NCBI GenBank assembly: GCA_019721075.1
Contig: JAHEAD010000006.1
Location: 1-64,000, forward strand
Reading direction: 5' to 3'
DNA from: Candidatus Sysuiplasma jiujiangense
Lineage (GTDB): Archaea; Thermoplasmatota; Thermoplasmata; Sysuiplasmatales; Sysuiplasmataceae
DNA length: 64,000 nt
Made by a program: the position numbers and the translations under genes
Shown here: positions 1 to 64,000 of the stretch, one piece after another
How positions within the stretch are numbered: position 1 is the stretch's first letter
How the letters are laid out: every line of letters begins with the position of its first letter
The notes under the pieces: generated by a model
What the model was told of the DNA's origin: nothing
Database searches by the model: none
The model's input: only the letters and a program-made list of their open reading frames with translations

Positions 1-143
1 TATACTACTAACTATTTAGACTCTTCGGTCCGAGCACACTGGCAATTCAAAAATCGAATCAAAAACGCTTATTTTCCTAACCCTTTATGGCCGCCATAGA
101 AGCGCCCGATAACTTTATAGGTATCGATAATATCCGATACATT

Positions 144-551
144 ATGGAATATCGGCATAAGAGGACATCTATATCCCTTCTCAATCTCCATTTTGTATGA
201 TGCCCGAAGTACAGGAGGCATCTGCTCACGGGCAAAATCAGGGAACGCCTTGAGAAAGTTATTAAAGACGTCGCCGCCTGGCATGCATGGGAAATCATCG
301 CGATGGAAATCATGCCGGACCACGTCCATCTCTTTGTTTCCGTGGACCCGCTGATATCACCGCACCGCGCGGTGAAGGCGTTCAAGGGACGCAGTTCAAG
401 GGTGCTGCGCACGGAATTCCCGGAATTGCGCAGGATGAACACATTATGGACACGCTCTTATTTTGTGGCTTCGGCAGGAAACGCATTGTCCGAAACGATA
501 CAGAAATACATAGAACAGCAGTGGGAACATGGAACTCCGAAAAACGATTAA
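144..551 (+). pseudogene. tnpA: IS200/IS605 Y1 (HUH) transposase with premature stop
   Basis: From ATG 144 the frame reads MEYRHKRTSISLLNLHFV*CPKYRR...MPDHVHLF...LWTRSYF...YIEQQ. TGA at 198-200 replaces the conserved Trp of the HxxWxPKYR motif. This frame continues into ORF 303..551. Confidence 0.9.
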
Positions 552-1614
552 GCTCACGCCCAATGGACTGACAAAGACCAAAGAAGCCATGCTCGGGCAG
601 GAATACGATGCATGGCTCGCATGCCTGCGTTATGGGGACAGCGCCGATGTGCCACTCTATTCGGCGACGAAACAGCAGGCGACGATACTCCGGCACAGAC
701 TGAAGAAGCGGTTCAGCATGACCAGGAACTATCCGATGGTCCTCAGGAACGATGTCATAAAGCTGGAGAAGGCGAGGAACGCGGAATGGAGCAGGTGGTG
801 GTTCAGAGTGCCCGTGAAGGCCATCAGGGGCGGACTGTGGTGTCCCGTGACGATGGCCCCGGCACATGAGGAACTGCTCGCCGATGCTTCAATCAAGATA
901 CGCGAGGCAAAGCTCATCAGAAAGAGGAATCACTGGTCCGTGCATGTCGTGCTGCAGAAGGATGTACAGGCACCGGACATTGACGCTTATCCCAACATAC
1001 TTGCCATAGACATGGGTGAGATGAATCCGGCCACTGCCGTGCTGATGGCCCCGGGTTCATCGGTGAGGCCTGTATTTTATGGCAGGAAGGTGAGGGGGAT
1101 AAGACGCCATCATGCATGGCTGCGGACAGCACTGCAGGAGAAACGTGCGTTCCGCACGGTGAAGAAGGTGAAAGACAGGGAAGCGCGCAGAGTCGCGGCA
1201 CTGCTGCATAATGCGGCGAAGGATATCGTTGCGGTTGCGAAGGAGACGTCGGCAACAATCGTCATAGGCGATTTCACCGGCGGGCACCGTGATACTGGCA
1301 GGGGCAGGAGGTTCAACCGTATGGTCAACTCCATGCCCTTCCACAGCCTGATGTCCATGATAGAGTACAAGGCGATGTGGCAGGATGTGCCCGTTGTCTA
1401 TGTGGGCGAGGCATACACCTCGCAGGAATGCCATGTCTGCCATGCCATGGGAAGGAGAAGGACACGGTCATCCTTCGAATGCTCTGCGTGCGGATGGCGC
1501 GGAAATGCCGATATGAACGGCGCTCTCAACATAGGGCAGCGTTGGGAGAGGTTACAGCGGCTGGTCGGCTGGAACGGGGCTGACTCGACACAGTCCATGA
1601 ACCCGGCGGTGTGA
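529..1614 (+). CDS. tnpB: RNA-guided endonuclease TnpB family protein
   Basis: 361 aa. RuvC-I LAIDMG, zinc finger CHVC...CSACG, RuvC-III NADMNGALNI, YTSQ motif; adjacent to tnpA. Confidence 0.95.
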   Translation: MELRKTIKLTPNGLTKTKEAMLGQEYDAWLACLRYGDSADVPLYSATKQQATILRHRLKKRFSMTRNYPMVLRNDVIKLEKARNAEWSRWWFRVPVKAIRGGLWCPVTMAPAHEELLADASIKIREAKLIRKRNHWSVHVVLQKDVQAPDIDAYPNILAIDMGEMNPATAVLMAPGSSVRPVFYGRKVRGIRRHHAWLRTALQEKRAFRTVKKVKDREARRVAALLHNAAKDIVAVAKETSATIVIGDFTGGHRDTGRGRRFNRMVNSMPFHSLMSMIEYKAMWQDVPVVYVGEAYTSQECHVCHAMGRRRTRSSFECSACGWRGNADMNGALNIGQRWERLQRLVGWNGADSTQSMNPAV

Positions 1615-1693
1615 TATCCGTGGAGGATGGACTTAACGGGAACCCCACGAATTTATTCGTGGGAGGATGTCAGTAAGGCCAATCTGTATGCAG
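1500..1693 (+). ncRNA. Putative TnpB omegaRNA (reRNA) with flanking-DNA guide; boundaries approximate
   Basis: Inferred from the established IS200/IS605 layout: the scaffold overlaps the tnpB 3' end and the right-end hairpin (1644-1663), and the guide starts after the element end at about 1673. Confidence 0.5.
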
Positions 1694-1773
1694 TTGAAGT
1701 GCATTCTTAACTGAAATATCTGTTTCATGTTTGAGGACTGATGGAATGATGTCATCGGGGAGGTTCCGCTGAT

Positions 1774-2922
1774 TTGAAGATAGTGCAGGTGTCGCCATAC
1801 TATTCCCCTCATCACGGTGGAGTGGAATCGTTTGTGAGGGACATATCTGAAGAGATGACAAAGCGGGGCAATGAGGTCACAGTTCTGACATCGCGGTTCG
1901 ACAGGACGCTTCCTGCCGAAGAGAATTTTCGTAATATGCGGGTTGTGAGGGTGCCGCTCAGGGGGACATTCTTCAGAACACCGTTTCCGAGAAGGCTGGC
2001 CCGTTATCTTGAAGGTGATTTCGACATTATCCATTCCCATACCCCTCCTCCCAGCTTTGCCTACACGACCTCCTCGCGCAGGTACGACGGAAAAGGCGTC
2101 AGGGTCGTGACGTATCATTGCGATTCGGATATACCTTCGAGACTTCTGTCTCCCTTCATAAGGATGGTGGACAGGAGGATGAGCGGGAGGATAATAAGAA
2201 GCGCCGACTGCGTCATCGTCACAACCGAAACATATGCGTCAACTTCCCTGAACACATGGAACATCACGCCTGAAATTGTGCCTGTCAGCGCGAATACGAG
2301 GAGATTCTTTCCGGACCCGGAAGACAGGATAAGGACCAGGCGCAGACTCTCCATCGACAGATACAAAGTTGTCCTTTTTGTAGGAAGACTTGTAAGGCAC
2401 AAGGGAGTTCAGTATCTGGCCGGCGCTATGAGATTTCTGCCTGAGGACTACAGGCTGCTGGTAGTGGGCGACGGTGAATATGCAGCCTCCATAAAGCGGT
2501 ACATACGCATACATTCCCTTGATTCGAAGGTGAAGATGCTGGGCGACATCCCTGACTCTGTTCTTCCGTCTGTTTACAGGGCGTCCGATGTCCTCGTTGT
2601 CCCTTCCACCTCCAGGCTGGAGGCTTTCGGCATATCTGCCATTGAGGCAATGGCAAGCGGCACGCCTGTCGTTGTAAGCGACATACCCGGCGTCAGGGAA
2701 ATCATCTCGGACGGGATCCAGGGCCTGCGCGCCGAACCGATGAATCCGAAGGACATCGCGCTGAAGATCAGGGAAATAACTTCCGACAGGGCAGGCAGGG
2801 ATGAGATGGGTCGCCGGGGTATCGCCAGGTCGAGAGAATTTTCGAGCAGTTCCATCACTGACAGGCTTCTGGCCATATACCGCGGACTGCTGGCGTCAAA
2901 CAACGGCCAGCTCGATCCTTGA
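1774..2922 (+). CDS. Glycosyltransferase family 4 (GT-B)
   Basis: GGVE N-terminal motif, FVGRLVRHKG, EAFGISAIEAMASGTPVV. Confidence 0.92.
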   Translation: MKIVQVSPYYSPHHGGVESFVRDISEEMTKRGNEVTVLTSRFDRTLPAEENFRNMRVVRVPLRGTFFRTPFPRRLARYLEGDFDIIHSHTPPPSFAYTTSSRRYDGKGVRVVTYHCDSDIPSRLLSPFIRMVDRRMSGRIIRSADCVIVTTETYASTSLNTWNITPEIVPVSANTRRFFPDPEDRIRTRRRLSIDRYKVVLFVGRLVRHKGVQYLAGAMRFLPEDYRLLVVGDGEYAASIKRYIRIHSLDSKVKMLGDIPDSVLPSVYRASDVLVVPSTSRLEAFGISAIEAMASGTPVVVSDIPGVREIISDGIQGLRAEPMNPKDIALKIREITSDRAGRDEMGRRGIARSREFSSSSITDRLLAIYRGLLASNNGQLDP

Positions 2923-3306
2923 ACCGTCCTTGCCGAATGCCGCCCAGCTGTCTCTCTCGAACGGATAACCGACAATGATGTGTATCCTTCCGACTGAACT
3001 GAAAAGACGCAGGTCCGGTAGGCTCGGCATTATGTGACCCGAGGGATGCGAATGAACAGTCCCTACGGAGGAGAAACTGCCCAGTATCGAATGGTAATTG
3101 AAGGAGGCAGAGTGAAAATTGCTCTTTGTAGAAGGGATGAGTATGAGTTCGCTTATGATGTCCCCCCTGGCGGCAAGGCCTGCCGCAAATTCGTTGGGCA
3201 GGGAATGCCTGGACGCCTCCATGATGGATTCGAGGAGTTCGCCGTTTATGCTCTTCACCGTGGCGGACGCCCTGCGCGCAACACGTCTCCTGCTGAACAC
3301 CGGCAT
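2896..3306 (-). CDS. JAMM/MPN+ (Mov34) metalloprotease
   Basis: PNE...GTVHSHPSGHIMPSLPD matches E-x-HxH-x7-S-x2-D. Confidence 0.88.
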   Translation of the reverse strand: MPVFSRRRVARRASATVKSINGELLESIMEASRHSLPNEFAAGLAARGDIISELILIPSTKSNFHSASFNYHSILGSFSSVGTVHSHPSGHIMPSLPDLRLFSSVGRIHIIVGYPFERDSWAAFGKDGSRIELAVV

Positions 3307-3312
3307 CGCCTT

Positions 3313-4110
3313 TCAGCCCGTCAGCTTTGTGTGTATGCGGTGATAGAAATCGCGGTCAAAACTGACAAATTTCGCCTTTTTTTCCGATACAGAAAAATCA
3401 ATCTTTTCCTCTCCCCTGAGAAAACGCCTCACATGCCCGTCTATGACAAGGACACAGCGCCTTCCGCCTTCGACGGAAAGGTGGATTGTGGATGTGTCGC
3501 CTGCTACAATCGGTCTTGATGATATGCCATATGGCGCGATGGGAGAAAGAACAAGGACCGATGCGGAAGGGTCAACAATCGGTCCGCCGGCAGCAAGGGA
3601 ATAGGATGTCGAGCCGGTCGGAGTCGAGATGATGATGCCGTCCGATTTCACCAGGCCGACACTGCTTCCGTCTATCTTAAGATTGAAATGTCTCACATTG
3701 CCGGGATCGGCGCCTGTTACCACCGCCTCGTTGACCGCATCCTCCAATCTGGCACCGTCGACAATCGTTTTCAGCTTCAGTTTCTCCTCTATCCGGTACT
3801 TCCCCTTCATCAGCAGATTTACCGCTTTTTTCACTTCCCCCTTTCCCACTTCTGTAAGGAAACCGACGTCGCCGGCATTTATACCGAGCACGGGTCCATC
3901 ATACCGCATGAGGGATTTCAGCATCGTCCCGTCGCCACCTACTACGATGAGTATCTCCGCCCTGATGTCCTCGAGTTTCCTGCCCTTCTTTCTAAACTGG
4001 CGGGCTGTTTCCGCTTCGAGCTCAACCTTTCCGTCAAGCAGCCTGTATATCTCCGCTGCGACAGCGCGTGCATCGGGAATGGAGGAATTGGCATACAGGG
4101 CGATGTTCAA
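3313..4110 (-). CDS. nadK: NAD(+) kinase
   Basis: GGDGT, GINAGDVGFL, NE and DG..STPTGSTSYSLAAGGP motifs. Confidence 0.95.
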   Translation of the reverse strand: MNIALYANSSIPDARAVAAEIYRLLDGKVELEAETARQFRKKGRKLEDIRAEILIVVGGDGTMLKSLMRYDGPVLGINAGDVGFLTEVGKGEVKKAVNLLMKGKYRIEEKLKLKTIVDGARLEDAVNEAVVTGADPGNVRHFNLKIDGSSVGLVKSDGIIISTPTGSTSYSLAAGGPIVDPSASVLVLSPIAPYGISSRPIVAGDTSTIHLSVEGGRRCVLVIDGHVRRFLRGEEKIDFSVSEKKAKFVSFDRDFYHRIHTKLTG

Positions 4111-4880
4111 AGGGCAAACCTCCGCAGTGATCTGTCACCCACTGCTATCAGGGACTTCCTGTCCGTTATGTCAAAGCGCATATCCAGTATGTTTCCCGTC
4201 AGGTCGTATACTTCCCCTCCTGCTTCCCTGAGTATGAGCGATGAGGCTGCTATGTCGACTATCCTGAGTGCATGATGGCTGTCAACAGCCCTCATATAGA
4301 AAACATCCGCCTTTCCAAACGCAACCAGGCACATTTCAAGGGATGCGGAGCCGAGAGATCTGACCATTCCGCTTTTTCTTGAAATATCATACGCGTTGCT
4401 TGACGCATTCGCTCCCATGTAGACGAAAAACATGGAGTCCTTTTCGTTGAACTTCCTCACGTGGATGAGTTCATCGTTCCTGAATGCGCCCTTCCCCTTC
4501 TCGGCATAGAAGGTGTCCCCCGTCACAAGATTCATTACCAGGCCGTACTTGACTGAGGAAAGCGAACCGGTGCCGACTGCAAGCGACACGGAATAGAATG
4601 GAACTCCATGAATCAGATTTAGGCTTCCGTCGATAGGATCGAGCACAAGCGTCTGCTCTGATTTCCTGTCAACGAAGGGCGATTCTTCGCTGAGTATGTT
4701 TATGTTCAGGCCCAGTCCCTCCGCCTTCCTGAAAGCTGCCGCCTCTGCCGCGACATCCGCCGCATAGCTCGGCTGGCCGTCGGCGCCCTTTCCTGCGACC
4801 TCTCCGGTTCCGTCCTTGTCCGCGATCGCCCTTACCGCATCTTTCACGCTTTCGGCGATTTCCCTGAGTTCATTTTTCAC
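4107..4880 (-). CDS. suhB: Inositol monophosphatase / fructose-1,6-bisphosphatase
   Basis: LSEE, LDPIDGS, RSLGSASL and DIAAS motifs; overlaps the nadK start. Confidence 0.9.
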   Translation of the reverse strand: MKNELREIAESVKDAVRAIADKDGTGEVAGKGADGQPSYAADVAAEAAAFRKAEGLGLNINILSEESPFVDRKSEQTLVLDPIDGSLNLIHGVPFYSVSLAVGTGSLSSVKYGLVMNLVTGDTFYAEKGKGAFRNDELIHVRKFNEKDSMFFVYMGANASSNAYDISRKSGMVRSLGSASLEMCLVAFGKADVFYMRAVDSHHALRIVDIAASSLILREAGGEVYDLTGNILDMRFDITDRKSLIAVGDRSLRRFAL

Positions 4881-4990
4881 GCTCTCATATCCGCTTCACT
4901 GGTTAAATCCTTTGCACGGATATTTCTTCCGCCCATCCGCCTTCTTTGGAAGGCATCTTCATTAATGTGAAATGACAATCGACCAGAGGC

Positions 4991-5638
4991 ATGCAGGCGA
5001 ACGGCAGTATTGCAAGGATAGGCGGCAGGCTTTACACTAAGAACAGCAGGCCTGGCTGGTCGCTCGGCAGAGAACGGCTCGAGATGCTCGGTGGAAACGA
5101 GTACAGGGAGTGGGATCCTTACAGAAGCAAACTTTCGGCCTATCTCGAATGCGGCGGAAAGCACTTTCCGTTCGACGAGTTCAGCAGGACGCTCTATCTC
5201 GGTGCAGCGGCAGGCACGACTGCAAGCCATGTTGCCGACATATCGCCTTCTGGAAAAGTCTACTGCATCGAAAAGGCGTTCGGGCCGTATTCGAAGCTTG
5301 CAGGCGTGTGCTCTCTCCACGATAATATGGTGCCCGTGATGTGCGATGCAAACCGTCCGGAGAGTTATGAAATGCTTGTCGAAAATCCGCAGATACTCTA
5401 CCAGGATATAGCGCAGAAGAACCTGATTGAAATATTTATCAGGAATGCACGCCATTTTCCGTCTCTCAGGCACTTCTTCGTTGTGGTAAAGAGCAGATCG
5501 GTAGACTCATCGGCGGACCCTGTCCTGATATTCAAATCATCGGCGGAACGGCTGACGGCGGAATTCGGCTGCAGGCCGGAGATCGTTGATATCTCTGCAT
5601 TTGAAAAAGACCATGCGGTAATTGCATTCGGCAGGTAA
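4991..5638 (+). CDS. flpA: Fibrillarin-like rRNA/tRNA 2'-O-methyltransferase
   Basis: YREWDPYRSKLSA, LYLGAAAGTTASHVADI, YQDIAQ, FEKDH. Confidence 0.93.
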   Translation: MQANGSIARIGGRLYTKNSRPGWSLGRERLEMLGGNEYREWDPYRSKLSAYLECGGKHFPFDEFSRTLYLGAAAGTTASHVADISPSGKVYCIEKAFGPYSKLAGVCSLHDNMVPVMCDANRPESYEMLVENPQILYQDIAQKNLIEIFIRNARHFPSLRHFFVVVKSRSVDSSADPVLIFKSSAERLTAEFGCRPEIVDISAFEKDHAVIAFGR

Positions 5639-5737
5639 GGGACAGCGGGATATGCGGAATAATATGATTCTGATCTTTTTATATGCATCTCCTATTATAA
5701 TGGAACGGCATACATTGCCTGGGCGTGAAAATGTAAA

Positions 5738-5962
5738 ATGTTCGGTTCGGATGCTGACAGGATAGAAAGGAAGATCAAGAGGCTTAATGCAATAAGGGCC
5801 GAATATGAAGCCGACCTTGCCGACCTGAAGAAGAGACTCAGGGACGACAAGATAAGCAGGGAGAAATATGAACACCTCCGCGGTCTTACCCAGATGAGGG
5901 TTGACAGGCTCGTATCCAGGATCAAGGAACTCAGGCAGAAGAAGGAAAGACTGAATTCATAA
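5738..5962 (+). CDS. Small charged helical hypothetical protein
   Basis: 74 aa, K/R/E-rich with a heptad pattern; AT-rich promoter-like region upstream. Confidence 0.7.
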   Translation: MFGSDADRIERKIKRLNAIRAEYEADLADLKKRLRDDKISREKYEHLRGLTQMRVDRLVSRIKELRQKKERLNS

Positions 5963-6703
5963 CCTCCCGGATGCCTCGCGAAGCATCCATTCGAAGTCCG
6001 TCACCGTGGATTCTGTGAATTTAACGCCCCTTCTGCCCAGTTCCTTCGATGTTTCCTCACCTATGGATATGACGGTACATCCCTCCAGTCCGGACCTGAA
6101 CCGATCTTCCACTCCAACGGAAGCGGCAGCGTAAAATACGCTCCTGACAACCATGCTGCTCGTGAACGGCACTACAAACTTTTCGCCGGCCACAATCGCC
6201 CTGATTGCACACTCCAGTGCCGGGCTCCTGCGGACAGGCACTATTCTGTAGAGGGGTATCTCGTGCACCGCAATCCCCTCCTCCCCCAGCCTTTTGCGCA
6301 GCAGGCCGTTTCCCGACGAACTCCTGAACACCGTGACTGCTCTGCATTCCCTGTGGACTGAAAGAATGTGGGACGCAACCCCCTCGGAGGAATGCCTTGC
6401 AGGCACCTCAGGTTCAACGCTCATCCTGCGGAGTTCGGCGGCTGTCGTATCGCCGACGGCAATCACGGGCATATGTGCCAGACGCCCGCTGAATGAGCAT
6501 AGCTCGCGGAGCAGGAGGACCGAACGCCTGCTCATGAACACCGTGGCGCACGAATCCTCCACAGCTGCCCTTATTGCCGTAACATCTGCTTCGAGGCGAA
6601 TGATGGAAATTGCGGGCGCAGTCACCGGCTCAAAACCGAGTCTCAGCGCTATTTCGGCGGATGCCGCGGTCTCCTCCTCCGGTCTCAGGATTAATACACG
6701 CAT
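5957..6703 (-). CDS. hemD: Uroporphyrinogen-III synthase
   Basis: VLILRP, AVGDTTA, FTSS and SIGEETS motifs; last gene of the hem cluster. Confidence 0.85.
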   Translation of the reverse strand: MRVLILRPEEETAASAEIALRLGFEPVTAPAISIIRLEADVTAIRAAVEDSCATVFMSRRSVLLLRELCSFSGRLAHMPVIAVGDTTAAELRRMSVEPEVPARHSSEGVASHILSVHRECRAVTVFRSSSGNGLLRKRLGEEGIAVHEIPLYRIVPVRRSPALECAIRAIVAGEKFVVPFTSSMVVRSVFYAAASVGVEDRFRSGLEGCTVISIGEETSKELGRRGVKFTESTVTDFEWMLREASGRL

Positions 6704-6709
6704 GTACAG

Positions 6710-7450
6710 TCAACCCAGTTCCCTGACATATTTTACCGACTCCCCGACAACAATCAGCCCCGGCGAATCCGATTCCCCAGGCGAGAAGGAAGAGGGAAGC
6801 CCTTCCAGGTCGGTGACGACCACATGCTGCGATTTGAGCGAGGCGTTGAAAATGACCGCAACCGGCGTGCGTCCCGGAAAACCGTGTTCCCTGAGTTTTT
6901 CCGCTATGTACCCGGCTCCGGACAGCCCCATCATGAATACTGTTGTCTGACCTGCGACGTTTATGCAGTCCCAGTTGATATCCCCTCCTCCGGGCCCCCT
7001 GGCCGAAAGGATAAGGACGCGATCGGAGACACCCCTCAGGGTAAGCGGCAGGTTCGAAAGACATGGGCCGGCAAGCGCGGAACTCAGACCAGGCACGACC
7101 TCGAAATCTATTCCATGTGATTTAAGAAAAAGTGCTTCTTCCGCTCCGCGTCCGAAGATGAACGGGTCCCCTCCCTTCAGTCTCACAACCTCCTTTCCCG
7201 ATGCCGCGAGCTCTGCCAGAAGATTGTTTATTTCATCCTGCTCCATCCTGTGCTTTCCCCTTCTCTTTCCGGCATTGATCAGTTTCGCATCCACCCGTGC
7301 GAAAGACAGTGTCTCTTCTCCGACCAGTGCATCATGGACAATATATGATGCCCCCTCAATGAGTCTCTTCGCCCTCACTGTCAGCAGCTCGGGATCTCCC
7401 GGCCCTGCGCCGACAATGTAGACCTTCCCCTTCCCTTCCCGTTCAGACAT
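6710..7450 (-). CDS. cobA: Uroporphyrinogen-III C-methyltransferase
   Basis: VYIVGAGPGDPELLT, VVRLKGGDPFIFGRG; start placed at ATG 7450 (MSEREGKGK). Confidence 0.93.
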   Translation of the reverse strand: MSEREGKGKVYIVGAGPGDPELLTVRAKRLIEGASYIVHDALVGEETLSFARVDAKLINAGKRRGKHRMEQDEINNLLAELAASGKEVVRLKGGDPFIFGRGAEEALFLKSHGIDFEVVPGLSSALAGPCLSNLPLTLRGVSDRVLILSARGPGGGDINWDCINVAGQTTVFMMGLSGAGYIAEKLREHGFPGRTPVAVIFNASLKSQHVVVTDLEGLPSSFSPGESDSPGLIVVGESVKYVRELG

Positions 7451-8339
7451 GAAACAGATCCCCCAGCTTCTCCCTTGCAATCGGCCTGAAATCGGAAAGG
7501 ATCGAGCCCGTGCCGTCACCCGTTCTCACAGTTCTTGTGAGCCTTGCTTCGGAGGAGCCGTCCGGGGACAGCATCTGGATCCTTACCGTGTATCCGCGTC
7601 CGAAGGAGACTGCACTTATGCCCAGCGGCGAGTTGCAGCCGGCGCTCAGCGCGCGGAGAAGCGCACGCTCTATCTCAATCTCGCCGATGCACTGCCTGTC
7701 CGTTGCCCTCTCCCTTACACTCCTTTCCAGATAGCCTCTTCTGCAGACAACCGCAATCGCCCCCTGTCCTGCGGCGGGGACGAAGTAATCCAGGGAAAGC
7801 GGATACATGCGTATGCCGTCCGGCGGAACAAACTTCAGCCTTTCCAGTCCTGCCATAGCGAGCAGCGCTGCGTCTACCCTTCCTTGGACCACCGCATCTG
7901 TCCTTGTGCCTACGTTGCCCCTCAGCGGCCGGATCATGATATCGCGCCTTAACCTGAGTGCCTGTGCCGCACGCCTCTGACTCGATGTCCCTATCCTTGA
8001 ACCTGTGGGGAGCCTGAAGAACGGGCCCGGGCCGAGCAGGCAGTCGAGCCTGCTGCCCCTCCTGGGGACAACAGCTATCTCGAGCTCCTGCGAAATGTCG
8101 GCAGGTAAATCCTTGAGGCTGTGAACACCGATATCTATTTCGCCATTAATTATCATGCTGTTTATCCTGTCGGCAAAGGACCCTTCAGCCGGGTTGAAAC
8201 GTTTCTTCTTCTCGTCCCCGCTTGTTCTTACGGCATTCAGCTGAAACTTTTCGTCAATGCCTGCTGATGCGAGGCATTCGAGCGCGATCCTGGTCTGGGT
8301 CATCGCCAGTTCGCTTCCCCTGGCACCGACTCTGATGAT
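7443..8339 (-). CDS. hemC: Hydroxymethylbilane synthase (start codon atypical)
   Basis: VHSLKDLP, GTSSQRR, LRGNVGTR, PAAGQG, AGCNSP. The conserved N-terminus IIRVGARGSELA lies at 8339-8304, upstream of the first ATG (8303). Confidence 0.92.
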   Translation of the reverse strand: MIRVGARGSELAMTQTRIALECLASAGIDEKFQLNAVRTSGDEKKKRFNPAEGSFADRINSMIINGEIDIGVHSLKDLPADISQELEIAVVPRRGSRLDCLLGPGPFFRLPTGSRIGTSSQRRAAQALRLRRDIMIRPLRGNVGTRTDAVVQGRVDAALLAMAGLERLKFVPPDGIRMYPLSLDYFVPAAGQGAIAVVCRRGYLERSVRERATDRQCIGEIEIERALLRALSAGCNSPLGISAVSFGRGYTVRIQMLSPDGSSEARLTRTVRTGDGTGSILSDFRPIAREKLGDLFHV

Positions 8340-9320
8340 TCAGATCACACCCTCTTTCTGCCAGTGCGCGTACTCCACGGCATGGTATGTTACCACAAGG
8401 TCGGCGCCTGCCCGGAAAATTGCGGTGAGCAGCTCATGCACCGCTCCCCTGTAATTCATCCAGCCGTTACCGGCACACGCGCTGATCATGGCGTACTCGC
8501 CGCTTACGTTGTATGCCGCAATCGGGACACTGAACTTATCCCTTGCCCTGGCTATGATGTCGAGACCGGTGAGCGCCGGCTTCACCATCACGATATCAGC
8601 TCCCTCCTCAATGTCCGTCTCCATCTCCCTTATGTGTTCGGTCCTGCTCGCAAAGTTGAGCTGATATTCCCTCCTGTCTCCGAATGAAGGGGTGCTTTCC
8701 GCCGCAACCCTGAAAGGATCATAGAACGAGGATGCAGCCTTTGAGGAATAAGCCATTATGGCTGTTTCTCCAAAGCCTTTGCTGTCAAGCTCTTTTCTTA
8801 TGACGCGGACCTGTCCGTCCATCATTCCGCTCGGAGCTATCATGTCAGCACCGGCGTATGCCTGCGATGCTGCAATTCTGGCATATACCTTCAGTGTTTC
8901 GTCATTCAGGACCTTTCCGTTTCTGACAATACCGCAGTGGCCATGATCAGTGTATTCGCACAGGCAGAGATCGGCAACAACGACAAGACTGCTGTTCTCC
9001 TTCACCTTCCTTATTGCTTTCTGTATGATGCCGTTTCTGTCGAAAGCGCCGCTTCCGTTCCCGTCTTTTCCTGAAGGGATGCCGAACAGCATCACTGCCA
9101 TGACACCAGAGTCTTCCATCTCTGAACATAGATCTGGCAGGCCACTCAGCGGATGCCTGAACTGACCCGGCATTGATGGAACGGGCTCTTTCTTCTTCAG
9201 ATTTGCATCGACAAAAAGGGGATAGATGAGCGATGCTGGAAGCACATGCACCGTGGACAGCATCTGTCTTATGCCTGCCCTGCGCAGCCTTCTCATTCTC
9301 ACTTCAGGGAAAGTTGCCAT
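8340..9320 (-). CDS. hemB: Porphobilinogen synthase (Zn-type)
   Basis: RMRRLR, DLCLCEYTDHGHCG, APSGMMDG, MVKPA, AYNVSGEY. Confidence 0.97.
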   Translation of the reverse strand: MATFPEVRMRRLRRAGIRQMLSTVHVLPASLIYPLFVDANLKKKEPVPSMPGQFRHPLSGLPDLCSEMEDSGVMAVMLFGIPSGKDGNGSGAFDRNGIIQKAIRKVKENSSLVVVADLCLCEYTDHGHCGIVRNGKVLNDETLKVYARIAASQAYAGADMIAPSGMMDGQVRVIRKELDSKGFGETAIMAYSSKAASSFYDPFRVAAESTPSFGDRREYQLNFASRTEHIREMETDIEEGADIVMVKPALTGLDIIARARDKFSVPIAAYNVSGEYAMISACAGNGWMNYRGAVHELLTAIFRAGADLVVTYHAVEYAHWQKEGVI

Positions 9321-9431
9321 CTTATCGTTAACGGCTAAGCCTCAATGCCGATATATAGATGCTTCAATTTCGCAATAGCCGCCAGGCAGGCCTTCTCAAT
9401 TGTTTAATATGAAGGAGGCATTGGCAGGATC

Positions 9432-10274
9432 GTGGCAGCATTGGATACAGGGACTGAAAACAGGCTGGAGAACGCGATTGCGCGCCTGCGCAGTACTGTC
9501 CTTTCGCTTGAATCCGCGGTAATCGGCCTTTCCGGCGGCGTGGATAGTGCACTTGTCGCATTCATAGCAAGGGAACAGCTCGGCGACAGGGCAGTTGCTG
9601 TTACGGCCATATCGCCCTCGCTTTCATCCGAAGAGCTGGAGTCGGCTGTGAATGTTGCGTCCGAAATAGGCATAAGGCACCTGACAGTGGCCACCGGGGA
9701 GACGGAAATGGAAGCATACCTCCGCAACGATTCAATGCGCTGCTTCCACTGCAAGAAGGAACTTGCATCCGTCCTGAAGAAGGTGGCGGAGAGAGAAGGG
9801 GCCCGTAGCGTCCTGCTCGGCGTCAATAAATCCGACTTCGGTGATTTCAGGCCGGGCATCAGGGCCGCGGAAGAGGAGGGTCTGCTGTTTCCGCTGGCAA
9901 TGTGCGGCATCGAAAAGGATGATGTCAGGAGGATTGCCGGGTTGCTCGGGCTTAGCGTGCATTCGCGTCCGTCCAACGCATGCCTTTCTTCTCGTATACA
10001 GTACGGCCAGCGGCTCGACATGTCAGTCCTCAGGTCGGTGGAGGAGGCGGAGCGGTACATACGGGGCCTGGGTTTCAGAAATGTCAGGGTCAGGGTGCAT
10101 GACAGAATAGCAAGGGTCGAGATCGATGCCGGCGACATGGAACGCGCTGCTTCTCCGGCAATCAGGGAAGGCATTGTCTCCAGGCTTAAGGCGCTGGGTT
10201 TCGGCTACGTGGTTCTTGACCTTGAGGGCTTCAGGAGCGGCAGCATGAATCTGCCGCTCAGGAACAGCCGGTAG
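9432..10274 (+). CDS. larE: LarE-family ATP-dependent sulfur transferase (PP-loop)
   Basis: SGGVDS PP-loop, RCFHCK, DFRPG, NACLSSR, GFRSGSMN. Confidence 0.88.
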   Translation: MAALDTGTENRLENAIARLRSTVLSLESAVIGLSGGVDSALVAFIAREQLGDRAVAVTAISPSLSSEELESAVNVASEIGIRHLTVATGETEMEAYLRNDSMRCFHCKKELASVLKKVAEREGARSVLLGVNKSDFGDFRPGIRAAEEEGLLFPLAMCGIEKDDVRRIAGLLGLSVHSRPSNACLSSRIQYGQRLDMSVLRSVEEAERYIRGLGFRNVRVRVHDRIARVEIDAGDMERAASPAIREGIVSRLKALGFGYVVLDLEGFRSGSMNLPLRNSR

Positions 10275-13200
10275 TGCTGCCGCAGTTGAGGCATTTATAG
10301 CAGCTGCCGTTCCTTACCGTCACATGGCCGCAGACGGAGCACAGCGGGGCGTCGGAATCGAACAAAAGGCTCCTGTCCATCATGTCGGCCCGTTTTTCCT
10401 CTTCTGTGAATTCGTCAAGCGACTTGGTTGCCGGATGCACGAATGAAGGCTTAGGCACTTCATGGTTATTGCCCCTGTCGTCCACTGCCGGTTTGATCTG
10501 CACAAAGTCTGTTCTGCCGAGATATTCCATTCCAAGGATCCTGAATATAAAGTCGAGGGGGGATGTGCATGTCCTTACGTTCGGATGGTCTGTGAATCCC
10601 TGCGGCTCAAACCTGGTGAATGTGAATGCATTGACGTATTTCTCCAGCGGAACGCCGTACTGCAGCCCTATGGAAACAGCAATTGCAAAGCCGTTGAGTA
10701 TGCTCCTGTAGGATGACCCTTCCTTGTACATGTCTATGAATATCTCGCCCGGCGTCCCGTCCTCATATTCCCCTGTGCGGAGGAAGAGTTTGTGGCCCCC
10801 GATTGTGGCTTCAAGTGTGAAGCCGCCACGTTTCTTCGGCAGTTCCTTCTTCACACCACGACCGATAGTTTCCTGCCGGCTCCTGATTTCCTTTGCGGAG
10901 CTTAGAGGCTGTGAGGCTTTTGAACCGTCCCGGTAGACTGCAATGGCCTTCAGTCCCATCCTCCACGAATCGAGATATATCTGCTGTATGTCCTGCCAGG
11001 TCGTTTCCGCGGGCATATTTACCGTCTTCGATATTGCCCCGGAAATGAACGGCTGGACGGCCGCCATCATCTTGACATGCCCCATCGGCGCAATGAACCT
11101 CCTTCCCCTGCCGCTGTTGTTTGCGCAGTCGAAAATAGGTACATGCTCCCGCTTCAGCTCTGGCACAAGTTCCATGGCCTGGACGCCGTTGACATAGTCC
11201 CTTGCAGCCTGTATCTGCTCCTCGTCAAAACCAAGCGCGCGCAGCTCTTTTTCGGAAAGATGCGGCGTAAAGTCATCAAGAGATTTGGTACGATCGACAT
11301 AATCCGTTGCCCCGGCGATTTCTGCGGGTGTCAGCCCCCTCGATGAGAGACTCTCCGCGTTTATGAACGGCGCGCCATTCAGCGTTCCCCTGCCTGTAAG
11401 CTCGGTTATTATCCTGCTGACCTTATCGCTGCTGTAGCCCAGTCTGCCGAGCGCGATCTCGACGGATCTGTTAACAATTTTGAAATAACCGCCGCCGGCG
11501 AGCTTTTTCCACTTGACGATGGCAAAATCCGGCTCGATCCCGGTGGTGTCGCAGTCCATCAGGAGACCTATTGTGCCGGTTGGTGCTATGTTTGAAGCCT
11601 GTGCATTTCTGAATCCGTATTTCTCGCCGAGTTTGATGCACTCGTTCCAGTCGTCGAATGCCGCCCTGAGCAGCGGTGCGCTGACGTCAGACTGCTCAAT
11701 CCTGTAGAGAGCGTCGCGGTGCATTGCCATCACGCTAAGCATCTCCTTCCTGTTTTCAGGGAAGGCCGCAAACGGTCCTTTCACTGAAGCAATTTCGGCG
11801 GAGGTGCGGTAGCAGTGCCCGGTCACGACAGCGGCTATCGTGGCGGCGAATGCACGTCCCTCGCCGCTGTCGTACGGATAACCCATCAGCATAATGGCCG
11901 TTCCGATGTTTGCGAATCCAAGTCCGAGCGTTCTGTAAATGTGACTGTTTTTCGCTATAAGCTCCGTGGGATAAGACGCAAAATCGACTATTATCTCCAT
12001 CGCTGTGGTAAAGATGCGTATGACATGCCTGAATGAATCGATGTCGAAATTGCCCTTTTCGTCGATAAACTTCGCTATATTTATTGAAGCAAGATTGCAC
12101 GCCGTGTTGTCCAGGAACATGTATTCAGAACACGGGTTGGACGCGTTTATTCTGCCGGAATTGGGACATGTGTGCCACCTGTTTATTGTCGTGTCAAACT
12201 GCAGTCCCGGATCTGCGGATGCCCACGCCGCCCTGGATATTGCCTCCATCAGTTCGGCTGCCCTGTATGTCCGGGCGACTTCGCCTGTCGTCCGGTAGGT
12301 GGTTTTCCACTCGCCGCCGCTCAGGAACGCGTTCATGAATTCATCCGTAACCCGAACGGAGTTGTTGGAATTCTGCCCGGAGACGGTCTGGTATGCCTCG
12401 CCGTTGAAATCCGAAGGGTATCCCTCCCTTATTAGTGCCCTGACCTTTTCCTCTTCCTTTGCCTTCCAATTTATGAAAGACATTATTTCGGGGTGATCTA
12501 TGTTCAGAATAACCATCTTGGCGGCACGCCTCGTTGTCCCTCCCGACTTCGTAGCACCTGCCCCGGCATCTAAAACCTTGAGAAACGACATGAGGCCCGA
12601 TGAGGTGCCTCCACCTGAAAGTTTCTCATCCCCGGCTCTTATTTTGGAAAAGTTTGTCCCTGTGCCTGAACCGTATTTGAAGAGCCTCGCTTCATTCCTG
12701 ACAAGCTCGAATATGGACATCAGATCGTCATCTACCGACTGTATGAAACAGGCGGAACACTGCGGCCGGGAATAAGCATCCTTTGTCATGACGGCATCTT
12801 TCTTATCAAAGTCCCACGCCCAGCTGCCGCCGCTTCCGGTGATCCCGTATTCGTGGAAGAGGCCGACATTGAACCAGACAGGCGAGTTGAATGCTGCCAT
12901 CTGGTGCAGGAGTATGTAGGAGAGTTCCGCCTCAAAATTATCCGCATCCGTCCCCTGAATATAGCCGTACTGCTCACCAGCCATCCTCAGCGTGTGGGAC
13001 ACCCTGTGCACGAGCTGCCTGACACTCTTTTCGCTGCCTCCGGGCGCGCCGGCCTTTCTGAAATACTTCGAGGCGGCGATGTCCACCGCAAGCTGGCTCC
13101 AGTCTTCCGGAGCCTCTACGTCATCCATCTGAAAGATAACACTCCCGTCAGGTTCAGTTATCTTCGATGTCCTGACTGTCCACTTCACTGTAGAATACGG

Positions 13201-13392
13201 ATCTTCACCTGGTGCCGTCAGTCTGCGATCGAATCGCATGCAGCCCGGAAGTTTTTCATCCGTCCCGGCATCTTTCCCAATCTCTATCATTCCTTCATCA
13301 CCATTCTTCTGAGCCGTCTTTGCTGCTCTGCCCGCGGGAACACGTTCCCGGTCGCCCGATCTGGCCTGTTTAACGGCGCTCCTTGTATTCAT
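10258..13392 (-). CDS. nrdJ: Adenosylcobalamin-dependent (class II) ribonucleotide reductase
   Basis: FNSPVWFN, QCSACFI, KSGGTTRRAAKM, NASNPCSE, IAPTGTIG, SGAISKTVN, C-terminal CxxC/CxxC. Start uncertain: the ORF is open to 13467; ATG 13392 chosen. Confidence 0.95.
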   Translation of the reverse strand: MNTRSAVKQARSGDRERVPAGRAAKTAQKNGDEGMIEIGKDAGTDEKLPGCMRFDRRLTAPGEDPYSTVKWTVRTSKITEPDGSVIFQMDDVEAPEDWSQLAVDIAASKYFRKAGAPGGSEKSVRQLVHRVSHTLRMAGEQYGYIQGTDADNFEAELSYILLHQMAAFNSPVWFNVGLFHEYGITGSGGSWAWDFDKKDAVMTKDAYSRPQCSACFIQSVDDDLMSIFELVRNEARLFKYGSGTGTNFSKIRAGDEKLSGGGTSSGLMSFLKVLDAGAGATKSGGTTRRAAKMVILNIDHPEIMSFINWKAKEEEKVRALIREGYPSDFNGEAYQTVSGQNSNNSVRVTDEFMNAFLSGGEWKTTYRTTGEVARTYRAAELMEAISRAAWASADPGLQFDTTINRWHTCPNSGRINASNPCSEYMFLDNTACNLASINIAKFIDEKGNFDIDSFRHVIRIFTTAMEIIVDFASYPTELIAKNSHIYRTLGLGFANIGTAIMLMGYPYDSGEGRAFAATIAAVVTGHCYRTSAEIASVKGPFAAFPENRKEMLSVMAMHRDALYRIEQSDVSAPLLRAAFDDWNECIKLGEKYGFRNAQASNIAPTGTIGLLMDCDTTGIEPDFAIVKWKKLAGGGYFKIVNRSVEIALGRLGYSSDKVSRIITELTGRGTLNGAPFINAESLSSRGLTPAEIAGATDYVDRTKSLDDFTPHLSEKELRALGFDEEQIQAARDYVNGVQAMELVPELKREHVPIFDCANNSGRGRRFIAPMGHVKMMAAVQPFISGAISKTVNMPAETTWQDIQQIYLDSWRMGLKAIAVYRDGSKASQPLSSAKEIRSRQETIGRGVKKELPKKRGGFTLEATIGGHKLFLRTGEYEDGTPGEIFIDMYKEGSSYRSILNGFAIAVSIGLQYGVPLEKYVNAFTFTRFEPQGFTDHPNVRTCTSPLDFIFRILGMEYLGRTDFVQIKPAVDDRGNNHEVPKPSFVHPATKSLDEFTEEEKRADMMDRSLLFDSDAPLCSVCGHVTVRNGSCYKCLNCGSTTGCS

Positions 13393-13625
13393 TATTACAC
13401 ATCCTGGTGTCTTTAACTTTGCCACCGCCATGTCGAAAGTTGTTTCTCGTGGAGCGTAAACGCTCACGAGTTATTTCCGATACCACGACAAACCAAAGCA
13501 CGCCCCCATAGCTTACTTAAGTTGCGGGGTAACTGTGCATCCCTTTTTTTATGGGTGAGGTTGCCCTGAGTCTCGCTGGAATATAATATGTTTTTTGAAC
13601 TCAATGTGGATTCGGTTGCCAGAGT

Positions 13626-13706
13626 GATGATTATCAACATCGAATATATATTGATATTCAGTTCTGTATACAGAAGTGATATCATATTGATAATCATTAT
13701 GATATC
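13626..13706. promoter_or_regulatory. Palindrome cluster and TATA-like element upstream of nrdJ
   Basis: AATATATATT (13643-13652); perfect palindrome TTCTGTATACAGAA (13662-13675); near-perfect 29-bp palindrome (13678-13706). Confidence 0.55.
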
Positions 13707-13722
13707 CGATCCTTATCATGCC

Positions 13723-14571
13723 TCAGAACCGGAGTTTCCTGATAGAAATCTCGCTGAATTGTCTGGAATTCAGAAAAGCAGCAGCATTGCCTCCTGGAAT
13801 CGCAATTTCGATATTCCCATGTGAACCTGCCAGGACGATGATCTTTTCAGCGATCATGCCCGAATAGGTCGTGCAGTATTCAGCAACGTGCTGCGAATCC
13901 CTGCAGGTGACAGCCAGCTTGTCCCCTATCCTGAATATTTTCGAAAATACGTTGCTGGATATGTTGGTGATCACATTGCCGAACGTGTCTGAATAGAGGC
14001 ATATGCCTTCAATGCCGCCGGGAATATTTCTGATTGGGCCGAAGTCAAGTTCGCTGCAGTTTTTGCGCAATCTGCCGATCCTGCTGAAATCGTGCCCCTG
14101 CGCTAAGAATGCAGCAGCCGGGGCAAAGATATCCCTCCCGTGAAAAGTGTACGAGACTGAATCGACGTTCAGCTTTTCAGTGCTGATTTCCCTTATCTCC
14201 ATCCTTCCCGAACTTTTTGCTGCTGGAATGAGAATTCCGTTGTCGGGTCCCACGAAATAATAATTGCCGGACTTTATGGCGAGCGCACGCCTTTGTCCGC
14301 CCACACCCGGATCCACTACAACCAGGTGGATCGTGCCTGGCGGAAAGTAGCGGAAAACACTTCTGAGTACAAAGGCTCCCTCCAGCACGGACTGGGGGGA
14401 AACATCGTTTGATATGTCAACCAGGTCCGCAGAAACCCTGGACAGTATGACCGCCTTGACGGATCCTGTATATCCTCCCTTTGATCCGAAGTCGGTGAGA
14501 ATTGAAATCACAGGTCTTGCGTCTACCTGTCCGCTGTCCTGCCTGTTCTCCCTCCGCAAAGTCATTGACAC
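13723..14571 (-). CDS. DUF62 SAM hydroxide adenosyltransferase (chlorinase/fluorinase family)
   Basis: LTDFG, VVDPGVG, GPDNG, TFHGRDIFAP, DTFGNVITNI. Confidence 0.92.
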   Translation of the reverse strand: MSMTLRRENRQDSGQVDARPVISILTDFGSKGGYTGSVKAVILSRVSADLVDISNDVSPQSVLEGAFVLRSVFRYFPPGTIHLVVVDPGVGGQRRALAIKSGNYYFVGPDNGILIPAAKSSGRMEIREISTEKLNVDSVSYTFHGRDIFAPAAAFLAQGHDFSRIGRLRKNCSELDFGPIRNIPGGIEGICLYSDTFGNVITNISSNVFSKIFRIGDKLAVTCRDSQHVAEYCTTYSGMIAEKIIVLAGSHGNIEIAIPGGNAAAFLNSRQFSEISIRKLRF

Positions 14572-14643
14572 TGCATCGGGTTACATAAATAAAATAACAC
14601 CGATTGATTTGCACCCGCATTCTCTCTGCAGCTTCCGGGGAGC

Positions 14644-15027
14644 TCATTCTTTGGAGGCTATCGCCTCGATTTCGACCAGCGCTCCACGTGGCAGTGCTTT
14701 CACTGCTACGGTGGATCTTGCAGGTCTGTGCGATGCAAAATGGGCGGAGTATGCTCTGTTCACAGCTTCGAAGTTGCCAATCTCCGTAAGAAATACAGTC
14801 GTCTTGACCACATCCGTCATGGCGAAACCCGCAGACGCCAGAACTGCAGAAAGGTTCCTGAGGCATCTGTCAGCCTGTTTTCCCACATCATCAGAAACAA
14901 GGGTCGCGTTTGCCGGGTCAAGCCCGAGCTGACCGGAGCAGAATAGCATTCTGCCAATCTGGACACCCTGGGAATATGGCCCTATTGCCGCTGGCGCTCC
15001 GCTAGTTGAAACTTCCTTTGCCGACAT
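14644..15027 (-). CDS. ridA: RidA/YjgF family enamine deaminase
   Basis: APAAIGPYSQ, SGQLG, VVKTTVFL, PARSTV, VEIEAIA. Confidence 0.93.
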   Translation of the reverse strand: MSAKEVSTSGAPAAIGPYSQGVQIGRMLFCSGQLGLDPANATLVSDDVGKQADRCLRNLSAVLASAGFAMTDVVKTTVFLTEIGNFEAVNRAYSAHFASHRPARSTVAVKALPRGALVEIEAIASKE

Positions 15028-15166
15028 TTTTCCTCGGTAGTACGTATTGTGTCTGCAGATAAAAGAATTGCACCGGGTTAAAACAGAGGCAGACGCCACA
15101 GCGCAAAAAACGGGTTAAAATGTTTGAGGCACAGTCGGGACCATACAGGCCTGGGCCGGCTTACAC

Positions 15167-15334
15167 CTAGAAGTGCATCTTCCTCGAAATTCTACCGAGG
15201 ATTCCCGCCGGCTTTCTGCCAATCCTTGCGGTTCTGCTCTCCTTACGTGTTTCCTCTATGGCAAGGAGATCCAGGTAGTTCCTTTCCTTCCTGCTGTTCT
15301 GAACATTCGAATTTAATATCAACATGTCCCACAT
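15167..15334 (-). CDS. Putative 55-aa small protein (below ORF-track cutoff)
   Basis: MWDMLILNSNVQNSRKERNYLDLLAIEETRKESRTARIGRKPAGILGRISRKMHF*. SD-like GGAAGTGA precedes the ATG; AT-rich promoter shared with lrp. Confidence 0.55.
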   Translation of the reverse strand: MWDMLILNSNVQNSRKERNYLDLLAIEETRKESRTARIGRKPAGILGRISRKMHF

Positions 15335-15370
15335 TTCTAATCACTTCCTTTACTTTTGTCTGATTATTAT

Positions 15371-15440
15371 GAAAATTATTTAGTATATAACAATATCTCC
15401 GAAAATTATTCATTTCGACCTTTGAACATCGAAATTAATA
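15371..15440. promoter_or_regulatory. Three 30-bp-spaced AT-rich boxes, candidate Lrp operator array
   Basis: GAAAATTATT at 15371 and 15401; GAAATTAATA at 15431. Confidence 0.5.
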
Positions 15441-15486
15441 CGAAGATAGAAAGCTTTAACCGAATAAAGTAAGTTACACATCAAAC

Positions 15487-15990
15487 ATGGATGAAAAAGA
15501 CATCATGATTCTTGATATTCTACAGAAGGATTCAAGGACTCCGCTCAAGGAAATCGGCGAGCACGTCAGACTTGCAGCTCCCACTGTCCACGAACGGATA
15601 CAGACAATGCTCCGGAACGGCGTCATCAGAGGATTCACAATGGTCGTGGATCCTAAAAAACTCGATCTGGACATCACGGCATTCATCATGCTATATTTCA
15701 AGACAGGCGGCTCGCTCGGAGACGAGAAGGTCGTGGAACTTATAAACAGCATATCGGACATCCAGGAGTGCTTCCATCTTGCAGGTGACGAGGATCTTAT
15801 TGTAAAGGTCAAGACAAAGAATATGGTCACACTCGAAGAAATAATTTTCAGGCTATCGAAATCAGGACAGTTCAGCAGGACAAAGTCGATAATTGCCCTT
15901 TCGACGGTAAAGGAGAATGCCGGCGTGAACCTTTCGCATGTCATGGAAAGAATGGTCAGGCAGAGAGAAGAAAAGGAGAAAAGCTCCTGA
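15487..15990 (+). CDS. Lrp/AsnC family transcriptional regulator
   Basis: MDEKDIMILDILQKDSR HTH, GVIRGFT, RAM domain ECFHLAGDED. Confidence 0.93.
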   Translation: MDEKDIMILDILQKDSRTPLKEIGEHVRLAAPTVHERIQTMLRNGVIRGFTMVVDPKKLDLDITAFIMLYFKTGGSLGDEKVVELINSISDIQECFHLAGDEDLIVKVKTKNMVTLEEIIFRLSKSGQFSRTKSIIALSTVKENAGVNLSHVMERMVRQREEKEKSS

Positions 15991-16047
15991 CGGCAGCGAA
16001 CATGCGAACATGACACCTGACGGGGAGATCAGGCTTTTCAGTCCGGA

Positions 16048-17265
16048 ATGCATATGCCGTCCCGCATGGAGCAGGAAGGCGCAGTGACTCCGTTACAGGA
16101 CTCAAGGGCCGAGGGGAAGGAAAGTATAGTCTATCCCTATGAATTCGATTGCAGCATAAGGCGCAGAGCGAAAAGCTTCTCTTCAGCTTCATTCAGGCTC
16201 TCTGTTGCAGCATCTGCGCTTGAATTCCTGCTCCTTTCGGCGATCATATTCTCCGGCGGCGGGGAGGCACTTGCTCTGCGCTTAATGCATTATCCTTTTT
16301 ATTTCGCGGCGCCGCTTTTCATTTCGATCATTTTCACCCTTATGTTTGCCGCGGGACTGCCCTTCGCATGGACGTCATTCAGGCAGAAACAGCGATTCGG
16401 AATTGCCGTTTTACCGCCGCTGAAATGGCTTAAGGACGAGATCAAATTCTACGTGCTTTCCCTGGTCATTGCCGCAGCAGCTTCGGTCCTCGTCCTGCTG
16501 CTCATCTCAATATCCGGTCTGTGGTGGATCTATGCGGCTGCAATATATGTCCTGTTCATCCTGCTCTATTCCCGTTTCTTCCCCCTGCTTGCGGCAAGGT
16601 TTTTCTACACATTCAGGGAGTTGCCAGAGGGACGGGCAAGGGACGGCGTCCTGGAACTGCTTAACGCGCTGGGGCTTCAGAACCTGAAGATTTCAATGCT
16701 GGATGAAAGCGCCAGATCGAGAAGCGCCAACGCATTCGTAACAGGGCTGGGAAGGGCAAAGAGGGTTGTGCTCTTTGACAACCTGGTCAACACATTCGAT
16801 CCTGAGGAGGTAAAGTGCATAGCTGCACACGAACTAGGCCATTACCTCGCCGGAGACAGTTCTCGAAGCATGGCAATCCAGTCTGCAGCCGCGTTCCTGT
16901 ATGCAGGTGTCATCTATCTGGTTTACAGCCTTTCCCTGACCTCCAGGCTCCTGTATTCCCGCACCGATCCGCTGTCTCTCCTCATCATGTCCCTGACCGC
17001 CGGCATGCTTTCCCTCCTCCTGTCACCGCTGGCCAACTATTATTCAAGACTCAGAGAGAAGAAGGCGGATGAATTCTCGCTGAGGGTATCGGGAAACCCG
17101 GAGGCATTCATATCCGGCGAAAAAAGACTGTGTGACATCAATCTCATGGATGAAGAACCGTCATACTTGAGGCGTATACTCTTTGCAACACACCCGTCCA
17201 CGCTGGAGCGGATAGAAATGGGGAAGAGATGGACAGGAGGGAGGAATACCTCGGACCGTGACTGA
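16048..17265 (+). CDS. M48 family membrane zinc metallopeptidase (Ste24/HtpX-like)
   Basis: Several TM segments; NAFVTG, AHELGH, EKKAD, THPSTLERI. Confidence 0.92.
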   Translation: MHMPSRMEQEGAVTPLQDSRAEGKESIVYPYEFDCSIRRRAKSFSSASFRLSVAASALEFLLLSAIIFSGGGEALALRLMHYPFYFAAPLFISIIFTLMFAAGLPFAWTSFRQKQRFGIAVLPPLKWLKDEIKFYVLSLVIAAAASVLVLLLISISGLWWIYAAAIYVLFILLYSRFFPLLAARFFYTFRELPEGRARDGVLELLNALGLQNLKISMLDESARSRSANAFVTGLGRAKRVVLFDNLVNTFDPEEVKCIAAHELGHYLAGDSSRSMAIQSAAAFLYAGVIYLVYSLSLTSRLLYSRTDPLSLLIMSLTAGMLSLLLSPLANYYSRLREKKADEFSLRVSGNPEAFISGEKRLCDINLMDEEPSYLRRILFATHPSTLERIEMGKRWTGGRNTSDRD

Positions 17266-17272
17266 AATATAG

Positions 17273-17722
17273 GTGATGCCCGATCACACATGCGGGGAGT
17301 CAACGAAGGAATACGCTGTCACACTGGACAGGAAAAACGGTGGGCTCGCGGAACTGACTGATCAGCTGGGAAACAGCGGCGTGAACATCATAACGCTGAG
17401 TATGGTAGATGGAAACGGCGCAAGAACGGTGAGGCTGATCACGTCGGATGAGAAGACATGCAGGGATATGCTGGAAAAATTAAAATTGCGATATACCGAA
17501 AATGAAATTGTCACCGTTGTAGTTGAAGACAAGCCTGGTTCTCTCGCAAAACTGCTGAAAAAACTTCATCGTTCCAACGTGGAGGTAAATTCAACCTACA
17601 TGCTGAACAAGAGGAACGGGAAGGTCGAAATTGTTCTGGGCCTCAGCGATATCGAGGAAGGTAAGAATCTCCTCTTCAGGAAGCTCGGGCTGTCCTCCAC
17701 AATTCAGGCAGTGAAGGACTGA
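17273..17722 (+). CDS. Tandem ACT domain protein
   Basis: Two ACT-like repeats (DRKNGGLAEL, EDKPGSLAKL). Confidence 0.8.
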   Translation: MMPDHTCGESTKEYAVTLDRKNGGLAELTDQLGNSGVNIITLSMVDGNGARTVRLITSDEKTCRDMLEKLKLRYTENEIVTVVVEDKPGSLAKLLKKLHRSNVEVNSTYMLNKRNGKVEIVLGLSDIEEGKNLLFRKLGLSSTIQAVKD

Positions 17723-18033
17723 CCGCAGCTGCAGGTGCTCTTTGCATTGGGATTGCTGAATGTGAAACCCGAACCCTGGAGGCTGTCTACATAGTCAACT
17801 TCGGTCCCCTCGATATATGCCGCGCTTTCCCTGTCAACGACGATTTTCACACCGCCTTTCTCAATCTGGAAATCGTTCAGCGCGTCAACCTTCTCGTCAA
17901 AGCTCATGCCGTACTTGAAACCGCCGCAACCTCCTCCTGCCACGTAAACCCTGAGATAAGCAGATTTCCCTCCCTGCGGCAAAAGCGTCTTTACCTTGCT
18001 GATGGCCTTCTCCGTGAATATTATGTCAAACAT
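17704..18033 (-). CDS. A-type Fe-S cluster carrier (HesB/IscA/ErpA family)
   Basis: GGGCGGFKY and NPNAKSTCSCGQSF. Confidence 0.93.
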   Translation of the reverse strand: MFDIIFTEKAISKVKTLLPQGGKSAYLRVYVAGGGCGGFKYGMSFDEKVDALNDFQIEKGGVKIVVDRESAAYIEGTEVDYVDSLQGSGFTFSNPNAKSTCSCGQSFTA

Positions 18034-18154
18034 TTTTTCCGTCCCGGTATTTTATTGTACAATTTGATATATAAACATTTATTAGCTCCTCCCGCTAAGA
18101 TCATGCAGAGGTACTGGCGCGTGGCGCGTCCAGGCAGGTGCGGGTCATTAAGCC

Positions 18155-19198
18155 TTAGACGGTGAGCACTATTTTCCCGACATGTGCGCCACTCTCCATA
18201 TAATCCTGCGCCTGCGGCGCTTCCTCCAGCGTAAATACCCTGTCCACTATGGGATTCAGCCGGCCGGAGAAGACAAGGTCCATCACCGTATGGAATTCTT
18301 CGGGATCGCCCATTGTCGAACCGAGTATGCCAAGCTGCTTCCAGAAGACAAAACTCAGATCTGTTGATATCTGCCCTCCCGACGTTCTGCCGTAATTGAC
18401 AAACCTCCCCCCCTTCTCCAAAAGGCGGAAACTGTCCTTCCACACTGCGCTGCCGACAGAATCGAGAACGATATCGAACAGTTTCCCTCCTCTTCCAATG
18501 TGCCTTTTTGCCCAGCCTTCACCTTCCCCCGTTACGATCACCTCATCCGCTCCGGCCCTGAGAAGTGCCTCCTCCTTTGCCGCATACCTGGTCGTTACAG
18601 CGACATGGCAGTTGAACAGTTTTCCGATCTGGACGGCAGCAGAGGAAACACCTCCGCTGCCGCCAGTAACGAGTAGCCTTTCCCCAAACCGTACTTTCGC
18701 CCTGCCTGCAAGCGCATGCCATGCCGTCAGATAAACCAGCGGCGCGGCCGCTGCCTTTACGGAAGGGTAGTCTGCCGGCACTTTCTTCAGATTTCTCTGG
18801 GGCACGGCTACAAACTGCGCATAGGTGCCGTTGAGATGCTCGCCCAGTATCCTGTAATCTCTGCACAGCGAGGCCCTTCCGGAGATGCATTCCCGGCAGA
18901 TCCCGCAGCTTATGCCAGGGTTAAACACGATCCTGTCGCCTTCAGAAAAACTGCCGTTTCCTCCGGACACCTCAACGACCCTGCCCGCGGCATCTGCGCC
19001 GGGAATGTGCGGCATTTCCACTTTCAGTCCCGGAAAGCCATTTCTCACGGTTATGTCAAGTCTGTTGACAGACGCAGCTTCCACGCGTATGAGCGCTTCC
19101 CCGTCGTGAGGCACGGGGATGCCGAACGACATCATTCTGAGCACGTCCGACGCGCCATGCTTGCTGAAAGCCATCCCTTTCATTCCGTCATTCTGCAT
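18155..19198 (-). CDS. Zinc-binding medium-chain dehydrogenase/reductase
   Basis: Structural Zn site CGICRECISGRASLC; NRLD and GAD replace the catalytic-Zn motifs; TGGSGGV. Start approximate. Confidence 0.88.
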   Translation of the reverse strand: MQNDGMKGMAFSKHGASDVLRMMSFGIPVPHDGEALIRVEAASVNRLDITVRNGFPGLKVEMPHIPGADAAGRVVEVSGGNGSFSEGDRIVFNPGISCGICRECISGRASLCRDYRILGEHLNGTYAQFVAVPQRNLKKVPADYPSVKAAAAPLVYLTAWHALAGRAKVRFGERLLVTGGSGGVSSAAVQIGKLFNCHVAVTTRYAAKEEALLRAGADEVIVTGEGEGWAKRHIGRGGKLFDIVLDSVGSAVWKDSFRLLEKGGRFVNYGRTSGGQISTDLSFVFWKQLGILGSTMGDPEEFHTVMDLVFSGRLNPIVDRVFTLEEAPQAQDYMESGAHVGKIVLTV

Positions 19199-19356
19199 AC
19201 GGTTCTCACGCCACGGAGAGTGAATGCAGTGAAATCTATTATCTTTGCGCCAGCCTCGGTGCATGGCAATAATGCGCACATCTGTTCGTATTTCGTGCTG
19301 TGGTAAAACGCTTGAACCAAAATCCGCTTATAAGATTCATGCGTCTCACTTCAGCT

Positions 19357-19695
19357 ATGACAGAGGGAATTGCTGAATACAGGAAGTATTCGGACGGGAT
19401 GCATGAGGAGAAGATATGGCTTGCCGCCGATTTCAGGACAATGCTCATCCGCCGGGCTATCGAAAAGGCAGGCAGCGTCAATCAGCTCGGCCGTATTCTC
19501 GGTTACCGGTCGAGGGTTCACCCCGGCTGGAGCGTCAGGCAGCTGCTCAACGGAGCTCAGCCATTCACTATGGAAAGGCTTGCCATTCTAAGCACTTTCC
19601 TGGATTATCCCATGGATGAGATACTGAAGAACAGCGTTCCGAAAAGAAGGGCGCAGAACCACAGGCATCTCAGCCCTTCATACAGCCGCACCTGA
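19357..19695 (+). CDS. Hypothetical protein with HTH-like segment
   Basis: GSVNQLGRILGY...VRQLLNG resembles an XRE-like HTH. Start uncertain. Confidence 0.55.
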   Translation: MTEGIAEYRKYSDGMHEEKIWLAADFRTMLIRRAIEKAGSVNQLGRILGYRSRVHPGWSVRQLLNGAQPFTMERLAILSTFLDYPMDEILKNSVPKRRAQNHRHLSPSYSRT

Positions 19696-19754
19696 GTTGA
19701 AACTGTTCAGCGGGAAAGAAAACGTTATTTAGGGACCTGCAAATTGCTCAACCG

Positions 19755-20690
19755 ATGGAAAACAGCACAAGGAATCTGATCATAATCGGTTCGGGACCCG
19801 CAGGACTGACTGCGGCGATTTACGCATCGAGAGCGCTTCTCAAGCCTCTCGTAATAGCAGGCAGGACGCCCGGCGGGCAGCTCATGATCACAAGCGAAGT
19901 CGAAAATTTTCCGGGTTTCCCGGAGGCAATTCTCGGACCGGACCTTATGGTGAAGATGAGGGAACAGGCATCCCGTTTCGGGTCGGACTTCATAGACGAC
20001 GACGTGACGGCGGTTGATTTCAGCACCAGACCTCTGAAAGTGATGGTTGACAGGGAAACATTCACCGCCAGGGCCGTAATCGTGGCTACGGGAGCCAGCG
20101 CTCTGTGGCTGGGGCTGGAATCCGAGAAAAGATTCATGGGAAAGGGTGTTTCGGGATGCGCAACATGCGACGGCGCATTCTTCAAGAACGCCCATGTGGC
20201 AGTGATCGGCGGGGGCGACTCCGCGCTTGAGGAAGCGCTATTCCTCACGAGGTATGCATCACATGTAACCATTGTGCACAGGCGTGACAGGCTACGGGCC
20301 TCCCCGTACATGCAGAAGAGGGCGGAGAGCAACGAAAAGATCTCATTCAAATGGAATTCAGTTGTCTCTAAGATAGTTGGCGAAAAGACCGTCAGGGGTC
20401 TGGTCCTTAAAAATGTCGAAACAGACATGGAGGAGACTATGGCTGTCGGCGGCGTTTTCGTTGCCATCGGGCACAAGCCCAATACGGACATATTCAGGGG
20501 ACAGCTGCCGCTTGACGATAAAGGGTATATAATCGTCAGGGACGGAAGCAAAACAGGCGTTGAGGGCGTCTTCGCTTCCGGAGATGTACACGATCACAGA
20601 TACAGGCAGGCCGTCACGGCGGCCGGAATGGGATGTGTTTCAGCACTTGACGCGCAGAAATACCTTGAAGAGAACGACGGGCATAATTAG
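19755..20690 (+). CDS. trxB: Thioredoxin-disulfide reductase
   Basis: GSGPAG, GGQL, CATCDG, GGGDSALEEA, YRQAVTAAG. Confidence 0.96.
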   Translation: MENSTRNLIIIGSGPAGLTAAIYASRALLKPLVIAGRTPGGQLMITSEVENFPGFPEAILGPDLMVKMREQASRFGSDFIDDDVTAVDFSTRPLKVMVDRETFTARAVIVATGASALWLGLESEKRFMGKGVSGCATCDGAFFKNAHVAVIGGGDSALEEALFLTRYASHVTIVHRRDRLRASPYMQKRAESNEKISFKWNSVVSKIVGEKTVRGLVLKNVETDMEETMAVGGVFVAIGHKPNTDIFRGQLPLDDKGYIIVRDGSKTGVEGVFASGDVHDHRYRQAVTAAGMGCVSALDAQKYLEENDGHN

Positions 20691-21766
20691 TAGCTCAGCG
20701 GCATCAGCAGGCTGAGGAAATTGGAATATGCCCCGCCATCCTCCACTGTTCCTATTGTGACGTTCCCGCCGTACCTCCGGCTGAGTATCATTACCGCCAT
20801 GACATCCACGTTGCCACGCAGGAGCGTGTCAATATCGCCAACATCGGATATGACCTTGGGAACCCTGTTTCTGGGAAACCCCTCAGGCGTGATCGTCACA
20901 AGTGTAGACCGCATCAGTGAAAGTTCCTCCTTTGCCGCAATATCGAAGCGCCTGCATCCCTTCTGGAGGTTGTTCAGAAGCGAAAGAGAGTGTTCGAACA
21001 GATCGGACAGGTGCACGTCTCCGCTTACGGTGAAATTATCCGGGCACTCAATCGTGACACTGTAATCGTGCCCGAAACTCTCTCTGAACCGTTTCGAGCC
21101 TTCCGAAATCGCTTCCGCGAGAGATCTGGGCCTGAATGTGACGTCCTCCATATTCCCTTTTGCAAGCTTGGTCAGTTTGGAGAAGGTGTTAATCAGATTG
21201 CCCACCGTTTTTGACTGTGCTATGATATTGTCTGTGAGCTTTTTTCCCACGCTGTTCTCTGTCCTGTTGAGCAGTTCGGAGAATGTGAGTATTGCCTGGT
21301 TGAGATCTCCGATATCATGCTCCATGATCTTGTTGATGCTTTCGAGATACTGTGTATATTCCGCGAGTCTCTTTTCCAGTGTATAACGTTCCATTATGAT
21401 GCGTGCCCCCTCGCTGGCATCCTTTATCGCCCTCGGGAGCGAGTCGCGGTAGCCTGGTTCACGAAGGACAAGCTGCACCGTTCCCTTCCCCAGGTATCGG
21501 AGATATCTGACAGGCTCGTCCGTCAGGAGCACCGTGGGCATTGTATTGGACTGGAGATGTATGCGCAGAAATTCCTCCTCGTTCTCCTGAAGAAATGGAA
21601 GTTCGAGGAGTGCGACTGTGCCGTAGGCCTGGGTGTTCATTGAAATGAGGAATGATACGGGGGTCGTTTCAGTAACCTGGAAACCGGGGAGTGAAGAGAG
21701 ATATGATGCATCTTCCCTGTGCCTGTCTTCACCCTCGCTGACGACGACAACGCCGATATTTTCCAT
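20687..21766 (-). CDS. Degenerate sensor histidine kinase-like protein with N-terminal receiver-like region
   Basis: Coiled coil followed by H-box-like MEHDIGDLNQAI; C-terminal RRYGGNVTI; N and G boxes not recognisable. Confidence 0.6.
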   Translation of the reverse strand: MENIGVVVVSEGEDRHREDASYLSSLPGFQVTETTPVSFLISMNTQAYGTVALLELPFLQENEEEFLRIHLQSNTMPTVLLTDEPVRYLRYLGKGTVQLVLREPGYRDSLPRAIKDASEGARIIMERYTLEKRLAEYTQYLESINKIMEHDIGDLNQAILTFSELLNRTENSVGKKLTDNIIAQSKTVGNLINTFSKLTKLAKGNMEDVTFRPRSLAEAISEGSKRFRESFGHDYSVTIECPDNFTVSGDVHLSDLFEHSLSLLNNLQKGCRRFDIAAKEELSLMRSTLVTITPEGFPRNRVPKVISDVGDIDTLLRGNVDVMAVMILSRRYGGNVTIGTVEDGGAYSNFLSLLMPLSY

Positions 21767-21874
21767 GTCACATTTCCAGCTTTCCGAATGAATTCCCGGG
21801 GCAGCCTTATAATTGTTTCTTTGACAATGATGATTGGAATAACAATCCGCCGCTTCTATTCCGCTCAGGGAGGA

Positions 21875-23173
21875 TCACCTTGGCTTGACGGTTGCGCCTG
21901 AAGGGACTCCCGGCTGTTTGAGCCGGAAGAGCAGTGAGTAGAGCGTGAACTGGCCTCCCCCCCTCTTTTCCGGCTCCTTCAGCCTCAGGAAGAGGAGTGA
22001 AGTGGAAAATCTGCCGGCCACCACAACCATGTAAGCCACAAGCAGCGCGTACCTCAAATGGTAGAAGCCCAGGAGGAACTGGAGGAGATAGCCGCCGGTA
22101 AGCGCTCCTCCGAAATAAACGATGCCGTTGAAACCGTTCATGATCGAGATGTATTCGGCCTTGTTACCTCCGGGAACTATGTCCATGAGATATGAGTTCA
22201 TGACGACATTCTGAATCGCACCCGCAATACCGCTGTATACCTCGAGGATGAGAAATTCACCGTAGGTGCTGAAAAACGCATAGAAAAATGGTATGGCGGT
22301 AAGCATAAGCCTGTTGCCGAAAATGAGGGGTGTCCTGTCTATTCTGTCAACAATTCGTCCGATCAGGAACTGGCCGATAATTGTGGCAGTCAGAGAGACA
22401 ACCGTGAGCACTGCTATCGTCGACAGGCTGAAGTGCATCAGTGATACGATTGTTATAGGGAAAAGGGGCCATGCCATGGACCAGAAGTATCCCTGGGCAT
22501 TCATTGCCACGAAATACCTGTAGAAATCGCCGTGCTGTTTTATTCTGGAAAGTGTCTTTCGCATGCTGCCTGTAATCTTTGTCCTGTGCTCCTTTTCCCT
22601 TATCTGAGTAACAAGTACTGCTGATGCAACATAGGAAGCTACTGCGGCAAGGAAAGGTATCTGTATGTCCCTTCTCACTGTTCCGTGAAGCAGGAAGATC
22701 ATGCTTCCCACTGCAACCAGGGTGCCGACAGAGCCGATATTGTTTATCACCGAGAGGAAATGGCCCCTGTTGCCCGAATCCGTAATGTCCGCTATCAGCG
22801 AGAACCAGTTCACCGTAATCATCGCGGAGATGAGGGAGAGAACAGCATATGTGACAATGAGTTCATCAGGTGTCACGACCACGGACATCATGAACCACAG
22901 CAGGGCAAGGCAGATGCTTCCGACAACAAGAAAGGGTCTCCTTCTTCCGAACCTGTCGCTCAGTCTTCCCCAGAGCAGCTGCCCGCCGTTTGCAAGGGAA
23001 TTTGCCGACGACTGGAGCCATCCCATATCTGAAGCGGAGGCACCTATGAGGACGCCGTAAGCGCCGACAAACATGGACGCAGCCGTGGCGCCCAGCGATA
23101 TGACGAGCGTCCTTATCGAAAGGACGACTTCATTTCTCATTCGATGCATCCCGTTTTTATGGGTCTGCCTCAC
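21875..23173 (-). CDS. MFS transporter
   Basis: About 12 hydrophobic segments; motif A GRLSDRFGRR. Confidence 0.9.
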   Translation of the reverse strand: MRQTHKNGMHRMRNEVVLSIRTLVISLGATAASMFVGAYGVLIGASASDMGWLQSSANSLANGGQLLWGRLSDRFGRRRPFLVVGSICLALLWFMMSVVVTPDELIVTYAVLSLISAMITVNWFSLIADITDSGNRGHFLSVINNIGSVGTLVAVGSMIFLLHGTVRRDIQIPFLAAVASYVASAVLVTQIREKEHRTKITGSMRKTLSRIKQHGDFYRYFVAMNAQGYFWSMAWPLFPITIVSLMHFSLSTIAVLTVVSLTATIIGQFLIGRIVDRIDRTPLIFGNRLMLTAIPFFYAFFSTYGEFLILEVYSGIAGAIQNVVMNSYLMDIVPGGNKAEYISIMNGFNGIVYFGGALTGGYLLQFLLGFYHLRYALLVAYMVVVAGRFSTSLLFLRLKEPEKRGGGQFTLYSLLFRLKQPGVPSGATVKPR

Positions 23174-23320
23174 CCCTGAAGGTGCTTATAAAAATTGTGA
23201 TGGCCCTCTCATCCGGCGGAACGACAGGCGCATGTGGCGACGATCGAGACAGGAAACGGAAAACAATTTCGCCGTCAGCCCTGCGAATGATCGCACGGCG
23301 GGCTGTGAAAGATCTGGCTC

Positions 23321-24406
23321 TTACCGCAACATGCTGCCGTCGTTCCTCACCCTGCGGGTCTGCATCCTTCTCCCCTTCTCGAGTGCAAGAACGAAACCGT
23401 CCGCGGCAGGATCTTCCAGATGAACGGATCTGTTCTTCCCGCGCTTCAGCACAACCCCCTGCCGCTGCGGTGCTGTGGTTCCGATAACGTGAGACTGTAT
23501 TCCGCTGCTGCGGAGCTTATCCAGTATATCGCCGGCGTATCGCTCTTTCACTGTCACAAGCAGCATCCCTTCGCTGCTGCTCTTGTACGGATTGAAACCA
23601 AGGAAATCAGACAGTGCCGCGATTTCGCTGTCATATGTCGATGCCGGCAGTTCAACTGTAAAGCCGACGTTCGATGAGTGCGCAATCTCATGGATTGCAC
23701 CGAATAGCCCCCTTTCACTTGCATCATGCATTGATGTTATGCCGTGCATGCCGGCCAGGACAGTGGTCTTTTCCAGGATGGAAAGCTCACTGAGGCGCCT
23801 CCGCAGCCTTCCAATGAATCCCCTCCCGAAGTTCTGCGTCAGTATCTCCTCCAGTTCGTATGAAAGGAGAATGCTGCTCTCCAGTGCGGGCGTGCCTGCG
23901 CCGATGAGCAGATCTCCCGGTCCGGCATTGACGGGCAATATGAGGCTGTCCGGATGGCCGGTGGCAATTACTGTTCCGGCACCGAGTACTGGCGGGGCAC
24001 ACCCTTCATACTTCCCGGTGTGGCCCGTTACAATAGAAGCGCCGATATTTCCTGCCTCCCTGTTGAATGTTTCGCTTATTGAAAAAATGCGTTTCTTCGG
24101 ATAATCCTCCGGAAGGTTCCAGTCAACCGCTATGTACTCCGGCATCAGGCCTGAAAGGGCGGTATCTGCAACCATAATCTGGAAGGCAAACCAGGCCGCC
24201 TCACTGACGCGCATTCCTGGATTGATATAGAGCGGATCGGTGCTGACAACCATTGCCATGTCCTTGGTCAGCGATATGACGCCGAAATCAGCGCCGTAAC
24301 GCGGCCCCAGGACGACACTCCTTTTCTTCGCGCCTGTGAGTCTGCAGAGCCGCTCGATATCCCTGATCGTGAATTTGCCCTGTCTGCCCAACGTAGCCTT
24401 GTTCAA
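23321..24406 (-). CDS. AIR synthase-related protein (HypE/ThiL/PurM superfamily)
   Basis: STDP, IVTGHTG, MHDASERGL, SSEG motifs. Confidence 0.82.
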   Translation of the reverse strand: MNKATLGRQGKFTIRDIERLCRLTGAKKRSVVLGPRYGADFGVISLTKDMAMVVSTDPLYINPGMRVSEAAWFAFQIMVADTALSGLMPEYIAVDWNLPEDYPKKRIFSISETFNREAGNIGASIVTGHTGKYEGCAPPVLGAGTVIATGHPDSLILPVNAGPGDLLIGAGTPALESSILLSYELEEILTQNFGRGFIGRLRRRLSELSILEKTTVLAGMHGITSMHDASERGLFGAIHEIAHSSNVGFTVELPASTYDSEIAALSDFLGFNPYKSSSEGMLLVTVKERYAGDILDKLRSSGIQSHVIGTTAPQRQGVVLKRGKNRSVHLEDPAADGFVLALEKGRRMQTRRVRNDGSMLR

Positions 24407-24491
24407 CGGACTACCATACTCCCGGCGGAATTATAATTATCGCCCGTCCTGTGCAATTATTATTATGCCACGCGGGATCAGCCGTTACACA

Positions 24492-25136
24492 ATGGCCAGA
24501 AACACGCTGACATCAGAGCTGTCTGTCTATCTCAGGGTCCGGAAGGCAGGCGAGGTGCCGCTGGAAGTCTACGACACCCTTTATTATTCAGGCAGATTCG
24601 ATCCTATATACAGAATCCAGGGGGATATGGTGCTGAGCGCCTATTACAGACCGGAAGGATACAGGGAAAGCAGAATAAGAAGGATGGGAAGGAATGTGCT
24701 GAAGGAACTGACAATAGATTTGAAAGACAGGCCCGGTGGCACAGAGGTAAAGGTAGAGAATATGATTCCGGTATTCGAGGAGGAGCGTTCATTCTTCAGG
24801 GACCCCAAGATCAGGCTGTCCACAAAGTCGAACTCGCCTGCTTCCAGGTTTCAAGGCACAGTGGACGGGCAGATCTGCGTGCTCGGGTTTGCGGAATCGG
24901 TGCTGCTAAAGATAGACGGACTCGAACCTTCCGAGGATGGAAGGCTGCTACTGACGCTGCATGACAGGGAATTCGAAACAGCAGCAGTGAAGAGGTTGTC
25001 AGCCGGCCTGTCAGGCTCAGGCATCAGAGCATCCGTTACCAGGCATACGATCTCCGTTGAATACAGGCGTAATGAGTTTGCCCGGATAGCACTGCCGTTC
25101 ATCACCGATGTTCTGGAAAACAACACTGTTGCCTAG
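24492..25136 (+). CDS. Hypothetical protein
   Basis: Protein-like ORF divergent from the AIR synthase-like gene; start 24465 or 24492. Confidence 0.7.
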   Translation: MARNTLTSELSVYLRVRKAGEVPLEVYDTLYYSGRFDPIYRIQGDMVLSAYYRPEGYRESRIRRMGRNVLKELTIDLKDRPGGTEVKVENMIPVFEEERSFFRDPKIRLSTKSNSPASRFQGTVDGQICVLGFAESVLLKIDGLEPSEDGRLLLTLHDREFETAAVKRLSAGLSGSGIRASVTRHTISVEYRRNEFARIALPFITDVLENNTVA

Positions 25137-26032
25137 ACATGCATGGTCTGCATCAGGGGCGGCTCGAATTCATGCGTGCTGATTTCCAGATCCTCCGCGG
25201 TCTGGACGGCACCACCATAACGTCCGGATGAGAGGTGCATCTGCTCCTCGGCTTCCCAGTATCCCTTTCCATCCGAGCCGGAAGCGGCGAGCCTTCCCGC
25301 TTCCTTCCTTGTCAGCTGTCTCCCGAGCAGAACTTCGTAGGTCCGGTTAATTGCCTGATCTGTCCTGAGCACTCTTGCAAACGCCTCAGCTATGAGGGCG
25401 GAAGTTGAAACATACAGTTTGCCTGCTGCCTTTTTTCCGAAAATGGAGGATATGGCGCCGCGTGAGCCCAATCTTCTGAGAACCGCCGAATTGCTCTCAT
25501 CCACGATAAGACCTGTCCTGAGGATCGTGTAGCTGGCACCGCTGTTTCTTGCGGACAGTTCCATTCTGTAGTTGGAGTATGCCCATCCGCCGTCCTCCGA
25601 TTCGGCAAGAAACACGGAACTCAGGCCGGCGTACCTGGCCATCTTCTTCATGGCACTCCTTGTTATTAGCGTGTTTGCAAGGCGCTCGAAGGATTCCACG
25701 CTGTCAAGGGGTATGCTCCCCGTGTTCAGGGGGGAAGCAGCGTTCACAACGTACTTCACACCTTCGAATGCAGCGTCCGGAATGTCGCCGGACCATGGAT
25801 CGCAATAGAAAAACTCAACGCCGGGCTTCCTGTCTATCCTGCCCTCGTCTTCCATCCTGAGAAGACAACGGACGTTGAACTCCGCCTTCAGAAGCTCGTA
25901 GAACAGCCTGCCGCCTATTATGCCTTCGGCGCCGGCAACCAGAACAAGATCCGGCGGTCTGATCACTTTGCTGCCCAGCATCTGCGGAACAGCGCATTCA
26001 GCCATCGGAGGGCCTGCCGGATGACCGCTCAT
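25133..26032 (-). CDS. Atypical SDR / NAD(P)H-binding protein
   Basis: VLVAGAEGIIG Rossmann motif; YTILRTG. Confidence 0.75.
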   Translation of the reverse strand: MSGHPAGPPMAECAVPQMLGSKVIRPPDLVLVAGAEGIIGGRLFYELLKAEFNVRCLLRMEDEGRIDRKPGVEFFYCDPWSGDIPDAAFEGVKYVVNAASPLNTGSIPLDSVESFERLANTLITRSAMKKMARYAGLSSVFLAESEDGGWAYSNYRMELSARNSGASYTILRTGLIVDESNSAVLRRLGSRGAISSIFGKKAAGKLYVSTSALIAEAFARVLRTDQAINRTYEVLLGRQLTRKEAGRLAASGSDGKGYWEAEEQMHLSSGRYGGAVQTAEDLEISTHEFEPPLMQTMHV

Positions 26033-26166
26033 TTATTCACTTTCTCCATTTGTCCGCTTATTCAACAGAAAGATAATATATGAAACTTTTTTTGCTTTAC
26101 ACGTGACAACCGCTCTTCCAATCGGCAGCAGCCTGCAGGTTGTGCTGAAAGGAGGGACTGAAGGCA

Positions 26167-26691
26167 ATGGCGAGATATGAGACGGTGCGCAACCCGGAAG
26201 GAGTGGCTGTGAATATATGGAGAGATCCTGCGCCCGGCCCTCATCTCCTGCGGGAAATTGCAGAAGGCATAGAGCAGGTGGGTGAAATAAGACGTATCCT
26301 GAACCGTTATTCACTCGACCTTGACTTCATCCGCAGGATAACAGTCATGATTGATGATGAAAACGACTTCTACATGTATGTCAACGATAAAAGCGGACAG
26401 GTGATCGTATGCAGAGACCATCTGTTGAATTCAGATCTGAAAACGGTATTTCTTGATATCATCCACGAAACAGTGCACATATTCCAGCTCAGCTTAGGAA
26501 TGGACCTCTTCGACAAGAAATACCGCTACATCGACAGACCAACTGAACTGGAGGCATATGAAGCTGCCGTTGCCGAGGGGAAAAAGCTGGGCATGGCGGA
26601 CAGCGAACTGTTCGATTATCTTGCCGTAGACTGGGTGAACGACTCAGACCATCTCAAACTGGCCGAGAAACTGGGCGTGGCCCGCAAATGA
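26167..26691 (+). CDS. Hypothetical zincin-like protein (HExxH)
   Basis: IIHETVH with downstream PTELEAY. Confidence 0.65.
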   Translation: MARYETVRNPEGVAVNIWRDPAPGPHLLREIAEGIEQVGEIRRILNRYSLDLDFIRRITVMIDDENDFYMYVNDKSGQVIVCRDHLLNSDLKTVFLDIIHETVHIFQLSLGMDLFDKKYRYIDRPTELEAYEAAVAEGKKLGMADSELFDYLAVDWVNDSDHLKLAEKLGVARK

Positions 26692-26698
26692 CGGCATC

Positions 26699-27853
26699 TC
26701 AGGACAGATCCTTTCTTGCAAGTTCGGCCCCTCTGACCATATTCTGCAGCTTGCTGTATGCAACTTTCCATGTCCTTGTGCGCAGTCCGCAGTCAGGGTT
26801 CACATAAACAAGGCGCGGATCACCGATCAGCTCTGACGCGTGCAGTATTCTTTCCCTGACGAGATTTGGCGACTCGACGCTGTCGTCGTGCACATCGACC
26901 ACACCCAGGCCTATCTCCTTCCCGGCCTTATATTCTCCAAGTAATTTCACCACATCGTATCCTATGCGCTTTTTCATGCCAATCCTGTTACTGTCCCTGT
27001 TCGCGAACTCAAGCGCATACTGGCTTATCTTCTTCGCCTCGAGCAGCTCGGGGAACATGGCCGTGTAGTCCGTTGAATAGCAAACATGCAGCGAAAATTT
27101 GCAGTCAAATCCCTGTGTTGCCTCGTTTACCGCCTGGACGAAGTTTGATATCTGCTCCTTTCCGGGCTGAGTGCTCAGAGCCGGCTCGTCTATCTGTATC
27201 CATTTTACACCCTGCGAAACAAGCGAACTGATTTCCGGTCTTATGAGATTCTTCGAAACAGCGAAGAGCAGTTCAGTGTATGCTTTCTTCTTCAGCTCGC
27301 GCGGATCGGGATAACTGCTTTCGAGCCTCTTCTGGTAGTATTCGTTGAACGACCAGTCTGTAACCGTGTATGGGCCGGTGAAAGGAAGTTTTACAATCCT
27401 GCTGGTGTGCGCCCGTGTGAACAGGTACTCATCGAGATAGACTGGAGACTTCCACCTGATCTCGCCGATGACCGCCGCCTTCCTGTAATACTTGTTGTCC
27501 CAGGATCTGACATGCCCGATGAATTTGAAACCCTCAACCTCCCTGACAAGCGCTTCATACATCTCAGTTCTCCACTGCTCGCCGTCATAGACAATGTCGA
27601 GACCTGCCGACTCGAGATAACGAATGGCATAAATTGCAGACCACTCCCTTATTTTTTCACGCACTTCTGGAGAATCATCAGACTTCAGGTACTCAAGCAG
27701 TTTCTCGTATTCTTCAATTTTGAGCTTCTTCCCCCAGTACTTCGCCTCGCTGAAGTCGCTGTCTGATATCGGCACGCCCCTGTAACCGAGAACCCGCCAG
27801 TTGGGTTTCGAAAGGCTGCCAATCTCCTGGGCGGGGAAGAGTTCAGGAGCCAT
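26699..27853 (-). CDS. metE: Cobalamin-independent methionine synthase, catalytic (C-terminal-type) subunit
   Basis: EIGSL, DGEQ, TGPYT, IQIDEPA, HVCY, VNPDCGLRTR. Confidence 0.9.
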   Translation of the reverse strand: MAPELFPAQEIGSLSKPNWRVLGYRGVPISDSDFSEAKYWGKKLKIEEYEKLLEYLKSDDSPEVREKIREWSAIYAIRYLESAGLDIVYDGEQWRTEMYEALVREVEGFKFIGHVRSWDNKYYRKAAVIGEIRWKSPVYLDEYLFTRAHTSRIVKLPFTGPYTVTDWSFNEYYQKRLESSYPDPRELKKKAYTELLFAVSKNLIRPEISSLVSQGVKWIQIDEPALSTQPGKEQISNFVQAVNEATQGFDCKFSLHVCYSTDYTAMFPELLEAKKISQYALEFANRDSNRIGMKKRIGYDVVKLLGEYKAGKEIGLGVVDVHDDSVESPNLVRERILHASELIGDPRLVYVNPDCGLRTRTWKVAYSKLQNMVRGAELARKDLS

Positions 27854-28814
27854 TTTCCAGCCTCCTCGCTGCCTCGCTTATGACTTTCATCTTGTCCTCG
27901 GCGGTAAACCGCGGAAGAAATTCAAGATCTGCATTGGGAATGACGGCAACCTGTTTTATGTCGCCCAGTTTTTCTATGACAGACTTCACAAAGTTCACAA
28001 CCCAGTCGACGCTCTCCAGCAGGCTGTTCCGGGCATCTATGCATCCGACGGCAATTCCCTTCTTCGTGTCAAAGTCAGTCACTGATGACAGTGCTGTTGA
28101 AAAAAAGTCGACGCCTATCACTGAAGCATTGAAGTCGATCAGTTCCCTGAAATGCCCTTCAAGGTTTCCGAAGGGGAAATTGAGCATCACCTCGCACTTG
28201 AGCCTCTGGGTGGTGAGGTTGAACGCATCAATCGCCATCTCTATGTCCTCCTGCGCAGGTTTTCTGAAGAAAAGAAACGGTTCGACAAATTCTATCTGTC
28301 CCACTCCCTTCTCCTCAAGGAAGAGAGCTACCCTCTCCATTTCCTGCGCGAACGAGAAAACACCCGATCTCCTGTCAGGGAAATATCTGTCGTCTGAAGC
28401 CATGTATAGCGCATATGGCGCCGGAATCACGAGTTTTGCTCTCCTGCCGAATTCCCACGTCCGCTCGAAGTAGTATTTCGCAAGCTTCCTGTGTGAGATG
28501 CTTGGATATGCGTTGATAATCGGCTTCCTGTAGAATGTGTTGTTGTCGAACCATCTTGTCAGCTGAGGACCGCTGTCAAGGCCCTCAAGCGCATCGACAA
28601 ACGGCCTTATCAGATCCTGCCAGTAAAACATAGGATCTGAAATGTATGTATAGCCCTCCTGTACCTGGATAGAAAAATCCCTGGCAGCGGCTGCCATCCT
28701 GAGTTCCTCCAGCTCCTCTTCTGTTATTCGTTTCCTGTCCCAGTCCCTTGTACCGGAAATCAATTCTTCAGTCCTCGGCTGAATCCCGACAAGATATTTT
28801 TGAATGGTGGGCAT
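27843..28814 (-). CDS. MetE N-terminal-like subunit (split MetE)
   Basis: WQDLIRP, TRWFDNNTFYRKP, IDARNS; overlaps the start of the catalytic subunit. Confidence 0.82.
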   Translation of the reverse strand: MPTIQKYLVGIQPRTEELISGTRDWDRKRITEEELEELRMAAAARDFSIQVQEGYTYISDPMFYWQDLIRPFVDALEGLDSGPQLTRWFDNNTFYRKPIINAYPSISHRKLAKYYFERTWEFGRRAKLVIPAPYALYMASDDRYFPDRRSGVFSFAQEMERVALFLEEKGVGQIEFVEPFLFFRKPAQEDIEMAIDAFNLTTQRLKCEVMLNFPFGNLEGHFRELIDFNASVIGVDFFSTALSSVTDFDTKKGIAVGCIDARNSLLESVDWVVNFVKSVIEKLGDIKQVAVIPNADLEFLPRFTAEDKMKVISEAARRLENGS

Positions 28815-29087
28815 GCACTCAACTCTATCCCTGATGACTGGCCTGCGGTGGCCGTTTTTCAGGCTGAAGCCTGCTAAATTGTCATTGGTATAATAATGAT
28901 CCCATCGGTGAGGGAGGGGGAAGAGGATACAGGCGCAAAAAGAGACACCTGAGGAATAGCAGGCGCACAATAGGAATATAGGTTGCCTGTCCGCTCCACT
29001 CGGCAGACGGCATTTCGACACCTGGTCTGACGGTCTCAGCACGGTGCGCAATCAAGTTTAAATTGCACATACCGTTTAAACGGGCTG

Positions 29088-30317
29088 ATGCAACTGAACC
29101 GGAAAGAGCATGTCACCTTCGCTGATGTCGAAAACGCGGAGGCTGTTGTCAGGAAGGTCGTAAACAGGACGCCTTTTGAGATATCCTCCTCGTATTCGAA
29201 GAGATTCAGCGGCACGGTTTATCTCAAAATGGAAAATCTGCAGAGAACCGGCTCGTTCAAGATGCGAGGCTCCTACAACAAAATCAGCCATCTGGATCCT
29301 GAACAGCGGGCGAGGGGCGTTATCGCCGCCTCGGCGGGGAATCACGCACAGGGCGTGGCCCTTTCCGCCGCGCTAAGCGGGATCAGAAGTGTCGTCGTGA
29401 TGCCACAGTATGCGTCTCTCGCAAAGGTTGCCGCAACCAAAAGCTACGGGGCAGAAGTTATACTTCACGGATCCTCATTCGACGATGCATTCAGAAAATG
29501 CGCCGAACTGCAGAAAGAAAAAGGCCTGACACTCATACACGGTTACAATGATCCGCTGGTTATTGCCGGGCAGGGCACCCTGGGGATTGAGATAGCGAGG
29601 GAGAAGGCAGATCTCGACTATCTGGTGGTTCCGGTCGGAGGCGGCGGACTGATATCCGGCATCGCGGTCGCGATGAAGGAATTGAGTCCGAGGACAAGGA
29701 TAATAGGCGTGCAGAGCGCGGCCATGCCGTCGTTTGCCGAATCCTACAGGCTGAACAAGATCGTGGAAACAGACGGGGGAGATACAATTGCCGACGGCAT
29801 TGCAATCAAACACCCGGGAGAGATACCATTTTCCATAGTGTCGAGACTCGTTGACGGCATATTCACCGTCACGGAGGATGAAATAACGGAGGCGATGTTT
29901 CTTCTGCTGGAGCGCTCAAAGCTGCTTGTGGAGGGCGCGGGAGCATCGCCGCTTGCACTTCTCCTTTCCGGAAAACTGAACGTAAAGGACAGGAAGGTCG
30001 GTCTGGTTTTGAGCGGCGGGAACGTAGATTTGACGCTTGTGCGCAAGATAATAATGAGGGGTATGATGATGCACAGGCGTATTGCAGTCGTGGAGTTCGA
30101 TACGCCCGACAGGCCAGGCTCAATGAAGGACATACTGAACATGATAGCCGGGGGCGGTGCGAGCGTTATGAGCCTCCAGGAAAGCCCGGGAAGCTCATCG
30201 GAGGCACTGAACAGGTTTTATGCGAGGGTCGTCATCGAGGTGGAAGACGAGCAGCATCTCGACAAGCTTGTGGAATCATTCAGGAAAGGCGGCCTGAGCT
30301 TCAGGCTGATATCCTGA
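29088..30317 (+). CDS. ilvA: Threonine ammonia-lyase with C-terminal ACT domain
   Basis: ENLQRTGSFKMRG, SAGNHAQG, VGGGGLISG, SGGN. Confidence 0.93.
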   Translation: MQLNRKEHVTFADVENAEAVVRKVVNRTPFEISSSYSKRFSGTVYLKMENLQRTGSFKMRGSYNKISHLDPEQRARGVIAASAGNHAQGVALSAALSGIRSVVVMPQYASLAKVAATKSYGAEVILHGSSFDDAFRKCAELQKEKGLTLIHGYNDPLVIAGQGTLGIEIAREKADLDYLVVPVGGGGLISGIAVAMKELSPRTRIIGVQSAAMPSFAESYRLNKIVETDGGDTIADGIAIKHPGEIPFSIVSRLVDGIFTVTEDEITEAMFLLLERSKLLVEGAGASPLALLLSGKLNVKDRKVGLVLSGGNVDLTLVRKIIMRGMMMHRRIAVVEFDTPDRPGSMKDILNMIAGGGASVMSLQESPGSSSEALNRFYARVVIEVEDEQHLDKLVESFRKGGLSFRLIS

Positions 30318-30526
30318 ATATCACAGCTGTGCGCCCTTCGGCCACGCCGCGAGCCTGGCGTCATTCTCTGAAAAACCGTGCTTTTCCACAAGATGAACGT
30401 AGAGCTTCAGCGGTGTATCAAAATTCTTTTTGCATAAGTCGCATTTCCCCATCTTTTTCACCTCAGACAATATAATTTCAGTCTAATAAATAATCAATAC
30501 TTAATAAATGTTGCTACATGTCTGGT

Positions 30527-30827
30527 TGCCAGGTGAAGGTAGTAAGCCCCTTTCTGTTTCAGGCAGCATTCGACTGATGCGTCCTACCTGCCGGAATTGA
30601 GAATTGCCGGCCTTTTTGGACTTGCTCCGATGGGGTGTCGCCGTTTCATCACTTCCATGGGAATGTCATCGCCGCGCGAATCATGCTGCTCCATGGCTGT
30701 GTCGTTTCTGCGCCCTTGCCGGGGCTCTCGCCCCTCTGCGTTTAAACAGACCACCTTTCTCTGGAGAGGGGACTTTCCTCAGCTGCCGCGTCTGCGGCTA
30801 CCGTCGGCTGCCCTCCTTCTCCTGGCA
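30527..30827 (-). ncRNA. rnpB: RNase P RNA
   Basis: The minus strand has GAGGAAAGTCC (CR-I) near the 5' end and AACAGAAAGGGGCTTA (CR-V) near the 3' end. The termini GCCAGGAGAAGG / CCTTCACCTGGC can pair as P1. About 300 nt, with an AT-rich element upstream. Confidence 0.92.
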
Positions 30828-30949
30828 CCTGCACTTACACAGTCCCTGCTAATAATCATTGTGCAACCGACCCGCAAAGGCGTCCGTATCCGTTCAATGG
30901 CGGTTCAGGCATAGATGACTGTGTCATCCCAGAGATACGAGCGCAGTCT

Positions 30950-32131
30950 TCAGACCATGTCCATTTTGGTTCCGACTTGAATAAATGCATCGACGGCGAA
31001 TTTGATATCCTCCAGGCTGTGCACCGCAGAGGGCATCAACCTTATCCTCGCGGTACCCTGTGCCACCGTCGGATATACGATGGGGGAGGCAAACACCGAC
31101 TCCTCCTCATACAGCCTTTTGCTGAATTCCACGGTCTTTTTTTCGTCACGCAGGATAACGGGTGTTATTGGTGTCCGGCTCCTTCCTGTGTCGAATCCGC
31201 CGGCCTTCAGTCCTGATTTGAGTTTTTCGGCGTTCTCACGAAGCCTCCGGAGAGGCGTGTCGTCCGATTTCATAAGCCTGATTGAGCAGAGGACGGCAGC
31301 TGCATCGCCGGGATTCAGCGCGCTGCTGAACAGAAACGGCCTTGCCCTCTGCCTCAGCAGTTCAATCAGTTCAGAGGAGCCTGCAACAAATCCCCCGACA
31401 GCACCGAGCGCCTTTGAAAAGGTGCCCATTTCAACGTCGATCCTGCCCTGGAGTCCGAAGTGGTCTACAATGCCCCTGCCGTGATCTCCCAGAACACCCT
31501 CGCCGTGTGCATCGTCGACATATGTCATGGAATCGGAATTCTCTGCAATTTCCGCTATTTCGTCGAGCGGCGCAATCTCGCCGTCCATGCTGAACACGCC
31601 GTCGGTGATGACGAGAGAGCGCCTTCCGTCCGACCTGTGCTCCTTCAGCTGCTGCCTCAGGTCAGCCATGTCGCTGTGTCTGAACACAACGCGCCCTGCC
31701 GAACTCAGCCTCACACCGTCTATGATGCTCGCATGGTTCAGTTCCTCGCTGAATACAACATCCTCCTTTCCAACGAGGACCGGAATGGTGCCCGAGTTTG
31801 CCAGCAGTCCTCCCTGGTAGGCAAGCGCAGCCTCCATGTGTTTGAATGATGCAATCTCCTCCTCCAGTTCTGCATGCAGTTCAGAGGTACCGGCTATGCT
31901 CCTTACCGCACCTGCCCCAACGCCGTATTTTTCAATGGCTTCGATGGCAGCGCGTTTCACGTCGGGATGGTTCGCATAGCCGAGATAGTTGTTGGAACAG
32001 AGGTTGAGGAACCTTTTCCCCTCTATAAGCACCCAGGCTCCCTGGGGAGACTGAAGCGTGCGTATGGGTATATACCGTCCGGCCTCCTTTAAGGCTGTAA
32101 GCTCTTTTCCGATCCATTCCTGTTTTCTCAT
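30950..32131 (-). CDS. kbl: Glycine C-acetyltransferase (2-amino-3-ketobutyrate CoA ligase)
   Basis: CSNNYLG, NHASIIDG, DGVFSMDG, DDAHG, GTFSKA; divergent from threonine dehydrogenase. Confidence 0.88.
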   Translation of the reverse strand: MRKQEWIGKELTALKEAGRYIPIRTLQSPQGAWVLIEGKRFLNLCSNNYLGYANHPDVKRAAIEAIEKYGVGAGAVRSIAGTSELHAELEEEIASFKHMEAALAYQGGLLANSGTIPVLVGKEDVVFSEELNHASIIDGVRLSSAGRVVFRHSDMADLRQQLKEHRSDGRRSLVITDGVFSMDGEIAPLDEIAEIAENSDSMTYVDDAHGEGVLGDHGRGIVDHFGLQGRIDVEMGTFSKALGAVGGFVAGSSELIELLRQRARPFLFSSALNPGDAAAVLCSIRLMKSDDTPLRRLRENAEKLKSGLKAGGFDTGRSRTPITPVILRDEKKTVEFSKRLYEEESVFASPIVYPTVAQGTARIRLMPSAVHSLEDIKFAVDAFIQVGTKMDMV

Positions 32132-32217
32132 TGCTCCTTCAAACAAACTGAAGCAGGCTTAAATAACTTTTCAGTTCTTCACCTCCACGTACGATTTTTA
32201 TTTTAGAAGTGACATTC

Positions 32218-33174
32218 ATGAAAAAGATACTTGTAACTGGTGCGGGCGGGCAGATCGGCACAGAGCTGATTGAAAGCCTGTGTTCCAGACATGGCAGCGG
32301 GAACGTACTGGCGACAGACAGCAGACCTGTTCAGGACTTCCCATGCCGCTTCACGAAAATGGATGTGACGGACAGTAGTGCCGTTGAACGGAAATTTTCA
32401 GAGGAAAGGTTCGATGCGGTCTATCACCTCGCTGCAATCCTTTCGGCAAAAGGAGAGGTGAATCCGGATCTGGCATTTAATGTCAACATCAATGGAACGA
32501 AGAATGTCCTCGACGCCTCGCTCAGGAACGGAGTGGAAAGGGTCATCATTCCCAGCACAATAGGCGTGTTCGGTCCAACCACCCCGAAGGACAATGTTGC
32601 AATCGAGACCGTGACAAGACCGACCACGATATACGGCATCACTAAACTCTTCTGTGAACAGCTCGGAGATTATTATTCGAGGAAATACGGAATGGATGTA
32701 CGCGGACTGAGACTCCCGGGCATCATAAGCTACAGGTCACCACCCGGCGGTGGAACGACGGATTATGCAGTCGAAATGATAGTTTCCGCCGTCAGACGGG
32801 AGCGGTATGTCTGCTTCCTCAGGAAGGATACACGCCTTCCGATGATGTATATTCCGGATGCGATTTCATCGATGATCAAGCTGGCTGAATCCCCTGCTTC
32901 ATCGCTTATTCACAGGACAGATTTCAATGTGTCTGCATTCGAGTTCACACCGGAAGAGCTGGAAACAGAGCTGAAGTCTTATTTCCCGGATATCGAGGTA
33001 GCTTACAGGCCCGACGAAAGGCAGAAAATTGCCGACAGCTGGCCACACTCTGTAGATTCACAGGCAGCGGCAAGCGAATGGGGATTTGAGGCAAAATTCA
33101 ACTTCAGACAGATGGTTGACGACATGGTGAAAAACCTGGTCGTCGGGTTAAGGCAGAGGAACGCACCGTTCTGA
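32218..33174 (+). CDS. SDR-type L-threonine 3-dehydrogenase
   Basis: GAGGQIG, HLAAILSA, YGITK, PGGGTTDYA, RQKIADSWP. Confidence 0.9.
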   Translation: MKKILVTGAGGQIGTELIESLCSRHGSGNVLATDSRPVQDFPCRFTKMDVTDSSAVERKFSEERFDAVYHLAAILSAKGEVNPDLAFNVNINGTKNVLDASLRNGVERVIIPSTIGVFGPTTPKDNVAIETVTRPTTIYGITKLFCEQLGDYYSRKYGMDVRGLRLPGIISYRSPPGGGTTDYAVEMIVSAVRRERYVCFLRKDTRLPMMYIPDAISSMIKLAESPASSLIHRTDFNVSAFEFTPEELETELKSYFPDIEVAYRPDERQKIADSWPHSVDSQAAASEWGFEAKFNFRQMVDDMVKNLVVGLRQRNAPF

Positions 33175-33237
33175 TTTTACAGCACTAACTTAAATAAATG
33201 TTCAGTATGAACCACATTTGTCTGTTTGCTGGACGGC

Positions 33238-33322
33238 GCGGAGGTAGCCAAGCACGGTCAACGGCGCGAGAATGAGGGTCTCGTCTCGCAGGAGTCCGCC
33301 GGTTCGAATCCGGCCCTCCGCA
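33238..33322 (+). tRNA. tRNA-Leu(GAG)
   Basis: Acceptor GCGGAGG/CCTCCGC+A; anticodon arm CGAGA-ATGAGGG-TCTCG; long variable arm; GGTTCGAATCC. No encoded CCA. Confidence 0.95.
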
Positions 33323-33762
33323 CTCACATTTGTGTGTTATTACGACCCTTAATATTCAGTTTAAATATGAGTTATAGTATGATAATATAGCAGATTTCCG
33401 GTAATCCGGTTTACCGCATTCCTGTTCTTTTCATGTATGCTTTGTGATGGTCCTACAGATTCAGTGTCCTATGGTTCCAGGGTCTTATCTCGACCTGAGT
33501 GTCATATCGGGACTGATAATTGTGGTTATTGCAATAATACTTATTAACGTAATTCACCAATGAAGAAAAAACAAGAGCAGATGACCAGATATCCCGATTT
33601 GATTATTGTAAAAAGTCTCATTATTTCTTGTAATGGGAAACGCCAATCCGAAATGCGGAATGTATTCTCTCATCTCATTTATCAGTTAAAACCAGTTGTG
33701 AAGATGGAAATCTCTCTTTCAGGCCCTGAAAATACATTTATATGGAAGCGAGATAGTTCTGG

Positions 33763-34172
33763 GTGAGACCGGAAGAGGACTCTCGCTGTGAAGTCTGCGG
33801 TTCCCCGGTTAACGCAGACTTCAATTACTGCCCCTATTGTGGAGAAACAATTAATTTCAACTCATCATTTGCCCGTAAAATACCCATCCCCGGTGCGTTG
33901 TTCTTCTTGCGGCTTTTGAGATCCTGGTGGGAATAATTGCCATTACAGTCACGATCAGGTACCCGAGCTATCTGGTCATCGGTTTTTCACTGTTAAATAT
34001 CATAACAGGAATCTTACTGTTTGAGGTCTACTGGCCGGGAGTATTCCTGGCCATGCTTGGTATCTTCATTCTAGCAGTGCTCTTTCTCTCTATCATCATG
34101 GATATGATGACAGAAATAATTCTGGTTCTTTATGTGACGAGATCTGAAGTTTTGGACTATTTCAATCAGTGA
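33763..34172 (+). pseudogene. Frameshifted zinc-ribbon membrane protein
   Basis: GTG 33763 opens ...CEVCG...YCPYCG... and stops at 33936. The hydrophobic domain VVLLAAFEILVGIIA... is in a different frame and runs to 34172. Confidence 0.6.
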
Positions 34173-34372
34173 TAATATAATTCCAGAAGTGAAAAACTAT
34201 TCATGGAAGGCCTGTTTGAAGCATACCATAAATGAATAAAATGATAACGGGAAAAAAATTCGGCGAATACCCTTCAAATAATGCATGTTCTCAAACACGC
34301 CGAGGTCTTTCATTGAGATTATAGTATGGAAGTATCTAATACCAAGAGTGTTTACCATGCTGGACAGGACGC

Positions 34373-36769
34373 ATGAGTGCAAAGGGTATAGATTATAGTA
34401 AATTGAGCATTGAGGACGCACTGAAGGACCTCGGATCCAACTTTGGCGGACTGTCAACCGTAGAGGTAAACAAAAGGTTAGAGACATATCATTATAATGA
34501 AATAAAGGAAAAGAAGGAAAATCCCATAAAGAAATTCCTCCTCTATTTCTATGGTCCGATGCCCATTGCAATAGAGGCTGCCGCTATAGTTTCAGCAATC
34601 ATAAATCACTGGGACGACTTTGCGCTGATCGTTCTCCTTCTCCTGACAAACGTCCTCGTCACGTTCTGGCAGGAACGGAGTGCGGGAAATGCAATCAAAC
34701 AATTGATGGGGAAACTGGCGCTCAGAACGAGGGTTCTAAGAGACGGCAAATGGCAGACGACGGATGCCATAAATCTTGTTCCTGGAGATATAATCAGGCT
34801 TAGGATGGGTGATGTCATTCCTGCCGATGGAAAACTGGTGGACGGTGCGTTCCTCTCGGTAGATCAGTCCGCGCTTACCGGAGAATCCCTCCCAAAGGAA
34901 GCCCATCTTGGAGATAGTGTATTCTCCGCATCAGTAGTAAAACAGGGCGAAATGAGTGCGGTTGTCACGGGAACCGGGGAAAATACGTTCTTTGGACGTA
35001 CAACTCATCTGGTGGCTACAGCGTCAAACGTTACAGGGCTGTCAAAGATAATCTCAAAGATTGTTTATTTTCTTGTGGGAATTGCCCTTATTCTTGGGGG
35101 ATTCGTATTTTACTATGGTATATATTTGGGGTTTCCAGTACTAAGCGATCTGCTTTTCTTCCTTATACTTCTGGTTGCATCCATTCCCATCGCACTGCCG
35201 GTTGTTCTCACCGTCACAATGGCCCTTGGGGCGCTCTCCCTTGCCGAAAAGAAAGCCATAGTGACCAGGCTGGTATCCATCGAGGAACTGGCAAGCATGG
35301 ATGTTCTATGCTCCGACAAGACAGGCACTCTCACAAAGAACAGCCTAACAGTGGGGAGTGTGACAACCTTTGGGAAGTTCAGCCTGGATGATGTTATGCT
35401 GTATGCAGCGCTGGCATCCTTGCGTGAGGATGCCGATGCCATAGATCAGGCCGTGTTTGCAGCTCTGAAAGGAAAATCTGACGAGGGATATGTAAGGAAG
35501 GAATTCGTTCCTTTTGATCCAGCTATAAAGAGAACTGAAGCAACCGTTTCAGGAAACGGCGAAAACTTCATGGTGATGAAGGGTGAACCGAATACTATCC
35601 TCTCCTTGTGCAAGACAGATCAGAACGATTTGATCACGGCAAAAGTCAGGGAATATGCTGAGAAGGGATATCGTGTCATTGCTGTTGCCAAAAATTCCGG
35701 TGATGCATGGCAGTTTGCAGGTCTCATACCGCTATTCGATCCCTTGAGGGAGGACTCAAAGGAAACAATCCTCAGGGCAGAGCAGATGGGCGTGGAAGTC
35801 AAAATGATAACCGGAGACAATGAAGCCATAGCTTCTGAAATAGGCAGGGAGCTTGGGCTTAAATCGAAGGTTCTGACCTGCAAGGACATCAAGGACGCCG
35901 TGGAGAGCGGAAAATGGGAGGAAATAGAAGAAGCAGGAACCTTTGCGGGAGTATATCCCGAAGACAAATACCTCGTAGTGAAGGGCATGGAAATGAAGGG
36001 GCATACAATCGGGATGACTGGAGACGGCGTCAATGATGCCCCGGCGCTCAAGGAAGCACAGGTTGGAATAGCTGTCCAGGGAGCTACAGATGCAGCCCGA
36101 GCGGCCGCAGATATAGTATTGACAGATTCCGGGTTGTCGACAATAATAACTGCGGTTGAAGAGGGCAGAAGGATATTCCAGAGAATGCAGAGTTATGTGC
36201 TTTACAGGGTCACTGAGACCTTGAGGATTCTTGTTTTTGTCACAGTCGCCATAGTGATCTGGCACTTCTACCCTATTTCTGCACTCCTGCTGATAGTTTT
36301 GGCTCTCCTAAATGATCTTCCGATAATAGCTGTATCAACCGATAACGTGCTTTTTCACAACACGCCAGAGCGCTGGCGAATGAAGTATATAGGAGGCCTG
36401 CCTGCGCTTCTGGGCGGTGTGGGGGCACTTGAAACCCTTCTTCTGATATATATTGGTCTTTCTATTTTGCACATGGGAATTCCAGAGATTCTTTCACTGG
36501 TATTTCTGAAACTGGTTGTTTCGGGTCACCTCACAATGTTTGTCACAAGATCCGAGAAAGCTTTCTGGAAAGTCAAGCCAAGTATCACGCTCTTCATTGC
36601 ACTCATCTCTACAATGGTGGTCGGTTACTTTATAACTGCATACGGACTCTTAGTTGTGCCCATTGGAAATCTGATAGCTCTTCTGGTTATAGCATATGCT
36701 TTCGTATGGTTCCTTGTGGAAGACGGGCTTAGACTGCTATATGACAGAGTCAACAGTTTCGGCATATGA
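34373..36769 (+). CDS. Plasma-membrane proton-efflux P-type ATPase (P3A)
   Basis: TGES, IPIALP, CSDKTGTLT, DAID, MTGDGVNDAPAL, ALLND. Confidence 0.92.
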   Translation: MSAKGIDYSKLSIEDALKDLGSNFGGLSTVEVNKRLETYHYNEIKEKKENPIKKFLLYFYGPMPIAIEAAAIVSAIINHWDDFALIVLLLLTNVLVTFWQERSAGNAIKQLMGKLALRTRVLRDGKWQTTDAINLVPGDIIRLRMGDVIPADGKLVDGAFLSVDQSALTGESLPKEAHLGDSVFSASVVKQGEMSAVVTGTGENTFFGRTTHLVATASNVTGLSKIISKIVYFLVGIALILGGFVFYYGIYLGFPVLSDLLFFLILLVASIPIALPVVLTVTMALGALSLAEKKAIVTRLVSIEELASMDVLCSDKTGTLTKNSLTVGSVTTFGKFSLDDVMLYAALASLREDADAIDQAVFAALKGKSDEGYVRKEFVPFDPAIKRTEATVSGNGENFMVMKGEPNTILSLCKTDQNDLITAKVREYAEKGYRVIAVAKNSGDAWQFAGLIPLFDPLREDSKETILRAEQMGVEVKMITGDNEAIASEIGRELGLKSKVLTCKDIKDAVESGKWEEIEEAGTFAGVYPEDKYLVVKGMEMKGHTIGMTGDGVNDAPALKEAQVGIAVQGATDAARAAADIVLTDSGLSTIITAVEEGRRIFQRMQSYVLYRVTETLRILVFVTVAIVIWHFYPISALLLIVLALLNDLPIIAVSTDNVLFHNTPERWRMKYIGGLPALLGGVGALETLLLIYIGLSILHMGIPEILSLVFLKLVVSGHLTMFVTRSEKAFWKVKPSITLFIALISTMVVGYFITAYGLLVVPIGNLIALLVIAYAFVWFLVEDGLRLLYDRVNSFGI

Positions 36770-37063
36770 TTAGTATTCTCACCTCATATCTTTCGCAGGG
36801 ATTTCTTTGAAAAGGATTGCTGATCACATCTCTTTGCCAGGGACGAAATGTGTCTGCAATTTGAAAATCAATCAGGTAAAAATTTACTTTGTCACTTTAA
36901 GTTGTAAGAGCTTAGCTTTGATGCTCAAAATAATACATCGCACTTGCATTTGTAATTAGACGTTACTGATTTGCAGAAAAGAACTCAGGCTCAATATATA
37001 AACCGATAGTCAATTATAACACGTTTACCTTGACTTTTGTTACATTTATACAGATTGAATGTT

Positions 37064-38314
37064 TTAACTTAGATATTTTGCCCACTTTTCCGGCTTCATT
37101 TTACCATACATGACTTTCTCTGCGTCTAAAAATTCTGCGAATTCTTCCACCCTTTCCCCGAGTCTGCTTCCAATGGCCGCATCCTTCCCGTATTCGGATT
37201 CTGCAAACATACCGTTGATATGGAGGATCTTCTTGTTTTTGTCAAATCTTGCATCTATCCTCCCGACAAGGTTGCTGTCCCAAAGAATGGGAAGCACGTA
37301 GGTTCCAAATTTCCTCTTCTCCTTTGGAACAAACTGTTCGAGAATGTAATCAAAATGGAAGATTTTTTGAACCCTGTCTCTCAGTGTAATCATATTGTCG
37401 AATGGGGAAATCAGGTTCAGCCTGGGTTCCCACTTGTCAGACATGATGGAATCAAGCATTCTCCTGTCTTCGGACAACAGGTAAAATGGCTTTGCTTTGG
37501 GCAGCTCTTCGATTGCGACTTTCACCACCTTTCCATCTTCGACCAGTCTCTTGAGGCTTCCCCTTACATCTGCGTATCTTCCTCTGACAAAATAGCGGTA
37601 AATGTCGTACTCGGTGGCGGCTCCAAGTGCTCTCATTGCCCTAACTGCCATGTATCTTTCCAGTTCCTCTGCAGGAAAAATTGTCCTTTCAACAAATTGA
37701 GGAAGAAAATCTTCGGTCAGGCTCCAGATATTCTGGTTTGCAGAATGACCCGCAACCATGACTTCTCCGGACATCTGAAGATGGAAAAGCAACTGTGCCG
37801 CTTCATTTCCTGAGCTCCAGCCATCGGGACTTTTCATCCTTCTGCCATAATCCCTGAATTCTCCTGTTTCCGCAGGGCCTTCTTTCAGCCTCTTTATTAA
37901 TCTCTGTTTCAGCTCATTATGGGATCGCAAAAATTTTCCTGCAAATTCGGCGTGAGAAGCCCATCCCTTTCTCATAGAATCCGGATAACGTTTCATCAAG
38001 CTGTTGAATATGGGGTAGTCCTCTGCAATCACAATCCATGCGATTGGCACCCAGAGGAACAAAACTTCCCTGTTCTCCCACATAATCTTGTCCAAATCAG
38101 ACCAGTCAAATTTGCCAATTCTGCTCCAGATGGAGATTAGATGCGATGGCGCAACAACAGTAACCGGATCCCACTGAATGTAACCTATGTTCCTGACGAC
38201 TGTTTTCAGTTTATTGCTGAATGAACCCTCAGGTGTTCTGCCTGCGAGAAACTGTTTGCTGACGGTCAACCGTTTAACAGCCTCCAAAGAGGTTGTGATA
38301 ATCTCGATTTCCAT
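37064..38314 (-). CDS. YcaQ/AlkZ-family (HTH_42) DNA glycosylase-like protein
   Basis: IQWDPVTVVAPSH (QxD motif), ISPFDN, RKFGTYVLPIL, VGRID. Confidence 0.85.
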   Translation of the reverse strand: MEIEIITTSLEAVKRLTVSKQFLAGRTPEGSFSNKLKTVVRNIGYIQWDPVTVVAPSHLISIWSRIGKFDWSDLDKIMWENREVLFLWVPIAWIVIAEDYPIFNSLMKRYPDSMRKGWASHAEFAGKFLRSHNELKQRLIKRLKEGPAETGEFRDYGRRMKSPDGWSSGNEAAQLLFHLQMSGEVMVAGHSANQNIWSLTEDFLPQFVERTIFPAEELERYMAVRAMRALGAATEYDIYRYFVRGRYADVRGSLKRLVEDGKVVKVAIEELPKAKPFYLLSEDRRMLDSIMSDKWEPRLNLISPFDNMITLRDRVQKIFHFDYILEQFVPKEKRKFGTYVLPILWDSNLVGRIDARFDKNKKILHINGMFAESEYGKDAAIGSRLGERVEEFAEFLDAEKVMYGKMKPEKWAKYLS

Positions 38315-38984
38315 TTTGGTTCTTCCCGAATTGAAGGTGCATCCCTAAAATAGAAACTTCCTTTCTGAAAATGTATAGGAAGACAGTCTAATAGCATTTG
38401 TGTAGCTTTAACCGTGTTTTGATTGCAATGCGCAGTGCTGCTCGCAACTGTCTGTTTCTGGCTAAGAAGATGCACGATCCACCGGAAACGCTTATCAGTG
38501 CCAAGTCCGCCGCAAGGGATGATTATACCACAGAATGCACAGTCCATTCACAGGCACTTGTATGCCTTCAGTTCAACTGCCCCAGACATGTCATCATTGC
38601 TCATGGCAAGACTGGAGAAAGACACGCCGGAAGAATCTAACGGAAACGGTCGACCTTTTCCTAAAAGCATTCCGCAGCCAGAGGCAGGATCGGCCGAGCT
38701 GTCTGATAATTCCGTTCGGCGTTCAGAGATTTTCAGCTTCGTTTCGGAACACATCTCTTGACAGGTTTCCAGTTTCCACTATGTTTCTGATAGAAAACTG
38801 ATTGAAGCCATTGTCTGATTGTTCCCTAAAAACGTTGTAATCCATACTTCACGGGGAAAGGGGGAGCAAAGAGTGAAAGATCCGCTGAGGTGACGAATTG
38901 CATTAAGATGAAGTGGGCGTAACTGAGAGAGAATCCTGCGGCAACGCAAATACTAAATATTCGTTTCAAACAAATCGAAGGTGC

Positions 38985-39806
38985 ATGAAAGGGGTAGAGG
39001 AATGCAGCAGAATAGAATTTACGGAGAAAGAGGACAGCCACATACCTGCTTTCAATTGCTTTGCATACGGTGCTGATTATGCTGACATGTTCAGGGAATT
39101 CACGAATATAGGCTGTTTACTTCCGGAATCAGGCACCGACTATGAAATGGCCAGTGCAATCACCTATTGGGTTCACAGCCAGTGGAGACACAGTGGACGG
39201 AATGAGACCGCAGTCGCGGATCCCATTGAGATAATCAGGGAGGCAAGACTGGGCAAAAGATTCAGATGCGTGGAATACAGCATTGTCCTGCACGCCGCAC
39301 TCAACTCCTGTGATATCAAATCGCGCGTTCTCTACCTGAGGACGCATGGCGTTGAAACAAGACCCTTCGGGGCTGGCCATGTCGTAGTTGAATGCTTTCT
39401 AAGAAGTTTCGGGAAGTGGGCCATCTTCGACCCGCAATTCAACATACATGCCGAAGTGGATGGAGTACCTCTGAATGCAGTTGAATTGCAGTCTGCCCTC
39501 CATTCATGCTATGAAAACGTTAACATGTTTGAGAACAAATCCCGAATTAACGCAAGGAAAAAGCGGAAGTATGCGTCCTGGCTCTGCCCTTACTTGTATT
39601 ATTTCCACACCGACACAGAGGCAATCTACCCGCCGAAATACCCAAGGATTCAGATACTGCTCATGCCTGTGGGTGCAGCGATTCCTGCGAAATTTCAGGG
39701 GATTCCCTTGAAGGAGACGCTCGTCACGACCAGTTCATACAGATCCTTCTACCCTTTCCAGTCTGAATTTATATGGAATACACAGCCTGCCCCCTACAGA
39801 TTATAA
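38985..39806 (+). CDS. Transglutaminase-like domain protein
   Basis: Cys-His-Asp triad pattern FRCVEYS / GHVVVE / IFDPQFN. Start uncertain. Confidence 0.78.
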   Translation: MKGVEECSRIEFTEKEDSHIPAFNCFAYGADYADMFREFTNIGCLLPESGTDYEMASAITYWVHSQWRHSGRNETAVADPIEIIREARLGKRFRCVEYSIVLHAALNSCDIKSRVLYLRTHGVETRPFGAGHVVVECFLRSFGKWAIFDPQFNIHAEVDGVPLNAVELQSALHSCYENVNMFENKSRINARKKRKYASWLCPYLYYFHTDTEAIYPPKYPRIQILLMPVGAAIPAKFQGIPLKETLVTTSSYRSFYPFQSEFIWNTQPAPYRL

Positions 39807-39831
39807 ACCCTGAAACTCACAGGGCATTTCA

Positions 39832-41754
39832 TTAACTTTCACAGTCGACGGAGCTGTGGGACGGAAACACACTGAAACCTTTTCTGTTAACCGATATGTC
39901 GTAATATGCCCCTCTGTACAGAACCCTGCTGAGCTTCATATGGTGCCATTCATCGGGCAGATGCGGATGTGTCGTTTCCGCTATTCCCCTGATGCCCGGG
40001 CGGCCGTCAGGATCCATCCCGAAAAGTCCCTCTATGACCGATTGGATGTAAAGGGAGGAGGACCATCCCTGTGCAAATTGACCCATGGGCTGGAGATATT
40101 CTGGATTGTAAACCTCATTAATCCTTCCTGGCTCCGGGCTGGAAAATGCAAGCATTGGAAATGATTTCAGCAAATCTAAAGCAACATCATGACGACCATT
40201 CCTGAATGCAGCAATAGAAAACCAACCTGACATCAGCGGCCAGACTTCGCCGGTGTGATATCCGCGGTCATACATCGGATCATCCAGCGACATTGAGCGC
40301 ACACCCCAGGGTGTAATAAGATCGTCGGCGGCAAGCGAGTCAACAAGAAGTTCCATGAGTTCGCCGGACCAGTACATCGCAGGGACTGCTTCGAGAGGAG
40401 TCCTTATACTCCTGCGGGTGCCGTTGTGAATAGAGTCGAAAGCCGCGACGCCTGTATCGTTACGGCTGAAGAATGTGGAAAAGAAGTTTCTCAGCCCACG
40501 TTCGGCGAATTCCTTGAAAGAGTGCTCAATTCCAGCGTACTCTTCCAGCGCCTTCAGCCACCATGCATTGATTTCGATACAGGCACCGTCCCTGCCCGAA
40601 GCCCAGGATTCCGGCCAGCCGATAAGGCCTTTTTTGAAACTGTTTTCTATGAGGCCGTCCCCGTCGGTATCGCAAGAGGCACAGAAACGGATTGCCTCCT
40701 TCAGCATTCCATCTCCTGCCCCTGCACTGTGCCATCTCCTCAGTTTCATCTCCGTAAGAATCCAGAGCGGAGTGCTGTCAATGGACATGAATCTTGTCGG
40801 AACGTCATCCATGCCCACGCTGTGCCGCTGGTTGCCGCTAGGGGATACAAGCGGTATTTCATGCGGGATGCGCCCGTTCTCCGAATGGGAGTGGAGCATT
40901 TTCAGATGTGCGTCCGCAAGTTTCCAGAGGCCGCATTCAATTGCAGCCATGCTCATCCATTCGCCGTCGCGGCCGAAAAACCATGAAAATTCGGGCATCC
41001 CTGCATAAAATCCACTTCCCTGGTCGCTTTCCGAATAGAAATCAAGCAGATCGTGTTTGGCCCATAGAAAGCATTTGTTCATTTCAAATGAGGGTGTCTG
41101 CAGCACGCAGTTTTTTGAAGCCCATGAATGGTACCGCTCATTTTCATACAGATCGGAAAAACTTGCGTAGCATCTGTCCTTTCCGACCGAAAGCAGGAAT
41201 GGTCTGAGTGAAGGTCTTCGATCATGCACGGCTACCGTGAGTTCGTTCCCCTCAAGGGTGAAAGTACAGGCGGCTCCGCGCACTTTTATGAATGTTTCAG
41301 CAAGTGAGCTGCGAACAGCGAAAGCATTTCTTCCGAACGGTATCAGACTGTATGCATCTGTAATCCTGTTTTCGGGCCACATCGTGCAGTGGTTGATTTT
41401 CATCCTGATCACGACTGATTCCGGTTTCGTGCATTTGAACACAATCGCAATGCATGGCCTGTTTAATGGCGCATAATCTACGCGTTCCACATTCAGGTAC
41501 TGCCTGTAGGTGTAGCCGGGCGCTCTGACCTGTTTTTTGAAAACGTCGGAACTCCTTTTCCCACCGATTGTGAATTTGAAGGATGAAACATGCTGCTCGC
41601 CCCCGAACCATATGCCCGTCCTGAACCTGCCCGAAGGGGCGGTATCGATATTGCCGTTTTGCAGCAATACGAAATGTGATCTTTTCCCTTTCACGAATGT
41701 CAGATAGTCACCGCGACGCGGATTACCGCTATTTTCTACAATCCACTCATTCAT
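39832..41754 (-). CDS. Amylo-alpha-1,6-glucosidase / glycogen-debranching-like glycoside hydrolase
   Basis: AGMPEFSWFFGRDG, GRIPHE, IDSTPLW, YHTGEVWP, QGWSS. Start uncertain. Confidence 0.82.
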   Translation of the reverse strand: MNEWIVENSGNPRRGDYLTFVKGKRSHFVLLQNGNIDTAPSGRFRTGIWFGGEQHVSSFKFTIGGKRSSDVFKKQVRAPGYTYRQYLNVERVDYAPLNRPCIAIVFKCTKPESVVIRMKINHCTMWPENRITDAYSLIPFGRNAFAVRSSLAETFIKVRGAACTFTLEGNELTVAVHDRRPSLRPFLLSVGKDRCYASFSDLYENERYHSWASKNCVLQTPSFEMNKCFLWAKHDLLDFYSESDQGSGFYAGMPEFSWFFGRDGEWMSMAAIECGLWKLADAHLKMLHSHSENGRIPHEIPLVSPSGNQRHSVGMDDVPTRFMSIDSTPLWILTEMKLRRWHSAGAGDGMLKEAIRFCASCDTDGDGLIENSFKKGLIGWPESWASGRDGACIEINAWWLKALEEYAGIEHSFKEFAERGLRNFFSTFFSRNDTGVAAFDSIHNGTRRSIRTPLEAVPAMYWSGELMELLVDSLAADDLITPWGVRSMSLDDPMYDRGYHTGEVWPLMSGWFSIAAFRNGRHDVALDLLKSFPMLAFSSPEPGRINEVYNPEYLQPMGQFAQGWSSSLYIQSVIEGLFGMDPDGRPGIRGIAETTHPHLPDEWHHMKLSRVLYRGAYYDISVNRKGFSVFPSHSSVDCES

Positions 41755-42022
41755 GGAAACAGCATTGTCCCTTTCAGTCAGTCTCCTGCAACGCGCAAGC
41801 GTCCGGAGCAGTTTTCCATCTGAACGTCTTCTCATGTTTGCACATCTGATTTTCCGCGGATTGCCATGCGGTCACAAATAGTCTTCCAGTCTCTTTAGTG
41901 ATGCCGCTTCAGGCGCCTTCTTCGGAAGCCCTGCCATCCGTTGCAGTATCAGTGGCAAACATCCCTTTGCGACCAGGAATCAATAACAGGGAAAGGGCAC
42001 ATCTGAAAAAAGCCACGAGATA

Positions 42023-42107
42023 TGCAGGGAGGAGGATTTGAACCCCCGAATGCCTACGCAACCAGACCCTGAATCTGGCACCTTTGACCAGGCTTGGTTA
42101 TCCCTGC
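42023..42107 (-). tRNA. tRNA-Leu(CAG)
   Basis: Acceptor GCAGGGA/TCCCTGC+A; anticodon arm CCAGA-TTCAGGG-TCTGG; long variable arm; GGTTCAAATCC. Confidence 0.95.
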
Positions 42108-42260
42108 TCGGAACGGTTTGCCAAACAGGAATGCACTTAAAAAACTGACGGTTACTCCTGAGCTGGGATTTAACCGCAGTGCATTGTGGAATCGACGTTT
42201 CCGGATCGCGCCTGGAAACGGTCAAAAGTTTAATTTCATATGAGATCATATTTATGCGCA

Positions 42261-43484
42261 ATGCAGCAGGTAAATCCGCCTTCAAGCCTCAGCGAACTTG
42301 AAAAACTGAAGAAGAGAATAGAGGTCAAGCTTCGTGAAACAAAGGGCAGCGTTTCATCCGGGGACAATATTGCAACGCTACAAAAGAGAGCTGTAATGCA
42401 ATTGCAGCAGCTTTACAAATATCTTCTGAGCGACTTTTCACCGACGCAGTTCAAGGAGATGCACGCCTTTCTGAAGACAAACGGCTTTCCGGAGCTGAGG
42501 GATGCGCTCAGAATAAAGCCCGCGAAGATAGCTGAAAAGCTGAAAAGCCCGGTTGAGCACCTGGACTGTGAAGCGTCGAGAAAAAAGCAGCTGACTGCGC
42601 TTGTCGACAGGATTGAGGAGACCGTCAATGAGCTTGATGCAGAGATATTCAATTCGTCGAAATTTTCGAAGAAGGAACTTGAACAGCTTGAGGAGCTGGA
42701 AGAAATTGACAAAGGGATTGATGAAGTAATGCAGCTTGCAAAGAAAATAGGCGATCTCGAGGAAAAAAGAAAACGCCTGATTTCAAAGGTCCCTTCACCC
42801 GAAGGGGAACTCGATGTTGTGAAGGTCATCGAACAGCGCATCATGGAAAGGCGGAGGGAGCTTGACGGTGAAATAGCCGAGAGGGAAAGACGGCTTGATG
42901 AGCTGGAAGCAGAAGAGCTGGAGGCCATGAACAACCTGAAGCTCTTCCTGCATTCTGCCGGAACGCTGCTCGATCCTATCGTAAGGATACTGCCGCGTAT
43001 CAGATCTTTGACAAGCGACGTAGTCAAGTCGGGAGGGAGCGATATAACCTCCTGGGACGTCGAGGTCGCTCTTAAGAACCTGCCCAGGTTTTTCAAGAAC
43101 ATTGAAACGGAAGATCCGCTGAAGACAATCGGTTTTGACAGGGTGCAGGAAGCACTTGACTATATAATAAGGCACAATGAAGCGATAACGGACTACAACA
43201 GGGTTCTGAGGATAAGGGAAAGCAGGGAGGAACTCAACGAAAGTCTCTACAGGCTGAGGGAAATGAGGATAAAACTTGACGGGAGGGAAGAGCAGCTGTA
43301 CGAGGAGTCCAGCCTGGGGCAGGAGATCGAAAAGAACCTGGCAGCCCTCAAATCAGCCGAACAGGATTTGAATCAAAGCGTGGACGAGCTAAGGGAGGCT
43401 CTGTCCGATCTCGGCATAAGCGAAGATTCGTGGTCGCTCGATGTACTGAACGGACGTCTTGAAAGGATTTTCAGGAAATTCTGA
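42261..43484 (+). CDS. Long coiled-coil hypothetical protein
   Basis: About 407 aa, E/K/L-rich heptads; no Walker motifs. Confidence 0.8.
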   Translation: MQQVNPPSSLSELEKLKKRIEVKLRETKGSVSSGDNIATLQKRAVMQLQQLYKYLLSDFSPTQFKEMHAFLKTNGFPELRDALRIKPAKIAEKLKSPVEHLDCEASRKKQLTALVDRIEETVNELDAEIFNSSKFSKKELEQLEELEEIDKGIDEVMQLAKKIGDLEEKRKRLISKVPSPEGELDVVKVIEQRIMERRRELDGEIAERERRLDELEAEELEAMNNLKLFLHSAGTLLDPIVRILPRIRSLTSDVVKSGGSDITSWDVEVALKNLPRFFKNIETEDPLKTIGFDRVQEALDYIIRHNEAITDYNRVLRIRESREELNESLYRLREMRIKLDGREEQLYEESSLGQEIEKNLAALKSAEQDLNQSVDELREALSDLGISEDSWSLDVLNGRLERIFRKF

Positions 43485-43490
43485 CCCGGA

Positions 43491-44876
43491 CTAATCTATT
43501 TTGAGCAGGGACCTGAATATGCCCGCAGTCCTGCCTTTCCTCATGCCTGACGACCTCTCCTCTTTGACCCTGGCGCCCTCTATGTGTAGCGCGGACAGGA
43601 AAAGGATCCCGGAAACGATCCATATCGATGAAAAGAGAAAATCACTCATGTACCCGGATATTTCCGTTACCAGTCCGGCAAGCAGCGAGCCAAGTATCGA
43701 ACCTACTCCCATCGACGAATTGTAGAGCCCGATGGCCTCCCCTCTTGTATGCGGGTCGGCCATCCCGGCGACTATTGCCTGGCCTGTGACACTGATTATT
43801 GCCCAGCAGAAACCCATCATTGAGTTCAGTATTATCATCGCCGCCAGGACTTCAATGCCATTTGAGAGGAAAAGAGGAATCAGGAAGAAAAGCGGTATGA
43901 GCACCACTCTTGAGGAGCAGGCAAGCGCCTGCAGCCATTTTTCGCCTATCCTGCAGGAAAGCCTTGAGACGCTGCCGTAGGTGAGCGTTGAGGATAACGA
44001 ACTTGCAATGTATATGATGAACACGTATGACTCTGTCATGTGGAAGCGTTTTCCAAGAAAATCCACAAGATAGTTTGGAAAGACAACATAGAAGCTGGTG
44101 AAGCCAGTCGTTATGAGGATGGTTACCAGAAAATAGAACCACATCCTCCTTCCCAGCTCAAGCCTTTCCTCATGCGAGGGGGTGGAGAGCCTGACGAATG
44201 AACTCACCCTGGCGGGCAGGTATTTCGCCCTCTCATTGGCACGCAGCGGTATGTCCGCAATGGCATTCCTGTGCTGATGCGCATGATTTTTCCTTTCCCT
44301 GGCTCCATCCTCCCTGATAAGGAAGGATGCAAGCACTGTCCCGGCAAAAGCCATCACGCCGACCAGTGCGAAGAATATGCGCATGTACATGGCGCCTGGA
44401 GGAAGGAGATCGAACCAGATCGCGCCCAGCAGCAGTCCTGACAGATATCCTGCACCACCAAGCTTGCTGAATTTTCCTATCAGGGAAGGCCACATCCCCC
44501 TGGGCGTCTGCTCTATGAGAAGCGCAGTACCTGCCGGTGCGCTTGCAGTGTACAGGAGTCCGAGTATGAAATTTGCGGCGAAGAAGGTGGCAAAGTTCAG
44601 GCTCATTGCCATGACGAACAGCGAAATTGCCAGGCCCGCAAAACCCTCTATCACGAAGAGCTTTCTGAGGTGCAGGTGATCCGATAGATTCCCCCATATG
44701 ATGTAAGCGGGTATCGATGCAATTGAAGTCGCGGCCGTCACAAGTCCGACCTGGACAACATTGCCGTAGAATGCAATCACGACAAACAGAGGAATCAGCG
44801 GAGCTGTCCCGCCGTTCGGTATATTTGTAATGAAAAATGAATAAAACCACCTGAACTGCCGTGACATGGAGTCCAT
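43491..44876 (-). CDS. MFS transporter
   Basis: About 12 TM segments; WGNLSDHLHLRK motif-A variant. Confidence 0.88.
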   Translation of the reverse strand: MDSMSRQFRWFYSFFITNIPNGGTAPLIPLFVVIAFYGNVVQVGLVTAATSIASIPAYIIWGNLSDHLHLRKLFVIEGFAGLAISLFVMAMSLNFATFFAANFILGLLYTASAPAGTALLIEQTPRGMWPSLIGKFSKLGGAGYLSGLLLGAIWFDLLPPGAMYMRIFFALVGVMAFAGTVLASFLIREDGARERKNHAHQHRNAIADIPLRANERAKYLPARVSSFVRLSTPSHEERLELGRRMWFYFLVTILITTGFTSFYVVFPNYLVDFLGKRFHMTESYVFIIYIASSLSSTLTYGSVSRLSCRIGEKWLQALACSSRVVLIPLFFLIPLFLSNGIEVLAAMIILNSMMGFCWAIISVTGQAIVAGMADPHTRGEAIGLYNSSMGVGSILGSLLAGLVTEISGYMSDFLFSSIWIVSGILFLSALHIEGARVKEERSSGMRKGRTAGIFRSLLKID

Positions 44877-45076
44877 GCACCCATCCCGCGTCCTGTGACG
44901 GATGCACCTTTATTTATTTCTTGTTGCCCTCCACCGGCTCACAGTTAGGCGCTGCGGACAGCCGTATCCGGTGGCGGAGCATGTCCTTTGGGGAAGCGTC
45001 GCGCAATCGAATTTCGGCCCGGCGCACGTTCCGTTTCCATGCCAAACTTATAACTGCACGACAGATACACCTTCCG

Positions 45077-45937
45077 ATGCCGTTATATCTTCTCAGGTAC
45101 GCCGAACTCGGACTCAAAAGTGACAGGGTAAGGAAAAGATTCCTGAACAAACTGATAGACAACATCGAAACCCGTTTTATCCGGGCTGGCATCGAATGCA
45201 TAGTCACCTCGGACAGGGGCAGGGTCTTCGTCATGTCGGATGAAGGTTCAGTGGCCAGGGACATCATAAGCCACACATTCGGCATCGTGTCTTTCAGTGA
45301 AGTCACTGAGCTGCCCCTGGATCTTCGGAAGATTTCGGAAAAGGTCTCGGAACACGCCTCCCTGGTCCTGAGGAGCGGGAATTCCTTTGCTATACGGGCG
45401 AGGCGATCGGGCGGCCAGAAGTTCACAAGCGTAGACATTGCAAGGGAATGCGGTTCAAGGATACTGAAGGATCATGGCAATCTCGGAATAACCGTTGACC
45501 TTGAGCACCCGGACGTCGAAATATTCGTGGAGGCGAGGGAAAAGGCCGCTTATCTTTTCACCAAATCCGAGAGTGGTCCGGGCGGACTGCCTCTCGGAAC
45601 GCAGGGGAAGGTAGCCTGCCTCGTCAGCTCAAGCGACGAGCTGCCGCTCCCCTGGCTTATGATGAGAAGGGGATGCGATGTAGTGATCGGCCTCACCGGC
45701 AAGGTCGATCTTGCGTCTCTGGCAAAATGGTCCGCAGATATTGATGCGGAAACACTCGAAAGACCGGGCGACATTCTTGCCCTTGCTGCTGGAAAGGGGT
45801 GCAGCGGCATTGCACTTCCCGGAAACGGAAGCAGTTATCCTGAGGGCATGGGCGGAAAACACGGTTTTGCCGTATTCTATCCGCTTGCAGGACTCAGCAG
45901 CTCCGAAATAAAAAAACTGATGGGCAAAATTGCCTGA
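45077..45937 (+). CDS. THUMP-domain protein, ThiI-like with degenerate catalytic domain
   Basis: LRYAELGLKS, FGIVS, FAIRARR, VDLEHPD, GPGGLPLGTQGKV. No SGGxDS PP-loop. Confidence 0.8.
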   Translation: MPLYLLRYAELGLKSDRVRKRFLNKLIDNIETRFIRAGIECIVTSDRGRVFVMSDEGSVARDIISHTFGIVSFSEVTELPLDLRKISEKVSEHASLVLRSGNSFAIRARRSGGQKFTSVDIARECGSRILKDHGNLGITVDLEHPDVEIFVEAREKAAYLFTKSESGPGGLPLGTQGKVACLVSSSDELPLPWLMMRRGCDVVIGLTGKVDLASLAKWSADIDAETLERPGDILALAAGKGCSGIALPGNGSSYPEGMGGKHGFAVFYPLAGLSSSEIKKLMGKIA

Positions 45938-46855
45938 TCACTTGCCCTTTCTGTCGTTCGCCCTTATAGACGGGCGAACTTTCTCGACGCCCTTTCCCTT
46001 CCATCTGAGGCCACGTCCCATCGTGCCGGCGGAAGTCAGCCCGCGGAATGCCCTTCCTGAATGGGCCTGGTTGGATATCCAGTTGAGATTCTTGTCGCTT
46101 AGAACGGACGGGTTGTACGGATCGACAAGTATTACCTCATACCACTTGTGCATGCCGTCCTGTCCAACCTGATATGAATTGAGCACCTCCATATTCGGAT
46201 AGCGGCGCTGGACTCTCTCTTCGGCCATCCTCTGTATATTTTTCTTCATGGTTATCCGGAGTATACCCTTCCTCTTCGCCCTTCTTCCCTTTGCGATACG
46301 TCTCTTCCTGAGTCCTCCCCTTCTGACCCTCACCCTGACGAGGGTGACACCCTGTTTTGCCTTGTAGCCCATGGAGCGTGCCTTGTCGAGTCTCGTCGGA
46401 TGATCAATGCGCCTGTAGTTCTCCTCCTTCCTCCAGCTTATGAGTCTCTCCCACTCCGTGTCGCCCAGCGCCTTTGAAAGGGATTTCTTCCTGAAAGAGC
46501 CGATATGCGCGTACATGCTCCTCCCCCTGCCGGACTCGAGTTTCACAATCGGCGGGAGCTCCCTTTCCTTACCGGCAGCCGTTCCTGAATCCCTGCCGTG
46601 CCGCTGCTCTGCAATCCTTTTCGGAGTCTTTGCCCTGTAAACAGTTTCTTCCGTCTGCGCTGTAACTTCATCCGTTTTAGCTGCAGTGATTTCCTTTTCA
46701 GCCGCCTGCTTCTTTGCCTTCCTGGACTTCTTCTCTGCCGCCGCTGTTTTCGACTTCGCCTCTCCGGCAGGTTCCTCCGTTTGGGATGATTTGTGTGAAC
46801 GTCGTGTTCCGGCTGTCTTCTTCTGCTTTTTGGATTCCAGTTTGTCGTCTGCCAT
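45938..46855 (-). CDS. rpl15e: 50S ribosomal protein eL15 with possible long N-terminal extension
   Basis: PTRLDKARSMGYKAKQG, AEERV, EVLNSY, EVILVDP, FRGLTSAG. The core starts at ATG 46516. Confidence 0.93.
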   Translation of the reverse strand: MADDKLESKKQKKTAGTRRSHKSSQTEEPAGEAKSKTAAAEKKSRKAKKQAAEKEITAAKTDEVTAQTEETVYRAKTPKRIAEQRHGRDSGTAAGKERELPPIVKLESGRGRSMYAHIGSFRKKSLSKALGDTEWERLISWRKEENYRRIDHPTRLDKARSMGYKAKQGVTLVRVRVRRGGLRKRRIAKGRRAKRKGILRITMKKNIQRMAEERVQRRYPNMEVLNSYQVGQDGMHKWYEVILVDPYNPSVLSDKNLNWISNQAHSGRAFRGLTSAGTMGRGLRWKGKGVEKVRPSIRANDRKGK

Positions 46856-46991
46856 TTGTGACACCGAATTGATTTAAGACTTGTAAATGCTGTTTGAAAT
46901 TTCCCGTATTATAAATAACTTGGCAACAGCCGTTCCGCCGCAGGCATGTTTCGCCTGAAGCGTGCACAGCGCGGGACAGCCTTCTGCAGGA

Positions 46992-49400
46992 TCAGAAGAA
47001 ATCCTCCAGCCTGACCTTTGATGCTGTCCTGTTGCCCGCTATTGTCTTTTCCGTCTTCAGTTCGTCAAAAAGTGTGGACTGCTTCGAACCGCTAAGGAGG
47101 CTGTCTTCATCCATTCCGAACACTTCCGTAACCCTGGAAAGTGTCTGGGCGACCCTTGACGCATAATAAGCATAATCCGGGGTAAAGCTGAATTCCCTCC
47201 CAACTATGAAAGGTTCCACCTGCTGCGGAGACCTCCTGCTGTTGACTACAATCCATGAAACCTTCATGCCCGGAATGAATTCCTCTCCCATTGCCATAAG
47301 CTTCTTTGCCGTCTGCACGGGCACCTGTGTGCTTTCGTCCTTGTACTCGGCAAAGGGCCTGCATGTCCGTGAAATAACGAGCTTCTCCTTTGGGACATTT
47401 CCGCTCAGCACATCGTTAACGAGTTTCCTTGACAGCTTCACTGCCCCTTCCGTGTTGCCTCCAAGTATCTCCTCAAAAACAGCAGAAAGACACTCGCTCT
47501 GATAGTCAAAGGAATCTGTCCGGCGTATTTCATATCCCCTGACAATCAGTCCCTCCTCGGGCCATACCTGCCTGCCCACATACCTCTTCTTCTTTCCGTG
47601 GGAAAATAGCGGTTCTATAACTTCCTCGAATTCAAGCGTGGCGCCCTGCCTGGAAAAGCGTTCGCTTATCTTCCTGCCGAATTCAATGGTCCCTTCCAGG
47701 TTCTCGGCAGGACTCTTGAAAAAGACAGAATCTGTGTCGCTGTATATGACAGAGGTCCCCTCCTTCTCCAGCTGCTCTATCACGCCTTTTGTGGTTTCCC
47801 TCGCAAATGCGGTGATGCTCCCGCCTATCGAAACATTGGTGAACCTGTAGAAAGAGGAGGCAAGGACGCCATAGAATGAATTCATCAGTATCTTCACCGC
47901 CTGCTGAAGCCCGTCAAGATATTCGTATTCGTCCTTTCCGGAGGCTCTCTTCATCTTCTCCTTGATGCTGTCCCTCTGCTGCATGAGCTGTGCGAGCAGT
48001 GAGGGAATGACGCCCCTGCGCTCGTCCGGCGTGAGGAAGCGTACACCCGTCGGGCTGACAATGCTGCCGCTGCTGTTCAGTGTTGTGAAACAGATATTTT
48101 TCGCTATTATGAGGGAGGGATACATGCTCTTGAAATCGAGTACGCCCACCCAGTGATAAAGCCCCGGAGCTATGCTGTGGACATATCCACCTTCGATCCT
48201 GTCCTCCTCTGAATCCATGTACCTGGATGTCATAGGTGTTGCAATACCCTCCCTGTCGGCGGCCCTGATAAGCAGCGAGTCGACGAGCTGAGAAGCTCCG
48301 CTGTTGAGTGAGTCGTCGAGAGGAAGTTTGGAAACAGTGGCCATGTCCATTCCCCTGGTCAGTGTTCTTGTCTTCTCCAGTATACGCAGTGCCAGTTCCG
48401 CATCCTTCGCACAGTAGTCGAGAACCCTTTCCCTGTTCTCTTTCCATTCCTCGTCTATTCTCAGCCTGTTTACATCCATCTTCTCTTCGTTGAGTAGTTC
48501 CCTTGCAACGGCGTTAAGCGTTTCCTGCTTGGGGTGGAACTGCTTCTTCATGTGCCACCATGCATCAGCTATGATTCTGCCGTTGCATCTCCAGAACCTG
48601 TTGCTTACCTGCCTGACGTCGTCCCCGTCCCTCCCCCATGCCTTCCGCTCGATCCCCCTGTGCCTGCACCGCTCGTTTATCTTCGGTATGTCAAAACCGT
48701 CGATATTGTAACCTGTAATGACGTCGGGGTCTATCCTTGAAACAGCGCTGAAAAATTCGGCAAGCATCTTCTTCTCATCATCGTTGTATATCTTCTCCCT
48801 GATTATGCTGCCGTCTTTCCTGTATGCAAGGCATATGCACCAGATATTGCCTTCCTTGATGCTTGTTTCGATATCAAAGCTCAGAACACGAAGTGCAGGC
48901 ATGAAGTCTTCCGTGTCCTCGAACCTGTCGCCTTCAATCACGATATCGCAGGTGTATCGCCTGGCCGTTGCACCGTCAGCCATTTTTCCGTGCACGCGGC
49001 AGCAGGCCGCTATGTCCTTGTCGTAGATGAATCTGTGTGCGAACGGTATGTCCGCTGCTGCAACCTCTACAACCCCCTTCAGCCTTTCCCTGAATTCCGG
49101 TACCGTCCAGGGGAATTTCACAGTAACTATCGCACCACCCGTCTTTTCCCCCCTGTGCATGAATTCCCTCTGCTCGATGCCTATGACATCGTCCCTCGTT
49201 GCGAGTGCCTCCCTCGCGCGGGACACGTCACCCAAAATCTGGAAATACGGCCTGAATCCGGAATACCTCACGGCCGCTGACCTTCCGTCCCTGGTCTTGC
49301 CGTATAACTCTACAGTGACGCCGTCACCCGAGTCTCTCCTGTAGGTCGCGGTCAGAAGTCTGATGTCCCATTCATCTTCGGATTGCATCGTCACATCCAA
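46992..49400 (-). CDS. polB: Family B DNA polymerase
   Basis: Exo motifs SFDIET, YNIDGFD, YCAKD; pol motifs DFKSMYPS, KILMNSFYG, YSDTDS, KKRY. No intein. Confidence 0.96.
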   Translation of the reverse strand: MDVTMQSEDEWDIRLLTATYRRDSGDGVTVELYGKTRDGRSAAVRYSGFRPYFQILGDVSRAREALATRDDVIGIEQREFMHRGEKTGGAIVTVKFPWTVPEFRERLKGVVEVAAADIPFAHRFIYDKDIAACCRVHGKMADGATARRYTCDIVIEGDRFEDTEDFMPALRVLSFDIETSIKEGNIWCICLAYRKDGSIIREKIYNDDEKKMLAEFFSAVSRIDPDVITGYNIDGFDIPKINERCRHRGIERKAWGRDGDDVRQVSNRFWRCNGRIIADAWWHMKKQFHPKQETLNAVARELLNEEKMDVNRLRIDEEWKENRERVLDYCAKDAELALRILEKTRTLTRGMDMATVSKLPLDDSLNSGASQLVDSLLIRAADREGIATPMTSRYMDSEEDRIEGGYVHSIAPGLYHWVGVLDFKSMYPSLIIAKNICFTTLNSSGSIVSPTGVRFLTPDERRGVIPSLLAQLMQQRDSIKEKMKRASGKDEYEYLDGLQQAVKILMNSFYGVLASSFYRFTNVSIGGSITAFARETTKGVIEQLEKEGTSVIYSDTDSVFFKSPAENLEGTIEFGRKISERFSRQGATLEFEEVIEPLFSHGKKKRYVGRQVWPEEGLIVRGYEIRRTDSFDYQSECLSAVFEEILGGNTEGAVKLSRKLVNDVLSGNVPKEKLVISRTCRPFAEYKDESTQVPVQTAKKLMAMGEEFIPGMKVSWIVVNSRRSPQQVEPFIVGREFSFTPDYAYYASRVAQTLSRVTEVFGMDEDSLLSGSKQSTLFDELKTEKTIAGNRTASKVRLEDFF

Positions 49401-49584
49401 GGCAGCGATATCATATAATCTTTGACCTGCCAGCTGCCGGATAAATTTAGCGTCGCATGGCAGGCACCGGCATCTGCGCCCTCTTGCATTTCATGGTTGA
49501 CACGTCGATGTCTTTAGAGGTCCGCCTCTATCATCAGTTACTCTGCGAACCGGCTAACAACGCACTATGTGCGACCTACGCAGC

Positions 49585-50772
49585 TCAGCTCCTTCGTGCG
49601 ACTATCTTTATCACGTCTCCGTCGGCAAGCAAATAGTCGTGGCCCACGGGTTTCTTTGTCTTTGCGTTTATTGCGGTTATGTAATTTTTGCCTATTTCGG
49701 TGTGAATCATAAACGCAAGATCCTGCGGTCCGCTGCCCTTCCGCACGAGAAGAGCGTCCGGCAGCACCATGCCGTCCTTGTTCGTCAGCCTGTTTTCATC
49801 CTCAACCGGATAGACAGAAATGAGCGAGAGCAGCGCGAATGCAGTCTCCTCGATTGCCCTTTGCACCCCCGTGTCCGCTGCCGAGAGGAAAGAGTGTATT
49901 CTATCAAGCGCCTTTGATTGCCTTTCATTCAGCGACTGTGAAATCAGCCTGAAGTCCCTCTGCCCGGGCACGTAGGAGATGACACCGCTCCTGTCGGCCC
50001 TTCTCAACGCGAGCTCATACTCTGCCGAGCACATGATGACAGTATATCCCTGCAGGCTGCGTAGTTTCTTCAGGTTTTCCTCCGGTGCAATGTCGCACTT
50101 GTTGGCTGCTATGAGTACGGGTTTGCTTATTTTCCTGATCGCGTCGGAAAGCGAATAGAGATCGCTGTCTGACCAAAGTGACGGGTCCTGGGCAAGTCCG
50201 CTCATTCTCAGCGCCGCCGATATGTCGCTCTGCCTCACACCCAGTCCGCTCAGTCTCTCCTGGAGCATAGCCTCCACCTTGAGCCCCTCCAGATGGATCT
50301 TCTTCGCCGTCTTCTGGAAGTTCTTGTCCAGAATGCTCTTTATCCACATCGTCAGTTCGCGCTCGAGGAACCGCACATCCTCAACCGGATCCCTTGTGCC
50401 GACAGGAACCTGGTTCCCGTCTGCGTCTGTCCCGCCGCTCGCATCGACGACATGGATGAGCGCGTCAGCCTGCCTGAGCTCATCGAGAAAGGCGTTGCCT
50501 AGGCCCTTGCCCTGCCATGCGTCAGGCACAAGGCCGGCAACATCGAGAAGTTCCACAGGAATGAACCGTGTGCCGTCTATGCATCTTGCATTGTTCGGAT
50601 TGCATCTGACGCCGAAAAATGTTTCCGGGCAGGGCCTCCTGACAAAGCCGACTCCCCTGTTTGCCTTTATCGTTGTAAACGGATATGGTGCTATGTCCAC
50701 GGATGCCATTGTGGCTGCTGAGAAGAATGTGCTTTTGCCGACGTTCGGCTTGCCTACGATGCCTATCTGCAT
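49585..50772 (-). CDS. ychF: YchF-like Obg-family ATPase/GTPase with TGS domain
   Basis: GKPNVGKST, YPFTT, DVAGLV, GLGNAFL, NKCD. Confidence 0.92.
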   Translation of the reverse strand: MQIGIVGKPNVGKSTFFSAATMASVDIAPYPFTTIKANRGVGFVRRPCPETFFGVRCNPNNARCIDGTRFIPVELLDVAGLVPDAWQGKGLGNAFLDELRQADALIHVVDASGGTDADGNQVPVGTRDPVEDVRFLERELTMWIKSILDKNFQKTAKKIHLEGLKVEAMLQERLSGLGVRQSDISAALRMSGLAQDPSLWSDSDLYSLSDAIRKISKPVLIAANKCDIAPEENLKKLRSLQGYTVIMCSAEYELALRRADRSGVISYVPGQRDFRLISQSLNERQSKALDRIHSFLSAADTGVQRAIEETAFALLSLISVYPVEDENRLTNKDGMVLPDALLVRKGSGPQDLAFMIHTEIGKNYITAINAKTKKPVGHDYLLADGDVIKIVARRS

Positions 50773-50800
50773 GGCAATCTACCGGAAGAGCAGTCAACAC

Positions 50801-51577
50801 TTATTCATTTCGCAGGAGGGGGGCAAGGCGCTCATTGCCCGACATCCACTTCACAAGTTCCCCGATCTGCTTCACGTCGAGCTCCTCTATCCTGCGCGTG
50901 CCGAACGGAATTCCGTCCAGATCGACTCCACCCCTGACTGTCTTCCTTAGTATGGAGGCTATCGTCTTTCTCCTCTGGGAGAAAAGTAAGGCAGCAGCCC
51001 TCTCGTATTCGGGCCATCTTTTCACCCCCCTGATCGCAGCGAAACGCAGGACCGAGGAATCGACGTCGGGCTGCGGATAGAAATGCGTGTGGCCGACATC
51101 GAACAGCAGTTCTATATGATTTGAGCGCTGGAGGACGGCAGCCATCCTTGAATATTCGGCTGTAAAAGGCGGCGCGACCACTCTCAGAGCCATCTCCTTC
51201 TGTATCATGAAGAGTCCCCTCTTCATTCCAGAATTGACCAGCCTGAATATCAGCTGCGATGAAACGGAATACGGCAGATTCCCTATCGCAACGTCAAACT
51301 TCGGCAGTTTAGCGTCCATTGCATCTCCTTCAACCACTTCCACAGCATCGCCGAACTTCTCCCTGAGATATATTGCCAGTCTCTGGTCGTTTTCGATTGC
51401 AACAACCCTGCGTGCCTTCTGCACTATCCGTTCTGTCAGCACGCCGAGTCCTGGCCCGATCTCAAGCACCGTGTCCTTGGACCTTATCCGCGCGCTTTCA
51501 ATCTCCCTGTCGGCTATGCTTTCGTCAATGAGGAATGTCTGGCCGAAGCGTTTCGAAGGGTAAATTCCCAGTTCCAT
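50801..51577 (-). CDS. rsmA: 16S rRNA adenine dimethyltransferase
   Basis: FGQTFL, LEIGPGLG, NLPY, QRRKT. The true start may be upstream (CTG 51610 or 51607). Confidence 0.94.
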   Translation of the reverse strand: MELGIYPSKRFGQTFLIDESIADREIESARIRSKDTVLEIGPGLGVLTERIVQKARRVVAIENDQRLAIYLREKFGDAVEVVEGDAMDAKLPKFDVAIGNLPYSVSSQLIFRLVNSGMKRGLFMIQKEMALRVVAPPFTAEYSRMAAVLQRSNHIELLFDVGHTHFYPQPDVDSSVLRFAAIRGVKRWPEYERAAALLFSQRRKTIASILRKTVRGGVDLDGIPFGTRRIEELDVKQIGELVKWMSGNERLAPLLRNE

Positions 51578-51622
51578 CAGGAGCTGCCTGACAGTCCTAA
51601 CCGACAGCAGAACATCCCCCGT

Positions 51623-52177
51623 TCATCGGGCCACAAAAAGCCTGTATTTCTGGTCTCTGTTTGACAGTTCCTCCACAATGCGCCTGGCAATAAGCTTGGC
51701 CGGATTGTGCAGTGTGGGAACCCTTTTTTCCAGATCTGCCAGGCTCCTGAATTTCTCCTTCTTTCTCTCTTCGATTATGGCCCACATTGTCTTGTTACCG
51801 AGGCCGGGTAGAAGCTCAAGCGTGTGAAGACGGGTTGTTATCGGCTGTGCCTCGTTGAAAAATCTGACGAATCTTGTTTCGTTGTCAAGCACGATCTGTT
51901 CGAGCGTGTGCGGCAGTTCCGACTGACTGTTGGATGTGAGCTCGTCATACGACAGCCTTCTCTTCACATGTATGATGTGCTGTCTGAGATTCATCTCCTT
52001 CCCTATGTATACCTTTTCGCCCGGCGAAATGACCACACCCTGCCTGGGGACAAGTTCGAATAGCTTGAACTCTTCAGACCCTATGGCATAGCTCGTGGGC
52101 TCATGTTTGAAGCTCCTTTCAGAAGGGGAGCCCTGTGGCAGGTAATCAAGTATGTAGGCATAATCTTCCAAATGCAA
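51623..52177 (-). CDS. DUF655 putative RNA-binding protein
   Basis: EDYAYILDYL, RLHTLELLPGLG; conserved position between rpoF and rsmA. Confidence 0.88.
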   Translation of the reverse strand: MHLEDYAYILDYLPQGSPSERSFKHEPTSYAIGSEEFKLFELVPRQGVVISPGEKVYIGKEMNLRQHIIHVKRRLSYDELTSNSQSELPHTLEQIVLDNETRFVRFFNEAQPITTRLHTLELLPGLGNKTMWAIIEERKKEKFRSLADLEKRVPTLHNPAKLIARRIVEELSNRDQKYRLFVAR

Positions 52178-52185
52178 ACACCTGC

Positions 52186-52515
52186 CTACATATATTTTCG
52201 AACAGCCTCAATGATCTGTTCAATCTGCTTCTTTTCAGGGGTAAGGCGTTCTTTGGAAAATATGAGCCTGACATCTTCCGGCGTCGTCGGAAGCAGGTCT
52301 ATGATCTTGACCGCATTCTGTTCGCTGCCGAAGCCGATTTCAGTCAGCTCTTTCCTAAGCTTCTTCACGCTCTCAATATCCAGCTTTGCAAATTTCTGCG
52401 CGTGTTCCAGGGCGACCTTATGTTCGGATGAAAGCTCACGCTGCTTCTCTTCCTTTGTCAGAAGTTGCTTTACCTCTGCAAGCGTGATGTACTTTGTGTC
52501 GGCCACGTGGCTCAC
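52186..52515 (-). CDS. rpoF: RNA polymerase subunit Rpo4 (F)
   Basis: ALEHAQKFAKL, AVKIIDLLP, DVRLIF; follows rpl21e. Confidence 0.9.
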   Translation of the reverse strand: MSHVADTKYITLAEVKQLLTKEEKQRELSSEHKVALEHAQKFAKLDIESVKKLRKELTEIGFGSEQNAVKIIDLLPTTPEDVRLIFSKERLTPEKKQIEQIIEAVRKYM

Positions 52516-52805
52516 TTCGCTTTCATGAGGTGAACGGCATCCGATAATATAACTTTCTCCTTTCCGCCGTCGACTATCCTTACCCTGTAAGTTCTTCCCT
52601 GCATGCCTATGACGACACCCGTCCTTCCCTGGAATCGCAGATGCGGGGCCCCATCTCTAATGCTCGGCTCGATCTTGATGGATACCCTTTCCCCTTCCTC
52701 GAACCTGCGTATAATCCTGGCGACCGGCGGCATGCCCCTCTCTCTCGGGCTCTTGCTCAGTATCCCTCTCGAACGTCTTCTAAGTCCTTTAGATGCCTTT
52801 ACCAT
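52512..52805 (-). CDS. rpl21e: 50S ribosomal protein eL21
   Basis: SKGLRRRSR, PHLRFQGRTG. Confidence 0.95.
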   Translation of the reverse strand: MVKASKGLRRRSRGILSKSPRERGMPPVARIIRRFEEGERVSIKIEPSIRDGAPHLRFQGRTGVVIGMQGRTYRVRIVDGGKEKVILSDAVHLMKAK

Positions 52806-54058
52806 TGCTCACCAGCTCCAGTTGAAACTTCCAGGACATCGAGCGAAACAATCCGGCACTCCAGACCGAGGGCACCCGATATGTTCGGCACAGTCCTGCC
52901 TTCATCCCCTGTGACAAACTCCTTTATATATGTGCCGGATTGGGCCGTGACCTGGACAGTAGCTTCATCGCCGTCGAATTCAAGCAGTCTGCAGTCGATA
53001 AGCCTTCTTTCCCTGACAACATCGGCCCTTCTGTGCACAACCCTCAGCGGTGTCCTCTGTGCGATCATCTTTCCGCTGAATTCCGAGATGAGGTCAACAA
53101 GTTTCTCTTTATTAATTTTGCCGAGAATCCGGAAACGGACAACATAACTCTTGGACGGTGTTGCCGCCTTAAGTCCAACAACCTCTGTCTTGGATGAATA
53201 CCTGAGCGCACTGACCTCCACGCGCGGTTTCGATTCGGCATTGATTGTCGCCTCCAGTGCTTCAAGGTCAAGGTATCGTCTTCTGGGTCTTGAAATTTCG
53301 AGTATGAAAGGGCGGCCTTCGCCGAGCATCACTGCATCTATGTCCTCTCTTCCCATGCCGTGGAAATAGTGAGAGGATCCGCCGGTCTCCCTAATCACCG
53401 GTGCAGCGATGATCTCCTCAACGCTCGTTTCATACATCTTCCCCAGTCCGCCGCAGTGGCTGCAGCCCTTGCCATGGCATTTTCTGCATGGCCATTTGGT
53501 CTGCGGTATTCCCCTGACGTACTTCCTGTATCGCCCGTAGATGAAGATGGAAGAAGGCTCAAGGAGGTAAGTCATGAATGGCAAATCCACTATTATCAGC
53601 ATATCCGGTGAACTGATTTTGCCCTCCCTGCCGGTAATCGATGCAATCCTGAGGCCGAGCTCCCTGTTGATCTCCACTTTTATTGAATGACCGATTTCAA
53701 CATCCATGAGCGCCGCAACTTCCTCCTCCCTTGCCAACATTCCAAATTCAAGTCTGCTGCCTGCCCAGAATGTACTGTATTCCCAGTTCTTCAGTTCCTC
53801 CACAGGGAGCAGTGCGGCGGCGTCAAGCGAATTGAAAACGCCCCTGCATATGTAACATCCGCCACTGTCCCGCCCGATGATATTGAGCCTGTTGAATGCC
53901 TGCCCCGGGAGGGCGGAGCCGCCTGTGAGACGGTCAAAACACCTTTCGCATATTGATAAGATCGCAGGGCTTGCCGCAGCCGCATACGAATCCGCCGCTA
54001 TCCCCGCCGTCTTCGCTGCCTGAGGTGCCGATGCCGGACGCCCTCCGTCAGGCATCAT
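52799..54058 (-). CDS. pus10: tRNA pseudouridine(54/55) synthase Pus10
   Basis: GRYRK..RGIPQTKW, GREDID, QRTPLRVVHRR, GTYIKEF. Confidence 0.94.
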   Translation of the reverse strand: MMPDGGRPASAPQAAKTAGIAADSYAAAASPAILSICERCFDRLTGGSALPGQAFNRLNIIGRDSGGCYICRGVFNSLDAAALLPVEELKNWEYSTFWAGSRLEFGMLAREEEVAALMDVEIGHSIKVEINRELGLRIASITGREGKISSPDMLIIVDLPFMTYLLEPSSIFIYGRYRKYVRGIPQTKWPCRKCHGKGCSHCGGLGKMYETSVEEIIAAPVIRETGGSSHYFHGMGREDIDAVMLGEGRPFILEISRPRRRYLDLEALEATINAESKPRVEVSALRYSSKTEVVGLKAATPSKSYVVRFRILGKINKEKLVDLISEFSGKMIAQRTPLRVVHRRADVVRERRLIDCRLLEFDGDEATVQVTAQSGTYIKEFVTGDEGRTVPNISGALGLECRIVSLDVLEVSTGAGEQW

Positions 54059-54627
54059 ACATCACTGTCCCGCCATTCCGGCTGGCCGTAATAGGCGAGT
54101 TCGCGGAGTTTCAGCTCCCTCTGCCTGCGTTCAAGAAAGTGGAAGACGGCAGAATGCTCGCTCCCCCTGAGAAGCATGTCGATTCCGCTCCTTGCAAGTT
54201 CGAGCTCGACGGGATCGCCTATTATAGCAACTGTGTCTCCCTGTATGGATATCAGCGTTTCAGTCAAATTCTCTATAGTTTCCCTCGACCTGCCCTGCCT
54301 TCCTATCAGCCTGCCGCGCATCCTCTGCACACGATTTTTCCTTCCCCCGACATAATCGGTGATGTTTATCACCTCAAGAAAAATGTCTTCCCGCAGCAGT
54401 CTGGCAGCCCTGTCCGGTGCAAAGCCTCTTGCAATGGCATTCACATAAGACGCCACTTTCAGCTCCATGACAGGGTCAGGTGACACCCTACCGTCCACCT
54501 CCACGTATCCCTCGGAAGAGTCGACTGAAATCGAGACGCCGGTCTCCTCCTCGACCTTCTTCTTAAGCGTTCCGTCCTTTCCCAGGATAACGCCTATCCT
54601 CTCCCTGGGTATTCTAAGATACTGCAA
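54055..54627 (-). CDS. KH-domain ribosome biogenesis protein (Dim2/Pno1-like)
   Basis: GVILGKDG, AIARGF, GRLIGRQG, GSEH. Confidence 0.9.
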   Translation of the reverse strand: MQYLRIPRERIGVILGKDGTLKKKVEEETGVSISVDSSEGYVEVDGRVSPDPVMELKVASYVNAIARGFAPDRAARLLREDIFLEVINITDYVGGRKNRVQRMRGRLIGRQGRSRETIENLTETLISIQGDTVAIIGDPVELELARSGIDMLLRGSEHSAVFHFLERRQRELKLRELAYYGQPEWRDSDV

Positions 54628-55405
54628 GCTTTTTCTCTCCCGTAAGTTTTTTCAGCACAGCAGAAGGTTCGTCCACAGTTGCACCCCTGGATCTGAAGAA
54701 TCGGCTGACGTTTCTCAGGTCGCGCAGCAGATACTCCTGAGCGCCGGGATGCCTGGACGAAACTGCCTGACCGCAGTCTATGACATAAGCCTTCTTTTCA
54801 TGGACCATGACGTTGTATTCGCTGAGATCGGCATGGACAATATTTGCCTTTCTGTATGCTACGTCTATAAATTGCATGACCTGCCGGTAGTACTCCTCCG
54901 CCTGCTTTTCGGTGAGTGCGCAATTCCTGATCAGCGGTGCAGGCCCGCGCTCCGTACCGAGGTAGGACATTACGATCACGTTTCCGCGGCAGGCAATGGG
55001 ATAAGGTACAGAGGCGCCCGCCTCCCTGAGCCTGGCAAGATTCAGGAATTCCCTCTTGGCCCACGCATAGATTGTCTTCGAGAAGCTGCCTTTCAGGCCG
55101 CTGAAATGAATATCGCCTTCGGTGTATCTTGCGAGCGATTTGAAGGTTGCATTGGATATTCTGTATATTTTCATCGCTACGGCCTCCCCTTCCGAAGAGC
55201 TGCACTTGAAGACGCCTCCCTCCTTTCCGGTCGCGACCGGAAAATCGACTGTTTCCACAACCCCTGAATTCATGAGCGCGTAGACATTCATAAGAGTCCT
55301 GTTGTCAAAAAACTGATCGTATACTTTTCGATCTTCCGCTCCCTTTATCCTCTTCTCGAAGGGCTCAAGGAGCCTCTCCAGATGCCCTTCCCTCACTCCT
55401 GCCAT
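54614..55405 (-). CDS. rio1: RIO1 family serine kinase
   Basis: TGKEG, WAKREF.NL, VHADLSEYN, IDCGQ. Confidence 0.93.
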   Translation of the reverse strand: MAGVREGHLERLLEPFEKRIKGAEDRKVYDQFFDNRTLMNVYALMNSGVVETVDFPVATGKEGGVFKCSSSEGEAVAMKIYRISNATFKSLARYTEGDIHFSGLKGSFSKTIYAWAKREFLNLARLREAGASVPYPIACRGNVIVMSYLGTERGPAPLIRNCALTEKQAEEYYRQVMQFIDVAYRKANIVHADLSEYNVMVHEKKAYVIDCGQAVSSRHPGAQEYLLRDLRNVSRFFRSRGATVDEPSAVLKKLTGEKKLAVS

Positions 55406-55585
55406 TCCTTTTTATGCTCCTGAAACGCCAATGAACCAGCTGTCATAATACATCTCCGGTAGGAACATTTCGGTCAGCAAGATAAACTGCTGAAGCGATC
55501 GGCTGCTTATGGGCAGGATACCGGCGCCGGGCGGATTCCCCCGTGCACTGGCACTGTTCCGGCACCCTAAGGGCGCTGCTGAAAT

Positions 55586-55966
55586 TCATGTGAATATGTT
55601 TATGCCTGAAGGAATCATCTTTCTTCTGCTGAGGTATGACGACTGGGTTTTCGTGTACCTGTAAAGTATGTCCGCCTTGTCTTCCTGGAAATCCCAAGGT
55701 TTGACTATTACGAGATCGCCCTCACGTATCCACATCTTCTTTTTGATTTTGCCGGGAATCCTACCCATCCTTGCCTTGCCGTCGGCGCACTGCACCCTGA
55801 TTCTGGAACCGCCAAGCAGCTGATCCGCGACCGCCAGCATCTCTCCATTCTTCTTTCTTGGTAGAGGAACGCGCATATAATTGTCTGTGCCTTCCTCCCC
55901 TTCGACTATGGCTTCACTCCTGCTTTCGAATCTCTGCTGCCTTTCCCTGTTGCTTTTTATACTCAA
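55586..55966 (-). CDS. eif1a: Translation initiation factor aIF-1A
   Basis: LLGGSR, CADGK, RIPGKIKKKMWIREGD, PWDFQ. Confidence 0.95.
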   Translation of the reverse strand: MSIKSNRERQQRFESRSEAIVEGEEGTDNYMRVPLPRKKNGEMLAVADQLLGGSRIRVQCADGKARMGRIPGKIKKKMWIREGDLVIVKPWDFQEDKADILYRYTKTQSSYLSRRKMIPSGINIFT

Positions 55967-56325
55967 GTAAATTCTCCATGTTTTGACATTAGTAAATTGG
56001 ACTGAATTAAATATATTGCTGTCTTAAAACACGCCGGTAAGCGCAGGAAAAGTCATAAAGGGAAATGATCGTCTGCGAATAACAGTTAGCATATCTTTCT
56101 GCTTCCACATAAGTTATCATGCTAAGATTTGCCTTTCCATTGTGCCTTTGGGCAGACGCAGGCGGTCAATTGCAGCGAGCGGAGGCAGGTTGCATTGCGT
56201 TTTATTGAGTTCCGTTTCTTTATTCGGAGGTATTTCATGCGTCACCGGCGTTATGACGGCCTAACGCGCATTTACGTGGTCAGGAAGGTGTAATGGTTAT
56301 TATATAGAAAGCGGAATCAGCCAGC

Positions 56326-57717
56326 ATGGAGAAAATTCGGGGGATTCTCAGTGCCGCAGTTGTGGTTTTTGTGATTTTATCGGTAGCTCCACTCTATGTT
56401 AGTGCCACCCAGGCAGCAGGGCAGCGATTGGAAGAAATGAACGCACCGGCATCATCGACAACGGGTGCCTTCGCGCTTACCTCATATTTCACATCCGGCG
56501 GAAATTATGCCAGTTACGGATGGCAGCTCTACAGCGGAAACGGGAAAAGGGACTCAATATCGGCGGGTACAGCCTATTTTGGCGAACCGTCACTATCTGT
56601 TTCCGATTCTGAACTCATAAACACAAACGGCGTCATTACGGGGGATCAGTTCATTTCGTTCCAGGTTGCTGTCAATGCCGGGAAAGGCACGGCAATGTTC
56701 GCTATTGTGAACGGCAACAGCCAGCCCATTGCCACAGTGGGCGTCATGGGCAGCAGTGTCTACGGCGGCACGAACACCCAGGATCTGAAACTGCTGGGAA
56801 CCGCTCCGTCGCAGTCCGTGTATCCCGGCGGGTGGCTGTACATAACAGCGAACGTAATGAACAGCAGCACACAGAAGACCTTCAGCTGGACAATGCAGCT
56901 CTTTGTTGACGGCTCAAATACGGTATTTGCGAATCTCTCTGTGCCGAACGCCTACCAGTATGCCGGAATCGCTCTCATCAATCAGAAACATACTGCCGTT
57001 TATTTTACCGACATTGTTTTCACAACTTATGAGATACCGATATATCTGCCAGGGTACAATCCCATGGAAGGGTACGGACAGGGTTCCGGATTGCTCGTAA
57101 GTCTTCTGCCAGCATTTACCATCCTCCATGCGAATATGACACTGAACAGCTGGAATGTTCCAGAAAATAATATATTGAGTTTCCAGATAAATGCGATGAA
57201 TTACTACGGTACAACAACATCATCCTGTGTCGGCTTCTTCCAGCTGGGAGTTGATATCAACCAGAACATGCACATCGCCCCGTGGTACGTTGAAGGCACA
57301 AACTGTATAGCACACTACTTCCTTTCCTCCAACAACCCGGCACCCCAGTACGGTTTCGAGGCACAGCCGAACTCCACCCTCTCGCTCAGTATAATCATCA
57401 ACCAGAACAGCACGCTCTCATTCCAGATAATCTATTTCGGATCGGGCGTTACTAAATATTTCAATGCAACAATTGCCTACAGCGGGACAGACTTCTATTC
57501 CACATACACACAGCTGGAATTCCAGCCTTCATCTAACTACCCAATCAATGACTACTACTTCAACGGAAGTCTCTACAACATAGCATACGGTAGCAGCATG
57601 TCGTCGATGCAGACACTGAACGGTGGCTATATGCTGCCATTCATACTCAACGCGCCGCCTACCTGGAGTTTCGCTTACTACCAGAGCAGCATATCGGGAT
57701 ACCAGCAGATAGGATGA
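56326..57717 (+). CDS. Secreted / cell-surface S,T,N,Y-rich protein
   Basis: N-terminal signal-peptide-like segment; very few charged residues; beta-rich composition. Confidence 0.8.
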   Translation: MEKIRGILSAAVVVFVILSVAPLYVSATQAAGQRLEEMNAPASSTTGAFALTSYFTSGGNYASYGWQLYSGNGKRDSISAGTAYFGEPSLSVSDSELINTNGVITGDQFISFQVAVNAGKGTAMFAIVNGNSQPIATVGVMGSSVYGGTNTQDLKLLGTAPSQSVYPGGWLYITANVMNSSTQKTFSWTMQLFVDGSNTVFANLSVPNAYQYAGIALINQKHTAVYFTDIVFTTYEIPIYLPGYNPMEGYGQGSGLLVSLLPAFTILHANMTLNSWNVPENNILSFQINAMNYYGTTTSSCVGFFQLGVDINQNMHIAPWYVEGTNCIAHYFLSSNNPAPQYGFEAQPNSTLSLSIIINQNSTLSFQIIYFGSGVTKYFNATIAYSGTDFYSTYTQLEFQPSSNYPINDYYFNGSLYNIAYGSSMSSMQTLNGGYMLPFILNAPPTWSFAYYQSSISGYQQIG

Positions 57718-57866
57718 ATGCGCACAATCTCCTCGGGTTACCAAAAGCAAATCTCTTCAAACCCTATTTTATCAAATGATTTTTTACCTGTCAGCCATGG
57801 ACAATCGCTCTGAATCGGGCGGCTGATCGACCGACAAATCAATATGCCGCAGCGGCATCCCCAATT

Positions 57867-59225
57867 ATGTCTGTAAGACGGGTAATAATAATTGGCGGGG
57901 ATGCAGCCGGAATGAGCGCTGCATCCAGGGTAAGGAAACGGCTGCCGGATGCGGAGGTTGTTGTTTATGAGGCCGGAGGGTATGTCTCATATTCCGCGTG
58001 CGGCATGCCATTCCATGTGGCAGGCGTTGTCAGTGAATTCGCCAGCCTGCTGCACTATCCGGTGGAAAAATTTGAAAAGGAGCGGAGGATCCAAATCAGG
58101 CTGCACAGCAGGGTCACGGAAATAGACACGGAAAAGAAGGTGATCAGGTTTCTCAGCAACGGTGTCCCGGAGCAGGACCATTTTGACAGACTTATTATTG
58201 CTACGGGCGCCAGCCCGAAGGTACCGCCTGATCTTGCGGGACTGAATGCTGTAAGGACTCTCCGCACGTTAAACGACCTTGATGCATTCGAAGAACTCGC
58301 AAACCGTGCTTCGCACATCACGATTGTCGGCGCAGGCTATATCGGCCTTGAACTCTCCGAATCCTTCAGGATGCTTGGTAAAGATGTAAGGATTCTTCAG
58401 AGGTCTGACAGAATACTGAGGGGATACGATGCCGAACTGTCAAAGCAGATCGTCGACGAGGTTGTCGGCAACGGGATTCGCATCGATTTCAAAACCGAAA
58501 TTGAAAAGGTCGAGGAACGCGGAACTGCCGTCCGTATCCGGACGAAGGACGGGAGCGAATTTGACACAGACATGATTGTTGCTGCGACCGGTGTTACGCC
58601 CAACAGTGCGCTGGCTTCCTCGGCGGGCATTGCGCTCGGCGCTTCCGGCGCAATCAGGGTCAATGAATATATGGAAACCAGTGCTCCGGGAATTTTTGCC
58701 GCAGGGGACGTTGCAACAACTTTCAATATGATTACAGGTGAAAGCATTTACATGCCTCTGGCTACGGGCTCCAACAAGTCGGGCAGGGTTGCCGGGGAGA
58801 ATGCGGCGGGGGGAAGGGTAAGGTGGTCAGGTGTTGCAGGTACTGAAGTGGTAAAGGTCTTTTCGCTTGAAGTGGGGCGCACAGGAATTGATGAGAATGA
58901 GGCGGTGTCGCACGGATTCGAACCTGTTTCATCGACGATAACATCCACAACACGATCTGCATATTATCCGGGCGCAGGCCCGCTGACAATACGGCTGATG
59001 GCGGACAGGAAGTCGCACAGATTTCTGGGTGGCAACATCATCGGGAAGGAGGGGGTAGCAAAGAGGCTGGACGTCCTTGCAACCGCAATAGCAGCAGGCA
59101 TGACGGTGGATCAGCTGGTGACTGTGGATTATTCGTATTCACCTCCCTTTGCGCCCGCCTGGGAACCCATCGGAGTGGCAGCCGATGTTCTGTCGGGCAA
59201 GCTGCACGATCAAGCGGCTGGCTGA
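57867..59225 (+). CDS. CoA-disulfide reductase / NADH oxidase family flavoprotein
   Basis: GGDAAG, SYSACG single redox Cys, GAGYIG, AAGD, YSPPF. Confidence 0.9.
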   Translation: MSVRRVIIIGGDAAGMSAASRVRKRLPDAEVVVYEAGGYVSYSACGMPFHVAGVVSEFASLLHYPVEKFEKERRIQIRLHSRVTEIDTEKKVIRFLSNGVPEQDHFDRLIIATGASPKVPPDLAGLNAVRTLRTLNDLDAFEELANRASHITIVGAGYIGLELSESFRMLGKDVRILQRSDRILRGYDAELSKQIVDEVVGNGIRIDFKTEIEKVEERGTAVRIRTKDGSEFDTDMIVAATGVTPNSALASSAGIALGASGAIRVNEYMETSAPGIFAAGDVATTFNMITGESIYMPLATGSNKSGRVAGENAAGGRVRWSGVAGTEVVKVFSLEVGRTGIDENEAVSHGFEPVSSTITSTTRSAYYPGAGPLTIRLMADRKSHRFLGGNIIGKEGVAKRLDVLATAIAAGMTVDQLVTVDYSYSPPFAPAWEPIGVAADVLSGKLHDQAAG

Positions 59226-59350
59226 GGCTGTTTATGCCGTTCAAGTGTCCTGCAGTCGTTAAGTTAATTTAGGGGCAAACCATAGAAAAACACCGCAACA
59301 AAGGCCGGATACCCTTAACAAACAGGTGATGACATCCTTAACCCTGGCCG

Positions 59351-59848
59351 GTGAAACGAGAAAGAAAGGCGTTGGAAATAACTTCATTGTTGAATATCCT
59401 AGGAGGAAAGACGGTACGCATCATAAGTTCCCGGCATCTGCTCAGGCTGGTTAAATTTTCGATATCAGGCACAACCGGCTTTCTTGCTTTCGAATTCATA
59501 CTTGTCGCGGGCCTGGCTGTTTATGGCGTCACTCACATTCTGGCCGTTGACGCTGCCGCATGGATTGTCGGAACATCCGTCGCTTTTTTTGCGGATGAAT
59601 ACTGGACATTCCACAACAGGAGCCGGATACAATCCGGAAACCTGTCGGCACTTTTATACAGACTTGGTCTTTTCCAGCTTGCCAGTTCACTTACAAATGC
59701 GATCGTGATATTCTGCCAGCTTCTGCTTCTGTTTTCATTCGGACTACCTGCTTTTGCAGGAACGGCTTTGGGAGGAGCACTGACGTTTCCGCTCAGCTAC
59801 AGACTGAGCGAATCGGTTGTATGGAAGGCGATCCTGCAGGGCCAGTAA
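59351..59848 (+). CDS. GtrA-like membrane protein
   Basis: LVKFSISG, four hydrophobic segments, YWTF, terminal VVWK. Confidence 0.7.
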   Translation: MKRERKALEITSLLNILGGKTVRIISSRHLLRLVKFSISGTTGFLAFEFILVAGLAVYGVTHILAVDAAAWIVGTSVAFFADEYWTFHNRSRIQSGNLSALLYRLGLFQLASSLTNAIVIFCQLLLLFSFGLPAFAGTALGGALTFPLSYRLSESVVWKAILQGQ

Positions 59849-59991
59849 ACAGACCTCGAACTGGACTGACTTCCACATGAAACGCAGCTTGTCATCATCA
59901 CAGTAATGATCCGTTGCCCGACATAATAAAGATGCAAGCGCTGAGAGCTTCAGATCAGCAGGCGATGCATGAAAATCGGATTTATCCGGAT

Positions 59992-60975
59992 TCATCCTCT
60001 TTCTGCAGAATAGATGTGGCGTCTCATATCCCTGTGATCAGGCGTTTTTCTGACGAAGCCATTGCCAATCAGATAGGCAATGGCCTTCTGGACTGTTCTT
60101 CGCTGAAGACCCGTTATAGACATCATTCTGGTCTGATCCATTGAGCCGTGTGTTTGCAGAACGTGATAGATGAAGAGTGCAGCCGGACTGGCGCCCTGCA
60201 CAGGATTTTCCACGAGGGCGCCAAGCGTGTCTCCCCTAAGACCCAGTCTCTGTGTGGCAAGAGCCCCAATGCTTTCCGCTGAGACATTGCCGAGATTTAC
60301 CTTCGGACCAAGCTTCAGGATGAGTTCAGTCTGCTGTCTTTCCTGTGGGGCTTCAAACATAAGTTTGTCTTCAGGACATGAATCTCTGATCCTCTCCACC
60401 CAGTCCCATTTTATCTCACCGCTGTCATCATAGATTTCCACGCTCCTTCCGGTTTCTCTTCCCTCTATGATGACGAGATCACCGCCCAAATCCATCATTT
60501 GTGAAATGCGGTCAATAGTCTCCTCCAGGCTGAGCTGACTTTTCGGATTTTTTCTTCCAACTTCGGTATGCAGCCTCAACCCCGATGATCTGACAAATTC
60601 CGCGATCTCCCTCTTTATGTGGCGCGGTATCTCCACAACCCCTTCGCTGAGCTCAATCGTGTCAAAGCCAACGCGTGCGATGCCGTCAAGGGCCTTCATG
60701 TATTTGCCCTTCGACACCGCTATTTCGAGCATCGTGCCGCCGCTGGAAACAGTTACTCCCGCCTTTTTGAAAGACTCTATTCTGGAGCGGAGCGTTTCTT
60801 CATCAAGGATATAAGAGAGTCCCCATCCGATTTTCACACAATCGACAAAGCCGTGAAGCATGCGGACAGAGTCTACAGTTCCCTGAAGATATCTGTCAAG
60901 CACCATTGTTTTTCCTGCTGACCTAGCACCATCCAAGCATGGGATTTCGGTGATTTCAGCCAAAAAATACGACAA
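59992..60975 (-). CDS. comA: Phosphosulfolactate synthase (ComA) fused to a C-terminal winged HTH
   Basis: TMVLD, VKIGWG, GGT, IELSEG, EVGRK, EGRE, FEAP, VNLGNV, GLRGDT, followed by a MarR-like tail of about 65 aa. Confidence 0.88.
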   Translation of the reverse strand: MSYFLAEITEIPCLDGARSAGKTMVLDRYLQGTVDSVRMLHGFVDCVKIGWGLSYILDEETLRSRIESFKKAGVTVSSGGTMLEIAVSKGKYMKALDGIARVGFDTIELSEGVVEIPRHIKREIAEFVRSSGLRLHTEVGRKNPKSQLSLEETIDRISQMMDLGGDLVIIEGRETGRSVEIYDDSGEIKWDWVERIRDSCPEDKLMFEAPQERQQTELILKLGPKVNLGNVSAESIGALATQRLGLRGDTLGALVENPVQGASPAALFIYHVLQTHGSMDQTRMMSITGLQRRTVQKAIAYLIGNGFVRKTPDHRDMRRHIYSAERG

Positions 60976-61113
60976 TAATTCACCAGTTTATGCTATAATA
61001 TATGAATTTAAGAACCTTTGTATTCGAATAAATGAACATAATTATTCATATTACAAGCTATTTTTACGCATTCTGTATCTGTTATATATGGCCGTTTTTG
61101 TTCCAAATTGGAC

Positions 61114-61827
61114 ATGGAAAAGACAAAATTCGCCGGAAAAGAAGAGAATATGGATGCGCTTGCTCTGCTTAAGTGGGCCGACAGGGAATACGGACCGGAT
61201 GCAGTGTTTGCATGCAGCTTTGGTGCAGAGGATATGGTGATATTTGACATGCTGGCTTGCCTTCAGTCTCGCATCCTGATTGTCACTCTGGATACTGGAA
61301 GACTTAATCAGGAAACCTACAACCTCATCGAAGAGGTGCGTAAACGTTACGGCATAGGTATACAGCACATATACCCTGATCAGGACGAGCTCGGAAGCAT
61401 GGTTTCCGAACATGGGCCAAACCTGTTCTTTGAATCAGTGGAGAAGAGGAGGATGTGCTGCCATGTTAGAAAAGTTGCACCTCTGAACAGACTGCTCTCC
61501 GGAAAGAAAGCATGGGTTACCGGAATCAGGAGGGATCAGCTGTTCACCAGATCAAATTCTGCGAAGGTGCAGGAAGATCATGAAAGGGGAGGCATTGCAA
61601 AAATCGCGCCGCTGGCAGACTGGACCTACGAAATGGTGTGGAAATACATCAGAGAAAAAGGCATTCCGTACAACAGGCTCTTTGACAGGGGTTACACGAG
61701 CATCGGCTGTGAACCCTGCACCCGTGCCGTAAAGGCTGGTGAAGATCCGAGGGCAGGAAGATGGTACTGGGAAGCAGGCATAAAGGAATGCGGACTGCAT
61801 CATGCTGCGATGACCGGAAAGGAGTAG
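61114..61827 (+). CDS. cysH: Adenosine 5'-phosphosulfate (APS/PAPS) reductase
   Basis: SFGAED, LDTG, CC..RK, TGIRRDQ, SIGCEPCT, ECGLH. The CC...CxxC pattern indicates the Fe-S, APS-using type. Confidence 0.93.
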   Translation: MEKTKFAGKEENMDALALLKWADREYGPDAVFACSFGAEDMVIFDMLACLQSRILIVTLDTGRLNQETYNLIEEVRKRYGIGIQHIYPDQDELGSMVSEHGPNLFFESVEKRRMCCHVRKVAPLNRLLSGKKAWVTGIRRDQLFTRSNSAKVQEDHERGGIAKIAPLADWTYEMVWKYIREKGIPYNRLFDRGYTSIGCEPCTRAVKAGEDPRAGRWYWEAGIKECGLHHAAMTGKE

Positions 61828-61900
61828 CCTGAATACGGAGATGTCCGGCAGGATGCCGGACTGCAGGCAGGGACACAAGGAAGAGACGCCTATAGGCTTG

Positions 61901-62528
61901 TCATGGCGATGAGATTGGGGCATAACACCACTGTCCTGGAGTCATTTTGAGCAGATTATGCCATGTTCCCTTGCACATCGCAGCCGTCCTGATCCTGTCC
62001 TCTCCTCGCGCTGTATCCTCCAACCTGTGGTTCTCTTGTCTGCGGAGAACTCGGATTCTCAGTTCTCCCTCCTGTGGTATTCGGAAAGGAACTCCATCGG
62101 CGCATCCATGAGCCTGCCGATGAGTTCCTTCCATGCCGGCGATCCCCTGATTGTTGTGTTGCTTCTGGGTATTACGAACACCTTTGTTCCTTCAGAGAAG
62201 TCGTCCAGTGTGTACTGTGTGCAGTAATACTGGTCGAGGCGGATGCTCCCGGCATCCGTCAGCGTGATCCCGAGCATCTTGTGTGTGTCGCGGTGTGCAT
62301 GTTTCTCCGATTTCACGCCCACACCGTATGCTACGTAGAGTTGTAGAGTTTTGTGCCCAGGTCGAGTATTGCGAATGCATATTCGAAGAGTCTGTGGTCG
62401 AGAGTTGTCTTTATGCAGTTGCAGTTCTTGCGCATAGTTCGGTAGTGTCGTGTGATTGGCAGTGAGTAGCCGGTGCCGTCGCCGGTCAGGTTGCCTCTGA
62501 CGTGCTTAAGTCTGATCTTTACGATCAT
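61901..62528 (-). pseudogene. Decayed transposase (ISNCY/ISA1214-like), 5'-truncated
   Basis: Fragments GDGTGYSL, GVKSEK, RLDQYY, YHRREN*ES.FSADKR and MCKG.WHNL occur in three frames with an internal stop at 62059-62061. Confidence 0.75.
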
Positions 62529-62533
62529 GGAGA

Positions 62534-62576
62534 CTGTGTGAAAATCAAATTCCGGAAGTAATTGGATTTTACACAG
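62534..62576. repeat. Imperfect inverted repeat resembling IS1182-type termini
   Basis: CTGTGTGAAAATCAAATT-CCGGAAGT-AATTGGATTTTACACAG. Confidence 0.6.
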
Positions 62577-62650
62577 GACAGCTACACATGTTTGTGAGGA
62601 ATTATGTTCTGTTGCCGTGCCTATATGGAAAGGGGTAACAGGGGTAACGT

Positions 62651-64000
62651 TCAGATTTCTGTCTGTCTGAAGGAGTGCAGGAGAGCGGTTGAGCCCTGCA
62701 GGGCAGCTATGAGCTTTGCCGTTCCGACTGTGTTCAGTGCTCTCCTCATGTCATAAGCAATCATGGTCAGGCCAAGTTCACCTTTGACCTTCCTCAGTCC
62801 CTTCAGCAGCAGATAACCCTGATTGAACGCCCTCTTCATCGTTCCAAAAGGATGCTCAGACAGCTCCTTTCTCTTCCAGAGCTTCTCTCTGCCTTCCGCA
62901 GTCATCATCCTTGAATCCATTTCCTCGACTATCTCCTGGTGCTCCCATCTGTAGATGCGCCTGCCTCTACTGCTTGTTGTGCAGGCAGTCATATGGTATA
63001 GGCAGGACTCGCAGGGTGCATGTCCGTATATGAGAAAACGCTTGTTCTTCCAATGGCCATCGCACATGTACGTGAGTTTTTCGCCTGCCGGACAGGTGTA
63101 TGTGTTTGTGCAGCGGTCATAGACGAATCTGTCCTCACGGAAGCCCGGCCCGGGTATGCCCCTCCTTGCAGCGATCCCTCCCGGAGCACCATGCCTGGGA
63201 ACCGACGGCCTGATGCCGTTGTCGACACATTCCTTCAGCTGCAACACGTCGAAATATCCCTTGTCGGCCACAACCTCCAGACCTGATGCATCCAGTGCTT
63301 CGCCGGCGCCTGTTGCAACAGAAGCGAGCATGCCGTAATCGGTCGGGTTGTTTGTTGCATCATATTCAGCTATGAGCTTATGCTTCGAATCGACAGCAGT
63401 CTGTACATTGTAACAGACATCCAGACCATGCCTGGTCCTCATCAGCCTGCTTTCAGTGTCTGTGAGCGATATCTCTGTCTTTCCTGTCTCCTCCATTTCC
63501 CTGAGCATCCTCTCATAGTCCGCCTTTCTCTGCTTCGCCTTCTCTATCTTCTCCTTCAGAGACTGTCTGTTCAGCGAGTCTTCATCTGTGCTTTCCTGGC
63601 TGTCACGCTCATCCATCTCCTTCATGTACCTGCTTATGGAGGCGTCCACACGCTCTATCCTGTCCTGCAGCTTCTCCCTGTTGACATTCCTCTCCTTCGA
63701 GTTGACTGCCCTGAACTTCGAGCCGTCTATGGAAATGAGCTCCTTGCCGAACAGGCCAATGTCATCACAGAGCTTGACGAACGCCCTGAATACCCTCTTT
63801 ATGCACTCCGCGTTGTCCTTCCTGAAGTCAGCTATCGTCTTGAAGTCGGGCCTGAGCTTCTTCATGAGCCACATGACCTCCACGTTCCTTGAGCATTCAG
63901 CCTCCAGCTTCCTGCTGGAGCGTCTCTGGTTGAGATAGCCGTAGATGTACAGCTTGAGCAAATCGGCGGGATTGTAAGGCGGCCTGCACGTCTCACCGGG
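62651..64000 (-). mobile_element. IS1182-family transposase (5' end beyond the window)
   Basis: RPPYNPADLLKLYIYGY, SSRKLE, PDFKTIADFR, IDGSK, TDTESR, YNVQ, ADKGY, CPAG, EHPFGTMK. The frame stays open to the window edge. Confidence 0.93.

Follow-up and report, generated by a model that had tools for sequence, protein, structure and literature searches.

We identified in the archaeon Candidatus Sysuiplasma jiujiangense a protein in which a ComA barrel, an enzyme fold known for the addition of sulfite to a metabolite, is joined to a C-terminal winged helix. Judging from its sequence and predicted structure, the fusion is quite likely a one-component transcription regulator of sulfur supply, working through a palindrome beside its gene and a barrel that would bind a sulfur metabolite. 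That it regulates genes at all, variants with another effector counted, is the safer statement, and we regard it as highly likely. The family to which it belongs probably represents undescribed archaeal gene switches for sulfur supply. To our knowledge, little has been learned about the regulation of sulfate activation and sulfonate uptake in archaea; the fusion offers a candidate regulator with a predicted site in acidophilic Thermoplasmata and Nitrososphaerota, and this binding site can be tested directly. The gene lies in a 64,000-nucleotide stretch of contig JAHEAD010000006.1 (the window), from a genome of 2.29 Mb that is 97% complete. The features of the locus, in window coordinates, are:

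59992..60975, minus strand: ComA-winged-helix fusion gene, 327 aa, TTG start
60004..60189, minus strand: MarR-like winged helix-turn-helix, residues 263-324 (profile and predicted structure)
60208..60216, minus strand: low-confidence linker, residues 254-256 (pLDDT <50 in the model)
60229..60924, minus strand: ComA (phosphosulfolactate synthase-fold) barrel, residues 18-249, predicted to bind a ligand and possibly catalytic
60976..61113, no strand: AT-rich divergent promoter region, 138 bp, 26.8% GC
60999-61007, 61022-61030 and 61044-61052, no strand: further predicted half-sites in steps of about 21 bp, weaker than the full site
61052..61072, no strand: predicted operator, a strong half of the palindrome paired with a weak one, 11.4 bits held-out
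61082..61089, plus strand: TATA-like element, read from the sequence, with the cysH ATG about 28 bases further on
61108..61827, plus strand: cysH, predicted target gene, a thioredoxin-dependent APS reductase whose ATG is at 61114

The initial annotation, made from the letters of the window, had described a ComA-like barrel carrying an extra helix-turn-helix tail of about 65 residues, head-to-head with cysH over an AT-rich spacer, and had interpreted it as a trigger enzyme or a sulfite sensor. The description holds: the tail was recovered by Pfam and in a predicted structure, and the spacer measures 138 bp with a GC content of 26.8%, compared with 49.6% genome-wide. The assignment of CysH as an APS reductase was likewise confirmed by a score above the TIGR02055 cut-off (251.6 vs 235.3). 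Contigs from 4/4 runs, which may be sources of the same DNA, cross the junction between ComA and the tail with 0 indels and 0 substitutions; these runs, together with full-length homologs, rule out an assembly or frameshift artefact. Elsewhere in the window, the flavoprotein encoded at 57867-59225, two genes away from the fusion, resembles CoA-disulfide reductase, scores below the family cut-off and is not a recurring neighbour in the clusters. An IS1182-family transposase and short remnant ORFs follow cysH at 62060-64000, where most relatives have sat, and loose ends cluster and read depth rises at 62497-62544.

Scanned alone, residues 259-327 matched the Pfam MarR (25.1 bits, cut-off 24.6) and HTH_36 (25.3 bits, cut-off 25) models, both matches falling below the cut-off when the whole protein is scanned. 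The predicted structure of the tail (pLDDT 95.4) consists of three helices and a two-strand wing and superimposes on MarR-family structures with TM scores of 0.85-0.90 and rmsd values of 1.1-1.4 Å; the winged-helix fold, on which the initial interpretation hinged, is present by domain search and in the model. The tail of about 65 residues covers approximately 45% of the MarR targets; it falls short of the roughly 140 residues of MarR proteins and lacks the dimerisation helices at their N- and C-termini. Arginine and threonine in the recognition helix and the D-x-R of the wing are invariant in 71/71 tails. No other winged helix resembling the tail was found in the same genome (next best E 0.086), nor any stand-alone relative. 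Many Thermoplasmata, whether they carry the fusion or not, have stand-alone winged-helix ORFs of about 80 aa akin to the tail (e.g., G278:C275:18360-18578 and G248:C3:11640-11855), which are a possible donor of the fusion tail.

The barrel, residues 18-249, matched Pfam ComA (PF02679) with 220.9 bits against a gathering score of 25.2, and its top Foldseek match was 1qwg (rmsd 1.6 Å, 36% identity); the fusion protein stays below the TIGR03849 equivalog cut-off (227.8 vs 280 bits). All 12 polar positions conserved in single-domain ComA are kept in this protein, in 75 of 77 close homologs (this protein included) and in 95 of 117 complete tail-less rows. Since these residues are kept, we put turnover of substrate by this copy at about even. 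The motifs DRY and EVGRK, in place of DKG and EVGKK, had been taken to indicate that catalysis may be altered, an argument that appears weak from the alignment. EVGRK is no sign of altered catalysis because K142, its second lysine, is invariant in 77/77 rows, with arginine (50/77) or lysine (27/77) at position 141, and a catalytic loss deduced from this motif is ruled out by the same lysine. More telling for a sensor are the relatives whose barrels have lost residues while helix and sites persist, and the failure of comB and comE to track the fusion. In 1qwg, the counterpart of K142 is residue 137 by our count, the second lysine of EVGKK, and we take K137 of the M. jannaschii enzyme to be the catalytic lysine of ComA. 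Other positions have changed throughout the family: G29, glycine in 86% of single-domain ComA, is hydrophobic in 77/77 rows, T53, threonine or serine in 90%, is leucine or isoleucine in 75/77, and W190, W192 and Q147 are newly invariant. Six of the 12 divergent fusions have lost two or more of the twelve polar residues. L205, L206 and L207 lost E138, R173, N230 and R247 and retain the winged helix, so the DNA-binding part is kept where the enzyme core is not. With intact and degenerate barrels both present, an enzyme-to-sensor transition can be studied within one family.

A protein search with the fusion returned 607 matches, the best 120 of which are 301-353 aa long with 91-100% query coverage. 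Full-length matches occur in 43 of 301 genomes of the class, a count that takes in the genome under study plus the unpublished G097 and G211, and all fall in three families (f1 5, f10 24, f18 14). The 401 genomes of the phylum of G301 gave four matches, three fusions and one single-domain ComA. A look-alike cluster comprises 2,532 members, 99% of them archaeal, with Nitrososphaerota commonest. A quick tree was built from 106 rows restricted to the barrel, 36 from fusions plus 70 out of 126 without a tail; in it the fusions form one clade (36/36 barrels, SH-aLRT 99) on a long stem. Three tail-less rows lie within it; one is a long branch, and two end near the expected start of the tail and may be fragments. 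As far as barrel sequences can tell, the tree shows the fusion to be one archaeal clade of single origin, not a one-off. Its most divergent members are P0128, P0132, P0135, P0145 and P0160. Other ComA fusions were also encountered, namely Sat-ComA, ComA-ComB, AMP-binding(-carrier)-ComA and ComA-ATP-grasp (P0183, P0147, P0212, P0216, P0221, P0236), and other Thermoplasmata have a single-domain ComA of a distant type, which stands beside an MmgE/PrpD gene or between transporter genes (L149:10263-12489, L150:4120-4962).

We surveyed the neighbourhoods of 67 fusion loci, dropped seven with <600 bases upstream and counted the remaining 60. The expected linkage of homologs to sulfur genes was found, with cysH divergent from the fusion at 51/60 loci and sat following cysH at 37 of the 45 loci with enough sequence. 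At three loci without cysH (L045, L046, L051) the fusion faces ssuABC-like genes; at L016 it faces a YeiH-family exporter with sqdB next, and at L027 sqdB lies downstream and cysH is absent. The other four of the nine loci lacking cysH had no sulfur gene within the sequence inspected. In f10, the fusion lies near sat in G187, near a PF01663 hydrolase together with cysC in G146, and near that hydrolase alone in G160, G090 and G265; no sulfur gene was seen in the other f10 fusion neighbourhoods examined. The PF01663 hydrolase that often adjoins f10 fusions is 465-475 aa long and once followed by cysC (L148, L151, L153, L155). Across f1 and f18, cysH is present in 18/19 fusion-positive and 0/23 fusion-negative genomes, and sat in f18 in 14/14 and 3/18, respectively; only 7/22 fusion carriers of f10 have cysH. 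We read these co-occurrence counts as patterns, not tests, because related genomes are not independent samples.

The spacers of the family share the palindrome ATRYGHAA-N3-TTDCRYAT. The motif search took 89 upstream regions, 65 after removal of near-copies, and was palindrome-constrained with a per-sequence background. Its log-likelihood of 220.9 compares with 37.0 and 41.8 for two shuffled sets, and with 23.8 and 37.8 when the same search was run on control sets. In four-fold held-out scoring, at least 10 bits were reached by 40/65 spacers vs 0/29 other divergent spacers and 4/122 other upstream regions of the same loci, and in the AT-rich subset by 29/42 spacers vs 0/11 and 2/34 controls. 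The 25 of 65 held-out spacers with <10 bits include 8/9 of the GC-rich f10 ones. Half-sites are phased by about 10.5 bases in 56 spacers, with peaks at 10, 21, 32 and 43 bases. A matrix built from 51 Thermoplasmata spacers gave at least 10 bits before 7/10 other fusion genes, where cysH is absent, vs 5/151 controls, and before 0/13 single-domain comA genes, several of them GC-rich; none of 12 Bacillota comA upstream regions contains the palindrome. The tail fold, the linkage to sulfur genes and this conserved palindrome in the spacer support, at the level of sequence, the earlier trigger-enzyme-or-sensor interpretation.

In the genome of Ca. S. jiujiangense, the predicted operator at 61052-61072 is among 15 matches of at least 12.5 bits in 2.29 Mb and ranks fourth of the five near gene ends. 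It sits 10-30 bases upstream of the cysH TATA-like element, whose distance of about 28 bases from the ATG fits archaeal promoter spacing, and the half-site at 60999-61007 overlaps a TATA-like stretch of the fusion gene, as read from the sequence. A wider regulon was sought in a genome-wide site scan and not found: no site precedes sat, aprM, sqdB, comB or the NIR/SIR gene of this genome (best 4.9 bits). From these scans the regulon looks small and local. The best match in this genome (18.5 bits; G000:C34:56730-56750, L116:6731-6751) precedes an ECF transporter operon, which ends in a phospholipase C/acid phosphatase-like gene and has a PF01663 gene on its other side. It stays a lead because the site scores 11.8 bits in the same-genus G071 (94% identical protein), is absent in the fusion-negative G080, and the ECF gene occurs in only 3/10 genomes of the family.

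Beyond this genome, the degenerate fusion L206 has 12 sites in 14 kb amid ssuABC-like genes, where shuffled sequence gave 1.6 on average (at most 5 in 100 shuffles), and at L207 an 18.2-bit site lies between the fusion and ssuA. Several motif sites fall within about 3.5 kb of short ORFs upstream of the transporter genes (L206:900-4500), and are possibly decayed targets. The second copies L205 and L208 showed no site enrichment. Before unlinked cysH, three f10 carriers scored 10.8, 7.2 and 4.0 bits vs at most 3.3 in four non-carriers; no site was found before the unlinked cysH-sat of G236 (3.2 bits) or before cysH in 3/3 Thermoproteota-phylum genomes. We rejected sqdB as a target: a site is missing before it in 20/20 fusion-positive genomes (1/20 in negatives has one), some of these upstream regions possibly lying inside operons. 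A strict pattern searched across the full sequence of five genomes failed to tell carriers and non-carriers apart: it matched twice in a genome lacking the fusion and not at all in one that has it.

The palindrome might be a by-product of back-to-back archaeal promoters, or belong to another regulator, with the fusion not controlling its neighbours. The TTYRCATA-like half-site does resemble a TATA box, the spacers are AT-rich, many Thermoplasmata have stand-alone winged-helix genes related to the tail, and in f10 the motif overlaps start codons and exceeds shuffles only slightly (43.2 vs 30.0-35.5). Yet no other divergent spacer reached 10 bits, the control searches gave nothing comparable, the motif travels with the fusion to loci with other neighbours and to another phylum, and the genome under study has no stand-alone relative of the tail; such an origin of the palindrome is very improbable.

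The source annotation of these fusion proteins, phosphosulfolactate synthase, can be misread as coenzyme M synthesis. ComABCDE is given as the PEP route to coenzyme M in the part of PMC9457059 available, and an excerpt of PMC5155288 says that other Thermoplasmatales have coenzyme M synthesis. The initial annotation noted correctly that comB and sat are not in the window; both are nevertheless present in the genome on other contigs, unlinked to the fusion. The genome search that it proposed returned these two genes, with no Ldh_2-type ComC (PF02615) match in this genome and comE in 0/70 genomes (best score in this genome 42.9 vs a cut-off of 221.5 bits). Coenzyme M synthesis by ComABCDE is thus not supported, given the missing PF02615 match, the lack of comE and the unlinked comB. 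The ComB-family phosphatase of this genome (G000:C15:14247-14963) stands among translation and salvage genes, is found in 41/42 f1/f18 genomes irrespective of the presence of ComA, and may have a substrate other than phosphosulfolactate.

If the locus were simply a biosynthetic cluster of the B. subtilis kind, with a winged helix that is confined to autoregulation or has no function of its own, this would account for active-site positions intact in 75/77 close homologs, as in an enzyme. Such a cluster has a precedent in the B. subtilis operons, going by the excerpt of PMC517825, and a natural Sat-ComA fusion exists (P0183). Moreover, comB is present in the genome under study, in 9/9 other f1 (10/10 in all) and in 31/32 f18 genomes irrespective of the fusion, and a NIR/SIR-family reductase is lacking in 17/19 fusion-positive f1/f18 genomes, so sulfite needs another sink. 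However, comB does not track the fusion, being present in 18/18 fusion-negative f18 genomes and absent from 22/22 fusion-positive f10 genomes (present in 0/23 f10 genomes overall), and it was found at none of the 67 fusion loci. Neither comE nor an Ldh_2-type ComC offers a continuation of the route, sqdB provides an alternative sink in 57/65 genomes, and degenerate barrels retain the helix and the sites, which also occur before transporter genes. We therefore consider a purely biosynthetic cluster unlikely.

Under the preferred reading as a regulator of sulfur supply, the module would end at sulfite in most carriers, because comB and comE do not track the fusion and NIR/SIR-family reductases are few (2/19 fusion-positive f1/f18 genomes, one being that of Ca. 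S. jiujiangense). UDP-sulfoquinovose synthase, which uses up sulfite according to the portion of PMC4388408 seen, would be the likely sink, and sulfosugar synthesis is plausible as the fate of sulfite in most carriers. Its gene sqdB is found in the said 57/65 f1/f10/f18 genomes and in 0/15 others, does not track the fusion, and in this genome scores below the cut-off (505.7 vs 575). One such synthase (L027:7534-9819) is interrupted by some 350 inserted residues, the ends of which look intein-like (C first, N last). Separate from cysH, G000:C1 holds sat, aprAB and a QmoC-like membrane gene (154987-159294), then an hdr-like cluster (161925-167355), a dissimilatory sulfur-oxidation-type set in which the hdr-like cluster was named by eye.

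Predicted structure and sequence place a DNA-binding domain and a barrel, which we infer to be the sensor, in one chain. The winged helix would bind ATRYGHAA-N3-TTDCRYAT in the divergent spacer, and the ComA barrel would take up a sulfur metabolite, most likely sulfite, by itself or together with PEP and Mg2+, or else the product phosphosulfolactate, thereby switching DNA binding. The genes controlled would be those that bring in or activate sulfur, presumably cysH and sat in this genome as in most Thermoplasmata, and sulfonate-type ABC transporters in several Nitrososphaerota-group genomes. Archaeal activators bind upstream of the TATA element. We infer activation of cysH when sulfite is short and repression of the fusion's own gene, because the main site lies upstream of the cysH TATA-like element and a half-site overlaps that of the fusion gene. 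If regulation does run through the palindrome, the effector need not be sulfite: the barrel could sense another ligand, for instance PEP, APS, sulfate or a sulfonate that has been imported, and the family-wide changes at G29 and T53, with the newly invariant W190, W192 and Q147, would reflect that switch. Partner genes encoding sulfonate importers, PF01663 hydrolases and CysC also speak for it. Against this, the polar core of single-domain ComA is intact here and the commonest target, cysH, makes sulfite, and we regard such an effector as improbable. Within the sulfur-supply reading, a working trigger enzyme that gauges sulfite by PEP turnover may be ancestral, with the Nitrososphaerota-group members as pure sensors, a scenario that is conceivable though doubtful. 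ComA is described as a trimer in the accessible part of 10.1101/2024.10.15.618377. If that scenario is true and the trimer is kept, three winged helices would read half-sites one helical turn apart, an unusual three-fold reader on a two-fold site.

Compared with ComA itself (PF02679, TIGR03849; PDB 1qwg, 1u83), the fusion has the same barrel with 12/12 polar positions, but it carries the extra C-terminal winged helix, forms its own clade, is changed at G29 and T53 and falls below the TIGR03849 cut-off; comC and comE were not found and comB is not linked. In B. subtilis, ComA is presumably paired with ComB, and we take yitA to be sat, yitB cysH-like and yisZ cysC, in operons that diverge. The excerpt of PMC517825 describes the ComA gene there as clustered with a second operon inferred for phosphosulfolactate synthesis (yitCD, yitBA-yisZ). 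That ComA is single-domain and expressed in sporulation, whereas the fusion locus has no comB and has a DNA-binding tail and a palindrome. The plant ComA homolog HSA32 has a role other than in coenzyme M synthesis, acting on HSP101 stability, and the part of the source consulted describes no DNA-binding domain for it (10.1101/2024.10.15.618377). No library model names the ComA-winged-helix architecture, and full-text literature searches, whose coverage excludes most subscription journals and supplements, where a mention is possible, returned no description of a ComA-HTH fusion. CysB/Cbl in bacteria, MsvR in methanogens and SurR in Thermococcales control sulfur assimilation, sulfonate uptake or the sulfur response. 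Their sensor domains (LysR, V4R, redox cysteines) are unrelated to the barrel, and the fusion gave no match to these families. BirA, NadR, PutA and the ROK repressors combine a metabolic fold with a helix-turn-helix and control genes of their own pathway, some lineages having lost catalytic residues; the fusion would likewise be an enzyme-derived regulator, no ComA-based member having turned up in our searches. With MarR and TrmB-like regulators (PF01047, PF12802, PF01978; PDB 1s3j, 1sfx, 4fht) it shares the three-helix bundle, the wing with its D-x-R, a palindromic site and a divergent gene. Unlike MarR, its tail is only the 65-residue DNA-binding core, and an enzyme barrel takes the place of the dimerisation and ligand helices.
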